DNA of 64,000 nt from Eledone cirrhosa (Eukaryota): the NCBI GenBank assembly GCA_964016885.1, contig OZ024742.1, positions 250,852,001 to 250,916,000 of the forward strand, read 5' to 3'. The notes under the pieces are model-generated. The model saw nothing but the letters and a program-made list of their open reading frames with translations, searched no databases and was not told where the DNA came from. The position numbers and the translations under genes are program-made. Positions 1 through 64,000 of this stretch are shown here, piece after piece. How positions within the stretch are numbered: position 1 is the first letter of the stretch; every line of letters starts with the position of its first letter.

Positions 1-19
1 CGGTGAAGGGTACACGAAA

Positions 20-360
20 ATTTGATGTTATTAAAGAATAATGTTAAAAACGAAGGAGAGTAAAATGTTAGGGTAAGGGTATTAGTGAGAAATACCAATC
101 TTATTTAAACCACAAGGAATTTAGATCTATAACAAGAAATTAAATTAATTGATAGGTATACTTATAGGGATAAATTTATATTAATTCATATGGATGTGAT
201 AAATAAGAATTAGATGTTATTAAAGAATGTTGTTAAAAACGAAGGGAAAGAAAATTTGGGGATAAGGGTAGTAGTGAGAAATACCAATCTTATATAAACT
301 ACAAGGAATCTAGATTCATAACAGGAAATTAAATTAATTTATATGTATATTTTTAGGTAT
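20..360. repeat. Two-copy ~188-bp tandem repeat, probably in a transposon UTR
   Basis: gatgttattaaagaat...gtgagaaataccaatctta...acaaggaat...aaattaaattaatt occurs at ~25 and ~213. Confidence 0.7.
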
Positions 361-634
361 TAATTTTAGGAATAGAGAGCTGTAAGAGGGAAATAAAATT
401 ATGAAGTTCTCTGTAGTAAAGTACTAATTATAGGTTAACTAAATTAAAAAAACTAATTATAATAATATGTAAAATATAAGTGTAAGGTGTATATTAATTA
501 GGTTTATAATATTTGAAGGTTCTTCTAATTCTATGATTGCAAGATATAATTAATTCTTGTCGCTTATTTAATAGGATATCCTAAGATTTCATTATTTCAA
601 AAAGTTCCTGGGAGCATAATCTACACTCATATCT

Positions 635-749
635 GTTATTTTGATGAAGGTATGTATATTTCCTCTGATAGTTTGTAATATTTTTACATAGATCTATATG
701 ATATACATACCAACACACATATATATCCTAGAAACGATCGTAAAATGAT
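635..749 (+). ncRNA. Degenerate type I hammerhead ribozyme (C3 missing, long stem II)
   Basis: GTTATTT-TGATGA-AGG..(~80 nt)..CCTA-GAAA-CGATCG-TA-AAATGAT; palindromic stem III ACGATCGT, GUA site. Confidence 0.5.
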
Positions 750-788
750 GATTTTTTAATATAAGGAACTTGTTCTTTGTTTTTATTA

Positions 789-827
<39 letters not shown>

Positions 828-829
<2 letters not shown>

Positions 830-878
830 CTTCTACAGGACTAGCACTGTTTCATTCGTGAGAAATCATCAGGAAGCT
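828..878 (-). ncRNA. Type I hammerhead ribozyme
   Basis: AGCTTC-CTGATGA-TTTCTCACGAAT-GAAA-CAG-TGCTAGTC-CTG-TA-GAAGCT: stem I 6 bp, stem III ACAG/CTGT, GUA site. Confidence 0.8.
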
Positions 879-952
879 GAGTACCTTACTTACTGTAGTT
901 ACCCCCAATTGAACCCGGAATAACTTATATATATATATATAAACCATATTTA

Positions 953-1010
953 TTCTATTATATATATTTCAAGGGTACCAAAAACTTTGATACGCTTTCA
1001 TCAGATAAAA
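953..1010 (-). ncRNA. Minimal type I hammerhead ribozyme (family A)
   Basis: TTTTAT-CTGATGA-AAGCGTATCAAAGTTTTTGGTACCCTT-GAAA-TATATA-TA-ATAGAA. Confidence 0.75.
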
Positions 1011-1149
1011 TACAAAGTGTGTTTTATAAATTTTGACATACCCAAGGAACATACCTTATCAGTTGAATTTTCCTTGGATAGTCAAGGAAAATTCAACTGA
1101 TAAGGTATGTTGCTTGGCTTATGTCAAAATTTATAAAACACACTTTGTA

Positions 1150-1207
1150 TTTTATCTGATGAAAGCGTACCAAAGTTTTTGGTACCCTTGAAATATATTT
1201 AATAGAA
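1150..1207 (+). ncRNA. Minimal type I hammerhead ribozyme (family A), inverted copy
   Basis: TTTTAT-CTGATGA-AAGCGTACCAAAGTTTTTGGTACCCTT-GAAA-TATATT-TA-ATAGAA. Confidence 0.7.
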
Positions 1208-1674
1208 TAAATATGGCTTTATAAATATAGTTTCCATTTATTTAATATCATTGAATATTTCCTCCAGAAAACTGTCGAGTGCTCTGAATCAGTTATAAAC
1301 ATTTATATTTGTTGAATTACCAACAAATTAAATATCCCTTCTGCGTATATATATAAAATATTAAAAAAATAATGAATAAAACAATGAAACAGTTCCTTAT
1401 ATTAAACAAAAAAAGTTTAATATAAGGAACTGTTTCATTGTTTTAAAAGTTTAATATAAGGAACTGTTTCATTGTTTTATTCATTATTTTTTTTATATTT
1501 TATCTTGACTCTGTATTCCGTTTATCTTTCACCGAAAGTGATTTTTGAATGCATCTCTTCTTTCCATGATATCCGGATTACATTGAGTTATTCATACGGA
1601 TTGGACACTACCGTAAACTTTTGGTAGATTTATCTACATATATATATATATATATAGAAATGGCTTCCACGGGA

Positions 1675-1723
1675 CTTTCATGATGTTTTCCTTCGAATGA
1701 AACAGTTCTAGTCCTGTAGAAGC
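1675..1723 (+). ncRNA. Decayed hammerhead ribozyme, same family as 828-878
   Basis: 3' half GAATGAAACAGTTCTAGTCCTGTAGAAGC intact; CUGANGA box damaged. Confidence 0.5.
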
Positions 1724-1822
1724 CATTTCTATATTAAATATTTATACTCTGCCATGTATTGAGTACCTTACTTACTGTGGTTATTCCCAAATGTACCTGG
1801 TGGGATACACACTAACGTTAGT

Positions 1823-2374
1823 ATGGAAACGTCACTAAACGTTAATGGGATACACACACACACACACATATATATCCATAACCCTATAGCTACCATCCAG
1901 ACTTCTACACAGCATAATAACCGGCAGACTAACACCCAGAATAATTGTAACTGTAGATCAAATAGAACCTGCCCTTTAAATAAAAATTGCTTAATCAAGG
2001 ATATCATATACTCATGCACAGTCACAACTATCAATTCTTCTGAAACCTATATAGGCTCTACTTCTAACTGCTTCAAAACTAGATACAATTCGCACCTCCA
2101 CTCTTTCAAAAAACACAGTCTAGCCAACTCCACTTCACTATCTAGCTACATACACTATCTAAAAACTAAAAATAAACCATATACACTTAAATGGGAAGTG
2201 ATAGGTAATGCGACATCGTACAAACCACCTAATAAATTTTGTAACTTCTGTCTACTAGAGACCCATACTATCATCTTCTCTAACCATAACCTCCTTAATA
2301 AAAAATCAGAAGTGTTCGCGTCTTGCCAACACCGCTTCCGACACTCTTTCCAAAACTTTAAACCCAATATATAG
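1823..2374 (+). pseudogene. PLE C-terminal GIY-YIG endonuclease fragment
   Basis: CNC-x5-CPL-x3-CL linker, IIY..TYIGST..FKTRYNSH, LSSYIH, CNFCLLE, LLNKKSE, CxH motifs. Confidence 0.88.
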
Positions 2375-3905
2375 CAATGTCAGACTTGAACCCGTCACCA
2401 CAACTAGCAACTAGCATCTCAACACCCATTAATCCACTTTAGCGCAAATAGTGACATCCTCATAGTACCTTTTACCCTGGAGATATCCCCATGTACTTCT
2501 ACTTTTGGTATATTGGCCTTGAATTATTTGGACTACATTGCACTAATATATAATTAATGTAAACTGTAGGCACTGAATTGGTTGTGCTAACATTATCCTG
2601 TGCATGGAGTGCCACCATAGGATAGATAGATGATTAAGTAATTAATTCATTAATAGGGCTATATGTCCTATATGCTGAATACAATGATTTATGTACAGAC
2701 GATATATGAGTTTTGAGTATAGGTGTGGCTTGAGGGCCAGATTAGTGTCTTTGTATGAGAGAATTGACCTCTGGACCACACTGGTAATATTTAACTTTGC
2801 CATGCATTCAGACATACAATGACCTGGAGCTTACCGGGAGTCATATATAGTAATAAGACCCTGCCAGGTTCTGCGGGTGGACTACAATTACAAAGATCAT
2901 TGATTTGGAGGTCTGACTCTTCTTGTAGAATGTTCGGTTGTGGCACTCCATGATAGAAAGTAATCATCCTGATACGAACACCTTTGGTACTTCTTGATAG
3001 ACTACACTGTAATTTATAGATAAGATACTTAAATTTAGAAGTTGTTTATAACCTTATATAATAGGGACTCATCTCAAACACCATTAATGCACTTTAGGAT
3101 AATAAATTTAACTGTGAAAATCAGCCAGTTACCTCCTCTTACGCATTAACTCCCCTTAATCACACACACACTTCCGGAATATAATACAATGTCATCTCTC
3201 ACAACAAAAACAGCCTGATCTATGAATCGAAGTATATCATGGTTCAACGGACACCCAGTGTCGAATCATCATGGATTGTATAATGGACATGTAGTATATA
3301 CATTGCGTTTCCTGGATTGTGTGAGTGGTGGGGGGTGCGAGGACAGTGGTGCTGTTTTGCTTCTCATTTGTTACATTTGTTATATTTTTGGTGTTTCTCT
3401 ACAAACGGGCTTACACGTATATATCGTACAGGTGTGTGTGAAAAATGCTTTAACAATACAGACCCCATGATGCTATTGATTGCCTGCTTTAACTGCTTGT
3501 TTTACATGTATCAATCTGCCGCACTATAATACTGTATAAATAAGACACGCGTGCATGCCACACGTGAGACTGTTTCGTACACTGACTACCCTAAACTTTC
3601 CTCTTGCTTTATCTTCATAAACTGCCAATGTTTTATTTTTATTTTTATTTATTTTAATTTTAATTTTAACTTTAATTTTGTCCTTTAATATGAATGTATG
3701 TAAATTGCCATATTATTATGATGGATGTCAACCCACTGTGGGTCAATATATACATATGTTTTTATATGTCTCTTATGTTGAAAAGGAGGTCAAGTATGTA
3801 AAAATCACTAAATAGTTGCTCCGAAGAATCCAAACCTCGGTTTGGAGGAAACAATTGTAAGCAAATAAATGATTTAAACTGAACTTTGATTCATGTAATT
3901 TCTAT
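1846..3905 (+). mobile_element. 5'-truncated Penelope-like retroelement (Neptune-like): GIY-YIG end of ORF, long 3' region, terminal HHR
   Basis: ORF 1823-2374, then ~1.45 kb non-coding ending in an HHR at 3816; 3535-3905 recurs inverted at 51561-51925. Confidence 0.8.
3816..3864 (+). ncRNA. Minimal type I hammerhead ribozyme with CCGAAGA core (family B)
   Basis: TTGCT-CCGAAGA-ATCCAAACCTCGGTTTGGAG-GAAA-CAATTG-TA-AGCAA; 5-bp stem I, 8-bp stem II, palindromic stem III. Confidence 0.75.
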
Positions 3906-4004
3906 ATAATTATAGGAAAAAGTATGACCCCGACGGCAGAACTCAAGCCGTTTCGACGACTATTTCTGGACTGAAATAACCGTCGAAACGGCTTACTTTT
4001 CATT

Positions 4005-4037
4005 TATATGTATATATATATATATATATCCATATAC

Positions 4038-4081
<44 letters not shown>

Positions 4082-4800
4082 GGGGAGGAGGGAGAATTAG
4101 ATAGATAGAAACAGAGAGAAACAGACAGACAGGCACAAATATAGAAAGATAGACTAATAAACAAAGAGAGAGGGTTAAGTAAAGATAGAGTAAGAGAAAG
4201 ATAAGGGTGATGGTGAGAGATGAGAGAGGTAGTGGAAGATTTCGAGAAAATTTCCCCTGAGTCAGTTGGTAGTTTAGTTGATGACATGTGGTTACAGTGT
4301 ATGCGTATGTGTATTGTGTATGGCTGTGTGTGTGTATGTGTGTGGTTGAGTGTCTGTATATGTATAGTTGTGTGCGTATGTGTGTGTATGTGTGTGTGTG
4401 TGTGCGTGTATGTTTTGTGTTGTGTATGTGTAGCTATGTGCTTAGATGTGTGTGCGTGTACGTGTAGTTGTGTATATGTGTGTGTACGACACTGTATGTG
4501 AGTAGGGGGTGCGTAAGTGTATGTGACTGTGTGCGCGACTATGAGTGTGAGTGTATATAAGATTATGTGTGAAGAGGGAACTAGTGCCTGTTAGTGACTG
4601 TGTGTGTGTGTATGTATGTACCTATGTATGTATGCGTGTGTGGTTGTGTGGGGAGGGGAGTGGACAGTGTATGAGAAGAGGTGGCTGTGTATATATGTGT
4701 AAGTGTATATATATGTGTGTGTGTGTGTGGTGGTGGTAGTGGGGGGGGGGGGGGCTTGTGACAATGTATGTGTGGGGGGAAGAGGGGAAGTGTGTGACAG
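4005..4800. repeat. Compound (TA)n/(GA)n/(TG)n low-complexity tract
   Basis: Direct reading of dinucleotide runs. Confidence 0.9.
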
Positions 4801-5271
4801 TTTAAATGTGTACTTCTTAGCTAGCCAGCTGTCAGCTATAACTTTAAACACGTCGTTAATATGTAAGATATAGTGAGGAAGTACAAGGCTACAACTATTA
4901 AGATAGGTCCTCAACACATTGAAAAACAACGACCAAACAGGCCTCAATTTATTGAAAAAGAAAACCACAACAGGTCTCAATATATTAAAAAACATTGTTG
5001 TTACTCAATATATTGAGGCCTGCTGTTTTTACATAAAACTTTAAACTCTTTAAAACAAACAGATTTGTATCATAGAACCAGGCATGGTTTTAAACGATTT
5101 GATATCAAAAGCTTTAAAAGTCGCCTCAATACATTGATGTAGGCCTCAATTATAGTGAACTTCCTGGTAGACCATATTGAGGCATGATTTTTTTAATTAT
5201 TTCCCTGGCCTTACCCATTCCACTGCTATACAGTTGCTACATCAACTACTGTATCGGTGCCAGTTCCCTCA

Positions 5272-5340
5272 TCAGGGGTTCGTAAACTATGGCCCAAGGT
5301 CAGATTCGGCCTGCGGCATCATTTCATCTGGCCTGAAAAC
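5272..5340 (+). mobile_element. Probable terminus of a hAT (Charlie-like) DNA transposon/MITE
   Basis: CAGGGGTTCGTAAACTATGGCCCAAGGTCAGATTCGGCCTG resembles CAGGGGT...AAACT...GGCCC...GGCC hAT termini; other end not found. Confidence 0.4.
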
Positions 5341-5695
5341 CTTATTAGATATGTGATATTGCATACAAAAATTCTTAGTTTTCTTTCTCAACCTTTGGTT
5401 AACACAACACATTTTTTTGTTAATACAATGTTTCTGTTATTTTCACTGTTCTAATTCCTTTATATATTTATTATTCTGTATTGAATTTCTAAGCCTGTTG
5501 TGGCTTAGCAATAGAAATGTTTTACGTGGGTAATTAAACGATATTATGGTATTAAGAAACGTTTGTTCTTTTTAATATTTTTTTATACCACCTGGGAAAA
5601 AAACATTTATTGTATTCTACATTAAATACAATGAAACCGTTTCCATAACCTTGTATGAACATGATTTCATTTTTTATTCACCTTAGCCTGCGTAC

Positions 5696-5789
5696 CTCCT
5701 CAAAAACCAAGGGTACTTCAAAGACAGTTTGCTCGCCAGTCGTATACCAACATTTTCCACCCTGCATGGGAATCCATTTCTACTTCGGC
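5696..5789 (-). CDS. Possible downstream exon of the minus-strand host gene
   Basis: ttgtag|GCCGAAG...GAGGAG|gtacgc; open in phase 1, matching the phase left by exon 14967-15099; unique sequence. Confidence 0.3.
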
Positions 5790-5821
5790 CTACAATGAAT
5801 GGTTAACTACAGCAACGTGTA

Positions 5822-6600
5822 GGGACGTTACTTCGTTAACGTTTAGTGACGTTACTGCATTAATGTTTAGTGACGTTATTGCATTAATGTTTAGTGACGT
5901 TACTGTATTGACGTTTAGCTACGTTACTGCATTAACGTTTAGCTACGTTACTGTGTTAACATTTAATTACGTTACAGCATTAGCGTTTAGTGACGTTACT
6001 ATATTAGCGTTTAGTGATATACCTATATTAACGCTTAATGACGTTACTATCTTAACGTTTAGCTACGTCACTGCATTAACCTTTAGTGGCGTTAGAATAT
6101 TAATGTTTAGTGACACTGCATTAACGTTTAGTTACGTTTCTACATTAACGTTTAGTGACGTTTCCATACTAACGTTTAGTCATATTATTACATTAACGTT
6201 TAGTGACGTTACTATATTAATTTTTGAGGACGTTACTATATTAAAGTTTAGCTACGTCACTGCATTAACGTTTTATGACGTTACTATATTATAATTTAGC
6301 GACATTACTATATTAATGTTTAGTTACATTAACGTTTAGTGACGTTACTATATTAACGTTTAGCTACGTCACTGAATTAACATTTAGTGACGTTAGAATA
6401 TTAACGTTTAGGGACGTTATTGCATTAACGTTGAGTGACATTTCTATAATAACGACAAATAATATTTAGTGACTTTACGGTTAGTAACGCTGATTGGTTT
6501 TACTACAGTGACGTTCATTATATCAACGTTTAATGGCGTTAACTTTGATAACATTGACTGTTGTGACGTTCATTGCAACGTCACCCGCTACAGTAATGTT
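5822..6600. repeat. 24-bp minisatellite (consensus ~TTAACGTTTAGTGACGTTACTGCA)
   Basis: Roughly 25-30 degenerate units; frame 5863-6294 reads as an 8-aa repeat (TFSDVTIL). Confidence 0.92.
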
Positions 6601-6779
6601 TGGTGGTGGTGTTATTGACCTTATGGTACACTAGGCTGTCTCGTGGCCCATGGTGGGAGGAATACTTCTGTGGTGTGTTGAACTCTTGATCGCAGTTGCT
6701 TACCTAAGTTAGAGCAGCCTCTCTAACTCTTCCATATATCACAGCTTCTTACTTCTCTTCCGTAGTATAACTGCTGTGA

Positions 6780-6915
6780 GCGCATGCATATGTGTGTGTG
6801 AGAGAGTGAGTGAGTTTGCGTATCAGTGTGTGAGTATATATACGTGTGTCTGTGTGTGTATGATTATATGTGGGGGTTGTTTCTGTGCGTGTAAAAGTAT
6901 GTATATGAGTGCGAG

Positions 6916-6988
<73 letters not shown>

Positions 6989-7041
6989 CACACACACATA
7001 CACACATATATATATATAGAGAGAGAGATATACATATAGAC

Positions 7042-7073
<32 letters not shown>

Positions 7074-7097
7074 ATATATCTTATATATGCATGTATA

Positions 7098-7164
<67 letters not shown>

Positions 7165-7187
7165 ATGTATATATTTATATATGTATA

Positions 7188-7226
<39 letters not shown>

Positions 7227-7552
7227 TTATATACATATATATAAAGAGAAAGTGAATGGGTGTTAACGAAGTGGAAAACAATGGTACATGCAGACTGCCA
7301 GTCAGACCAGCCGACAGATTGACAGTAGTTTAAAGTGGTAGAAAGTGCAACAAATTGGAAGCGCCTTCGCTCTGTCTATAATTAGTCAGACATATCTGTT
7401 GCGGAGACACGAAACAATGACTCTACCCCTAGCCTCCCCCCTCTCTATCTCTCTCTCTCTCACACATACTCTTTCTCATTCACACACACACATACACACA
7501 CTCTCTCTCTCCCTCATGCACATACACACACACACTCTCTCTCACACACACA

Positions 7553-7599
<47 letters not shown>

Positions 7600-7615
7600 T
7601 CTCTCACACATACAA

Positions 7616-7662
<47 letters not shown>

Positions 7663-7845
7663 TACAAACAAACTCTCTCTCTCTCTCACACATACTCTCT
7701 CTCTCTCTTTCTCTCTCACACACACACACACACACTCTCTCTCTCTCACACACACATACTCTCTCTCGCTCTCACACACATACACATTCTCTCTCTCTCT
7801 TACACACACACACACATTCTCTCTCTCTCTCTTTCTCATTCTTTC
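6780..7845. repeat. Compound (TG)n/(GA)n/(TA)n/(CT)n(CA)n microsatellites
   Basis: Direct reading. Confidence 0.9.
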
Positions 7846-7879
7846 AGATGGATGGAAATATTTATTTTTGGTACTACTA

Positions 7880-9000
7880 GTTGTGGCTAGTTCACTGTAT
7901 TTAGGGCGCTACAGTAGGGTTTGGGGGGTTACTACTACATAACGTAGTGGGTATTTCACTGTATTTAGGGAACTGCGACAGAGAGTGGGAGAGTATATTT
8001 GCTTAGAGAGGTATTATGTAGAATAGTAACCTCATCACTATATTTAAGGAGCTACAACACAGACTAGCTGATATATTTTGTTTAGGGAGCTACTATATAG
8101 GGTGATGGGTACTTTACTATATTCAAGGAGCCACAATATTAGCTGAGGGTGGGGCATCACTGTGTTAAGGACACTGCAAGACAAGAGGAGATATATCACC
8201 GATATAGGACGCTGCGACAGGAGAAATTTGGATTTTGTAAATGGTGCCATATTCACATAAGCTGGGGAAGAAAGGGGGTATTATAGAACTACAGTCGCCA
8301 CTTGCAATCGAGTGGGACTTGGTGGTATGTTCCATGCTTTTACTAAGGGTTTTAGGTGTTCGTGCAGTCGCGAACAGACTCAGACACCATCTCAATTTTT
8401 TTTCCTCCGATCCAGCGGAACATCCAGGATTTGACAACTAGAAGGAAAGAGAACTGTACCAGCACTGGCATGGTACTTTCTTTATCCACCCTACTGCCAT
8501 CGGTTAAGGGCTACATCACTGTATTTAGGAAGCGCTTCTACATAGGGTGGAAGTACATCACTTATTTAGGAAACTACACTATTAAACTGGGAGTATATAA
8601 GTGTACATGGGGGGAGGTTATTACATAGACTGGTGGGGGTGTACCATTTATTTAGAGAACTTCAACATAAGAGGGAAGGTACATCTTTGTATTTAAGGAG
8701 AGACTACATAGGCCGAGGGCTACATCATTTATTTAAGAAGCTACAGCACAGGGCGGGGGAGTAGAACTATTGTTTATGGAACTATTTCTGTGACATAACT
8801 CTCCCTAATACAAATTGTTTTCTATAACAGAACTCCTATGATAGAACTATTTCTACGATATAATTATTTCTATGACAAAACCCCATCTCTGATAGAACAA
8901 CTTCTGCAACAAAATTATTTTTGTGACAGAACTTCCTTTATGAAAAAACTATTTCTACGACAAAACTATTTCTATGACAGGACCCTCCCTTTGATTTAAA
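7880..9000. repeat. Degenerate ~35-40-bp tandem repeat followed by a ~17-bp repeat
   Basis: Recurrent cactgtatttagggagctac..ataggg units to ~8780, then gaactatttctatgac units. Confidence 0.65.
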
Positions 9001-9182
9001 ACCTAAAACGACAAAACTGAATACGGCAAGACATTTTCGCCCTTGCTCCATTGATTGTGGGTTAGGTTTACAAGCCCGACCCTCATATTAGCTATACAAC
9101 TTAGGTCTAGTCGAAAAGAAAAAAAATCAGTGACACGAAAAACAAAACGTAATACCAGAGAAACATATACACACGTAGAGAA

Positions 9183-9335
9183 GGGGCGCGGTTTAGTGGA
9201 TATAGCGTTGGGGTCGCGCTTGTAAGATTATAAGTTCGATTCCCGAACTAAGGGGTTCATTTTAAAGGGGACATTTTATTTTACGTTGCTCCACTCCATT
9301 TGGCTGGGGAAAATGAATTGCGACGACACTGGTGC
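9183..9335 (+). mobile_element. Decayed tRNA-derived SINE (family S2)
   Basis: A-box-like GGTTTAGTGG, B-box-like GTTCGATTCC, then acattttattttacgttgctcca as in 31630-31780. Confidence 0.55.
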
Positions 9336-10068
9336 TAAGCTGTGTCGGTCTTTCCTTTTCCCTTGTACAACTCTAGAGTCGGGGAAAAGGGTGGCTGACA
9401 TGCATTGGTAACTGCTGATCTTCCACATGAAAAATAAACACCATATTCTGGATTCCACCATGGAAACGAACAAAGGCTGTCAAGACAGAAAGGAACCTTT
9501 ATTCACATATAGGGTGTTGCATAGCAACACGAATATTGGTGGCTATATTAATAATTAGATCTACAATATACATTCAAATGCTGACTACAAATGAGAAATA
9601 TAAATTTCCTTTATGCCACCTAGATTGGATGTAGAGTCCGACGTTTCCCCTTTACTTTCATTGACTGATATTTAATTTTTTTTTTGAAAATATTATATAA
9701 TTTAATTGAAAATTATTTTTGATTGGGTAAAAAAACAATTTCTTTTGTTTACAATCGTTAAATCTCTTGTAAAATATAAATATTTGGTTGGATTATTAAT
9801 GAGTATGTATAGTGAGTGTTAACAGAAATATTTAGTAGAACAGGGGATATAACTCTAAAACAAAAATAGGCAACAATTGTATTAAGTTAGTTACTTCCCT
9901 TGGAAATATGTTAAAGTTACTGATTTAATCTAAGTATCTGCCTGTCAGTCAGTCTGTCTGTCTGTCCATCTATCTATTTATTAATCTATCTGTATTGATC
10001 GATCATGTCTACCTAAATGTGTATTCCAGTTTCATACTCACTATAAACAAACAGCATTACCTTATTGC

Positions 10069-10146
<78 letters not shown>

Positions 10147-10300
10147 TCACTTAACAAGACAAGTCTGATAAGTAGGTTGATGTTGAAATCGGATCGAAAA
10201 GAACAAATATGAAGCTTAAGTCAATCATCTGCGAAAAGGTCGATAATCAATAAAAATATTCATGTAAAACTTCATCTTGTTATAATTATACTTACACACA

Positions 10301-10382
<82 letters not shown>

Positions 10383-10453
10383 CTATACTGTATATATATA
10401 TATATATATACAGTATAGATAATATATATGTGTGTGTGCATGTATATATATAT

Positions 10454-11302
10454 GCTGTTGACCACGAATAAATGGTTATCGTTTATTTATCTATTATTTC
10501 TTCACATGTGCCTTTTAATCTTATAGCCTGGTTTAATTGTTTTTTTGTGTGGTTGATTGTGCTAATTGGAAGAGGAAATTGAGTATATATCTTATCAAAT
10601 GATTCTAAGGACATAATTTACAGTATATTGCTCTGATTACTTAATTTATTAATTCATCATTGAGCCACATCGTGAATGGTTGCCAAAAGCATATCTATAA
10701 CTTTGTCTAGTTTGTGTATATGTAAATCTTTATATTTGATAATCTCCCATAAGGTTGAGATGCAATTTGGGCAATATTAGGCTGCGCTTTCTAGCAACCA
10801 GCCTACTAGCCGTAAGGCACCAATCACATTCTTTCTGACTTGACCACTGCCACGTCACAGTTCTTGGCCATTTTGAATTCGTTTCTGGCGGGGATCATTT
10901 AAGAAAGATCTTTGTCCAAGTGAGTTTATTTCCTGATGAGTTCGAAGCTCGAGAATTTATCCTTGATAGGATTTTTCCGAAAGCGAACGAAACCCTAAGG
11001 ATAGAAAAGCAATCCTGGTATCTGTATATGCATTTTTTCTTCTAACTTTAATTTTATACCTAATTGTGTATGGTTGACGATATATTTAATCGATTTCCAC
11101 GTGCTATTGAAATGATGGGTAGATATTCTATGGCTGTTGACCGCGAATAAATGGCTATCGTTTATTTATCTATTATTTCTTCACAGGTGCCTTTTAATCT
11201 TATAGCCTGGTTTTATTGGTTTTTTGTGTGGTTGATTATGCTAATTGGGAGAGGAAATTGAGTATATATCTTATCAAATGATTCTAAGGACATAATTTAT
11301 AG

Positions 11303-11307
<5 letters not shown>
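10454..11307 (+). mobile_element. Non-coding HHR element: 679-bp unit plus ~175-bp terminal redundancy, between (TA)n tracts
   Basis: 10454-10628 repeated at 11133-11307; HHR at 10929-11007; no ORF. Confidence 0.7.
10929..11007 (+). ncRNA. Type I hammerhead ribozyme with extended stem II
   Basis: TTTC-CTGATGA-GTTCG..CGAAC-GAAA-CCCTAAGGA-TA-GAAA; canonical G10.1-C11.1 pair, one mismatch in stem III. Confidence 0.7.
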
Positions 11308-11357
<50 letters not shown>

Positions 11358-11384
11358 ATATTTATATGTATATATGTATATATG

Positions 11385-11417
<33 letters not shown>

Positions 11418-11428
11418 ATGTATGTATG

Positions 11429-11493
<65 letters not shown>

Positions 11494-11670
11494 CATCATC
11501 ATCATCATTCTCAATTGTGCTCATAGTTTTGGCAGTAGTATATATACTGATTGGATGCCCTTCCTAACACCAGCACCACTTTACAGCATGGACTGGGTGC
11601 TTTTATTCGTGCCACCAGCACTAGAGAGGATGTCTTACTGGACTCGGGGGCCTTCTCTACTCCTCCATTT

Positions 11671-11747
<77 letters not shown>

Positions 11748-11761
11748 TTTTTTATTTTTTG

Positions 11762-14572
11762 TCAGCGAATGCTTTAAACGGAGCGGAAGAAATGAAACGA
11801 TGCGAATGATTTATGGACTCGTTCGGACAGGCAGAAGAATTTCAATATTACCATGGAATCGTCCGATTCTGCGCAGGTTACCGATCTTCTGGGAATTTTT
11901 TTCCTTAATATGATAAATAGAAAACTGCCGGAGATTACCGGTGGTTTATATAGAGATGATATATTATTTACTGTAGTTAAACATAACAATAGTGAACTAA
12001 ATAGAGTAAAGAAAACAATTATAGAATTCTTTAAAAATTACGACCTGAAATTAGAAGTAGAAAGTAACAGTAAAGTAGTTAACTTCCTAGACGTAGCCCT
12101 TAATTTAAACTCAGGCCTATATTACCCTTTCCATAAACCCAATGAAAACTTAAATTATGTTAGTTTTTATTCAAATCATCCTAAATGTGTTAAAAATGCA
12201 ATAGTCAATAGTGTTCAACAACGTTTAACTAGATTATCTGCTAACAAATCCATTTTTAATAGTAAAGCTGGATATATAATGAAGCGTTGCATAAGGCAGG
12301 ATATAAAAATAATATTGAATATGTAGAAAATAATAATTGTAATTATAAACTAAATATTCATAATAATAGGAATAATATAAATAAAGCAGACTGTAAAAAT
12401 AAAAATAAAAATAGTATAAATATAAATAAAAATACCAATTTCGTGAATAAATCGGGGAAAAAAATTAGAACTAAATCTATTATTTGGTATGCCCCACCAG
12501 CATCTTTAGCTATTAAAACACCCTTAGCACAATTATTTTTTAAAGCATTAGATAAATGTTTCCCTAGAATACATAAATACTACTCTATCTTCAATAGACA
12601 CACAGTTAAACTATCTTACTCAACAACTATGAATATGGCTCAAAATATTGCAAAAATAAATAGCAGAATTCTTAGTTCTAATCAACAGATAATTAGCGAT
12701 AATGACAATATTAATAATAATAATAATACTATAGTTACAGAGAATAACAATAACATTTAAGCACTTACAGTAGAACACCTACAAATATTACCAATGATAA
12801 TGCGAACAGTTTAGATCATAGAAATAACATGAAATCGAACTGTAACTGTAGAAGTATATCTGAATGCCCTTTGCAAATTAACTGCCTTGATAAGAATTTA
12901 GTATATAAATGTACCATTAAAGTAAATAATAATATTACTTATAACTACATAGGTGCAACTTCCTCGAACTTTAAACTGAGATTTTCTAATCATAAACATT
13001 CTTTTTCTAATCCGGATGAGAAATGTTCTACTTCTTTATCACAATTAATATGGTCTTTAAAAGAGAAAAATATAAAATACTCAATCTTTTGAACTAAACT
13101 TAGAAACTGTGAAGTTTATCAGAATAATTCCATTTCACCTAACTGCAATCTTTGCAATACCGAGACTCTATTAATAATTGCTAATTATGGTAATTTAATT
13201 AATAAAAAAAAGGGAATTATTCTCAAATTGCCTCCATAAATCTGCATCAACATTTCAAGCATCATATAAAATTAGGAAAAAACATTGACTGAGTGAGAAA
13301 AGATATTGACTCTTATTAATAATTCTTGTAACGCTTCTATTATTGTTATTATTACTATTATTGATATTGTATATAATGTCTCTACCTCACCTTTAGGAAA
13401 GCATACCTGTTCTTTAAAGGAGTATGATAATCTCTTGATTGGTTAAATACCTTAAGTTTCGATTTAGAATCCTCTTTTTAAATCCTGTATTTTATAAATT
13501 TGAGATCTGTAATATCTTCAGACTTTTAAACCGTTTAATTTAATTTAAACGTTTGGTACGTAGTACAAAGATATTGTTTACATTTATCGTGTTTAAGTTT
13601 CGTTTTATCTAAATTGAGTAATAATCTGTATTTAACTTGATTTATAGTATTGAATACAGTAAAATTTGGTTGAATCGAAATATTAATACTCTCAAGTGTA
13701 AATATAACTAATAACTAATCATATATGTAATTGATAAATATCGATTTAAATAGTATTGTTTATATAAAATGCTTATACAGATGCTAATATCTAAGTAAGT
13801 TAAGTTTAATATCATATTTACTATATTTGTAAGCACCATTGTTAGTTAATAATATTTTGAATTTTGAATTTTATAACTTAATTATTGAATGTATTTACTA
13901 ATTTAAATTTGCTCCAGATTATCTTTGAAAATATGTTATATTATCTTATATCACTTTATATTGTTTTAATTTTGATATAATATAATAGTATAATTTCTTT
14001 CTAATATTATAGAGTAAAAATTTCACGGTATTTAATTGATCGTTTCTACCTAACTTAATATTTGAAAAAAAAAACGATCACGCATCATATACCTCTATTC
14101 TCCTTATGTAATTACTTTATACTATCTATATCTCCCTTTCTTCTTTTTTATCTTCAACTCTCTATCGTTCCCTTTTCTCCTCTATTTAGCTAGCTCTCTC
14201 TCTCTCTCTCATTTGTTTTTTTCTCTAATACGGATATTTATATATTTAATTATTTAAATATTTAACAGTTATGTGCTGATGTGTTTATGTATTTTATTTA
14301 TCTATATATATGTATTTATTTTTATTTTTTCTACACATTTTCCTACGTACCCTCTCAATTATATGTAGTTTGTCATGTTACTGCTTATGGTATATAAATA
14401 TTGAGTTTTGTCATAACTAATCACTGCCAAGACTGGAATTGAACCATCAGCACAGTTGAGGTATGTCAGACATCAATTTATTTTATCTGATGAGGACGTA
14501 CTGAGGAAACAGCACAGTACCTCTGAAATATATATAATAAAATATATTTGATCACATGAATGTCTATATTTA
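11762..14572 (+). mobile_element. 5'-truncated Penelope-like retroelement: RT C-terminal half, Asn-rich linker, GIY-YIG, 3' region with HHR
   Basis: ORF pieces 11853-12326 (GGLYRDD, VNFLDV, YHKPN-like, SNHP), 12287-12760 (IIWYAPP, IFNRHTVKLSYS), 12829-13288 (CNC..CPL, LVY..YIG, CNLC); frameshift and stops. Confidence 0.9.
14481..14542 (+). ncRNA. Minimal type I hammerhead ribozyme (family A) at PLE 3' end
   Basis: TTTTAT-CTGATGA-GGACGTACTG..CAGTACCTCT-GAAA-TATATA-TA-ATAAAA. Confidence 0.8.
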
Positions 14573-14575
14573 TTA

Positions 14576-14720
14576 ATTGTTTCTACTTTTGGCACAAGGC
14601 CAGCAATTATCCCAGTGCATTACTGGTACTTTATTTTATCGACCCCGTAAGGCAAAGTTAACCTCGGCGGGATTTGAACTCAGATCATAAAGGGCCGTAA
14701 CTCTTTGCTGCAAAGCAATG
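14576..14720 (-). mobile_element. tRNA-derived SINE (family S1), partial
   Basis: GAGTTCAAATCCCGCCGAGGTTAACTTTGCC..GGGGTCGATAAAATAAAGTACCAGT..GGCCTTGTGCCAAAAGTAGAAAC shared by 10 copies. Confidence 0.85.
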
Positions 14721-14743
14721 TCTATATTTATTAATATTTTGAA

Positions 14744-14830
<87 letters not shown>

Positions 14831-14966
14831 CTAAATGCCATATTTTATGTCTTTTATGGGGGTGGGGGGCTGCCCCAGTTGGCACAAACTCTAACTACAC
14901 CACTGTTTTATACCATATATAGAGTGATATATATATATATACATATATATATAAAAAAAGACTGAC

Positions 14967-15099
14967 CAATTTCATCTTTTGTGTCTTCAACCTTCGGGGC
15001 ATCATAATATTCACGCTCATGTATATTGAGGGAAGTCAAGTCGTAGTCATCACCTTTAAATGGCGGTTCAATCATCACATAGACTGGTTCATTTTCCAC
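14967..15099 (-). CDS. Internal exon of an unidentified host gene (VENEPVYVMIEPPFKGDDYDLTSLNIHEREYYDAPKVEDTKDEI)
   Basis: tttttcctcctgtctag acceptor, G|gtcagt donor, 133 bp, open frame, non-repetitive peptide. Confidence 0.75.
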
Positions 15100-15439
15100 C
15101 TAGACAGGAGGAAAAACACGAATGAAACCTGAACAGTTGACATTTATATTTTATTTTATCTAAGTTTTTTTTAATTTTTATCGTGTTCTATTTTTACTAC
15201 TGACAGAGAAATATATGCGGATAAGGTTTACTTAATGTTAATTCTGAAGAGCGAAGATATCTTTATGGTGGCAATACACTAACATGAACTCTACTCAGTT
15301 TTTCTCTTTCCTTCCTGTCCCCCTGGAATTGATAAGCAAGAAAATAAGCTTTAAAATGTTTCATTTATTTATTTATTTATTTATTTATCATGCATGTTAC
15401 TTGCCAAAGTTTGTGATCACACTCACTAGCCATTATAGA

Positions 15440-15745
15440 CATCAGGAACTGGCTTAACAACACATGAACTAGAGCTACCATTAAAGCCAACAAAAACAGC
15501 TACACAGTGTGCAGACTTCAGACTGATGTGTTACCAAATCTTAAAGGATCACAGTTTTATACAGAGCTAGTATTACCCTTAAGGTCAACTAGAAAACTAC
15601 CTAGGGTGCAGACCTTAGAGAGGTACATTACTGAGTCTTGAAGGATCACAGTTTTATACAGAGCTGGTACTACCATTAAGGCCACCTATAGTGTAGACTC
15701 AGAGAGATACATTACTGAGCCTTAAAGGATCACAGCTTTATACAA
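15440..15745. repeat. Three-copy ~85-100-bp tandem repeat
   Basis: aaggatcacagttttatacagagct at ~15544, ~15641, ~15726. Confidence 0.7.
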
Positions 15746-16424
15746 ATTTGTATAATTAAATTAGATATATAATAATTTCCTGTGATTAATAAATAAATCA
15801 CTAAACATCTTTGACATATAGTAGCATTGTAGAAATATCTAAAGTGGTGGAGAGGGTCATATAGAGTTATGACCAGTCACATGATTTGGTGTGGGTGAGC
15901 GTGAACTGTGTAGAAGAAAATACATTCTCAGTCACTTAACACCAATGATAAGAGGGCTAAGTACTGGCCTGATGAGCCTAATGGCTTGGGACAGCCTTTA
16001 ACTAAATTAAACCCAAATTTGTAAGGTTCAGTAATATGTTTCTCTGAGGTTTGTGCTCTATGCGGGACAGCCTTTAACTAAACTAAATAAAATTTGTATA
16101 AAACTATGATCCTGTGAGGTTCAGTAACATGTTTCTCTAATGTTTGTGCTCTATGTGACAGCCTAGTTGGTCTTAATGGTAGTGCCAGATCTGGAAAACA
16201 GCCTGTGTGAAATCAAACCTACCCAAGAGACATGTAGTTTCAAATAAACAAGTACATTTATGTATGGTATGTTAGGTATGAAGGACATAAACAAATCATC
16301 TGAAGAAATTACACTGTATCAATTGACAGTGGTCTATTTTAACCATGCAACAAGGATATATCAGTTTCTCTCTCACTATTGTATGCTATGATATCAGCCA
16401 CTAATTTAGCATACTTCAACAAGA

Positions 16425-17150
16425 GAATGTGTGTGAATGTGTCTGTGTGTGTGAATGTATATGTATGTGTGTGTGTGAATATATGTGTATGTAAATGTAT
16501 GTGTGTGAATGCATGTGGGTCTGAATGTATGTGTGTGTGTATCTGTAATGTATGTGTGTGTGAATGTATGTGTTTGTGAATATATGTGTGTGTGAATGTA
16601 TGTGTGTGTGTGTGTGTTTGTGAATGTATGTGTGTGTGAATGTGTGTGTGTGTGTGTGAATGTGCGTGTGAATGTATGTGTGTGTGTGTGAATGCATGTG
16701 TGTGGTGTGTGTATGAATGTATGTGTGTGACTGTATGTATATGTGTGTGGTGTGTGTGTGAATGTATGTGTGTGTGTGCGAGAGTGTATATGTGTAGTGT
16801 GTGTGTGAATATATGTGTGTGTGTGCGAGAATGTATATGTGTGTGTGTGTTTACAATAAAATTGAGGTCTCATTTGAACTGCATCTACAGATATCGGTTA
16901 TCACATTGAAATCTAAAGTTAATTGTAGACTGATACTGCTGCTGCTGCTGTTGTTGTTACTGCTGCTGTTGCTGCAGTTGTTGTTGTTGTTGTTACTGCT
17001 GCTGTTGCTGCAGTTGTTGTTGTTGTTGTTGTTACTGTTGCACTTGTAGCTGCTGTTACTGTTGTTGTTGTTGTTACTGCTGCTGTTGCTGTTACTGTTG
17101 TTGTTGTTGTTGTTACTGTTGTTGTTACTGTTGTTGTTATTGTTACTGCT
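16425..17150. repeat. (TG)n/TGAA tract and (TTG/CTG)n trinucleotide tract
   Basis: Direct reading. Confidence 0.85.
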
Positions 17151-17714
17151 GGGGAGATGGAAACTTGTTGGATGGATTTTTCTGGAGCTAAACAACAACA
17201 ACAGTAACCACAGCAACAAAAACAACACCACAAACACCACCACCAGCAAACACTCCCACCATCAACACCACTGTCACCAAAACCACCATTAGCACCACCA
17301 GGCACTCTGACACATTTAGAAGGAGTTCACTATGTTAGTTGCAAACATTCAGATCTGTGATTTGATAGTCCCCACCCCACTTCACATTGTCCCTACACAT
17401 ATTCAGTTATATATGTTGAGGCAGGATATTATCTGAGTGGTGGGGAAGATCTTTATGTATCATAGACATTACTTCTTATTTCCTGACTGACTTAAAAAAA
17501 ACAACAACAACCAGATATTTACAGCTCAAACTAGAATACACCCCTGTTGGTTCCGACAATGGGTGTTCCAGTTGTTTGATCAACAAAATGGCTGTTTGTG
17601 AAATTTAAGTGCAAATGGTCAACCATTTCACAGATATGTGTACCCTTAACATAATTTTCAGAGAGATTCAGCTTGAATTACAGATACAGTTCATCTTATA
17701 TTATAATGTTTAAG

Positions 17715-17932
17715 AGGGTGGTGGATTGGCAGTATTGCTAGAGCATCAAACACCATGCTTTGCAGCATAGAGTTATGGTCCTTTACCATCTGAGTTCAAA
17801 TCCCGCCGAGGTTAGCTTTGCCTTTCATCCTTACATGGGTTGGTAAAATAAAACACCTGTAAAGCACTGGGGTCAATTTAACCGACTTTCCCCTCCCCCA
17901 AAATTGCTGGCCTTGTGCCTATAGTAGAAATC
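17715..17932 (+). mobile_element. tRNA-derived SINE (family S1)
   Basis: B box GAGTTCAAATCC, GCCTTTCATCCTT core, GGCCTTGTGCC tail. Confidence 0.85.
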
Positions 17933-18383
17933 ATTATAATGTAACTGGCTGAGTATTCCAGACGCATACATTCCTTAATGTAATTCTCAGGGAAATTCAG
18001 CATGACAGAGTATGTGACAAGGCTGGTCCTTTGAATTACAGGAACAGTCCATTTGTATCACAGTGTAAGTGGCTAAGTATTCCACAAACACATATACTCA
18101 TTAATGTAATTCTCATGGAGATTCAACATTACACAATGTATGACAAGGATGGCTCTTTGAATTACAAGAACCCTCCATCCATCATTCCAAACAATTTCTT
18201 TCAACCCAATTTCACTCATAAAATATGGGTTTATATAAGGCTTTGGTACAGAACACATGGTAAAGATACAACACAGTGAGATGAAATCTGGAATCTTATG
18301 ATTGCAAAGTGAACTTCTTAACCATTTGGACATCCACAAACATTCACTACCTCAACAAAAGCAACAATACTATTACACTGTAC

Positions 18384-18443
18384 CTGGCTGGTTTCAGACA
18401 GTCCAAGGAACGGATCATCATGCAAGATTGGTGAGCTTATCAT
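18384..18443 (-). CDS. 60-bp internal exon of the host gene (MISSPILHDDPFLGLSETSQ)
   Basis: catttgcag acceptor, CAG|gtacag donor; only phase 0 is open and it joins 14967-15099 in frame. Confidence 0.65.
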
Positions 18444-18541
18444 CTGCAAATGTACAATGGAAGCAATAAGACATTTAGCATCAAGAGAATCAATATATTT
18501 AATATAATCAATACAAGCTGATATTATTGTTTTCTATGAAA

Positions 18542-18731
18542 GGGCAGTGGATTGGCAGTATCGGTAGAGGGTCTGATGCCATGCTTTGCAGCAAAGAGTT
18601 ATGGCCCTTTATGGTCTGAGTTCAAATCCCGCCGAGGTTAACTTTGCCTTTCATCCTTACGGGGTTGATAAAATAAAGTACCAGTTATACACTGGGATAA
18701 TCGCTGGCCTTGTGCCAAAAGTAGAAACATT
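18542..18731 (+). mobile_element. tRNA-derived SINE (family S1)
   Basis: Full match to the other S1 copies. Confidence 0.85.
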
Positions 18732-19019
18732 ATTGTTTTCTATGAATGATTGCAATGTATTAACTTTTTCTTTCATGACTTTTATATACACAGTATTTTA
18801 TGGAGGTATATCTACAGATCATCATATATGTATTTATGTCCGCCCTGTAAGGGAGTAGTGTGGGAGTCATGATAAAATGCTCCCAGTACACTCCGTAAAG
18901 TGGTTAGTGTCAAGAAGGGCATTCAGTTGTAGAAATCATGCTCCAAGTACATGCTGTAAAGTGATTGGTGTTAGGAAGGGCATCCATCCACAGAAACTAA
19001 GCTAAACCAGCTATGTGAT

Positions 19020-21000
19020 TAACTACCAATCAGAGGAGGCATATAAGACTTCATTCTTACCAGGAAGTGAGATAGGTGACTGGTCGTAAATACTAAGTAC
19101 TTTCCTGGAGAAGAATGTATTTCACAACATATATTAGTTGCCAGTGAACCTGAGAGGAAAGGACTAGACAGATGAAGAGTTGAAAGCCTGTCTGGAGAAG
19201 GAAGACATGGAGTCTGAGAGAAACCTTTGTAAGTTACAAATTTAGGGAAATCCTACTTCATGCCTATGACAGTAAGGAAGACAAAATGAAGACCTATAGC
19301 ATCGAGAAAAATTAGGAATTTCTATGGGACAACCTCCTGGAAGCCACAAACGAGGTCTGCAGTTGGAGCAAGGTACCAGCAAGATGGAGGTTGTTGTGGT
19401 TGTGAAATTATAAGGTAAGAAAGAGCTATTAAAACAAAAGACAAGCCTGGAGGAAAGCAGAAACCAGATAGTAATTCCAGATAGTTAAAAGAATGGTAGG
19501 ATGCCAGGTATATCTAGCAAGAGGAGAGGTAAAATAGAAGTTTGCATATGTTTGATGTGAAGATTAGAGAAATGAAGTGTTTTGGATTGTGAGACAGTGT
19601 GCCACATAAAATTATGATGCGGTTAGGAAAACGTGTATCCAAAATGACAGTGGAGAATTTGCCCTGTCTGATGCCGAAAAAGAAAGAGGTATGGAAGACT
19701 TACTAAGAAAAACTGCTGGACAAAGAGAATAAATAGGACAGTGAAGATCCAACTGAGGGATTAGCCATAAAAGTTGACAGCAGTGTGATAGATAAAGTAA
19801 TTCAGAACATGAAAATAGGGAAACTACTACATAAGCAATGGAGTGCATTAGAGAGAGGTAACTATAGAGTCATCTAGTTGATGGAACAGGTCATGGAAAA
19901 TGCTGAAAGGGTTATAGCTCAAATAATTAGGAACAGAATCAGTCTAGATGAGATGCAGTCAAGCTTTATGCTAGCTTTATGCTGGTGAGACAACTACAGG
20001 AGAGATATTTAGCTAAGGATAAGCTACTGTACCTGACATTTTAGATCTAGAGAAGGACTTTGACAGGGACCCCATTCTGTAATACGGTGGGCACATAGTA
20101 AGTTAGGTTTAGACAAAATGGTTTGTGAGGGACATGCAAGCCATGTATAAAGATACAACCAGCAAGTTGGCAATAAGTACAGTGATGAATTTGAAGTGCA
20201 GGTGGGGGAGGGTCTATCAGGGTTCAGTCCTCAGTCCACTTTTGTTTATCATTGTCCTTCAGGCACTCCATAGGAGCTCCTATATGACCTAGTCCTCTTA
20301 GTTGGATCTGCACGAGAGTTAGAGGTAAAATTTCAAGCATGGAAAAAAACATAGTGTTGTAAGGACTAAAAGTAAACTTAGCAAAGATGAAAGACTTAAT
20401 AAGTAGGAAAGAAGTAAGGAGGCTGATACCATCAGCGAAGTGGCACTATTTGATAAGTCAAAAAGGAATGGGCAGAAATTCCATTAGGTGCATACATTGT
20501 AATCTATGGATGCACAAGGGATGTAATGGGATTACAAGCAGGTTAACAGAGATGATAGTCTTTGCATGCAGCAGATGCACAGGGGAAGTATGCTTGTGTG
20601 TGAACTACAATACCACATGGCAGCAAAACATGGGTTTTAATTGCAGAAGACCTGCAGAGACTAGAAAGAAATGAAGTGAGTATGCTCCGGTGGATGTGTA
20701 ATGTTAGTGTGCATGAACAACATTACATAAATGAAACGAGAGAAAAACTTGGCATGAGAGGAATCGGCTGTAGTGTGCAAGAAAAAAGACTTTGTATGGA
20801 CATGTGATGCATATAGAAGATAGCAGCTGCATAAAGAAATGCAGAGAAATCTTTGGGACCCATGAAAGAAGCAAACCCAAGAAGACATGGGTTGAGGTAA
20901 CAAAGACTGATTTTAAAAAGCTGAACCACACAATAGAGATGACAAAGGATTGTGAGAATTGGCAATACGCTATACTGGAGAAGACCAACCGACCAGCATA
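19020..21000 (+). mobile_element. Old, heavily degraded RTE-clade LINE
   Basis: Remnants of DLEK.FDR, QGSVLSPLLFIIVLQA, GRNSIRC..C..WMHK.C, GHVMH..DSSCIKKC, KPKKTW. Confidence 0.85.
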
Positions 21001-21335
21001 AAATGTGACGTGACCCATCTCTGACTCCCCTCTCCCCAAGTAGCAATCCTCACCATCACTGTACTCTCTCATCCTATCCATGTCCTCTCTACTATCACTT
21101 CTTAGCTATCCTCACCATCATTACACCTCCCTCTAAAGTTCTCAGTAACTACTCTCTCTATCCCTGTGCACTCCCTCAACCCGTCCATGGGGAGACATGA
21201 TAAAATATGCAAAATATAGGAACATAAAATCTCAAGGAAAAACATCCAAACATCACAATAATATGATGGTAACTGAAAAAAAAAAAACAAAAAAACAACA
21301 ACCTATCTAGCTAGACCATCATAATGACACCTCAA

Positions 21336-21521
21336 GGGCAGTGGATTGGCAGTATTGGTAGAGCACCATTCTTTGCAGCATAGAGTAATGGCCCTTTTAT
21401 GATCTGAGTTCAAATCCCGCCGAAGTTTGCTTTGCCTTTCATCCTTACAGGGCCGATAAAATAAAATAGCAGTAATGCACTAGGGTAATTGCTGGCCTTG
21501 TGCCAAAAGTAGAAACAATTA
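21336..21521 (+). mobile_element. tRNA-derived SINE (family S1)
   Basis: Matches the other S1 copies. Confidence 0.85.
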
Positions 21522-21565
21522 TATTAAGTCAGCTATATAAAGAAAAAGAATATATTGCATTATTA

Positions 21566-24483
21566 TCTATATATATAAAACAGAGGATGTGTGTTTGTCT
21601 GTTTGTGTGTGGCTGCTACATTATTCGAGGTTGGCGTCTATACCGCTCGCCCGATCTCGCTCAAATTTGCATACATGACCCTTTACATTGCTTAGGCTAC
21701 TTTGTTTTTTGATAGGTCCCCCAGGGGCCCGCAATCCACCTTTTTGTCTATTTTGGGTGAAATCGGGAGATGAGGTTGCATTTTATGCACGCGTGAAAAT
21801 TTTTTCCTTTTGAGTTTTTTTACCCGGTTTTTTGCTAATATGGGTAGAAAGAGTCTAAATTTTGTTGACGTGCTCGAATCATTTCGAAATTCGGTCGAGA
21901 GTGGAGGTCGAATCTCCACTTCGTATATAGAGAGACAGGAATAACAGGTCTTATAGTAACATTACCTTCCCCTTCCTCCTTCTTTAGAGAGAGAGAGAGG
22001 AAGATAGAGAGAGAAGTTTTGGGTGTCACAGAAATATTACATTCCCCTCTCCACTTTGGTCAGTGAGCGAACCACTGTTGCTATAGTAACATTACCTTCC
22101 CCCTCCCCCTTCTTTATTGAGCGAGGAATATAGAGAGAGACGTTGTTGGTGTTACAGTAACATTACCTTCCCCTCTCCACTTACTTTGGTCTTTGAGACC
22201 GAGGGAACCACTGTTGCTATAGTTACAGCTTCACGTGACACAAACCAGTTCCTGCCAGTTCTGACCACCTGGCATCAGTTGAGTCAGTTTTTGCTTTCTT
22301 TCGGTCGAGAAGTGGACAAATTTTCGCCTTGAATCAAAAAAAAATTTCATGAACGGCTGGAGGTGGCAGCTTTTATTCTGTTTTGGCAAAAAATTCTGCA
22401 GACTCTTATCGTTGATTTGAGTGGCCTGCAAAGCTTTGGTTTTCAAACGCTACACTTGCTACTTGGTTAGGCTACTGTGTAGATGTGTGCTTCACTCTCA
22501 CTGCATTACATTTTGTGACCTCGCTTTCGGACTTTGCCATTCCCAGTACGTTTTTTGTTTACTTTTTTCTTGCTTAAAATTGTAACAATTTGTCACTATT
22601 TTTACCTTCCCCAAAATACTGCTTATCACCTTCGCTTTTTTGCCTTTGCTCTAAACCTGCTTCCCCTTTACTGTTTACTGTACTATTGCAACCATGCCAC
22701 TGAAAAGAAAGAGTACCCTTAGCCGTAGGAAAACATCGTCTGTTGTTTCAAAAAAGAGGCGATTGAATGAGCAGTCTACGGATGCCGGACTGCATTTTTG
22801 GCCACAAACCCCTGTTACTTCGCTTTCAAACTTAAGTACCCCTAGCACAGCCCAACCCAGCGCCTCTCTATCTACGGTTACCGCTTCGAATCATGCCATT
22901 CGTAATTGTCGGAATGCAGTTGCAACAGCCGCCTCTAGGGCAGCAGAGAGTGACAGCCAAAGAGCTCTTCGTAGGACTAGGAATGCTGCAACTACTGCTG
23001 CTGCAAGGGCCTCCGAAACTAAACAGCAAACAGCCTCCAGACGGTCAAAGAACGCTGCTTCAACCGCCGCCTCCCGTGCCGCAGAAACCGACCAGGAGAC
23101 AGCCATCCGAAGGTCCAAGGACTCCGCCTCCACCGCAGCTGCCAGAGCATCCCAGACCGTGATACAGACAGCCATCCGAAGGTCCCAGAACGCTGTATAT
23201 CCACCGCCGCCTCCCATGCCGCAGAACATCAAACAGCCCGCTGTGCTCGGTTGAACACAAACAACGCACGAAGAGACACCGCCAGAGGAACGAGTCCACA
23301 TGAGTCATTTTGGCTTATGAAGGCTTTCAATTACGATCCAACAGTAAAATACTCCGACCGTACGGACATTCAACTAGGCAGGATGGATGTCATATGCTAA
23401 GTCTGTGGTGCAGAGAAGTGGCCCAGAGAACCACCTGGCCTGTGCTGCTCTAATGGGAAGGTTTCACTTCCTCCTTTGCGAGAACTTCTTAGCGGAGAAA
23501 CCTCTACGTCAACAGACTTCCACGGACATCCCGATAGGTTTTAGGCGACATCAGTTTCCCGTAAGGCCCTGCTTCGCGATCACCATAAACAAATCTCAGG
23601 GTCAAACTTTGTCCGTGGCGGGCATTCATCTAAAAGAGCCCTGCTTTGCTCATGGCCAACTTTATGTTGCCTGCTCGCGAGTTGGTAGTAAGGACTCCCT
23701 TTTTTCATACACACCCAACGGTATGACCCGCAACATAGTCTACAAAGAGGTCCTGTAACGTGCATTACCACTGAGATGATTTAACACAAAAAGAGTTTAT
23801 ATATATACAAACACATACACACACTCACATACAGATATATATATATCATTATCTATAAAAGCGAGTGTGTGTGCATGTTCCTTTTCTATACGATTAAAAA
23901 AAAACACCTCCTTCAATGGAAAATTACTTATCAATATTCGAAATAGCTTCAATTAGGTCATGCAGAATTTATATATTTAAAATTGATCCCCAATTACGCC
24001 AAAAAAATTGATAAAACTCAATAATTCACGATATACCTCTCTCATAAATCTGATATCAAAACTGAAGATTACGACCCTAAATGGTGGACAGTTCGAAATA
24101 CTGCTACTGCTGTACTTCTGGCTGTTGCTCATCTCATTCTATCAGGCTCTTCCAACAACTTTACAGTACTTTATCATCCATTAAAAAAAAACTGTTTTTT
24201 GGCTGTTTTTTTTGTTTTCGACAGAAAATTTATTACGATTTCTGTTTGCTATTCTTAATATATATTTTTTTTTTGTGTTTCCTTTTTGTGATTTTTGTTG
24301 GTTTCTTGGTTGAGAAAAGAAGATGGTAAAACCGGGTTGAAGAGATTTCCATTTCTAAATTCATTACAACTTTGACATATTTTATGTAAAGTGAGTATGA
24401 GAAAAAAAAATTCTTCATATTTATTGTTTCCTAATCGGAATAAAAACAGCAGTAACCCGGGCAACGCCAGGTCATTCAGCTAG
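21566..24483 (+). mobile_element. Helitron, internally deleted/composite
   Basis: A|TCTATATATATAAAA 5' end; 3' hairpin CCGGGCAACGCCAGG then CTAG|T; RepHel N-terminal and PIF1 helicase C-terminal remnants inside. Confidence 0.88.
22694..23758 (+). pseudogene. Helitron RepHel remnant: N-terminal basic/Ala repeats and Cys motif fused to PIF1 helicase C-terminus
   Basis: ASRAAE..RR repeats; C..CGAEKW..EPPGLCC.NGKV.LP in a shifted frame; RRHQFPVRPCFAITINKSQGQTL..HGQLYVACSRV..TRNIVYKEVL*. Confidence 0.88.
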
Positions 24484-24734
24484 TATATGATAAAGTAGAA
24501 AGACGCACACAAATATATATGTGTATGTGTGTGTGATGTGTGCATGTGCGTGTGTGGAGAGAGGAAGAGAGAAAGGTAGAGAGAGAGAGAGATCAGTTTA
24601 ACATGTTTATTACACTACAGATGTTTCACCAATGTACAGTTGTTTATGAAATATACATAACCATACTACAGTCTGACCATTAGATCACTGCTTCTACAGA
24701 TATATTAAGACATCAACTGTTTATGTTTATATAT

Positions 24735-25097
24735 ATATAAGTTAAAACAATGAAATAAAAAATCAAGTCATTAGAAATATACTTCACTGCTTTACGATCG
24801 TTTCTAGGTGATGATAGTACATCGCAACTATACTTCGATATCGATCTATGTAAGGTTAGTTACAAAATATCAGATAATATTTACTTACATGCATATCACC
24901 AGCTGTTGTCAAAAGCACAACAGCTGGTGATATGTATGTAAGTAAATATTCTCTTTATCTGATATTTTGTAACTAACCTTACATAGATCGATATCGAAGT
25001 ATAGTTACGATGTACTATCATCACCTAGAAACGATCGTAAAGCAGTGAAGTATATTTCTAATGACTTGATTTTTTATTTCATTGTTTTAACTTATAT
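24735..25097. repeat. ~360-bp near-perfect palindrome derived from a PLE terminal repeat
   Basis: Arms 24735-24909 and 24917-25097, 7-nt loop; each arm has the HHR 3' half CCTAGAAACGATCGTA as in 635-749. Confidence 0.9.
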
Positions 25098-25476
25098 CAT
25101 GACTCTGTTTTCCTTTGAATGTTTTATTGTTTTCCGGGATTTATTTTAACCTACAACATTTTCAATATATGGATTACATTGAGTTCTTCATGCAGACTAG
25201 ACCCCACAACTTACCGTGGATATCTTTGGTTATATGTGATAACCAGATTTCGAAACAATTTGATTTAATTTTATAATATTATGAGTTGGTAGATCTAGTA
25301 AGTTCTTTGTTAACTTCGGTGGAAAGATTTTTAAAGATTCCTGGTTAATTTTCCTGGAGAACTTTCTTGCATTCGTCGGTGGCGATTCAGTTTGAATTGT
25401 TTAGAACTACAAGTGAAGTCATTCTTTTCCTTTTTTCAAATATACCTAATTGTACCAAGGATTTCACACATTTTCC

Positions 25477-25477
<1 letters not shown>

Positions 25478-25507
<30 letters not shown>

Positions 25508-28500
25508 TTCGTTTAAAGTCCATTTTCCACGCTACCATGGGTTAGACGGGAGTTGTCCCACTTGCGGCAAGGTTGGTCGGGTGACCGTGTCTCGCTCATA
25601 TAGGACTATCTGGCAGGTTTTCTACGGCTGGATGCCCTTCCTAACACCAACCACATTTACAGTGTGGAACTGGGAACTTTTTACCGTGTTACCTACATGG
25701 CCACATTACAGCGTGGACTGTGTGTTTTTTCTTGTGACACCTTCACGATCTCGATCTCGATCTCATTATCTCATTTATTTGGACTGGATGTTGTGGTACC
25801 AACTTTATAGAGAGAGAGGGTGGTGTTGGTGGGAGTGGGAGGATAGGGTAGAGGTAGTGGATTGGGGTGTATATTTGGTTAAGAGGTGCCTACTGACTGT
25901 AGGTTTCGCTTTGTACATAGGCAAGGCAGGTCTTCTGTATTACTGTGTAGTGCCAAAGATCTTGGTCCAGTGACATTGTCTTAGAGAGGTGCAAGTGTGT
26001 AAGGTCGGAATTTATCAGATCGTCCCAGGTTTTTCTGGGTCTACCTACTCCGTAACTACCATCAATTTTGATTGCCCTGCACTTTTTTATACAGCTGTCG
26101 TCTTTCATGCGCATCACGTGGCCATACCAAAGTAGTCTTCTCTCGAGTAAACAGATCTGATCCCTCTTATTCCTAATTTCTCACTTAGTTCATTTATGCT
26201 TTGCCATTCACGTATATTACTATTACACATCCAACGGAGCATGCATGCTTCGTTCCTTTCCAGTCTACGCAGGTCCTCTGCACATAATGCCCAGGTCTCA
26301 CTGCCATGTAGCATTGCTGTTCATATACAAGCATCATACAATCTGCCTTTCATTTTTAGAGAGAAACCTTTTGTGGCCAATAGTGGTATTAGCTCTCTGA
26401 ACTTTTTCCATCCCGTTCTGACTCTGGCTACTGTACTTTCAGAACACCCTCCACCACTGCTGATTTTGTCACCCAGGTAACGGAAAGTGTCTACTATTTC
26501 TATAGAACCATCTGGGCAATAGAAGGGGCTAGTATCCACCTGAGCATCGGCCACATATAAAGTCTACATTCTTAGATAGTTTACCTGTGATCCCATTACA
26601 TCTTTTATGCACCCATACTTTGCATTTGGGACATAAAATGGAGTTTCTGCCTACTCCTTTCCTACACACTGAGCATGGCCATTTCCCAGATGAGACCAGT
26701 GCCCCATTTTCCTTCCTACAAACTAGAACTTTAGTCTTAGACAGGTTAATTTTAAGGCCTTTTGATTCTAGGCCATGCTTCCATGTTTGGAATTTCTTCT
26801 CTAGTTCAGCCATTGATTCAGCTATGAGTGTTAGATCATCTGCATATAGAAGTTCCCATGGGCAGCCGGTCTTGAACTCCTCCGTTATAGCCTGAAGGGC
26901 AATAATAAATAATAGGGGGCTAAGGACGGAGCCCTGATGAACACCAACTTTTACGTTAAACTCTTCACTATATTCGTTGTTAATTCTAACCTTGCTGACT
27001 GTTTCTTTATACATGGCTTGTATAGCTCTCACAAGCCATTCATCAACACCTAGTTTTCCAAGGGCCCACCAGATAATCGAGTGGGGTACTCTGTTAAAGG
27101 CTTTCTCCAAGTCAACAAAAGCTAAGTATAGGGGTTTACTTTTAGCTAGGTACTTCTCCTGTAGTTGTCGTAGAATGAAAAGAGCGTCTGTTATACTTTT
27201 ACCTGACACAAATCCGAATTGCATTTCAGCTACCTCAATTCGCTCTCTGATTAGTTGCGCTATTACTTTTTCTGTGAGCTTCATGACCTGGTCAATTAAT
27301 TTAATGCCTCTATAGTTTCCCCTATCTAGGGCATCTCCTTTACCCTTGTAGCAGTTAATGATGATGCTGCTGCGCCAGTCCTTCAGAACGACCCCATTCT
27401 GTATGACTTGGTTTACTATCCGGATGACCATAGTGTGTCCCACCGTTCCAGATGCTTTCAGCATTTCAGCAACTATTTCCGAAGACCCAGCCCCCTTGCC
27501 CGTCTTCATGTCTTTGATTGCCTTACTTATTATACTACCTTCAACTTGCACTGATGGTCCCTCTATTGGATCGATGTGAGGGAGACTATCTTTCTCCCAA
27601 TTATTCTCCTCATTTAGTAGCCTTTCGTAGTGACACTTCCAAGCTACCTTCTTATCAGCATCAGTGATGGCAAGTACACCATCATCATTAAGGACACACT
27701 TCTCCCTGACAATATCACGGTTTTCCTTGATACATTGCCTAGCAATCCTGAACACCTCACGTTTTTGGTCCTTGCGTTGTAGAACATGCTTGAACTTTCT
27801 TTCCTCTGCTTCCCTTCTTGCGAAGTACACTTGTCTCCTAGTTTCCCTCCTGGCCACTTGATAGTCTTCTCTACTTCCCCCATCCCGCCATGCTTTCCAA
27901 GCCTGCTTTTTGGCCTTGATTGACCCCTCCACCTTACTGTTCTACTACCAAGTTACTCTCCTCCCGCCTATAGGTCTGCTCCACCACAGGTTTCATCTGT
28001 TGCCTTCAGCAGGTTAGCTTTTAGGAATTCCCACTGTTCCTCTATATTGTACGACTCTAATTGCTCTTCCTTACTATCAAAAGCATCAAGTAATATGCTT
28101 TTAAATTTATTACTGGCTGTGGGGTCCTTTAATTTCCATATATTTCTCCTGAGGATAGTCCTCTTCTGTTGTCGAGTACGTCTCATCCTGACTATGAGGT
28201 CGCTAATTATGAGTCTATGTTGAGAGGTGCATTCTTCATGGGGGAGGGATTTAGTGTTTACAACAGACACTCTGTCACGTCTTCTGGTAAGGATATAATC
28301 TACCTGGCTGGTGTGTTCCCCTGATCTATAGGTGATCAAGTGATCGTCTCATTTTTTTAAGTTAGTGTTACAGATAGTTAGGTTATTTGCGTCACAGAAT
28401 TCCAGGATTCTGGTGCCTTCCTCATTTCTAGTACCAAACCCATAGCTTCCATGGATTCCATCATAGCCATCACAATGTTGTCCAACGTGACCATTTAGGT

Positions 28501-28928
28501 CGCCAGCGATAACTATGTAGTCACTGTCGGTTATTTGGGAGGTAATGAGCATCAATGTCTCATAGAATCTGTCTTTTATAACGCCAGGCAGTCCGGATTG
28601 TGGTGCATATGCAGATATTATTGTCACAGTAGTTCTATTGAGGACAAGTCTTATTTTAATTATTCTGTCGTTCACTCTATTTACGTCTATTATCTTATCT
28701 GCACACTTTTCTGCTACCATGATTCCTACTCCACCCAGCCCATTGTCATTTCCTACCCAGAAAAGCTTATAGCATCGTTCTTTACCCACAATGAATCTAG
28801 CAGACCCACCCCTCCACCTGGTCTCTTGAATACAGCAAACATCGACCTCCTTACGTTCAAGCAATTCTACAACCTCGTTAGAGCGACCTTTTAAGGTACC
28901 TACATTCATGGTACCAACTCTGAAGTTT
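25478..28928 (-). mobile_element. Near full-length RTE-clade LINE (AP endonuclease + RT), frameshifted
   Basis: EN 28349-28909 (MNVGTL, CIQETRW, SAYAPQ, AGDLNGHVG), SQVDYIL/SQH; RT 26529-27932 (FVDLEKAF, QGSVLSP, LYADD); (GAT)n tail. Confidence 0.95.
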
Positions 28929-28937
28929 TGGATTGCG

Positions 28938-28986
<49 letters not shown>

Positions 28987-28987
28987 G

Positions 28988-29065
<78 letters not shown>

Positions 29066-29068
<3 letters not shown>

Positions 29069-31604
29069 TCATCATCATCATCATCAACGTTTAACGTCCG
29101 TGTTCCACGCTTGCATGGGTTTGGACGGGGGTAGTCCCACTTGAGGCAAGAGTGATTGTCTTGCTCGCATAGGACTGTCTGGCAGGTTTTCTACAGTTGG
29201 ATGCCCTTCCTAACACCAACCACATTTACAGTGTGGGTCTGGGAGGTTTTTACCGTGTTGCCTACACGGCCACATTACAGCGTGGACTGTGTGTTTTTTT
29301 GTCGTGACACCTACACGATCTCATTTGTTTCGGCCCGGATGGCGCGGCACCAACATAACTTTACATAGGACGGGGTGGTGTGGATGGGGTGGGGGTGGTG
29401 GTGGTGGGACGGGGTGTATTTTGTTAGAGATGCCTACTGGCAAGGCGGGTCTTCTCTGTTACTGAGTACCGCCAAAGGTCTCGGTCCAGTGACATTGTCT
29501 TGGAGAGGTGTAAGTGTGTGAGGTCGGAGTTTATCAGCTCGTCCCAGGTTTTTCTAGGTCTGCCTATTCCGTGGCTACCGTCTATCTTTATTGCCCTGCA
29601 CTTTGTTATACAGCTATCGACTTTCATGCGCATCACGTGTCCATACCAACGTAGCCTTCTCTCGAGTAAACAACATCTGATCCCTCTTATCTCTAATTTT
29701 TTCCTTAGTTCGTTTATGCTTTGCCGTTCACGTATATTACTGTTACACATCCAGCGGAGCATGCAAGCTTCGTTCCTCTCTAGTCTGCGTATATCCTCTG
29801 CACACAATGCCCAGGTCTCACTGCCATGCAACATTGCTGTTCGTATGCAGGCATCGTACAACCTGCCTTTCATTTTTAGGGAGAACCCTTTAGCAGCTAA
29901 TAGTGGTATAAGCTCTCTGAACTTTTTCCAACCAGTTCTGACTCTAGCTACAGTACTTTCAGAGCACCCTCCCCCACTGCTGATTTTATCGCCCAGGTAA
30001 CGGAAGCTGTCCACTATTTCTATAGAACCCTCTGCGCAATTGAAAGAGCTAGTATTGTGTGGGCACTTGCTGCTACTTATTGCACCAGAACACCGGCCAC
30101 ATGTAAAATCTATGTTCTTAGTTAGCTTACCTGTGATCCCACTACATCTTTTATGCACCCATACTTTGCATTTAGGACACAAAATGGAGTTTCTACCTAC
30201 GCCTTTCCTACACACCGAGCACGACCATTTCCCAGAAGGGACCGCCGCCTTGTTTTCTTTCCTACAAACTAGAACTTTGGTCTTAGCCAGGTTAATTTTA
30301 AGTCCTTTTGACTCTAGGCCGTGCTTCCATGTTTGGAATTTCTTCTCTAGCTCGGCCATTGATTCCGCTATGAGTGTCAGGTCGTCTGCGTATAGGAGTT
30401 CCCATGGGCAGCCTGTCTTGAACTCCTCTGTTATAGCCTGAAGGGCAATAATAAATAGTAGGGGGCTGAGAACAGAGCCCTGATGGACGCCAACTTTTAC
30501 GCTAAACTCTTCACTATATTCGTTGTTAATTCTAACCTTGCTGACTGTTTCTTTATACATGGCTTGTATAGCCCTCACAAGCCATTCGTCAACGCCTAGT
30601 TTTCTAAGAGCCCACCAGATAATGGAGCGGGGGACTCTGTCGAAGGCTTTCTCCAAGTCGACAAAAGCTAAGTAGAGGGGTTTACCTTTAGCTAGGTACT
30701 TCTCCTGTAGTTGTCGTACTATGAAAAGAGCGTCTGTGGTACTTTTGCCTGACACAAACCCGAACTGCATTTCATCTAGGTCAATTCTCTCTCTGATTAG
30801 TTGCGCTATTACTTTTTCTGTGACCTTCATGACCTGGTCGATTAATTTAATGCCTCTATAGTTACTCCTATCTAGGGCGTCTCCTTTACCCTTATAACAG
30901 TTAACGATGATGCTGCTATGCCAGTCCTTCGGAACAGCCCCATTCTGTACGACTTGGTTAACTATGCGGGTGACCATGGTGTGTCCCACCGTGCCAGATG
31001 CCTTCAGCATCTCAGCAACTATTTCCGAAGGCCCAGCCGCCTTACCTGTCTTCATATCCTTGATTGCCTTACTTATTATACTCCCCTCGACTAACACTGC
31101 TGGTCCCTCTATTGGGTCGACATGGGGGAGACTGTCTTTCTCCCATTTATTCTCCTCATTTAGTAGCCTTTCATAGTGACACTTCCAAGCTGCCTTCTTA
31201 TCAGTGTCGGTGATGGCAAGTATGCCATCATCGTTAAGTACACACTTCTCCCCGACAATATCACGGTTTTCCTTGACGCATTGCCTAGCAATCCTGAACA
31301 CCTCACGTTTTTGGTCATCGCGTTGTAGGACATGCTTGAACTTTCTTTCCTCAGCTTCCCTTCTTGCTAAGTACACTTCTCTCCTAGCTTCCCTCCTGGC
31401 CACTTGATAGTCTACTCTACTTCCCCCATCCCGCCATACTTTCCAAGCCTGCTTTTTGGCCTTAATTGACTCCTCCACCTTACTGTTCCACCACCATGTT
31501 ACTCTCCTCCTGCCTACAGGCCTGCTCCAGCCACAGACTTCGTCTGTGGCCAACAGCAGGTTTGCTTTCAGAAATTCCCACTGTCCCTCTATATTGTCCG
31601 ACTC
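29066..31604 (-). mobile_element. Young 5'-truncated RTE-clade LINE flanked by (TA)n on both sides
   Basis: Uninterrupted ORF to the stop at 29424, 3' UTR and (GAT)n tail. Confidence 0.96.
29424..31604 (-). CDS. RTE reverse transcriptase ORF (no EN domain) with PHD-like C4HC3 finger after RT
   Basis: YRGIKL, FVDLEKAFDRV, HQGSVLSP, LYADD, CSVC..CPKC..HKRC..CGRC, FRYLG, LRWYGHVMR, GRPRKTW. Confidence 0.93.
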   Translation of the reverse strand, partial: ESDNIEGQWEFLKANLLLATDEVCGWSRPVGRRRVTWWWNSKVEESIKAKKQAWKVWRDGGSRVDYQVARREARREVYLARREAEERKFKHVLQRDDQKREVFRIARQCVKENRDIVGEKCVLNDDGILAITDTDKKAAWKCHYERLLNEENKWEKDSLPHVDPIEGPAVLVEGSIISKAIKDMKTGKAAGPSEIVAEMLKASGTVGHTMVTRIVNQVVQNGAVPKDWHSSIIVNCYKGKGDALDRSNYRGIKLIDQVMKVTEKVIAQLIRERIDLDEMQFGFVSGKSTTDALFIVRQLQEKYLAKGKPLYLAFVDLEKAFDRVPRSIIWWALRKLGVDEWLVRAIQAMYKETVSKVRINNEYSEEFSVKVGVHQGSVLSPLLFIIALQAITEEFKTGCPWELLYADDLTLIAESMAELEKKFQTWKHGLESKGLKINLAKTKVLVCRKENKAAVPSGKWSCSVCRKGVGRNSILCPKCKVWVHKRCSGITGKLTKNIDFTCGRCSGAISSSKCPHNTSSFNCAEGSIEIVDSFRYLGDKISSGGGCSESTVARVRTGWKKFRELIPLLAAKGFSLKMKGRLYDACIRTAMLHGSETWALCAEDIRRLERNEACMLRWMCNSNIRERQSINELRKKLEIRGIRCCLLERRLRWYGHVMRMKVDSCITKCRAIKIDGSHGIGRPRKTWDELINSDLTHLHLSKTMSLDRDLWRYSVTEKTRLASRHL

Positions 31605-31629
31605 TATATATATATATATATATATATAT

Positions 31630-31978
31630 GGAGGTGGAGGCACATGGCTTAGTGGTTAGAGCATTGGCCTTGCAATCGAAAGGTTGTGAGTTCAATTCTC
31701 AGACCGGGTGATGTGTTGTTTCCTTGAGCAAGACACTTTATTTCACATTGCTCCAGTTTACTCAGCTGTAGAAATGAGATGATAGGGACCCCAGGGTCCC
31801 TATCATTCCACTGCAAAGTGGTCGTGGAGGTGCCACGGCAAAAAAGCACCCAGCACTCACTGTAAATGAGGTTGGTGTTAGGAAGGGCATCCAGCTGTAG
31901 AAATCAAGCCAGAATCAGCTCCCGTCCCACCCTTGCAAGCAGGGAAAAAGCGGACGTAAAATGAAATGATGATGATGA

Positions 31979-31980
<2 letters not shown>
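31630..31980 (+). mobile_element. tRNA-derived SINE (family S2) with RTE-type 3' tail
   Basis: TGGCTTAGTGG A box, GAGTTCAATTC B box, CCTTGAGCAAGACACTT core, GGAAGGGCATCCAGCTGTAGAAA..GGACGTAAAA(TGA)n tail shared with the RTE 3' UTR. Confidence 0.85.
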
Positions 31981-32050
<70 letters not shown>

Positions 32051-32064
32051 TATATATATGTATA

Positions 32065-32104
<40 letters not shown>

Positions 32105-32337
32105 CATTTGTAGATTTCCCCAAATTGACGGTTAAGTATTTCTTCTTGATTTTATTTTGAGTTAAGATTGTATTGGTTTTTTCCCCAGCTTACACAAATT
32201 AAGATGTTTTGAATTAAGATTGAATTATTTATCCCATATCTTACGTTAAAAATGTTTCATCTTGATGTTATAGTCACTTATATGTCTGAATTATTGTCGG
32301 CTTCTTGCTTACATTAATTTCTCTATTTTCATTTATA

Positions 32338-32381
<44 letters not shown>

Positions 32382-32844
32382 CATTAAGCAGATAAGTTTT
32401 AGAAATTTTATCATCATCATCATGGTTTACACGGGAATTGTCCCACTTGATGCAAGATTGGTTGGGTGACTGTGAATATATACATATACATTTGTGTGTT
32501 TGTAAGTATGTGCGAGTAAATATGTATGTATATTGTGTGTGTGTATATATATGTATGTAGTTATGTATATATATGTATGTAGTTATGTACATATAAATGT
32601 ATATATGTATATAATTATGTATACGTAAATTTTAAAAGTTTTACGTGTGTGAATATATATATATATATATTTGTGTGTTTGTATGTGTGAGTAAATATGC
32701 ATGTATATTATGTCTGTGTATATATATGTATATAGTTATGTATATATCAGTTCCTGTATGAGCAAGACAAGGTCAGCCGACTGGACACTGCTCACAACAG
32801 GACAACCCGTCTAACCCATGCCAGCGTGGAAGAACGGACGTAAA

Positions 32845-32882
<38 letters not shown>

Positions 32883-32979
32883 ATGTTCATCAGTGGTGGG
32901 ACTCGCAAGTTATGATATGTGTCGCCATTTTCCACCCTCACACCCCACATTCTGGTGTGCACATCTGACACCATATACC

Positions 32980-34890
32980 ATCCAGTTCCTCGTGCATATG
33001 GCACCATAATCCCAGTCATCCCAAACCTCATCATCACTTTCACTTCCCTAGCTGCCGCCCTCTCTCCACATGAGAAATGTAGACTCACTAAGAGTACCTT
33101 AATATGCATGAATAGCAGCTCATGACTGCTCAGAACAGGCACAGGGTGGGCGGAGGCTCCATAACCCAAAGTATAAGCAACCCGTCTAGGAGAGCAACCA
33201 CTCCAAATAAATTGGTGTGGAGTAGAGAAATCCCCTAAATCCAGCGAGGCGGCTTCCCTAGTGATAGTGGCACAAATAAAATCACTCAGTCCATGCTATA
33301 AAATGGAGGTGATGGAAGTGGTATTCAGCCATTAAAACCATGCCAAAGTTATGGGGTGGATGCTCTTCCTATCACCAGCACCACTTTACAACATGGACTG
33401 GGTGCTTTTATTCATGTCACCAGCACTAGAGAGGTTTGTCTTACCTAACCCTAACCCTGCTGGTGATAGGAATGGCATCCAACCAGTATATTATTGATGC
33501 CAAATTATGATGACCACAAAATACAAATATAGATATAACAATAACACCATAAACAGTAATAACACTAATCATGTTATGGTTGTGGGGTGGCTAGTGCGGC
33601 CATGTGCGAGAACCCCCAGACCATCATCAAACAATCACACAACAATAACAATAATGATGGTGATAATGATTTTATGTATTTTTCCTTGCAGATGGAAAGG
33701 AAACATCAATGAAAGATAGCACATCTCAGGGTTGCTATGCTTAATGTTGGCACTCTAAGAGATAGTAGTGAGATAGTGGAGATGTTAGAGAGAAGACATG
33801 TGGATGTGCACTGCATGCAAGAGGAGAGGTGGAGAGGTACCTCAGCAAGGTTAATCTCAGGCAAACAGATTAACCAAAAGCTTTAATGGGTAGGAAATTA
33901 TGATGGGATAGGTGGGGTAGGCATTCTATTGGGTGAGAAGTGGATTGACAAGATAATAGAGATAGTTAGAGTAAATAATAGAATCAAGATTAGATTACTT
34001 GTAGGCAATAGGCTGCTGACAATTATCTCTACCTATGCTCCCTAAGCGAGCCTAGATAAAGAAGAGAAGGACCGCTTTTACAAGCAACTTCTATATACAA
34101 CCATAGTGTCAGAGGACAGAGAACTAGTCATACTAGCAGGTGACTTCAATGGTCATGCTGGACAGCTCCAGGATGGATACACCGGGGTACACAGTGGATA
34201 TGGTTATGGCTCAAGAAAGAAAGGAGTGAATCTTCTTGAATTTTGTGATGCAAGTGAACTAACCCTTTGCAACACTAACTTCAGGAAGGCTGCTAATCAC
34301 CTAATCTCCTACCAATCAGGTAAGCACATAAGTCAGATTGCTTGTTAGGTAATGAGACAGACAGATGGTTACAAATAATAAGACATACTCTGGGGAAGAA
34401 TGCACCCTCCAGCATAGGTTAGTGGTTAGTGATATCTCAATAAGCAAGAGACAGAACGAGACACACAGGAAGGTATGGAAAAGGAAGGTCTGGAAGCTAA
34501 AGCACTTTTCGCTTAAATATAGGTTTAGGATGAGAGAGAAGACGAATTAGAATTATATGATATAGAAGACAACTGGAAGTTCCTATGCAACAGCCTAGTG
34601 CACACAACTGAAGAGACTTGTGGCTGGAGCAAAGCTCCAACCAGACAGAGGGTGACTTGGTGGTGGACCAGCGCAGTGGTTAGAGCCATTAAGGACAAGA
34701 GACAGGCATGGAAGGATTGGAAAAATGGGGGAAGTAGAGACCAGTACTAAGCCGCTAAAAGAGAGGTTAAATGTCAAGTATACATAACACGCTGGGAGGC
34801 TGAGAGTAGGAGGTTTGCCAATGTTTTGCAATGTAAGGATCAGAGGCATGAGGTGTTCCGCATTGCAAGGTGTCAGTGTAAGTCAGGATA
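32980..34890 (+). mobile_element. Degraded RTE LINE 5' part (5' UTR and endonuclease), interrupted
   Basis: LNVGTL at ~33740, ILAGDFNGHAG, LLEFCDA..CNTNF, EECTLQHRLVV, RVTWWW. Confidence 0.8.
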
Positions 34891-35700
34891 TTGTGGAGGA
34901 TGCCAAGAAGAGTGCTGCAGCAATAGCAGCGACGGAGGCCCGGGGCAGCTGACAACGAAATGGCGAAAGTGAGACAAACACGGCGCGCAGTCGCCTGCGA
35001 ACGTTTAGAGGTTTTTGTTTTAGGTGCCAGGGCGCGCACATGGCGAGAGACTGTAGAGAGTCAAGGCCGGACATAATTTGCTACCGGTGTAAGCGGCCAG
35101 GCTACATCGCTACCAGTTGCGACCAGGGAAATGGTCCAAGGGGGGCTACTGCGCTGGTAGCTACCCCTCGCAAGTAGAGGCACTGCCCGTGGTGAAAGTC
35201 TTTGTGAGGGGAAAACCATTACGAGCCCTCGTATGACGACACTAGTGACCCCGGGGGTGGTGCACAAGTGGAGAGGGAAGAGTAGCATAAAGGCAGTCGA
35301 CGGTAAGAATATTGAATGTTGAGGTTGCAGCGAGGTGGAGATGGTGGTACGGGGAAAGAAAATAAGGCTTTCGGCCATTGTGGTCGACTGCATGGTGGAT
35401 GGAATCGGCGTAGTTATGGGCATGAACGCGATTGGCCATTTAGGAGGCATCACAGTGAATGATGGCGGCATGACGTTAGGCAGCGCCACAACGGTATGTG
35501 CTGTGAGTACACGACAGGAGAATGAGAAGGTCCACAAGGAAAAATATGCCGCTTACACTGTACAGGATAAGGACTTCAAGGCCGTGTTCGATGGGTAACG
35601 ATGGGTTGTTGAGTGGTACTGGAAGGGGCTGCTATCAGCACACATTGAAAGGAGACACTAAGAGCGAGTTTGAGTGAGAGGTAGAGAGATGGATCTACCA
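34890..35700 (+). mobile_element. Ty3/Gypsy LTR retrotransposon fragment (gag zinc knuckles, protease)
   Basis: CFRCQGAHMARDC and CYRCKRPGYIATSC knuckles, CAGGGAAAT slippery-like site, LPVVKVFVRGKPLRALV protease start; GC-rich. Confidence 0.75.
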
Positions 35701-36325
35701 CTTCAACACATTTATAATTCTCATATTATTGTATAGATACTACCAAAATATATAATTATATAATTAAATAAATAAATATAATTATTTCACTCTCTTTACA
35801 CCATCACTGATATGCTCCATACAATTATATTTTAATAATAATAGTCTATTTCTAACTATAATATTTTTTTTTTCTTATATTCATTCCTTAAATTTCCTTA
35901 CACCCTAATATTAATATTAACCTCTCTCTCTTCTTCCACTAAAAAAATTATCCTAATAATTATTTAAATTTAGCTAGCGTCTAAATATAACAATCTTTTT
36001 CAACTTTACGTCAGCCTCATTAACATATTCATCCTAAGATTTGAAATTTCTTTCACTATTCAAACAGAACTTAAAACGATAAGTTCTTGTATTTTGGATA
36101 TGTCACTATTTATAAAACAACTTTTGTATTTTATCTGATGAGAGCGTACCAAAATTTTGGTACCCTTGAAATATATATAATAAAATAAATATGGTTTTAT
36201 AAAGGTAGTTTCTATTTATTAATATCATTGATATTATACCCCAGAAGAATTTTGTAGAGTGCTTCGAATCTGTTATAAATAAATTTGTTGAATAACCAAC
36301 AAATTAAATAACTCTTTGCTTATGT
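35700..36325 (+). mobile_element. PLE 3' terminal fragment (family A) ending at (TA)n
   Basis: 36100-36320 matches 1130-1345 and, inverted, 40995-41200. Confidence 0.75.
36129..36185 (+). ncRNA. Minimal type I hammerhead ribozyme (family A), intact
   Basis: TTTTAT-CTGATGA-GAGCGTACCAAAATTTTGGTACCCTT-GAAA-TATATA-TA-ATAAAA. Confidence 0.8.
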
Positions 36326-36368
36326 ATGAATATATATATATATATATACACACATAAAAATATATATA

Positions 36369-36730
36369 TCATCATCATCATTTTACGTCCGCTTTTCCCT
36401 GATCGCAAGGGTGGGACGGGAACTGATTCTGGCTTGATTTCTACAGCTGGATGCTCTTCCTAACACCAATCTCATTTACAGTGAGTGCTGGGTGCTTTTT
36501 TTTTCGTGGCGCCTACACGTCCACTTTACAGTGTAGGCTGGGTGCTTTTTTGCCGTGGCACCTCCACAATCACTTTGCAGTGGAATGATAGGGACCCCAG
36601 TCCTATCATCTCATGTCTTGCTCAAGGAAACAACACATCATGATGGCTAGATAGTCCTAGCTTCTATTTCTAATTCTTCATTTTAATTTGTATATCACAT
36701 TTGCAACAACGCAGGACACCATTTTTCATT

Positions 36731-36770
<40 letters not shown>

Positions 36771-38035
36771 CATATATATATATATACATATATATCATCA
36801 TCATCATCATCATCACCGTTTTACGTCCATTCTTCCACGCTAGCATGGGTTAGATGGGTTGTCCTGTTGTGGGCAGTGTCTGGTCGGCTGACCATGCCTT
36901 GCTCATACAGGAACTGATCTGGCTTGATTTCTACAGCTGGATGCCCTTCCTAACACCAACCTCATTCATACATACATATATATATATATATATATGTATG
37001 TATGAATGAATGTATGTATATCCGTCCAGACCCATGTTAGCGTGGAAAATGGACGTTAAACGATGATGATGATGATGATGATGTATATATGCATATATGT
37101 AGCAGCATTTTAATTGAATTTGTTGTGGAACTATCTCTATACCGAAATTGTCCTCTTGACTGAGTGCTCTACCAACTTCGGATATAATCTCCCATTATTT
37201 TTGTCATTACACATACACACACACACACACATACACACACACATACATATTATGGCAAATGTGGGTTACAATGATAATATCATTAAAAAACCACAGACAA
37301 ACACATGGATAATTCACACTCATTGGCTGTCTACTTGCGATCATTATAGTTTTGGAAGCATAAAAAAAAATATTGATCCTTCCAAGTTTTCTGTTTCCTT
37401 TATAAGTTCCACATGTTTTTTTAATGATGTAAATAGTCTTTGTCTGTTTTTAAAATGGCTAAATTTACTCTCCCAAGATGTAATTGCTTTATTCATACAT
37501 ACACAAACACACACATATATATGTATCTGAAACGACCAATTTTATATATATATATATATATTTACATCATCATCATCATCATCATCATCATTATCTTCCA
37601 TGCTAGCATGGGTTTAGACGGGAATTGTCCTACTTGAGGCAAGATTTACATTGTATATATACATTATCATCATCATCATCATCATCATCATCATCGTTTT
37701 ATGTCCATTCTTCCACGTTAGCATGGGTTAGATGCGTTGTCCTGTTGTGGGCAATGCCAGGTCGGGTGACCATGTCTTGCCCATACAGGAACTGATTTTG
37801 GCTTGATTTCTACAGCTGGATGCCCTTCCTAACACCAACCTCATTTACAGTGAGTATAGGGTGCTTTTTTACTGTGGCACCTACACAACCACTCTACAGT
37901 GTAGACTGGGTGCTTTTTTGTTGTGACGCCTACATATCCACTTTGCAGTGGGAGGGGGTGGGGGCATACTGTCTATATGCTTCAGCTTTGGCTTGTACCC
38001 GTGGGAAGTCGGGTCTTCTGTATTACTGCGTAACA
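36369..38035 (-). mobile_element. Cluster of RTE 3'-end/SINE-tail fragments
   Basis: Several (CAT)n..TTTACGTCC..CTACAGCTGGATGCCCTTCCTAACACCAAC copies separated by (TA)n and unique DNA. Confidence 0.8.
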
Positions 38036-38243
38036 TATATATATATATGTACATATAAGCAAATCGGCAAATGGCTGATCATTCTACAGACACTTGCCCG
38101 CATAACATAGTTCCCAAGGAAATTTAGCATGATTAAGAATGTGATACAGCTGGCATTTCAAATTACAGGTTTAACTCATTTTTGCAAATGGAAATAGAAC
38201 TCATGACCTTACAATCGTGAGTTGAATACCTTAACCACTAGAG

Positions 38244-38279
<36 letters not shown>

Positions 38280-38413
38280 CGGAGAAGGTGTGGTAGATAC
38301 CAGGTGGACCATAACGCACCAGAGTACTCGATACTTAGGGTAGTAGAGTGGGTAATAGGAAAATAGTCAGGACCCCGATGGTTGAGCTCCGGCTGTTTCG
38401 ACAGCTAGATCTG

Positions 38414-38462
<49 letters not shown>

Positions 38463-38799
38463 TGTGTGGGTGGCATCCTAATGCAAATAACCAATAATAG
38501 TCAATCACTGTAAATGATAGTTGAGAAAATTGGGTAAAGTACTCCTGGAGACAGAAAAAGAAAATGGACAGTGGTGCCTGCGGGGAATCTTTACCAGATT
38601 TTCACAACTATTATTTATAGTGATTGACATTTATTATGTTCACTTGTGTTGGGATGCACACATTTCAAATTTTCACCATGCTTCTTAAGTCACTGTTTTG
38701 TTTATATAATATGCATAGGTTAGTTGGATTGTCATATACTGAGGCTAGACTGATCAAGTGACCACACCTTGTTTGTACACTTGTTTTTTGGCTTGGTTC

Positions 38800-39200
38800 T
38801 TACAGCTAGTGATCTTTTCTAATGCCAACCACTTTCCAACATATAATGGGTGCATTTTATGAATCTGGCATTATCACCTTTCAGAGTGGACTGGGTACCT
38901 TTTGTCATGGCACCAGCAGTACCACTTTACAGTGCCGACTAGGTGCTTTTTGTCGTGGCACCACCTTACAAGATGAACTAGGTACTTTAAGTCATGGTAC
39001 AAACACTTTACAGGGTAGACTGGCTGTTTTTTGTTGTTTCACCAACACTATCAATTTACAATGCAGACTAGGTGCTTTTGACATGACACCTAAATTATGC
39101 CTTTACAAATTGGGCTGGGTTCATTTTATCATGACAACTACATTACCATTTTACAGGGTGGACTGGATGCATTTTATTGAGGCACCAATACCTCATCATT
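38800..39200 (-). repeat. Expanded array of the ~30-40-bp RTE 3' UTR repeat
   Basis: About 10 units of ccactttacagtgtggactgggtgctttttgtcatggca. Confidence 0.7.
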
Positions 39201-39213
39201 ATAACATTAGGTT

Positions 39214-39408
39214 AGGGCGGGGGATTGGCAGTATCAGTAGAAAGTTGGACGCCATGCTTTGCAGCATAGAGTTACTCCCCTTTATGGTGTGAGTTCAAAT
39301 CCCACCGAGGTTCACTTTACCTTTCATCCTTACGGGGTTGATAAAATAAAGTCCCAGTAATGTACTGGGGTAATTGCTGGCCTTGTGCCACTAGTAGAAA
39401 CAATTATT
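39214..39408 (+). mobile_element. tRNA-derived SINE (family S1)
   Basis: Matches the other S1 copies; flanked by cattataacattagg/attataacattagg, a probable TSD. Confidence 0.85.
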
Positions 39409-39674
39409 ATAACATTAGGTTGCTTACATCATAAGCTAGGCTGTGGAGGCATTGATGGTAGTATGGAGTAAGAAGGATAGCAGGGTTGGTGGCTATATGC
39501 TGCTTGCTGATGTAGAGGAAAGGGACATACCACCTTGAGTGAAGAAGCATCAGGTCATGGGAGTGGTTTTGGTTGGACAGGGAAGGTGAGTTGGAGATAT
39601 GAGTAAAAGGAGGAGGGAGAAGTGAAGTGTATGTGTGTCAATTGCTACTTTTTTTATATATAAATGCTTCTTAC

Positions 39675-39719
39675 CTCTGTTGTAAAACCAGTAGTTGGCA
39701 ATGTTCCTGTTACATACAT
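39675..39719 (-). CDS. 45-bp internal exon of the host gene (phase 0: MYVTGTLPTTGFTTE)
   Basis: tttttttcaattgtag acceptor and GAG|gtaaga donor, both strong; length divisible by 3. Confidence 0.65.
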
Positions 39720-40189
39720 CTACAATTGAAAAAAAATGTTGTTTATTCAACACAAGTTATTAGAGCATTTCTTTTTATATTTGGTACAAAATTTAAATAT
39801 TATTCACATACAAAGAAACAAAAATTCTTGTTTACAATTCTTGGTTACAATTCAAGTCATCTACAATTAAAAGTCACATTGACTTTAGTGTGACTTCAAA
39901 CACGTTTAGAACTTTTCTTGAATGTAATTGACATGTATTACATTGAACTGTAGATAGTTATATCTACATGCACACACAGGCACGCACACACACACACGCA
40001 CGCGCACATGCACACACACACACACACATTCCATCTGGCAGCCAGATGAAATGAACAAGCTGAAAATTCAAAGTTACTGCCACTATTTTATTTAGAAAAT
40101 AAATATCAACATTCTATTGAGTGCTCATTCAAGTTAATTTTGGAATGTTTTAAATACTATGGTATTTCAGACACATCATCTTTATGGAG

Positions 40190-40625
40190 CTGCTATCTTC
40201 CATATACATCACATGTCTATTACCAACTCTTGCACACTACATCCAATTCCTCTTATGTCTAGTTTTTCTCTCAGTTCACTTGTGCTATATCATTCATGAA
40301 CACTAACATTACACATCCATCAGAATTTCTTTCTATTTCTTTCTTTCTAGGTCCATGTTTCATTGCCATGTGGCATTGCAGTTTGCTGCACACAAGCATC
40401 ATACAGTCTGCACTTCACACTGAGAGAGAAGTCCTTTGTTGTCAGCAGAGGTACCAGCTCCCTTAAACTTCTTCCATCTTGTTCTTATCCTAGCTATCAC
40501 ACTTTCAGAGCATCCTTCCTCACTGCTGATTAGGTCACCTATGTGACAAAAGCTGTCAGTAATTTTTAAAGATCCTCCCAGGCAACTGAAGAAATCTATT
40601 TCACATGTGCTAATAGTGTTTATTT
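40190..40625 (-). mobile_element. Degraded RTE LINE 3' ORF fragment
   Basis: DSF.HIGDLISS..GCSESVIARIRT.WKKF. Confidence 0.8.
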
Positions 40626-41129
40626 CTCCCGTGCATCTACCACTTATAAATAAATAAACATGGGCGGAGGTGGTGAGAACAGACCTCAGATCGCTGAAAC
40701 TCACGGAGGAGATGACGAAGGACCGTGATGGGTGGAGAGATGCTGTGCTGAATAGGACCCGTCCAACCCTTGTAAGCAGGGAAAAGCGGACGTAAAATGA
40801 TGATGATGATGATGATGATGATGATAGATAGGATAGATAGATGTTGTTCTTATTGCCCAGAGATAGATCGATACATAGGTTGGTAAATATAGACAGCTGT
40901 TGTTTCCACTGCTGATAATTTTGCTGATTGTGTGATTTAAGGAGAAATTTATCAAATTACTATTTCCCAAACAAATCTACCATATATATATATATAAACA
41001 AAGAGATATTTTATTTGTTGGTTATTCAACAAATTTATTTATAACAGATTCGAAGCACTCTACAGATTTTCCGGAGTATAATATCAATGATATTAATAAA
41101 TGGAAACTATATTTATAAAACCATATTTA

Positions 41130-41186
41130 TTTTATTATATATATTTCAAGGGTACCAAAATTTTGGTATGTTCTCATCAGATAAAA
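41130..41186 (-). ncRNA. Minimal type I hammerhead ribozyme (family A)
   Basis: TTTTAT-CTGATGA-GAACATACCAAAATTTTGGTACCCTT-GAAA-TATATA-TA-ATAAAA. Confidence 0.78.
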
Positions 41187-41900
41187 TACAAAATTTGTTT
41201 TATACATGTGTGGTCGGGGAGTTGCCACGGCAATAAAGCACCCAGCCCACACTGTAAAGTAGACGTGTGGGCGCCACAGAAAAAAAGCACCCAGCACTCG
41301 CTGAAAATGAGGTTGGTGTTAGGAAAGGCATCCAGCTGTAGAAATCAAGCCAAAATCAGTTCCTATATGAGCAAGACAAGGTCAGCCGACGGTACACTGC
41401 CCACAACAGGACAACCTGTCTAACCCATGCTAGCGTGGAAGAACGGACGTAAAACGGTGATGATGATGATGAAATATATATATATATCCAGTGCCCCAGC
41501 ATGGCCTCAGCCGGATGGCTGGAACAGGTAAAGAGTAATATATATACATACACACTCAGACAAATGGCTTGTGAGGGCTGTGCAACCCATGTATAAATGT
41601 ACAACCAGCAAAGTGATGAACTTGAAGTGCAGATAGGGGTCTATTCTTGTTGAATTAATAGTTGATCATTTACAAAGCCACTGGTTTTCATGACGGTGAG
41701 GTCATCTAATTAAACTGATGGTCACCACATGAGCTACTGCTTACTATGAGACAAAATGGCTTGTAAGAGCTGTGCAACCTATGTATAAATGTGTAGTCAG
41801 CAAAGTGATGTGTGTGTGTGTGTATACTTGTGAATGTATATAAAAATGAAGTCGAAGCCAGTAGGTTACAATTTACAGCAATTTTATTGATTACATAATC

Positions 41901-41959
41901 ATTGTTATATGTATTTCGATGATAACTGTTATGTAACCATTACAACTTCATCAGACAGC
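41901..41959 (-). ncRNA. Probable hammerhead ribozyme (separate family, degenerate stems)
   Basis: GCTGT-CTGATGA-AGTTGTAATGGTTACATAACAGTTATCATC-GAAA-TACATA-TA-ACAAT. Confidence 0.5.
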
Positions 41960-42283
41960 TACTACATGATCAGAAATGATTAAAAATTACATGCATAAAA
42001 ATAGGATTAATAAAAATTACTCATGCAGTTTTCCATTCTGTGATATTCCATGGACAGGTTATTGGTGTTGTTTCTCCAAAGCCCTGCTAAAATTTTATTT
42101 TTATTCATTTAACATGATCTACATACATACTCTGTCAAGTGTTCTATCCTGCCTACTCTAGTGTGGGTTGAATAACTAACACAAAATATGCTAAGTTTGT
42201 TTTGTTATTACTGTTTATTTTTACATATATATATAATATATATATATGTATATATATTGGTGAATTAAATATATATATATATA

Positions 42284-43041
42284 GGCAGTGAGACCTGGGC
42301 ATTGTGTGCAGAGGATATACGCAGACTAGAGAGGAACGAAGCTTGCATGCTCTGCTGGATGTGTAACAGTAATATACGTGAACGGCAAAGCATAAACGAA
42401 CTAAGGAAAAAATTAGAGATAAGAGGGATCAGATGTTGTTTACTCGAGAGAAGGCTACGTTGGTATGGTCACGTGATGCGCATGAAAGTCGATAGCTGTA
42501 TCACAAAGTGCAGGGCAATAAAGATAGACGGTAGTCACGAAATAGGCAGACCTAGAAAAACCTGGGATGAGCTGATAAATTCCGACATCACACACTTACA
42601 CCTCTCCAAGACAATGTCACTGGACCGAGACCTTTGGCGGTACTCAGTAACAGAGAAGACCCGCCTTGCCAGTAGGCATCTCTAACAAAATACACCCCGT
42701 CCCGCCACCACCCCCACCCCATCCACACCACCCCGTTCTATGTAAAGTTATGTTGGTGCCGCGCCATCCAGGCCGAAACAAATGAGATCGTGTAGGTGTC
42801 ACGACAAAAAAAACACACAGTCCACGCTGTAATGTGGCCGTGTAGGCAACACGGTAAAAACCTCCCAGACCCACACTGTAAATGTGGTTGGTGTTAGGAA
42901 GGGCATCCAACTGTAGAAAACCCGCCAGACAGTCCTATGCGAGCAAGACAATCACTCTTGCCTCAAGTGGGACTACCCCCGTCCAAACCCATGCAAGCGT
43001 GGAACACGGACGTTAAACGTTGATGATGATGATGATGATGA
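42284..43041 (+). mobile_element. Young 5'-truncated RTE LINE, nearly identical to 29066-29826
   Basis: ORF 42302-42685 matches the C-terminus of the 739-aa ORF; same 3' UTR and (GAT)n tail. Confidence 0.95.
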
Positions 43042-43496
43042 TAGGCCTGGAAAGGTGTGTTGGTTCTCCGAAACTTAACGTTTTTAATCATTCGGAAGAG
43101 GTCTTCTTTGAATGGTTCAAATGTGTAAATGTTTATGCGTATGATTGTATGTATGAGAGTGTGTACACATGTGTATGTATGTGTGTGTATGCATATGTGT
43201 CTGTGTATATATATCCCTGTATATGTACATATGTATGTTTTGGGGGAAATGTATGTGCTTATATATGTATATACACATGTGTGTGTATGTATGCATATAT
43301 ATATATATATCTATCTATCTATCTAAGGCGGGTAAAATTCCCGAGATCCATGGACGAGTTCTCTCCAGCGGTCTCTGTCCCTCATTATCGCTGCCATATC
43401 CTGCATCTCCAACAGACCAGTGTCTGTCCTTAGGGCATCAACATATGTTAACATTGGTCTTCCTCTTCTAGTGTGTCCATGTAGGGGCTCCCAAAG

Positions 43497-44159
43497 GAGT
43501 TAGAAACTCAAAATAGTCTTTTACAATTAAATAGCTCAAGGAAGGGAATCTTTCCGAGCCGTGTAATACAATTGAATATATATGAGAGGGATAAACACTG
43601 ATACAAGTATACATGTGTTTGAATTGCAAATGACCAAGTTAGCTAGGTTGAAAAAATACTAATTTAAAATAATATGGTTTGCCTGTCTCGATTTAAAGTA
43701 ATAAATCAATAAAAATAACAAGCCTATATTGGGCAACTGCCTTTTGATACCCGGACAGATCTAAATCTGTTTCGCAAAAATTATTAAGTGAAAGCCACCA
43801 TTCCTGTGCTCTTCTGCGGGTACCCAAGAAATTTGTACCTTTAACTTCAAAAGATCTAAGAAGACTGAACTATGTTTTGATATAAAAGCACATGTTGCAG
43901 CACCTAGCGTGTCTCATACTCATGCCGCTAAAAATAGCAGCCGGTTTTATGAGACTAAAGTTAGCTCTACGTATGGAGCCGAGAATATCATAGATTGAGT
44001 TAGAAACTCAAAATAGCCTTTTACAATTAAATAGCTCAAGGAAGGGAATCTTTCCAAGCCGTGTAATACAACTGAATATATGAGAGGGATGAACACCGAT
44101 ACACGTATACATGTGTTCCAATTGCAAATGACCAAGTTAGCTAGGTTGAAAAAATACTA

Positions 44160-44164
<5 letters not shown>
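43497..44164 (-). mobile_element. Non-coding HHR element: 500-bp unit plus ~168-bp terminal redundancy
   Basis: 43497-43666 repeated at 43997-44164; HHR at 43747-43823; related sequence at 57885-58099. Confidence 0.72.
43747..43823 (-). ncRNA. Type I hammerhead ribozyme with CAGAAGA (U4A) core
   Basis: GTACCCG-CAGAAGA-GCA..(30 nt)..TGC-GAAA-CAGAT-TTAG-ATCTG-TC-CGGGTAT: 7-bp stem I, 6-bp stem III, GUC site. Confidence 0.8.
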
Positions 44165-44199
<35 letters not shown>

Positions 44200-44695
44200 A
44201 TTTGTATATTTATCTCTATATTTATGCATAAAGATTCCCCTCAACCTACTTAAAGTATTTTCTTCCCATTGTCTTAACCCCACCTCCTACCTCCCCTTCC
44301 CTCCTCTATTCCACTACTCAATATCTGCCCCTAAAAATATGCCCCCACCCCTACCCCTATGAAACTAATAAATACCAAAGACTTACTATGCACAGGCAGA
44401 GTGTATATGATAGAAAAAAATGAGGAAGTTTCGTTTACATATAAAAAATATTTATTGTGTATTGATCTGTTACGGGCGTTTCGCAGAGGATTGGCTTAAA
44501 GTAACCCATAGGAGTTATGGACCTGATTCCAGTATCGATCTGCTCGTCAAACTGGTGATGTAACAAAAATATATATTTTTGTTGTGGTATGTCAGTCATC
44601 GGCCCTATTTGTTTGTGTATGGGCATATGTGTGCATTGAGGTGCGCGTGGGCGTGTTTTTGGATATAGATAGTAGTGATAGAAAGTAATAATAAT

Positions 44696-44872
44696 AATTG
44701 TTTCTACTTTTGGCACAAGGCCAGCAATTACCCCAGTGTATTACTGGTACTTTATTTTATTGACCCCATAAGGATGAAAGGCTAAGTTAACATCGACGGG
44801 ATTTGAACTCAGATCATAAAGGGCTGTAACTCAATGCAGCAAAGCATGGCGTCCGACCCGATAACGATACTG
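44696..44872 (-). mobile_element. tRNA-derived SINE (family S1)
   Basis: Matches the other S1 copies. Confidence 0.85.
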
Positions 44873-45467
44873 AATCTATACTATAATAAAGTAAAGAGTG
44901 CGGGACTGCGTACGGTTTATTTCTTTTAATACAGTTAGTAAAATAAGTTGGATTACTTTGAATAAATAAGGAATGAATATTACATAATTTATCTACTAAA
45001 TTTTGATTAAATTTAATATAAATAATTTTATTGCTTATTTAAAATTGACTTCTTTTCAAAGTTTGAAATTTCTACACTTCCGGTATATTGCCGCCACCAC
45101 TTCAACTACCATATATATAGAAAGAGAGAGTGTGTGATGAGAGAGATACTGATAGAGTGATTATGATTTTCAACACGCTGACGCGTATGTGTATGTGCAC
45201 AGACATACATCTATATGTATGAGTATATAACTATAATCGTGCAAACACAAACTTACAAAAATACATGCTCACGGACATACATTCATAAAATACAAATACT
45301 TTCACACAAACACATACATACACATTTACACAAACACACAATCACACATATACATTTACACAAACACACACATACAGTCATACAGTCATGATAGCGTTCA
45401 GTGAATTGGAAATGGGAGAATAAAATGAAGTACAACTTTTTATTTATCTATTAACAACACAGTTTAA

Positions 45468-45687
45468 CCCTTTGGTGTTCAAACCGGCCAACATCGGCCA
45501 GAATTCTCTACTTCTTTCTGTTGAAACTGGCTGTAACTGGTCGCTCAAACTGATGTTAAGGTATTGTTTTCAAAATAAATACTTTCAAAATCTCATAGAT
45601 TCGATATTATGTGAGATAATTATGCGAGGTAAAGCTTTTACCATAAAAATATAATAGTATATATAAAATAATGTGAATGCTAAAGGG
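45468..45687. mobile_element. piggyBac-type MITE (220 bp)
   Basis: TTAA duplication on both sides; imperfect TIR CCCTTTGGTGTTCA / TGAATGCTAAAGGG. Confidence 0.8.
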
Positions 45688-45699
45688 TTAACTCTTTTT

Positions 45700-46186
45700 T
45701 TTTTTTTAAACTCATTTGTATAGAAATTTAATACAATGGTTACAGAATGAAAACACTAACAAATGTAATACATACAAAGGAAGGGGAAAGGAAAAGAAGA
45801 AAGCGAAAAAAATACACAAGCACATAATACACACATCTTAGACCACATAGAACAAAATACAGGTGAAAGAGTGGAAAAACGAGCCGCTACCTGGGGTGAT
45901 GGCGAGGCTGAGGTGCTGGAACAACCAAGTGCCCTCACGAGCATCACCAGTTACCTCTGTTTGGTGAGCCGTCAGTGTAGATAAGAACCTTGTTGTCAGT
46001 AGCCTGACTACCCCAAACGTCTCTAACACCACAGGCTGGATAATATAGTTAGTTGACAGAACAGGGTATTTTAGGATTTTGTTCCGTTCAGCTGCGGATG
46101 TTGTAGCTCTCGCCCTCACTGCTGCATCCAGGATGTGGGAAGCAAAAGAGTCACTAACTGTGACGTCCCAGGTAAGGCACCTGCCT
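45700..46186 (-). mobile_element. 3' end of a CRE-like non-LTR retrotransposon (restriction-like endonuclease), with probable poly(A) at ~45695-45708
   Basis: CLTWDVTVSDSFA..AAERNKILKY..IQPVVLETFG..TGDAREGTWLFQHLSLAI. Confidence 0.7.
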
Positions 46187-46328
46187 TATTTTATCTAAAG
46201 ACATTTTTTGTTATTTTTATCTAAAGACATATTTTCAATTCACTTGACATTCAACTCACTCAACATTCCAATGTTTATTTACAATATATATGTGTGTGTA
46301 TATATATATATATTTAATATAGAAATGT

Positions 46329-46380
46329 CTTCTACAGGACTAGAACTGTTTCTTTCATTCGGGAGAAATCATCAGAAAGC
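46329..46380 (-). ncRNA. Hammerhead ribozyme (family of 828-878) with duplicated GAAA
   Basis: GCTTT-CTGATGA-TTTCTCCCGAAT-GAAAGAAA-CAG-TTCTAGTC-CTG-TA-GAAG. Confidence 0.65.
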
Positions 46381-46620
46381 TGACTGTCAATGTAATATGG
46401 TGGTATTTATACATTTTCTGGTGGTACGAGAGGGTGGTGATTGGGATGGGTGGAGGTAATTGGTTGATGGATAGTTTTTAAAGAATTTCCTTTCTTTAAA
46501 TCCATCAACCAATTACCTCCTCCCATTTCAATCACCACCCTCTCCTACCATCAGAAAATGTATAAATACCACCATATTACATTGACAGTCAGCTTTCTGA
46601 TGATTTCTCCCGAATGAAAG
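46352..46620. repeat. ~270-bp palindrome of an HHR-bearing terminal repeat
   Basis: Arms read as reverse complements around tttaaagaa-tttcct-ttctttaaa. Confidence 0.9.
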
Positions 46621-46645
46621 ATATAATTTATATCATCTCTATTTA

Positions 46646-46719
46646 TTTCATTATATATATTTCGAAGATGTAAAGTTTTATGTATAATATAAAGCAAAAC
46701 ATGACCTCTTCAGACAAAA
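46646..46719 (-). ncRNA. Minimal type I hammerhead ribozyme (family A-related)
   Basis: TTTTGT-CTGAAGA-GGTCATG..CATCTTC-GAAA-TATATA-TA-ATGAAA. Confidence 0.65.
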
Positions 46720-46829
46720 TACATAAAAAATGTATAATTTTTTCCTGATATGCTGGTGGACAAATGGACTGGACACTTTGGTGACCTCTAGGCATATATA
46801 CGAATGAGTTGATCACAAATCAACAAACT

Positions 46830-47390
46830 CGTTTTTGCTAGCATGGGCTAGACAGGTTGTTCTATTGTAAACAATGTTAGGTCGGGTGACCTTGTCTTGC
46901 TCATATGGGAACTGATTTTGGCTTGATTTCTACAGCTGGGTGCCCTTCCTAACACCATCTCATTTACAATGAGTACTGGGTGCTTTTTTTCCGTGGCACT
47001 TACACAACCACTTTACAGTGTGGGCTGGCTGCTTTTTTGTCATGACACCTCCACGACCACTTTACAGTGGAAGGGGATGAGGGCATATTGTCTATATGCT
47101 TCAGCTTCAGCTTGTTCCCGTGGGAAGTCGGGTCTTTTGTATTACTGAGTGATGTCAGAGGTCATGGTCTTGTGTCATCGCCTTTGAGAGGTGCAATTGG
47201 GCAAGGTCCGCTTTTATCACCTCATGCCAGGTCTTCTTCGGTCTCCCCACTCCATGGCTTCCATCAACTTTTAGTGCTCTGCACCTTTTTATGCAGCTGT
47301 AATCATTTATACACATCACATGTCCATACCAATGCATCCTCCTCTCCTGCACACAGCATTTGATTCCTCTTATGCTCAGTCTCTCTCTCA
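46830..47390 (-). mobile_element. RTE LINE 3' fragment
   Basis: QERRMHWYGHVM..GRPKKTW plus 3' UTR. Confidence 0.88.
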
Positions 47391-47920
47391 GTATATATAT
47401 ATATATAATATTAATACAACTATTATATATATATATATATAATAGTTGTATTAATATTATGGTTATGATAATATTAATTGGAGAAGTTAAATTCTTTTAC
47501 CGATTGATTAAAAGTGCAATGCAGTGGGGGTCATGCAGAGCTGTATATGCCGTACTAAGCATCACTTAAACAAATTTAAACCTTGGAAATACTCAGTTAC
47601 ATGCAACCATTGCTACCTCTGAACCAAGAGCATCCAGCCGTAGTAAACCAGCCAGAAATTCTCATATATGAGCAAGACACAGTCACCCGACCCAACTTGC
47701 CTCTAATTGGGACAAACCCGTTTAACCCATGCTAGCGTGGAAGATAGACGTTAATCAACGATCATGACGATAGCACTTCTCAAAATATATATCTACAGTT
47801 TCATTAATGAGAAACTTCTTTTAATAATCATAATATAATAAAGGGAGGAGTGCAAGACTGAGTCCTGAATATATTTTTTTTATCCCATTAGTAAAATAAG
47901 TTAGATTACTTTGAATAAAT

Positions 47921-48105
47921 AATTGTTTCTACTTTTGGCACAAGGCCACCAATTATCCCAGTGTATTACTGGTACTTTATTTTATCGACCCCAAAAGGAT
48001 GAAAGGCAAAGTTAACCTCGGCGGGATTTAAACTCAGACCATAAAGGGAGGTAATTCTATGCTGCAAAGCATGGCGTCCAACACCCTACCGATACTGCCA
48101 ATCCA
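47921..48105 (-). mobile_element. tRNA-derived SINE (family S1)
   Basis: Matches the other S1 copies. Confidence 0.85.
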
Positions 48106-48803
48106 TGAATATAACATAATCTATGTACTAAATTTCGTAGCTATTGATTAAACATAAATATTCTTATATATAATGATTGCTTATTTTTAGATTCATTCCT
48201 TTTAAAATTTTCAAATGTCTACACTTCCGGTTAGCGTCCGTTATATCAGAACACTAATTACATCGCTAATGTAAACGTTCATATATTAGCATCGTTATAT
48301 AAGGTTTATATTTCGGTCACTAATTTTCTCCTTTTTCATTTTCATTACATTTAACCGTAATGCAGTTTATATATAATATCATCTTTTTTAAATGTATTAT
48401 GGATTACTTTACTGATTACATAAGACAGTGTAACACAGTCTCTCTTCAATTTCTGTGCATATTGTCAGTTACGATTTTATTTGATGTATCATATCTACAT
48501 ATATTCGTGTATAATATCAATATGCACAGTACACATGTTAGCAGAAAGCCACTTGAAGGGTGGTTTTTCTGCTAGAGACTCTAAACATATATATCTTTCA
48601 AAATAATACCTACTGTAACTCCAAATAAGATTCTCTCTAACTCTCACAAACATAGTCATCTCTCCAACATTGATATACTTGAACTGTTTTTGGTTGTTTT
48701 CTTTTTTAAATTGTTTTTTTTTAAATTGTTTTTTTTTAAATTAATTTTTTTTTTTTTAAAGATTCTGCAAACTTCTGTAAATTATTACTAAATAGAATAA
48801 TTA

Positions 48804-48990
48804 ATTGTTTCTACTTTAGGCACAAGGCCAGCAATTATCCCAGTGCGTTACTGGTACTTTATTTTATCGACCCCATAAGGATGAAAGGCAAAGACAACCT
48901 CGGCGGGATTTGAACTCAGATCGTAAAGGGATGTAACTATGCTGGAAAGCATGGCGTCCGACCCTCTACTGATACTGCCAATTCACCGCC
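48804..48990 (-). mobile_element. tRNA-derived SINE (family S1)
   Basis: Matches the other S1 copies. Confidence 0.85.
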
Positions 48991-49215
48991 TTGAATGAAT
49001 AATTAATGAGTGCTTTAATGTAATGAACTGTTACTATATGTGAAATATTAATGAAGCCTTTAATAAACTCTGATAAACCTAATCCTGAATTAACACCTAT
49101 GGGGTAGATTATAATATTATAACCCAAGGGTGGAAATTCTACGCTGGCAGAAACATTTGTCAGTTTGATAATGCTTGAATATTCGGTGTTTATGAATTAA
49201 TATATATATATATAC

Positions 49216-49252
<37 letters not shown>

Positions 49253-49254
49253 CG

Positions 49255-49363
<109 letters not shown>

Positions 49364-49529
49364 ACACACATACATAGATATATATATATATAGTAATAAT
49401 AATAATAATAATAATATACGTCATGATGTGGTAGCTAAGTATATTTTATGTTTATACAATTATTTTATTTGCATAGGTATGTACACCTTATCTGTATGTT
49501 CGTGCAGGTATGTATATTTTACGTATGTA

Positions 49530-51037
49530 TCATCATCATCATCATCGCCGTTTTACGTCCGTTCTTCCATGCTAGCATGGGTTAGACGGGTTGTCCTGTT
49601 GTGCGCAGTGTCTTGTCGGCTGACCATGCCTTGCTCATACAGGAACTGATTTGGGCTTGGTTTCTACAGCTGGATGCCCTTCCTAACACCAACCTCATTT
49701 ACAGTGAGTGCTGGGTGCTTTTTTCCGTGGTGCCTACACGTCCACTTTACAGTGTGGGCTGCGTGCTTTTTTGCCGTGGCACCTCCACGACCACTTTTCA
49801 GTGGGAGGGTGTAGGGCATATTGTCTATATGCTTCAGCTTGTACCCATGGGAGGTCGGGTACTCTGTATTACTGCGTGACGCCAGAGGTCACGGTCATGT
49901 GTCATCGCCTTTGAGAGGTGCAACTGGGTAAGGTCGACCCCTATCACCTCATCCCAGGTCTTCTTGGGTCTCCCCACTCCGCGGCTTCCATTGACTTCTA
50001 GTGCTCTGCACCTTTTTATGCAGCTGTCATCCTTCATACGCATCACATGTCCATACCAACGCATCCACCTCTCCTGCACACAGCATTTGATTCCTCTGAT
50101 GCTCAGTCTCTCTCTCAATTCATTTATGCTTTGCCGTTCGCGTATATTACTATTACACATCCATCAGAGCAGGCTTCGTTTCTTTCTAATCTACGTAAGT
50201 CTTCCACCTTCAGCGCCCAGGTCTCACTACCATGTAACATTGCTGTTCGGATACACGCATCATACAGTCTGCCTTTCATTTTGATGGAGAAGCCTTTTGC
50301 AGCTAACAGTGGCAGTAGTTCCCTGAACTTCTTCCATCCCGTTCTTACTCTAGTTATTGTACTTTCTGAACACCCACCTCCGCTGCTAATTCGGTCACCT
50401 AGGTAGCAGAAGCTGTCTACTGTTTCTACAGAGCCCTCCCAGAGATTGGTGGTGCTTGTTTCCTGTAGCTGTTTGCTGCTTGCTGTCCCAGCACAGCTGC
50501 TACATGTGAAGCCTACATTCTTAATTAAACTTCCTGAGATCCCGCTACATCTCTTGTGTACTCATTGTTTGCATTTGGGGCAGAGAATGGAGTTCCTACC
50601 TACACCTTCACTACATACTGAGCAATGCCATTTCCTTGAGGGGATCTGGGTTCTGTTTTCTCGTCTACTTACAAGGGCCTTAGTCTTTGTCATGTTGACT
50701 TTGAGACCCTTTCTTTCTAGTCCCTACTTCCAAGTTTGGAATTTCTTCTCTAGTTCTACCATAGATTCAGCTATAAGTGTGAGGTCATCTGCATACAGGA
50801 GTTCCCAAGGGCATCCCGTCTTAAACTCCTCCGTTATTGCCTGCAGGACTATGATGAACAGGAGAGGGCTCAGAACAGAGCCCTGGTGGACACCAACCTG
50901 TACGCTAAATTCCTCGCTATACTCATTGCTAATCCTAACTTTGCTGACTGCTCCCTTATACATGGCTTGTACAGCTTTCACAAGCCATTCATCTACTCCT
51001 AGTTTTCTAAGAGCCCACCAGATTATAGCACGTGGAA
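49530..51037 (-). mobile_element. 5'-truncated RTE LINE
   Basis: HQGSVLSP, LYADD, C-terminal WYGHVMR/GRPKKTW, 3' UTR, (GAT)n tail. Confidence 0.92.
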
Positions 51038-51064
51038 CTATATATAAGCATGTATGTGTTATAG

Positions 51065-51102
<38 letters not shown>

Positions 51103-51244
51103 CGTTTCTGAATTTGTTTAGCAAGATTCTTTATCTGAAATCGTGTGTTGAAACCAGAAATTTATAAATATTTAATAAATTAAATTGAAGTGAAAGCAAC
51201 TGGTGCGTGTGTTTCTTATTGGCAACATGACCCTCCCAAAGTAT

Positions 51245-51316
<72 letters not shown>

Positions 51317-51408
51317 GTATGTATATATATATATACACTAATAATAATAAATGTGAAGACTAAAATCTGAAGAGGGCTCGATAAGGATAATATATATATA
51401 AAAATATC

Positions 51409-51455
51409 TTTCAGAAGATCCCGTTAAGGGTGGAAGCAGCGGTTCTTTGCTTAAA
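51409..51455 (+). ncRNA. Hammerhead-like motif with CAGAAGA core (family C), damaged GAAA
   Basis: TTT-CAGAAGA-TCCCGTTAAGGGT-GGAA-GCAGCGGTTCTTTGC-TT-AAA. Confidence 0.5.
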
Positions 51456-51489
51456 TTTTAATCTGTTATTTTAATAAATATATTATATG

Positions 51490-51563
<74 letters not shown>

Positions 51564-51603
51564 GAAATTACATGAATCAAAGTTCTGTTTAAACCATTTA
51601 TTA

Positions 51604-51648
51604 GCTTACAATTGTTTCGTCCAAACCGAGGTTTGGAGTCTTCGGCGC
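51604..51648 (-). ncRNA. Hammerhead ribozyme with CCGAAGA core (family B)
   Basis: Reverse complement of 52027-52071. Confidence 0.65.
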
Positions 51649-52026
51649 AGTTTTTCAATGATTGTTTACATACATGACCTCCTTTCCAACACAAGAGACA
51701 CACAGAAACATATGTATATATCGATGCACAGTGGGTTGACATCCATTATAATATTTTAGCATGGCAATTTACATTCAAAGATTAAAATCATATTAAAAGA
51801 AAATTAAAACAAAATTAAAGTTAAAATACAATATCGGCAGTTTACGAAGATAATGCAAGAGGATAGTTTGAAGTAGTTAGTGTATGCAATAGTTACACGT
51901 GGGGCATGCACGTGTGTCTTATTTATATAAGATTTATATAAATCTTATCATCGATATATACATATGTTTCTGTGTGTCTCTTGTGTTGGAAAGGAGGTCA
52001 TGTATGTAAACAATCATTGAAAAGCT

Positions 52027-52071
52027 GCGCCGAAGACTCCAAACCTCGGTTTGGACGAAACAATTGTAAGC
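52027..52071 (+). ncRNA. Hammerhead ribozyme with CCGAAGA core (family B)
   Basis: GCG-CCGAAGA-CTCCAAACCTCGGTTTGGAC-GAAA-CAATTG-TA-AGC; weak stem I. Confidence 0.65.
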
Positions 52072-52309
52072 TAATAAATGGTTTGAACAGAACTTTGATT
52101 CATGTGATTTCTATATAACTGCTCTGTAGAACAACTGATGTTATTACATTGAGCTATTTATCTTACTGGTAATAAGGTAGTAATAAATTACTGTCTTTCA
52201 CTGTTTAGGGTTTAAAATATATATAACTATAAAAGGTTTTAGTATATACATAACCATAAATAGTATCCTTAATATTATGTATATATATATGTATATATAT
52301 ATGTATATA

Positions 52310-52361
<52 letters not shown>

Positions 52362-53150
52362 TTTTATATATATATATGTATGTATATATGTTTATGTGTG
52401 TATGTATGTATGTGTATGTGTGTATGTATGTATATATCTATATGTACATGTGTGTATGTATGAACGTATGTATGTACATATATATATGTATATGTGTGTG
52501 TGTGTATATATGTATACATATATGTATGTGTGTGTGTGTGTATATAGGTATACATATATGTATGTGTGTGTGTATATGCGTATATATAGGCATGTATGTA
52601 TATGTGTGTGTATATATATGTAGATGTGTATGTATATGTAGGTATGTGTATATATATATGTGTATATAAGTGTGTATATGAATATATATATGTCTGTGTG
52701 TGTGTATATTTGTGTGTGTGTATATATATGTATATTTATGTATATGAATATGTATATGTATGTGTATGTATACGTTGGCACATACATATGCACAGGCCTA
52801 AATCTTAACTATACTTTAATGTTCTCATCATTATTTACTTTTACCATTTTAATAACCTGTCATTTTCGTTTAACAACTTTTATTTATATTATTCTTAAAC
52901 TCCGGAGCTGGAAATCATTCGATTATTCTAACTAGAACATTAGTCTAATGACTGCTTTTATACCATAAATGTATTTTTGACTTTGCAAGAAAATGTTCTC
53001 CTTGCTCCACATAATGACGTAATTATCCTCGCTTTTTTTCCATTCATTGCCAGGGAACATCTTCACGAACCAAAGTAACGTCTTCCTATTTTGCTTTGGT
53101 TGTAACGTTTTTCAAAATATTTACTTCTGTGTCCACTGACTGATTTTTGT

Positions 53151-53203
53151 AAGTTTCAGAAGATCCCGTTAAGGGAGAAAGCAGCGATTCTTTGCTTAAA
53201 CTT
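53151..53203 (+). ncRNA. Type I hammerhead ribozyme with CAGAAGA core (family C)
   Basis: AAGTTT-CAGAAGA-TCCC-GTTAA-GGGA-GAAA-GCA-GCGATTCTT-TGC-TT-AAACTT: all three stems pair, CUU site. Confidence 0.72.
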
Positions 53204-53227
53204 TAATCTGTTCTTATAATAAATATA

Positions 53228-53270
53228 TGATGATTTCTCCTGAATGAAACAGTTCTAGTCCTGTAGAAGC
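53228..53270 (+). ncRNA. 5'-clipped hammerhead ribozyme (family of 828-878)
   Basis: TGATGA-TTTCTCCTGAAT-GAAA-CAG-TTCTAGTC-CTG-TA-GAAGC. Confidence 0.6.
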
Positions 53271-53919
53271 CATTTCTATATTTATTATAATATATTATAT
53301 ATATATATGTGTGTGTGTATATATATATATATATATAAGGTAAATAAATTGAAAATGCAACTGAAGTCTTTAAAGGATATTTTTTATTTCCTTTACCGGT
53401 TTCACAGTTTTTATGATTTTCAAAAGTAAAATTGAGATGGAGGGTTTGTATTTCTATTGTGGTTTGTCTTGCATCATATATGTATATATATAGAGAGATA
53501 TAAACCTAGGAAAATTAACAAAGAGAGGACAAGACAACAAACAAAAACAAGGCAAAACGAAAAACAATTTTTTTAAGAAGAAATCTTTAAAAATTATTTT
53601 TTGAAAATATAAATACTAACGAAATCTCCAAAATCATCGTCCGTTGAGATGTACTTTGGCAGTTTTGTCCCCTACCAACAGTACTGCAGATTTTCCAGGG
53701 ATCACTTCCATCCAGAGAAATATTCAATTTGTAGCAGTCAGGTCAGGAAGTCCAAAAAATGAGGAGTTTCCTTAAAGATTGGACAGCCTCACAACATTGG
53801 TGCACTTCTCTGATGCAGTAGGGATTTTGAAGAAAAAAAGGTAATTCTTTGTCTATTCTTTCCTTGCATTTATAATTTTATATATTTATATATATACATA
53901 TATATATAATTATATATAT

Positions 53920-55330
53920 AAGTACCTAGTTAAAAGTGAGCCGCTCTACTTGGCATTCGTCGATCTGGAGAAAGCCTTTGACAGAGTTCCCAGTGTTATA
54001 ATCTGGTGGCTTGTGAAAGCTGTACAAGCCATGTATAGAGGAGCAGTCAGCAAAGTTAGGATTAGCAATGAGTACCCAAAGGAACTCCTGTATGTAGATG
54101 ACCATGCACTTATAGCTGAATCTATGGTAGAACTAGAGAAGAAATTCCAAACATGGAAGCAGGGACTAGAAAGGGTCTCAAAGTCAACATGACAAAGACT
54201 AAGGTCCTTGTAAGTAGACGAGAAAACAGAACCCAGATCCCCACAGGGAAATGGCCTTGCTCAGTATGAAGTGAAGGTGTAGGTAGGAACTCCTACAAAC
54301 AATGGGTATACAAGAGATGTGGGATCTCAGGAAGCTTAACTAAGAATGTAGGCTTCACATGTAGCAGCTGCGCTGGGACAGCAAGAAGCAAACAGCCACA
54401 GGAAACAAGCACCACCAAACTCTGGGAGGGCTCTGTAGAAACAGTAGACAACTTCTGCTATCTAGGTGACCGAATCAGCAGCGGAGGTGGGCATTCAGAA
54501 AGTACAATTACTAGTGTAAGAATGGAAAGGAAGAAGTTCAGGGAGCTACTGCCACTGCTAGCTGCAAAAGGCTTTTCCCTCAAAATGAAAGGCAGACTGT
54601 ATGATGCGTGTATACGAACAGCAATGTAACATGGTAGTGAGACCTGGTCACTGTCTGTAGAAGACTTACGTAGATTAGAAAGAAACGAAGCCTGCATGCT
54701 CCGATGGATGTGTAATAGTAATATACGCGAATGGTAAAGCATAAACGAATTGAGAGAGGAATCAAATGCTGTGTGCAGGAGAGGCGGTTGCATTGGTATG
54801 GATATGTGATGCGTATGAAGGATGACAGCTGCATAAAAAGGTGCAGAACACTAGAAGTTGATGGAAGCCGCGGAGTGGGGAGACCCAAGAAAACCTGGGA
54901 TGAGGTGATAAAAGCCAACCATACTCAATTGGACCTCTCAATGGCGATGACACATGACCATGACCTCTGGCGTCACGCAGTAATATAGAAGACCCAACCA
55001 CCCACGGGTACAAGCTGAAGCTGAAGCATATGGACAATATGCCCCCACACTCTCCCACAGCAAAGTGGTCGTGGAGGTGCCACGGCAAAAAACCACCTAG
55101 CCCACACTGTAAAGTGGACGTGTAGACGCCACGGAAAAAAAGCACCCAGCACTCACTGTAAATGAAGTTGGTATTAGAAAGGGCATCCAGCTGTAGAAAC
55201 CAAGCCCAAATCAGTTCCTGTATGAGCAAGGCATGGTCAGCCGACCAGACACTGCCCACAACAGGACAACCCGTCTAACCCATGCTAGCATGGAAGAACG
55301 GACGTAAAACGGTGATGATGACGATGATGA
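53920..55330 (+). mobile_element. 5'-truncated, internally deleted RTE LINE between (TA)n tracts
   Basis: AFVDLEKAFDRVP, C-terminal motifs, 3' UTR, (GAT)n; same subfamily as 49530-51037. Confidence 0.92.
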
Positions 55331-55344
55331 TATATATATATATA

Positions 55345-55563
55345 ATGATTTGTAGTTTAGGCACAAGGCCAGTAATTTGGGGGGAGCGGAAAGTCGATTA
55401 AATTGACCCCAGTGCGTGACTGGTACTTTATTTTATCGACCCCGTAAGGATGAAAGGCAAAGTTAACCTCGGCGGGATTTGAACTCAGACCGTAAAGGAC
55501 CGTAACTCTATGCTGCAAAGTATGGTGTCCGACTCTCTACCGATACTGCCAATCCACCGCCCT
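55345..55563 (-). mobile_element. tRNA-derived SINE (family S1, long form)
   Basis: Matches the other S1 copies; includes the internal segment also seen at 17870-17900. Confidence 0.85.
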
Positions 55564-56100
55564 TAATAATAATAATAATAATTCTGTCATTACCACAACA
55601 ACGGTCCGACAAGCTTTTGATTCCAGAGGCTGACTAGGTCGATACAGATTGAACCTTGAGCTGATCAATAGCGAAATGCCCATCTCTACTCAATAAACGT
55701 AATGAAGACATAACAAATCATCCTTTTTAATATTATTATTACACTCTGCTTAGTACTACACCTCTATACTTATTGGAAGCTACTCATTGAGTGCTCACTC
55801 TGGTGAACCTACAGCAACTAGACATTAGAATGCCTCTATCTATCTATATATATATATATATATATATATACTTTATCGCAGATGTGCAACGAAAGATTTA
55901 TGTAAACTATATATATATGTGTTTGTCTATATTGTATCTGTATTATTTTTGACCGCCGGTCAGTCAATGGCAACATTGAGGACCGAGTAAGTTAGATCGC
56001 AGATATATATATATAAAAGACAGCGAGAAGCGAAAACCAACCAAACAGTGAGTGTGTTCTGTTATTAATTCTGGCAATATTACGCAAATATGACCCTCCC

Positions 56101-56161
<61 letters not shown>

Positions 56162-56164
56162 TGT

Positions 56165-56512
56165 ATGTGCAATGTAAATGTGAGAAAAAAGCAGAACTGA
56201 GATGAAATAAGGGGAAAACTGGGCTTAAGAGCAATCTGAAGTGGTGTGCAAGAGAGAAGACTGCATTGGTACAGACATGTGATGCATATGGATAATGATT
56301 GGTGAGTGAAGAAGTGCCTGGAAATTCCAGTGGAGAGAGGCCACAGTAGAGGTAGACCAAGGAAGAACTGGGTGAGAGCTGATTTCAAAACACAGAGGAG
56401 ATGACAAAAGAATGCAGTGAATGGAGAGATGCTGAAAAGGACTTGTCCAACCTATGCAAGCCTGGAAAAATGAACTTAAAAACAGTGGTGATGATGATGA
56501 TGATGATGATGA
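56165..56512 (+). mobile_element. Degraded RTE 3' fragment
   Basis: VQERRLHWYRHVMH, GRPRKNW remnants and (GAT)n tail. Confidence 0.75.
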
Positions 56513-56694
56513 TATATATATATATACATATTGAGTGCTCACTCTGGTGAACCTACAGCAACTATACATTAGAATGCCTCTATCTATCTATCCATCTGTG
56601 ATAACATTTTACACGTTTTTATTGTATGTAAACTTCCCCCTTTGTATTTGTCCCCTTCTTTTGTGCCCCTGTGGCTAATAAAGAAATATATCTA

Positions 56695-56771
<77 letters not shown>

Positions 56772-56777
56772 TGTATG

Positions 56778-57055
56778 TGCAATTCTCAGACCGGGTGATG
56801 TGTTGTTTCCTTGAGCAAGACACTTTATTTCACATTGCTCCAGTTTACTCAGCTGTAGAAATGAAATGATAGGGACTGGGGTCCATATCATTCCACTGTA
56901 AAGTGGTCGTGGAGGTGCCATGGCAAAAAAGCACCCAGCACTCACTGTAGATGGGGTTGGTGTTAGGAAGGGCATCCAGCTGTAGAAATCAAGCCAAAAT
57001 CAGTTCCCGTCCCACCCTTGCAAGCAGGGAAAAAGCGGACGTAAAATGAAATGAA
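56778..57055 (+). mobile_element. 5'-truncated SINE (family S2)
   Basis: Nearly identical to 31693-31965. Confidence 0.85.
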
Positions 57056-57109
57056 TGAATGATGAATATATATATATATATATATATATTTATTAAAATA
57101 ACAGATTAA

Positions 57110-57160
57110 AGTTTAAGCAAAGAATCGCTGCTTTCACCCTTAACAGGATCTTCTGAAACT
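57110..57160 (-). ncRNA. Type I hammerhead ribozyme with CAGAAGA core (family C)
   Basis: AGTTT-CAGAAGA-TCCTGTTAAGGGT-GAAA-GCAGCGATTCTTTGC-TT-AAACT; the element 57089-57440 is homologous to 52890-53225. Confidence 0.7.
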
Positions 57161-57780
57161 AAAAAAAATCAATCTCTGAACGCAGAAGTAAATATTTCGA
57201 AAAACGTTGCAGCCAAAGGAAAACAGGAAGACGATACTTTGGTTCGTGGAGACATTCCCTGGCAATGAACGGGGAAAAAGCGAAGATAATATGTCATTAT
57301 TTGGAGCGGTGAGAACAATTACACGCAAAGAACAATTACACGCAAAGACAAAACCATGTTTATGGTATAAATGAAGTCGTAGACTAATATTCTATTTAGG
57401 AAACCGAATAATTCTCGGCTTCAGAGTTAAGAATAATGTAAATAAATTATAATTGAATATAAAAGAGAGATAAACACAGATATATACATATATGTGATCA
57501 AATTGTAAGGGACCAGATTCGCTAGGGTGAAAATAATACTAACTATGAACAATAGGGTTTGCCAAACTCAATTTAATTATCTATCTTTCCATCTCTTTAT
57601 TTTGTTCCATGCATTTCTTCTTTTTTCTTCTTTTTCTTCGTTTTCTGTCTTTCTTTCCTTTTTTTCTCTCTTTCTTTCTCTCTGTTTACAATTTTTTCAC
57701 TGCCAATTCAACTTTTCAAATACAAGTCGATGTTGTACGGTATGTCAAATCTATTTATCTATAAAACTGTTTATATTGTA

Positions 57781-57842
57781 TTTTGTCTGAGGAAGGCATA
57801 GCATATTGTTAATATGATATCCCTGAAATATATATAATGAAA
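57781..57842 (+). ncRNA. Minimal type I hammerhead ribozyme (family A-related)
   Basis: TTTTGT-CTGAGGA-AGGCATAGCATATTGTTAATATGATATCCCT-GAAA-TATATA-TA-ATGAAA. Confidence 0.7.
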
Positions 57843-58231
57843 TAAATATGGTTTTATAAATATAGTTTCCATTTATTTAATATCGTATGTATATATCTGT
57901 ATTTATCTCTCTTTTATATTCAATTATAATACACGGCTCGGAAAAATCTCCTATATACCTTTGATATATATCAAAGGTATATATTGAGTTAGAAACTCAA
58001 AATAGTCTCTTACAATTAAATAGCTCAAGGAAAGAGATTTTTCCGAGCCGTGTATTATAATTGAATATAAAAGAGAGATAAATACAGATATATACATACA
58101 GTACCTACAGTAACTGTAAGTTACACTCCCTATATATATATATATATATATAAAACGAAGAAATTGTCGTAAAGAACCAGATGGACTATAACACCCCAGA
58201 GTACTCAATACTTAGAGTAGTAGAGTGGGAA

Positions 58232-58358
58232 ATAGGAAAAAGTATGACCCCGACGGCAGAGCTCAAGCTATTTCGACAGCTAATTCTGAACTCATTGAGT
58301 CCAGAATAAGCCGTCGAAACGGCTTGAGCTCTGCCATCGGGGTCATACTTTTTCCTAT
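58232..58358. repeat. Palindrome whose arms carry an HHR 3' half
   Basis: GTC-GAAA-CGGC-TTGAGCTCT-GCCGTC-GGGGTC type sequence on both strands; relatives at 3915-3995 and 38280-38418. Confidence 0.8.
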
Positions 58359-59787
58359 ATATATATATATATATATGGACATTTACCTGCAGAACCCAAG
58401 ACAAGGTCATCTAATTTATTTAGCCTCAAAATATGTCAACTTGTCTAGCTCATGCAAGCTTGGAAAATAGACGTTAAATGATGATGATGATGATGATATA
58501 TGATATATATATATATTAATAATAATAATAACAGTGTTGCTATTATTGGGTATAAACTTTATCAGAAGGTTTAAAGCTCAGTGCAATGGGGTTCACGCGG
58601 AGCTGAAATATAAAGATTAAGCCAATCTTTATATATATATATATATAAATAAATATATAAATACATAATCGGAGAAAGCTAATAGCGATTTATTTGGCCG
58701 GAGCCAAATAAATATATATATATACACACACACATACGAATACATTTATATATTTACAAATGCACTCACAACCATGCACAAGACCTCGCCCCACTATGCC
58801 CACACACATACACACATATATATTTGTAAACATATACATACAAAAAGAAATAGACATGCTTACCTCATTAATAAAAAATATCAAGCAATCAATACTGTGT
58901 TTTATGACATAAGAATGATGTTTATAAATAATCCAAATGTTTTGTATCTACTATCCTGTGGCAATAATTTTCTTTTTAGTAATGAGTTAATCTCAAATAG
59001 ATCCTGGTTCACTTAATGTAATTTCTCAGAAACAAAAATCAGGTGTCACAATGACAAAAACCTGTGACAGTATATGCATTTCATAAGAATGTTTGATATC
59101 TACTGGATATAACTTCGAAGGGTTGATGTCATGGAAACATATTTTCCAGATGGCTGATTGCTTTGTTGGAAGTAATTCGATTGAAATATATCATAGCTGT
59201 GAGGAGGGACTTTATTGAAAGGCTCATTGACAAACTTCTGTTTTTTCTACGAAACTGACACTCTCTCCTGAAGTTTCATAAACCACATTGATAAATATTG
59301 ATTGAAAATCAATGGAAAGAGACAATAGGCCAGAAACATTTTATCTGACTTAATTTGTTTTACTTTTTATCAGCTTGTAACGAATGTTATCTCACCAAGG
59401 CACTAGCATTGTTACATTATATCACTTTATCATTGTCTCTGATCACACTAAATTTTCATTTTACACTACACAATCCATACTCATGCATGTCTATACATTT
59501 GACTGGGTGTAACCTCATATGACCCTTTCAACCATTTTGGATATTTCCACAATGCTGCTGTGTGGTAAAGATCTTTATCAATTTATTTAGTGAATGCAAG
59601 AAATTATTATATATTTACTATAGTTGTATAAATGTGTGAGACAACTGTGTGTGTTGTGAGACACAGCATGTTCAAATGATGAAGAAGTTTGTAATCATAA
59701 GGTCCTGGGTTCAATCCTATTGTGTAACATCTTGAACAAGTATCATTTGTCATAACCTCAGGCAGACCCAAGCCTTGAGAGAGATGT

Positions 59788-60195
59788 TCATCATCATCAT
59801 CGTTTAACGTCTATCTTCCACACTAGCATGGGTTATACGGGAATTGTCCCACTTGAGGCAAGATTGATCGGGTGACCGTGTCTCACTCATATAGGACTGT
59901 ATCTGGCAGGTTTTCTATGGCTGGATGCCCTTCCTAACACCAACCACATTTACAGTGTGGACTGAGAGCCTTTTTACAGTGTTTGCTACACAGCCACTTT
60001 ACAGCATGGACTGTGTGTTTTTTTGTCATGACACCTATACAACCTATTTAGATTGGAGTGGATGTTGTGGTACCAACATAACTTTACAGAGAAAGGGTGG
60101 TGTTGGTGGGAGTGGGAGGATGGAGTAGGGGTAGTGGGTTGGGTGCATATTTGATTAGGAGAAGCCTACTGACTGTAGGCTTTGTACATAGGGAA
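59788..60195 (-). mobile_element. RTE 3' UTR fragment (subfamily of 25478-25930)
   Basis: Colinear similarity including the (GAT)n tail. Confidence 0.85.
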
Positions 60196-60839
60196 GACGG
60201 AAGCTTGTCAGATAGTCTGTTCCTGTAATTCAAACATCCAATCTTTTCATACACTGTGTTATGCTGAATTATATTAAGGGTATATGTGTCTGTGAAATAG
60301 TCAGCCACACACACTATATATATACAATATAGACAGTACCTGTAATTCATATACTATGTCATGCTAAATCTGTCATACTAACAGTACACATGCCTGTAGA
60401 ATACTCAGTCACTTGCACATTAATTTCAAGAGTAGGGTGCTCTGTTGATCAAATAATTGGAACACTATTGTCAAAACTGACAAGAGTCCATTCAATTCCA
60501 ATATTGTAATTCAACCTCATGTCAGCCTTGATCCAGCACACTTTTGATAAAAGTGTCAAAGCTGGAAATAGTCCACCTTTTATAACATATAATATATCTA
60601 AATCCATTAACAAGTTTAATATGACCATTCAATCTAGTGGTATCTTTTACATAGTTCACTAAGGTAGTAGTCTTAATCCATTGTCCAATTTAATATTACC
60701 ACGTGGTCACCATTTAATGGAGTCCATCCTGTAGCCTTTTTCTCTGATATGAGGATAACTTCCTCCATTCCACTCACTCGTCTTGACTGTATTGCAAATG
60801 GGCAATAGGGACTGCCCTATCCCCTTCTTTAAGCCAGAA

Positions 60840-61030
60840 AAATCTAGGATTGTATTAACTATCATGTCCTGGATTTTTAAGATAGTAGAGTGTGATATGG
60901 TCCATCCTCCAAGGAACAGTTCAAGAGAAAAGAACGCAAGAACATCAGAAGAAGAAATGGGTGTATGACATCACAAAATGGACTGGTAAAGAATTTGTCT
61001 TGTAACAAGGATGGATGGAGGGAAGTTACA
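60840..61030 (+). mobile_element. Old RTE/BovB-like LINE C-terminal fragment
   Basis: ILQGTVQEKRTQEHQKKKWVYDITKWTG. Confidence 0.6.
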
Positions 61031-61212
61031 TTGTTCCACCTGGCAACACCCAATAACCTTCCAGGGTGTGGGATTGGTAGCAGTAGTGGTAAAAGCTGTG
61101 CATTGAGGGAATTATGGTTGCTACTTCTAGCAGGTTGAGTGACTTCAACAAAGGTCCTGTCATTAATCAATGGAGTGCTCTGGACACTGAAACCAGATGT
61201 GCTGCATACAAT

Positions 61213-61400
61213 AATTGTTTCTACTTTTGGCACAAGGTCAGCAATTACCCCAATACATTACTAGTGCTTTATTTTATCAAGCCATAAGAATGAAAGGCAA
61301 AGTTAGCCTCGGCGGGATTTGTACTCAGAACATAAAGGGCCATAACTCTATGATGCAAAACATGGTGTCTGATGCTCTATGATACTGCCAATTGATCGCC
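61213..61400 (-). mobile_element. tRNA-derived SINE (family S1)
   Basis: Matches the other S1 copies. Confidence 0.85.
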
Positions 61401-61484
61401 TATGCTGTGTACAATAATACAATAAATTCATGTGAGTAATCCTTTTATTTCAGGAAAGTTTGCTCATCAGAGCCACAAACTTAC

Positions 61485-61511
61485 TCTAGAGACTTCCTTC
61501 ACAGGCAACAT
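61485..61511 (-). CDS. Possible 27-bp micro-exon of the host gene (MLPVKEVSR)
   Basis: ggttcag acceptor, AGA|gtaagt consensus donor; only phase 0 is open; weak pyrimidine tract. Confidence 0.35.
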
Positions 61512-62329
61512 CTGAACCCTAGTATATAAGTTCTTACCAATATACACTAATTCCAGTTTCCTTGTATTCTACTGCTTTGTCACCATCTATGTTACTAATT
61601 TGTACAATTTCTATTTTATAATCAATGTTAAAGTATCATTACGATGTGTTCTGTTTGTTGTTGTTGTTGTTGTTGCTGTTAGACCAGAACTTCTCAAATT
61701 GCAGAGGCATGATGAAACTACCTTGCAAGGAATATTGAGCCATGATTTGAGACATGGTATGAAAATAAGCAATCACATTCATCCCATGGAAAGGATTCTT
61801 ATTGTTATTTCTTTGATTTTAATTAACATTAAAAAATATAAAATTTATTTCATCATCATCACTACTGTTTTAACGTCTGTTTTCCCTACTAGCAAGGGTT
61901 GGACTAAAAGAAGTTACTATCAGTCACTATGAGGAATCAAACTCCATATCACCCATATACTGGTTAGGTGCTTTTAGCCATTAAGCCAAAGGACCATTTC
62001 TATGTTTAGTTCCTGCCAAGCTACTACCCAGGAACATTTCTATACAGTATTAGTACCAATTGTCTTTACAGCACGAGTAATGGGTTGCACAAAAAACGTA
62101 TTTGATCAGAAGGAGTCACAAATGGAAACATTTTTAGAAGTCCTAATTTAGCCCTAGGTCTAGTCTTAGCTACTGCATTTTTTTTCTATTACATTTACTG
62201 TATATAATGTACATTGTGTAAAATTTCACTCCCAAACCATATATATATATATAAACAAAGACTGTATAATTCCTATCCCTTTTCTTTCACCGATAACTGA
62301 ACAATGCTATATGAAACTCATCATCAGGA

Positions 62330-63700
62330 GTGAAATAACAGGGAGCTATACTGAATATTGTTAAAAGGGCATTAGACACTGGGGAGCATGAAGAAGATTT
62401 TATTACAAGCAAGATAAGTACAATAACTAAAAAGACACGAACAACAAAGTGTGAAGTATGTAGTACTTGAACATCTCATATGTCAAACATTGTGCATTGA
62501 TGTGTTCAAAATAAGATTACAGACACATTAAGTGATGGTGTTGATGGACTCCAGTATGTTTTCATGCCCAACCACAGGATGACTGAAGTAGTGACAGCTT
62601 TAAAGTTGGTAATAACAAATCAGATAACTAGAAAGCTGAACACTTACATTGCACCATTGACTTCCAAATGGCTTTTGATGCAATAGATCACCCAAAGCTT
62701 TTCTCAGCACTTCAAGAATGGGGAGTGAATGAGAAATGTCTACAAATTATCTCTATCTTATATAAAAAAGACAGAAGGGAGATACGAGAAGGTTCAAGAA
62801 TCTGCCAATTATTGTATCTAAAAGGCTTATGCAGGGACATGTACTGTCACTGACATTATGCAGATTGCTTATTATTTATGCAGATGTAACCTTTGAAATG
62901 TTAGACAGTAATTACAGCAACCGGATATGAGATATGACCAATAATCATATCATGTATGCAAATGATATTGCGGAGATGACACAGATCGCATATGAATTTA
63001 AGATAATAATGAGTTTCTCTAAAACAAAATGCATAGTTATAGATAAAATGGTGGTACTATGATGTCATTGATCACTGAAGGAGAAGCAATAGAATGTGTT
63101 CAGAAATTTAAATATCTTGGAGTTATGATACATGATGACGGTTGTGAAACTGGGGAAATCTGATGCCAATTGAGTATAGTGAAGCAAACATTCATGCAAA
63201 ATGCTCACCTTATGCTGAATAACCTCAATATTTTTACAAAGATTAGGGTACTTAAAGCTTATGTGTGATCTGCACCTGAGCACTGTACACAATCATTTCA
63301 CTATTATTTAATATGGTTGCAAGGTATGGTTCATGACTAGGGCTATCATGAAAAAGGTAGGTTTTGATATGTGTGGCGACCACCAGATATTGAAAATTCT
63401 TTTGGACTGAGAAAATGAATAACTGTAAACTACTGGACAAAATACAACTAGATAGTCTGATACTATCAGAAGTCATTGGAAGTTGATAATTGCAGTATAT
63501 GACATGTATTAAATGGTTCTTCTGGGATGGATTTGAAGCAATTTGTCCCCACTGAAGTGATTAAGAAGATGAGAAGAAGACTGGACCAGGCTGCAAATGA
63601 ATCATTTGGTTTGATTATGCAAAAATGGTCAGCAGTAATTTGTTCAAAAGGAAGATAGTTAAGGATAGAAAAGGATGGAGTGGAATTGTTCAACACATAT
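62330..63700 (+). mobile_element. Very old degraded LINE RT
   Basis: IDFQMAFDAIDHPKL, QG..LS, MYANDI, KTKCIV, ECVQKFKYLG remnants. Confidence 0.7.
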
Positions 63701-63749
63701 TTGTTAACCATCAAACACGATGAGGTATGGTGCAATGCAATGGGTATAC

Positions 63750-63862
63750 AAGAGAAATGTGAAATAAAGTGTCTTGCTCAAGACTATAATGTGCTACCAG
63801 GTACAGAACTCATGACTTTGCAATCAGGAGCCAAACACACTAACCATTAAGCCATATGCCTT
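63750..63862 (-). mobile_element. tRNA-derived SINE head (family S2)
   Basis: GGCATATGGCTTAATGGTTAG..GAGTTC..TTGAGCAAGACACTTTATTTCACATT. Confidence 0.75.
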
Positions 63863-64000
63863 CAGTCCATAAACACACATGGATTTGTTCTTATCTATTT
63901 TCTCTCACCCTCTCTCTCTCTCTATCTATCTATCTATCAATCCACCGAGTCCATTGTCATAATCAAACCGCCACCCTCCTTCAAAAATGAAGGAGAGGCG

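Follow-up and report, generated by a model that had tools for sequence, protein, structure and literature searches.

Type I hammerhead ribozymes in retrozyme and Penelope-like repeats are already in print, as are pseudoknotted hammerheads and natural cores with U4C, A6C or a U3-A8 pair. The closest described systems are the non-LTR retrozymes (PMC7229834; bioRxiv 10.64898/2026.07.22.740005), which, in the parts of these reports drawn on here, resemble our repeat in that each unit is non-coding and AT-rich and contains one type I hammerhead, and in occurring as monomers and dimers. The two-hammerhead tandem is given as the defining arrangement of the active non-LTR retrozyme (bioRxiv 10.64898/2026.07.22.740005), and the metazoan members have been proposed to be derived from, and moved by, Penelope-like elements (PMC7229834). 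Our unit is larger (about 500 nt versus about 300 nt), and it is unlike these retrozymes, as far as the same parts describe them, in its adenine at core position 4 (A4), in a stem III long enough for activity as a monomer, in a helix joining the 5′ flank to loop II and in being documented here from DNA evidence. The hammerheads of Penelope-like elements, in the sections of the survey PMC4209133 considered, are likewise of type I, belong to highly variable families within a genome, show U3-A8 covariation and occur as dispersed truncated copies and inverted pairs; those sections mention no variant at position 4. They are of a minimal dimer type, whereas stem III measures 5-13 bp here, and, unlike a Penelope-like element, the focal unit has no ORF linked to it. 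Natural U4C, A6C, U3-A8 and U10.1-U11.1 variants, together with stem I-II pseudoknots that rescue weak cores, are described in PMC3088659, and all four of these core variants also occur among the repeat families treated here; U4A is not named in the text or the 11 text supplements of that article. Within a limited literature search, which returned no report of a natural U4A, what appears to be new is a natural U4A hammerhead core as a clade trait.

The window, i.e., the whole 64,000-nt stretch of Eledone cirrhosa DNA that was analysed, belongs to a 3.0 Gb genome rich in AT microsatellites. Sequence reading and a descriptor scan place a type I hammerhead on its minus strand at 43746..43824, and pair counts on 30 copies of the clade carrying A4 (the A4 clade) agree with this three-way junction. 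Stem I has 8 bp (43824-43817 with 43753-43746); the first-pass annotation had recognized the stem and counted 7 bp. Stem II has 3 bp (43809-43807 with 43776-43774), opens with G10.1-C11.1 and carries a 30-nt loop II, while stem III, within the same interval, has 6 bp and a 4-nt loop. The G12-A13-A14-A15.1 box (GAAA), found by sequence and descriptor scan, lies at 43770..43773 (G12-A14 at 43773-43771) and is invariant in both of our alignments, its presence having been a criterion for row selection; the GUC triplet lies at 43753..43756, with C17 at 43754 and a cut predicted at 43754/43753 by hammerhead numbering. The G10.1-C11.1-closed stem II, the 6-bp stem III with its tetraloop and the GUC site proposed earlier are thus all present, on the minus strand. 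The core box C3-A9 occupies 43816-43810; the copy has C3, G5, A6, G8, A9, G12, A13, A14, A15.1-U16.1 and H17, and the canonical U4 of the CUGA turn is absent, replaced by A4 at 43815, as had been claimed and as sequence, scan and family census agree. Since bases other than U are known at position 4 of natural hammerheads (U4C, PMC3088659), A4 makes the motif a variant and does not remove it from the class. The limits of 43747..43823 first given to the feature omitted the conserved helix between its 5′ flank and loop II.

The descriptor scan left position 4 free and, at a loose cut-off, gave 3 matches in the window versus 5 in the 30 shuffled windows used as controls; at the stem lengths of the focal motif, there were 0 matches in those 30 shuffled windows. 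A search of the whole window against Rfam at E<=1 gave no hammerhead, and the focal motif was unmatched at E<=10, but so was a U4 relative at the same threshold; position 4 is, thus, not the sole reason for the motif being missed, and the Rfam test, blind to both motifs, is non-discriminating here. The prediction that CUGANGA searches would overlook such motifs is correct for literal descriptors; in the case of Rfam, position 4 alone does not account for it.

The window copy had also been described as well folded, which the calculations do not support: on the minus strand, its fold has a z-score of -1.17, and stem II is predicted with a probability of 0.05, since the loop II linker captures the core box, a mispairing made possible by a private change in this copy. 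It is a diverged insertion with a single hammerhead, predicted to misfold, and probably a decaying passenger. Treated as a circle, one period (43497-43996) folds at -119 kcal/mol versus -98 +/- 7 kcal/mol for shuffles (z -3.1), and its minimum-energy circular fold is without the hammerhead.

The substitution at position 4 is a property of the family. An exact pattern census returned 57 copies with A and 0 with another base, and with a degenerate pattern A stood in 397 of 416 matches, U in 18 and G in 1, so that the genome-wide family state is A4 and a U4 consensus, from which the window copy would have departed on its own, is excluded. A looser superfamily pattern, with 1,428 matches versus 0 in the reversed control, revealed sister clades with U4. 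With the core box left free, the first 100 of 611 copies, read by eye, had A in 91, C in 7 and U in 2 at position 4; changes at position 6 were to C (4) and G (1), those at position 7 to U (18) and G (1), and positions 3, 5, 8 and 9 showed scattered changes (5, 1, 2 and 1, respectively). Among these 100 copies, the shared core variants fall at positions 4, 7 and 6. The earlier view that A4 is not private decay holds, since A4 is the family state and recurs in an unrelated family; the idea that it characterizes the whole lineage does not, as sister clades, other families of the window and the motifs of Penelope-like elements themselves keep U4. A further lineage of the superfamily, at L250:3081-3413, has a CUGAGGA core and a G-C closed stem II of another sequence; it is missed by the census patterns, and the superfamily is larger than counted.

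We placed the core variants on a tree of 16 rows (13 subfamily consensuses and 3 deep copies) from which the core columns were removed, a per-copy FastTree being distorted by truncated copies; four single deep copies with much non-element sequence in their flank were left out. On this consensus tree, A4 runs through S5, S1, S3 and S4, with U4 copies remaining within some clusters (6 in S5, 2 in S1b, 3 in S3b); S2 is U4 and may be ancestral or a reversion (support 44/30), and S4dup includes a C4 lineage. Subfamily S6 nests inside the A4 span, beside S4dup, on a long branch (0.31, support 82/97). It has U4 together with U3-A8 in 32/32 copies of a cluster defined with these two bases, and in 31/31 when copies are anchored by the flank and the core is left free. 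The AU test rejects a grouping of S6 with the U4 outgroups (p=0.009) and a single clade uniting all U4 rows (p=5e-6), and S6 and S4dup share a duplicated stem III module that was excluded from the tree; whichever way the tree is rooted, it follows from these rejections and this shared duplication that A4 ancestors gave rise to one or more U4 lineages. S6 may, of course, have regained activity after reverting to U4, so its descent is no proof that A4 was active. The S6 loci (L253-L282) have a period of ~550 nt, their copies are 92-97% alike, and dimers and inverted pairs are many. Another subfamily (L183, L184, L185) combines A4 with A6C in 5/5 copies and includes two tandem dimers. The least diverged copies seen include A4 subfamilies (tips of 0-0.02 in the per-copy tree), which indicates that the A4 variant kept amplifying.

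The focal motif is carried by an insertion on the minus strand, at 43497..44164, composed of 1.34 units of a ~500-nt non-coding repeat with one hammerhead; its two ends share a 168-nt direct repeat, 94% alike. Its 3′ end is adjoined by an unrelated neighbour of very high copy number (43320..43496, minus strand), made up of a short reading frame and a GATA-type tail after it, which we take to resemble the 3′ end of an RTE LINE. Relatives of the insertion span from less than 1 to about 2 units; most copies have 1-1.7 units and one hammerhead, and no long arrays of the ~500-nt unit were seen among the copies examined. Two fixed AT-rich points account for their 3′ ends, most of which lead into (TA)n, and the copies are often 5′-truncated or carry inverted 5′ pieces. 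Such insertion features, (TA)n targets and 5′ inversions, are described for Penelope-like elements in the part of PMC8557442 used here. The repeat, thus, has the partial tandems, the 5′ truncation with inversion and the (TA)n targets of a Penelope-like derivative, as well as the non-coding unit with one type I hammerhead of a non-LTR retrozyme. Two hammerheads ~470-560 nt apart occur in 15 fetched superfamily loci, 9/15 of which have A4 in at least one unit; tandem A4 dimers ~500 nt apart do exist, and the window copy, with one motif, has no tandem pair.

No Penelope-like protein match was found within the ~500-nt unit. Among the 10,596 GIY-YIG candidates in the genome, 50 loci were examined, and 0/50 hold the unit as their own terminal repeat; mobilisation by Penelope-like elements is, thus, deduced from the architecture, which makes it likely that the repeat was spread by Penelope-like enzymes. 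Superfamily units lie directly next to the 3′ (TA)n of one Penelope-like family at 4/16 loci (L205, L223, L230 and L250) versus 1/34 others, with a Fisher p=0.03 that belongs to a pattern noticed post hoc; over 30 further S6 loci, that family adjoined the unit only at the query locus, so that a common target preference explains the adjacency equally well. The 3′ end of this Penelope-like family has a degenerate hammerhead-like motif, also with U3-A8. Between the upstream and downstream repeats of one insertion, we found 0 fixed differences over 11 loci, and private variants were common to both in 4; this identity fits a circle and a homogeneous tandem alike and, thus, does not separate them.

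The 5′ flank of the hammerhead deserves separate treatment. About 23 nt immediately 5′ of stem I pair with loop II over 15-22 bp in 20/20 groups, with duplex energies of -12 to -25 kcal/mol versus -5 to -9 kcal/mol for shuffles of these groups. In the window copy, the flank strand lies at 43825..43847 on the minus strand (proximal arm 43830-43825, distal arm 43847-43839; placed by duplex and compensatory pairs), and the complementary strand of loop II lies at 43786..43806, also on the minus strand (segments 43806-43801 and 43794-43786). Across 18 U4 copies, 4/17 pairs changed on both sides and 90% of cells are paired, and across 30 A4-clade copies one pair runs C-G, U-G, U-A, these counts being of sequences and not of evolutionary events. 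The cognate duplex ranked first in just 8/20 rows (mean of -18.6 versus -13.5 kcal/mol for non-cognate duplexes); given this weak ranking, the case for covariation rests on the pair counts in the A4-clade and U4 copies. We regard the helix as a probable pseudoknot or switch helix. The stem I-II pseudoknots reported to accelerate hammerheads measure 4-6 bp in the examples we drew from PMC3088659, compared with 15-22 bp here. In nested folding, the flank helix competes with stem I and can displace it, and the linker left beside the full helix, of 4-12 nt, would hardly span that helix; the helix may, thus, be inhibitory rather than activating. Possibly, the proximal arm provides the activating contact, and formation of the full helix switches the ribozyme off.

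The unrelated family that also carries A4, family C, is represented in the window by three cores (51412+, 53157+ and 57155-), all of them A4; the second belongs to a hammerhead-like motif at 53144..53211 on the plus strand, with a U.U mismatch at 10.1/11.1 and a CUU site. The layout of the family comprises a two-part stem I, U2.1 and U10.1, and the focal superfamily profile does not match it (score -5.9), which confirms that the two are unrelated. Genome-wide, 21,403 pattern matches were obtained, and A4 was present in 100/100 of those listed. In fetched loci, 46/48 copies are A4, and both U4 copies lie at inversion junctions; the common box is present in 45 of the 48 copies, and these 45 keep all other core bases. 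It had been stated that all copies share the substitution, which applies to the three window copies and to the listed matches. Family C being unrelated in sequence and yet A4, the substitution probably arose at least two times. At the Penelope-like loci L236, L237 and L240, a minimal U4 hammerhead with U.U at 10.1/11.1 and a CUU site lies 3′ of the ORF; it shares the layout of family C and is a candidate relative of that family's driver.

Other hammerhead-like families occur in the window, at a density of ~15-20 motifs per 64 kb. A third family has C4 (CCGAAGA; core starts at 3821+, 52030+ and 51645-), a long stem II and a palindromic stem III, with stem I intact only in the 3821 copy. At least four further families, mostly of the minimal type, have U4 (1156+, 1004-, 14487+, 36135+, 41180-, 46375-, 46597+, 872-, 41954- and 10933+). 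The window also includes long interspersed repeats with reverse-transcriptase-like frames (25510-28059 and 29088-31606) and fragments of them (42284-43020, 46836-47390, 49548-51039 and 53920-55312), several copies having 65-97% identity.

Constraint while A4 was in place was measured on nine A4-clade consensuses, which differ outside the motif by 0.315 changes per column (84 in 267). Stems I-III show six changes, 6/6 of which keep pairing; pair-breaking changes are 0 versus ~7.5 expected at the outside-motif rate (rough Poisson P=5e-4), two apparent changes due to the alignment of a duplicated second module having been set aside. Compensatory changes turn C-G into U-A in stem I and G-C into A-U in stem III, and double changes are also found in the flank helix; in the 30 A4-clade copies, 95% of the cells of the three-way junction are paired versus 24-48% in slid controls. 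As the stem changes all keep pairing, we conclude that the fold was under selection. The ten strict core sites show 1 change (A6C) versus 3.1 expected, and, with the core tested by itself, conservation in this clade falls short of significance (P=0.18). Selection on the chemistry as such is suggested by two features of the sequences, the U3-A8 swap and the decay of redundant GAAA and GUC: the duplicated stem III module retains its first GAAA and its last GUC, and the redundant copies drift.

Judging from these sequence patterns, we consider it fairly probable that A4 units cut at GUC, at a slower rate, with help from the flank contact and possibly from a protein, and that Penelope-like enzymes copy the uncut or re-ligated RNA. 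Cleavage at GUC would turn transcripts of tandem copies into unit-length RNAs that are re-ligated, or the transcripts would stay uncut; on a (TA)n target, a Penelope-like reverse transcriptase/endonuclease would then prime at AT-rich internal sites, and copying through the junction would yield insertions of 1-2 units, 5′-truncated or inverted. Position 4 would be the most tolerant of the conserved core bases, and the flank:loop II helix, as a stem I-II tertiary contact, would prop the weak 3-bp stem II and offset the A4 penalty. In the published material consulted, U4C is said to retain enough activity in vivo (PMC3088659), and U4 is not among the inactivating changes in 50 phage plaques (PMC4075628). 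A broader claim, which we put forward tentatively and lean slightly against, is that position 4 is tunable, an active U4 passing to A4, to C4 and back (with U3-A8) under the protection of the long pseudoknot, and A4 arising independently in a family of >21,000 copies.

It seems to us somewhat unlikely that A4 instead inactivates the ribozyme, or nearly so, the repeat spreading via uncut tandems and its helices being kept for some other use, for example recognition by a Penelope-like protein or RNA stability. The DNA gives this alternative some ground: 5′ ends do not accumulate at the cut site, as they would if cleavage left a footprint, in 30 loci picked by their downstream part, insertions read through the site (26/31 focal copies), and in family C just ~4/43 copies have an end 6 nt or less from it, an indel artefact accounting for one of these. 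The non-significant core-only test also speaks for it, as does the fixation, on top of A4 and in an amplifying subfamily, of A6C, which is reported as low-activity in the portion of PMC3088659 used. From the literature, again as partly consulted, one may add that hammerhead mutants of a Penelope-like element insert normally in vitro, cleavage being dispensable there (PMC11167929), that Penelope-like clades without hammerhead thrive (PMC8557442) and that, when a type III hammerhead was scanned by mutation, all single and double mutants of the CUGA turn had low activity, except for the C3-G8 swap (PMC9901934). An inactive ribozyme fits poorly, on the other hand, with G5, G8, A9, GAAA and GUC being unchanged in 9/9 A4-clade consensuses (an apparent change at A13 belongs to the duplicated second module), with a descendant that swapped U3-A8, a pair important in the active fold, and with the retention of the other core bases in family C.

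Compatible with slow cutting, and in our opinion rather unlikely as the origin of the substitution, is an adaptive role of A4 as a remedy for misfolding: once the first pair of stem I became G-C, a G2.1-C3-U4/A9-G10.1-C10.2 hairpin would hide the core, and A4, C4 or U3 would avoid it. With U4 put in place in silico, position 4 does become paired more often, at 0.7-0.97 in most A4 subfamilies, and the natural hairpin probability is 0.19 for G2.1/A4 (n=74) versus 0.88 for G2.1/U4 (n=2); A2.1 is present in 13/18 U4 copies of the clade versus 3 of the first 100 A4 copies, and S6 has U4 only together with U3. However, G2.1 and A4 became linked in one evolutionary event, G2.1 occurs together with U4 in a U4 sister sub-lineage at a hairpin probability of 0.95 (n=3), family C, with its U2.1 and U10.1, is left unexplained, and the folding model ignores tertiary contacts. 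Finally, that A4 is a private mutation of a decayed copy, as the private changes and the weak predicted fold of the window copy might suggest, or that the fold is a chance match, is hardly credible in view of the 397/416 family matches with A4 for the former and, for the latter, of the 0/30 shuffles of equal quality and the covarying stems.

Should A4 cores cleave, genome searches rely on too narrow a hammerhead consensus and overlook very abundant families; if position 4 is indeed tunable, large numbers of active animal hammerheads would escape CUGANGA descriptors, and the long helix might serve as a folding switch that times the cutting of units. The superfamily offers, in any case, a natural series of cores (U4, A4, C4, A4+C6 and U3-U4-A8) placed on a tree, in which the tertiary buffering of core changes can be followed. 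If A4 cores do not cleave, this series shows that repeats of the retrozyme type can go on spreading with a crippled ribozyme, which bears on the role of the hammerhead in Penelope-like elements.

Follow-up and report, generated by a model that had tools for sequence, protein, structure and literature searches.

Three copies of a short motif with the layout of a hammerhead ribozyme lie in a 64,000-nucleotide stretch of the Eledone cirrhosa genome (the window). All three read CAGAAGA at the place of the catalytic core, with A instead of the canonical U at position 4. The genome is that of an animal, 3.0 Gb in size and with many TA repeats. A 19-nt core has three matches in the window, against 0.01 expected from shuffled sequence, and a descriptor scan of the window found the type I layout at 53151 (+) and 57161 (-), plus two canonical CTGATGA motifs of another family. 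Rfam hammerhead models gave no match within the window, canonical-core families there included, and no hammerhead match to a young copy of the family at E<=10. The relevant features are:

52599..53228, + strand: 5'-truncated 3' UTR/pseudo-LTR (pLTR) copy of a putative Hydra-clade Penelope-like element, older subfamily, TA tract at its end
53152..53202, + strand: type I hammerhead-like fold; A53152 is +1, where about 12% of family copies begin, probably a capped start
53157..53163, + strand: core C3-A9, CAGAAGA, with A at position 4 (53158) replacing the canonical U
53164..53176, + strand: stem II region, 3 bp (53165-67 with 53173-75) and a 5-nt loop
53177..53197, + strand: GAAA (53177-80), stem III and the triplet C-U-U (53195-97)
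53180-84 with 53192-96, + strand: stem III, 5 bp with a non-palindromic 7-nt loop
53135..53211, + strand: outer helix Ib (53135-41 with 53205-11), with two private changes in the 53151 copy
51409..51481, + strand: second copy, starting two bases past +1, with GGAA in place of GAAA
51339..51407, - strand: the element's 3' "tail" in inverted orientation, head-to-head with the 51409 copy, a typical Penelope inversion
57086..57449, - strand: third copy, intermediate subfamily, with its hammerhead-like fold at 57160-57110

In standard numbering the motif reads C3 A4 G5 A6 A7 G8 A9 ... G12 A13 A14 A15.1, C16.2 U16.1 U17. Every catalytic position except 4 is canonical (C3, G5, A6, G8, A9, G12, A13, A14 and the pair A15.1-U16.1). 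The strict type I core C3-U4-G5-A6-N7-G8-A9 fails at position 4 only, its other six positions fitting, and G12-A13-A14, the A15.1-U16.1 pair and H17 are all present in the family. Judged by its sequence, U4A is the one real anomaly of this hammerhead. The cut is predicted between 53197 and 53198. The family form has a U-U next to the 3-bp stem II, a 5-bp helix Ia and, across an internal loop, the 7-bp outer helix Ib, which can form only in read-through RNA starting upstream of +1. The 4-bp stem II of the 53151 copy (a private U-A instead of U-U) and its 6-bp stem I are two private changes.

The first-pass annotation had placed the copies at 51409 (+), 53151 (+) and 57110 (-) and described the same conserved elements in each. 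The places and CAGAAGA (at 51412 (+) in the second copy and 57155-57149 (-) in the third) hold, but A13 is gone from the 51409 copy, as are the two opening bases of helix I. The window copies are older stubs, about 80-85% identical to young copies upstream of the motif, and their differences in flanks and stem II represent decay and not covariation.

The carrier had been described as an element of about 330 bp without an ORF, ending at a TA tract and in need of an autonomous partner. Its copies do end at TA tracts. It is longer, however: homology of the carrier of the 53151 copy extends in the 5' direction to at least 52599 (84% with genomic locus L023) and, in a weaker, microsatellite-rich form, to 52465 (72%). 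The copies are truncated ends of an autonomous element. The 48-nt motif has 13,036 exact copies in the genome, and the 22-nt stretch directly 3' of it has 32,208; the reversed control gave zero in both cases. A GIY-YIG ORF was reached upstream in 5 of 30 motif loci. Locus L061 has two motifs 3,259 bp apart with the ORF between them, and L062 contains a natural uninterrupted 712-aa ORF coding for reverse transcriptase (RT) and GIY-YIG endonuclease; 713-aa open frames hold 6 of the 150 RT-piece matches listed.

The protein consists of an RT and, C-terminal to it, a GIY-YIG endonuclease in a single ORF, with the motifs RWR 41, DKT 119, YRDD 352, CNCRNRADC 570 (CxCX5C), YIGLT 604, CDLC 665 (CxxC) and CKH 693 (CxH). 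DKT, CxCX5C, CxxC, CxH and a single ORF of this arrangement characterize the Hydra clade (Craig et al., 2021, PMC8557442, accessible text). The RWK motif of the clade reads RWR here (K to R), CCHH is absent and the GIY-YIG core contains only one Cys. Pfam gave nothing for the 712-aa ORF and a weak GIY-YIG match for one neighbour family. Among 7,996 scored, 1,201 relatives reached E<=1e-20, and the 120 relatives listed show 39-57% identity. Seven metagenome loci code for relatives of 37-42% identity; four of them, all one family, have a canonical CTGAGGA hammerhead. The copies show the hallmarks of Penelope elements: pLTRs, variable 5' truncation, head-to-head inversions, a tail and (TA)n targets; they have two 3' ends about 90 nt apart. 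These features identify the carrier as the pLTR end of an autonomous Penelope-like element with a 3.26-kb unit, its assignment to the Hydra clade being based on protein motifs. A non-LTR retrozyme, made of tandem non-coding hammerhead units, does not fit: the repeating unit is coding and 3.26 kb long, and each copy is an end of it, truncated to a varying extent. Nor does a minimal dimer-type Penelope hammerhead, in which helix III is absent or a 1-2-bp palindrome, agree with the 5-bp helix III and its non-palindromic 7-nt loop.

Several other observations concern this and neighbouring elements. Roughly one in three of the loci that best match the window copy (L008, L010, L015, L016, L019, L020, L021, L024 and L026) has the same tRNA-SINE-like sequence directly upstream, possibly marking a chimeric non-autonomous subfamily; we took these heads as nested or chimeric insertions. 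Splice donor-like AG|GTAAGT sites are found in the element's 3' UTR (L061:3431-3440 and about 3790; L134:4748-4757) and are retained in an older subfamily. If an intron ran from such a donor to the AG in helix I, Drosophila virilis Penelope would be a parallel case; among the loci examined there were no spliced genomic copies with this junction. Two other Hydra-like Penelope families are represented in the window by broken pieces of RT and GIY-YIG, at 11796-13300 (+) and 1763-2374 (+), and a first look at the genome gave 37,199 and 65,205 candidates for them, suggesting very abundant elements. Long RT frames at 29424-31655 (-), 26529-27941 (-) and 50124-51161 belong to what we take to be an RTE-like LINE family, and frames at 22655-23758 (+) presumably represent a Helitron Rep/helicase end. 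A long palindrome at 950-1230 carries another CTGATGA hammerhead type near 1150 on both arms (a fold-back insertion).

Likeness among copies by itself is inheritance and no evidence of selection, and this applies to the agreement of the three window copies, which had been presented as conservation. Constraint is nevertheless visible in the history of the family. The alignment comprised 84 copies after removal of duplicates. Similarity to the window copy had served to select the loci of 32 of them, an upstream anchor those of 30 and RT sequence those of 20; two came from the window itself. Another twelve, present only in loci chosen by other criteria (for the most part the exact motif), were excluded. 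Rare-variant frequencies are based on these 84 copies, and entry required coverage across the motif, so very diverged motif copies could have dropped out. A4 is fixed (84/84). A second allele shared by at least 15% of copies is present in 13 of 89 upstream columns and in none of the 65 structured columns, i.e., helices, core and hairpin loops (p=7e-4); the internal loop has 2 of 11 such columns and the downstream part 3 of 13. The RT-picked copies alone (n=20) give 12/89 against 0/65 (p=0.0013), or 9/89 upstream at a 20% cut-off (p=0.011). The diagnostic columns outside the motif form a subfamily ladder. Private decay is similar within and outside the motif (0.034 vs 0.044). In contigs from public runs, 14 variant sites are listed in L062:1148-1242, the 95 bases before the motif, and none in the next 56 (1243-1298); the main run may be the assembly's own sample, and the few contigs of two further organisms (2 and 10) were left out. 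In the ORF (11 aligned pieces covering 548 codons), the changes that older copies share over the same history affect 12% of third codon positions and 2-4% of first and second ones. Since subfamily changes spare all structured columns yet affect upstream ones, the alignment indicates that the motif is under constraint while the family evolved.

Complementarity is retained in 1,581 of 1,664 cells (84 copies, 20 pairs), and none shows a compensatory change; a separate check of 10 copies found none either. As no pair changes on both sides, structure is not proven by covariation within the family. This is an outcome that the first-pass annotation had named as refuting its reading, but the family is too invariant for that test to carry weight. 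The loops are as invariant as the stems, which leaves room for a non-structural constraint such as a promoter or a protein site.

Truncation points of the copies provide information on the RNA. Helix Ia's first base, and not the predicted cut, is where the 5' junctions concentrate. About 2,280 copies (~12%) start exactly at +1 and about 132 of 32,208 (0.4%) at the predicted cut, against 61-91 at a control position; all these counts miss junctions hidden by chance matches. Genome-wide, the base before the +1 A is T in 16,568 copies and non-T in 2,445, and it is G in 55 of the first 100 non-T copies listed. True junctions were found in 28 of 30 inspected non-T copies, and an extra G is present in 20 of these 28 versus 3 of 20 at other junctions (p=1e-4). 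In full-length L1 insertions an extra G is a mark of the mRNA cap (PMC11702581, accessible text). Because about 12% of copies begin exactly on helix I's first base, most of these following an additional G, we infer that capped transcripts start at helix I and that uncut RNA is reverse transcribed. Both fit the internal RT initiation and uncut templates described for a Poseidon element in the accessible text of PMC11167929. The first ATG downstream of the +1 A is the ORF start, at +203 or +205.

Two other origins of the +1 junction were considered. It is not a type III cleavage product, as inspection by eye shows no helix I hairpin and no helix III partner, and a cut adds no G. Trans-splicing as the origin of the extra G was rejected because the upstream sequence varies among copies. 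The same start pattern was found in a sister family with the canonical core: of 70 copies picked by an anchor, 26 start between -11 and +3 of helix I and one near the cut, and 8 start exactly at +1, 7 of them after G. Among 70 copies of the A4 family picked likewise, 11 start between -11 and +3 (one being an inversion artefact) and one near the cut. The footprint thus locates the start but cannot tell whether the A4 form cuts, and the lack of a cut-site footprint was rejected as an activity test because the canonical sister family lacks one as well (1/70).

Thermodynamic prediction places the hammerhead fold 3.4-5.2 kcal/mol above the minimum (-5.6 vs -9.0 and -10.4 vs -15.6 kcal/mol). The pair probability of helix Ia does not exceed 0.07, and A14 is available as a partner for U17. 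With A4 the first core strand can form a rival 5-bp helix with U-GAAA, which would bury the core; the probability of this helix across five windows is 0.00-0.45 with A4 and 0.00-0.02 with U4. Outer helix Ib reaches a mean pair probability of 0.96 in one window and 0.03 in a longer one, and the extended helix I contains an internal loop. Fold z-scores against shuffled sequence (-0.72 to 0.40) were not significant. The canonical sister family is likewise not predicted to fold as a hammerhead, and since the models ignore non-canonical pairs of the core, such predictions would be weak evidence against the fold. The motif is hammerhead-like in layout and predicted to cut slowly at best.

Relatives in the same genome differ at position 4. 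Their copies in the window are:

52030-52080, + strand: copy of a C4 lineage, with an inverted partner near 51600-51650 (- strand)
near 3820-3870, + strand: another C4 lineage copy
53228-53290 (+), 878 (-), 1680 (+) and 46381 (-): copies of a canonical CTGATGA family, also found at L325, L335 and L314; the piece at 53228 is inserted at the TA end of the 53151 copy

The C4 lineage has C4 in 18 of 20 copies, cores CCGAAGA or CCGATGA about 300 nt before 826-aa ORFs (L129-L133) and 45% protein identity over the RT half; stem II of its older relatives differs yet pairs. In the nearest sister family seen (50% protein identity over 463 aa) the core is CTGATGA and the U-U is shared; its stems differ in sequence and still pair. 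One CTGATGA subfamily, with 12,900 anchor matches, belongs to the closest sister element and shows extra-G starts at helix I. That stems differ yet pair between the A4 family and its sisters was seen by eye in a few families. Together with the layout and the position in a Penelope pLTR, it backs the hammerhead-type fold with U4A proposed by the first-pass annotation. The same annotation overstated its case in calling U4A combined with a CUU site doubly atypical. A canonical-core family with a CUU triplet was also present among the loci examined in this genome, and U17 is found in 10 of 25 Hydra-clade families in File S2 of PMC8557442, as is a U-U beside stem II in 14 of 25. In the table of that paper all 25 families have CTGA, the descriptor having required a canonical core, and a triplet starting with G; only C at 16.2 makes our triplet unusual.

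The A4 family thus resembles the elements of Craig et al. (2021) in its RT and GIY-YIG ORF, protein motifs, (TA)n insertion, pLTR, inversions, tail, U-U and U17. Its CAGA core sets it apart from the families in the accessible parts of that paper, as do the C at 16.2, stem III (5 bp, closed by a 7-nt loop), the motif RWR in place of RWK and a unit length of 3.26 kb. Hydra-1_Obim, as given there, has a different hammerhead and protein, and we found no mention of a start site at helix I in those parts. Penelope hammerheads described by Cervera and de la Pena (2014, PMC4209133, accessible text) share the type I pLTR fold, mostly single truncated copies, opposite-strand pairs and an expected low activity. 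The A4 motif, in contrast, is not of the minimal, palindromic dimer type, and the core variant given there is U3-A8, not A4. The Poseidon element PAc (Frangieh et al., 2024, PMC11167929, accessible text) is alike in its two internal RT start sites yielding a tail, an uncut main template and a lack of ends at the cut site; its hammerhead is protein-assisted. The PAc ORF starts within its hammerhead, that of the A4 family about 155 nt past the cut site, and the evidence is biochemical for PAc and genomic here. Among natural core variants, U10.1-U11.1 is tolerated, and U4C, a non-U base at position 4, is active enough to support viroid infection in vivo despite lower activity in vitro (Perreault et al., 2011, PMC3088659, accessible text). 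U4A is not named in that text, and the variants in it are rare single finds; A4, by contrast, has become fixed throughout a young family of large size. A deep scan covering one type III hammerhead found all single changes of the CUGA turn low in activity and unrescued (PMC9901934, accessible text). Penelope hammerheads, their low activity and uncut templates are already published. A fixed, constrained U4A, a parallel U4C lineage and a cap footprint at helix I were not found in the literature examined, nor was any report of a U4A/CAGA core. A work by Lunse, Weinberg and Breaker reportedly, to judge by its title, ties small hammerhead variants to Penelope-like elements and may already contain a position-4 variant.

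Any explanation has to account for the place of the motif in an element with an intact ORF, its copy number, the fixed A4, the absence of subfamily changes within it and the start peak with an extra G. We marginally favour a pLTR hammerhead with fixed A4, likely the first 51 bases of a capped RNA, and predicted to be a weakened, slow or protein-assisted ribozyme still under selection. Close behind ranks a dead descendant of a hammerhead, kept as an internal core promoter and 5' leader or as a structure for RT binding or priming, which we regard as a serious though smaller possibility. It would explain why the invariant block coincides with the probable start region and why loops are invariant too, with no covariation in the family; the Penelope promoter is known to be internal and TATA-less (PMC2377424), catalytic mutants left in vitro insertion unaffected for a Poseidon element (PMC11167929, accessible text), and the CUGA-turn mutants of PMC9901934 agree with a loss of activity. 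The missing cut footprint also suits a dead fold, but it is shared by the canonical sister and does not discriminate. Against a dead fold stand the retention of all other catalytic bases and the extent of the block, which stops where the predicted outer helix stops on either side and takes in +54 to +60, past the usual core promoter; with only 14 columns this is not significant alone. No DPE-like match was seen by eye.

A fully competent ribozyme, with A4 tolerated or compensated, e.g., with A7 or by contacts between loop II and helix I, and position 4 freer than the consensus implies, seems to us unlikely. Fixation of A4 across the whole subfamily series of an element with an intact ORF, the parallel C4 lineage, a stem III long enough for a monomer and the tertiary contacts thought to offset core changes (PMC3088659, accessible text) would agree with it; the mutagenesis in PMC9901934, the weak predicted folding and the thousands of copies made from uncut RNA would not. 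The opposite extreme, a relic whose motif was killed by a founder mutation and passed on by common descent without selection, is highly improbable. Individual copies do decay alike in and out of the motif, only a few dozen lineage changes are available and the alignment filter may favour intact motifs. Yet none of the structured columns changed against about 15% of flanking columns, RT-picked set included, and the public-run contigs show the same gap.

If the weakened ribozyme is the right reading, events might run as follows. RNA polymerase II would start at the +1 A, where TTAGTT resembles an initiator. An ATG-free leader of 202-204 nt would feed the ORF. Internal priming by the element's RT would use two TA-like sites, roughly 75 and 165 nt from the RNA start, and synthesis would run to the cap, with uncut RNA as a main template. 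As the change at position 4 would, by published mutagenesis, lower the cutting rate, most RNA would keep its cap. An occasional cut after U17 could uncap the message or trim tandem transcripts; it would be assisted by the protein that the element encodes or, in read-through RNA, by the outer helix.

The role of hammerheads in Penelope elements was called unclear in the accessible text of PMC8557442, and in this genome related elements form a natural series, in which a hammerhead at the same place has U, C or A at a single core position. From genomic sequence alone, the extra-G footprint places the start of the RNA at helix I and points to copying of uncut RNA. We speculate, rather doubtfully, that Hydra-clade elements start on the first base of the hammerhead and use the ribozyme as a cap-removal switch, which lineages tune down at position 4 (A here, C nearby) while keeping protein-aided cutting; this would make the motif a natural, selected and active U4A hammerhead with tens of thousands of copies. 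Should the A4 form cut, searches based on the consensus miss a class of natural ribozymes. If it is dead, a very successful young family transposes with a constrained dead ribozyme, which would point to a role as a promoter or in RT binding.
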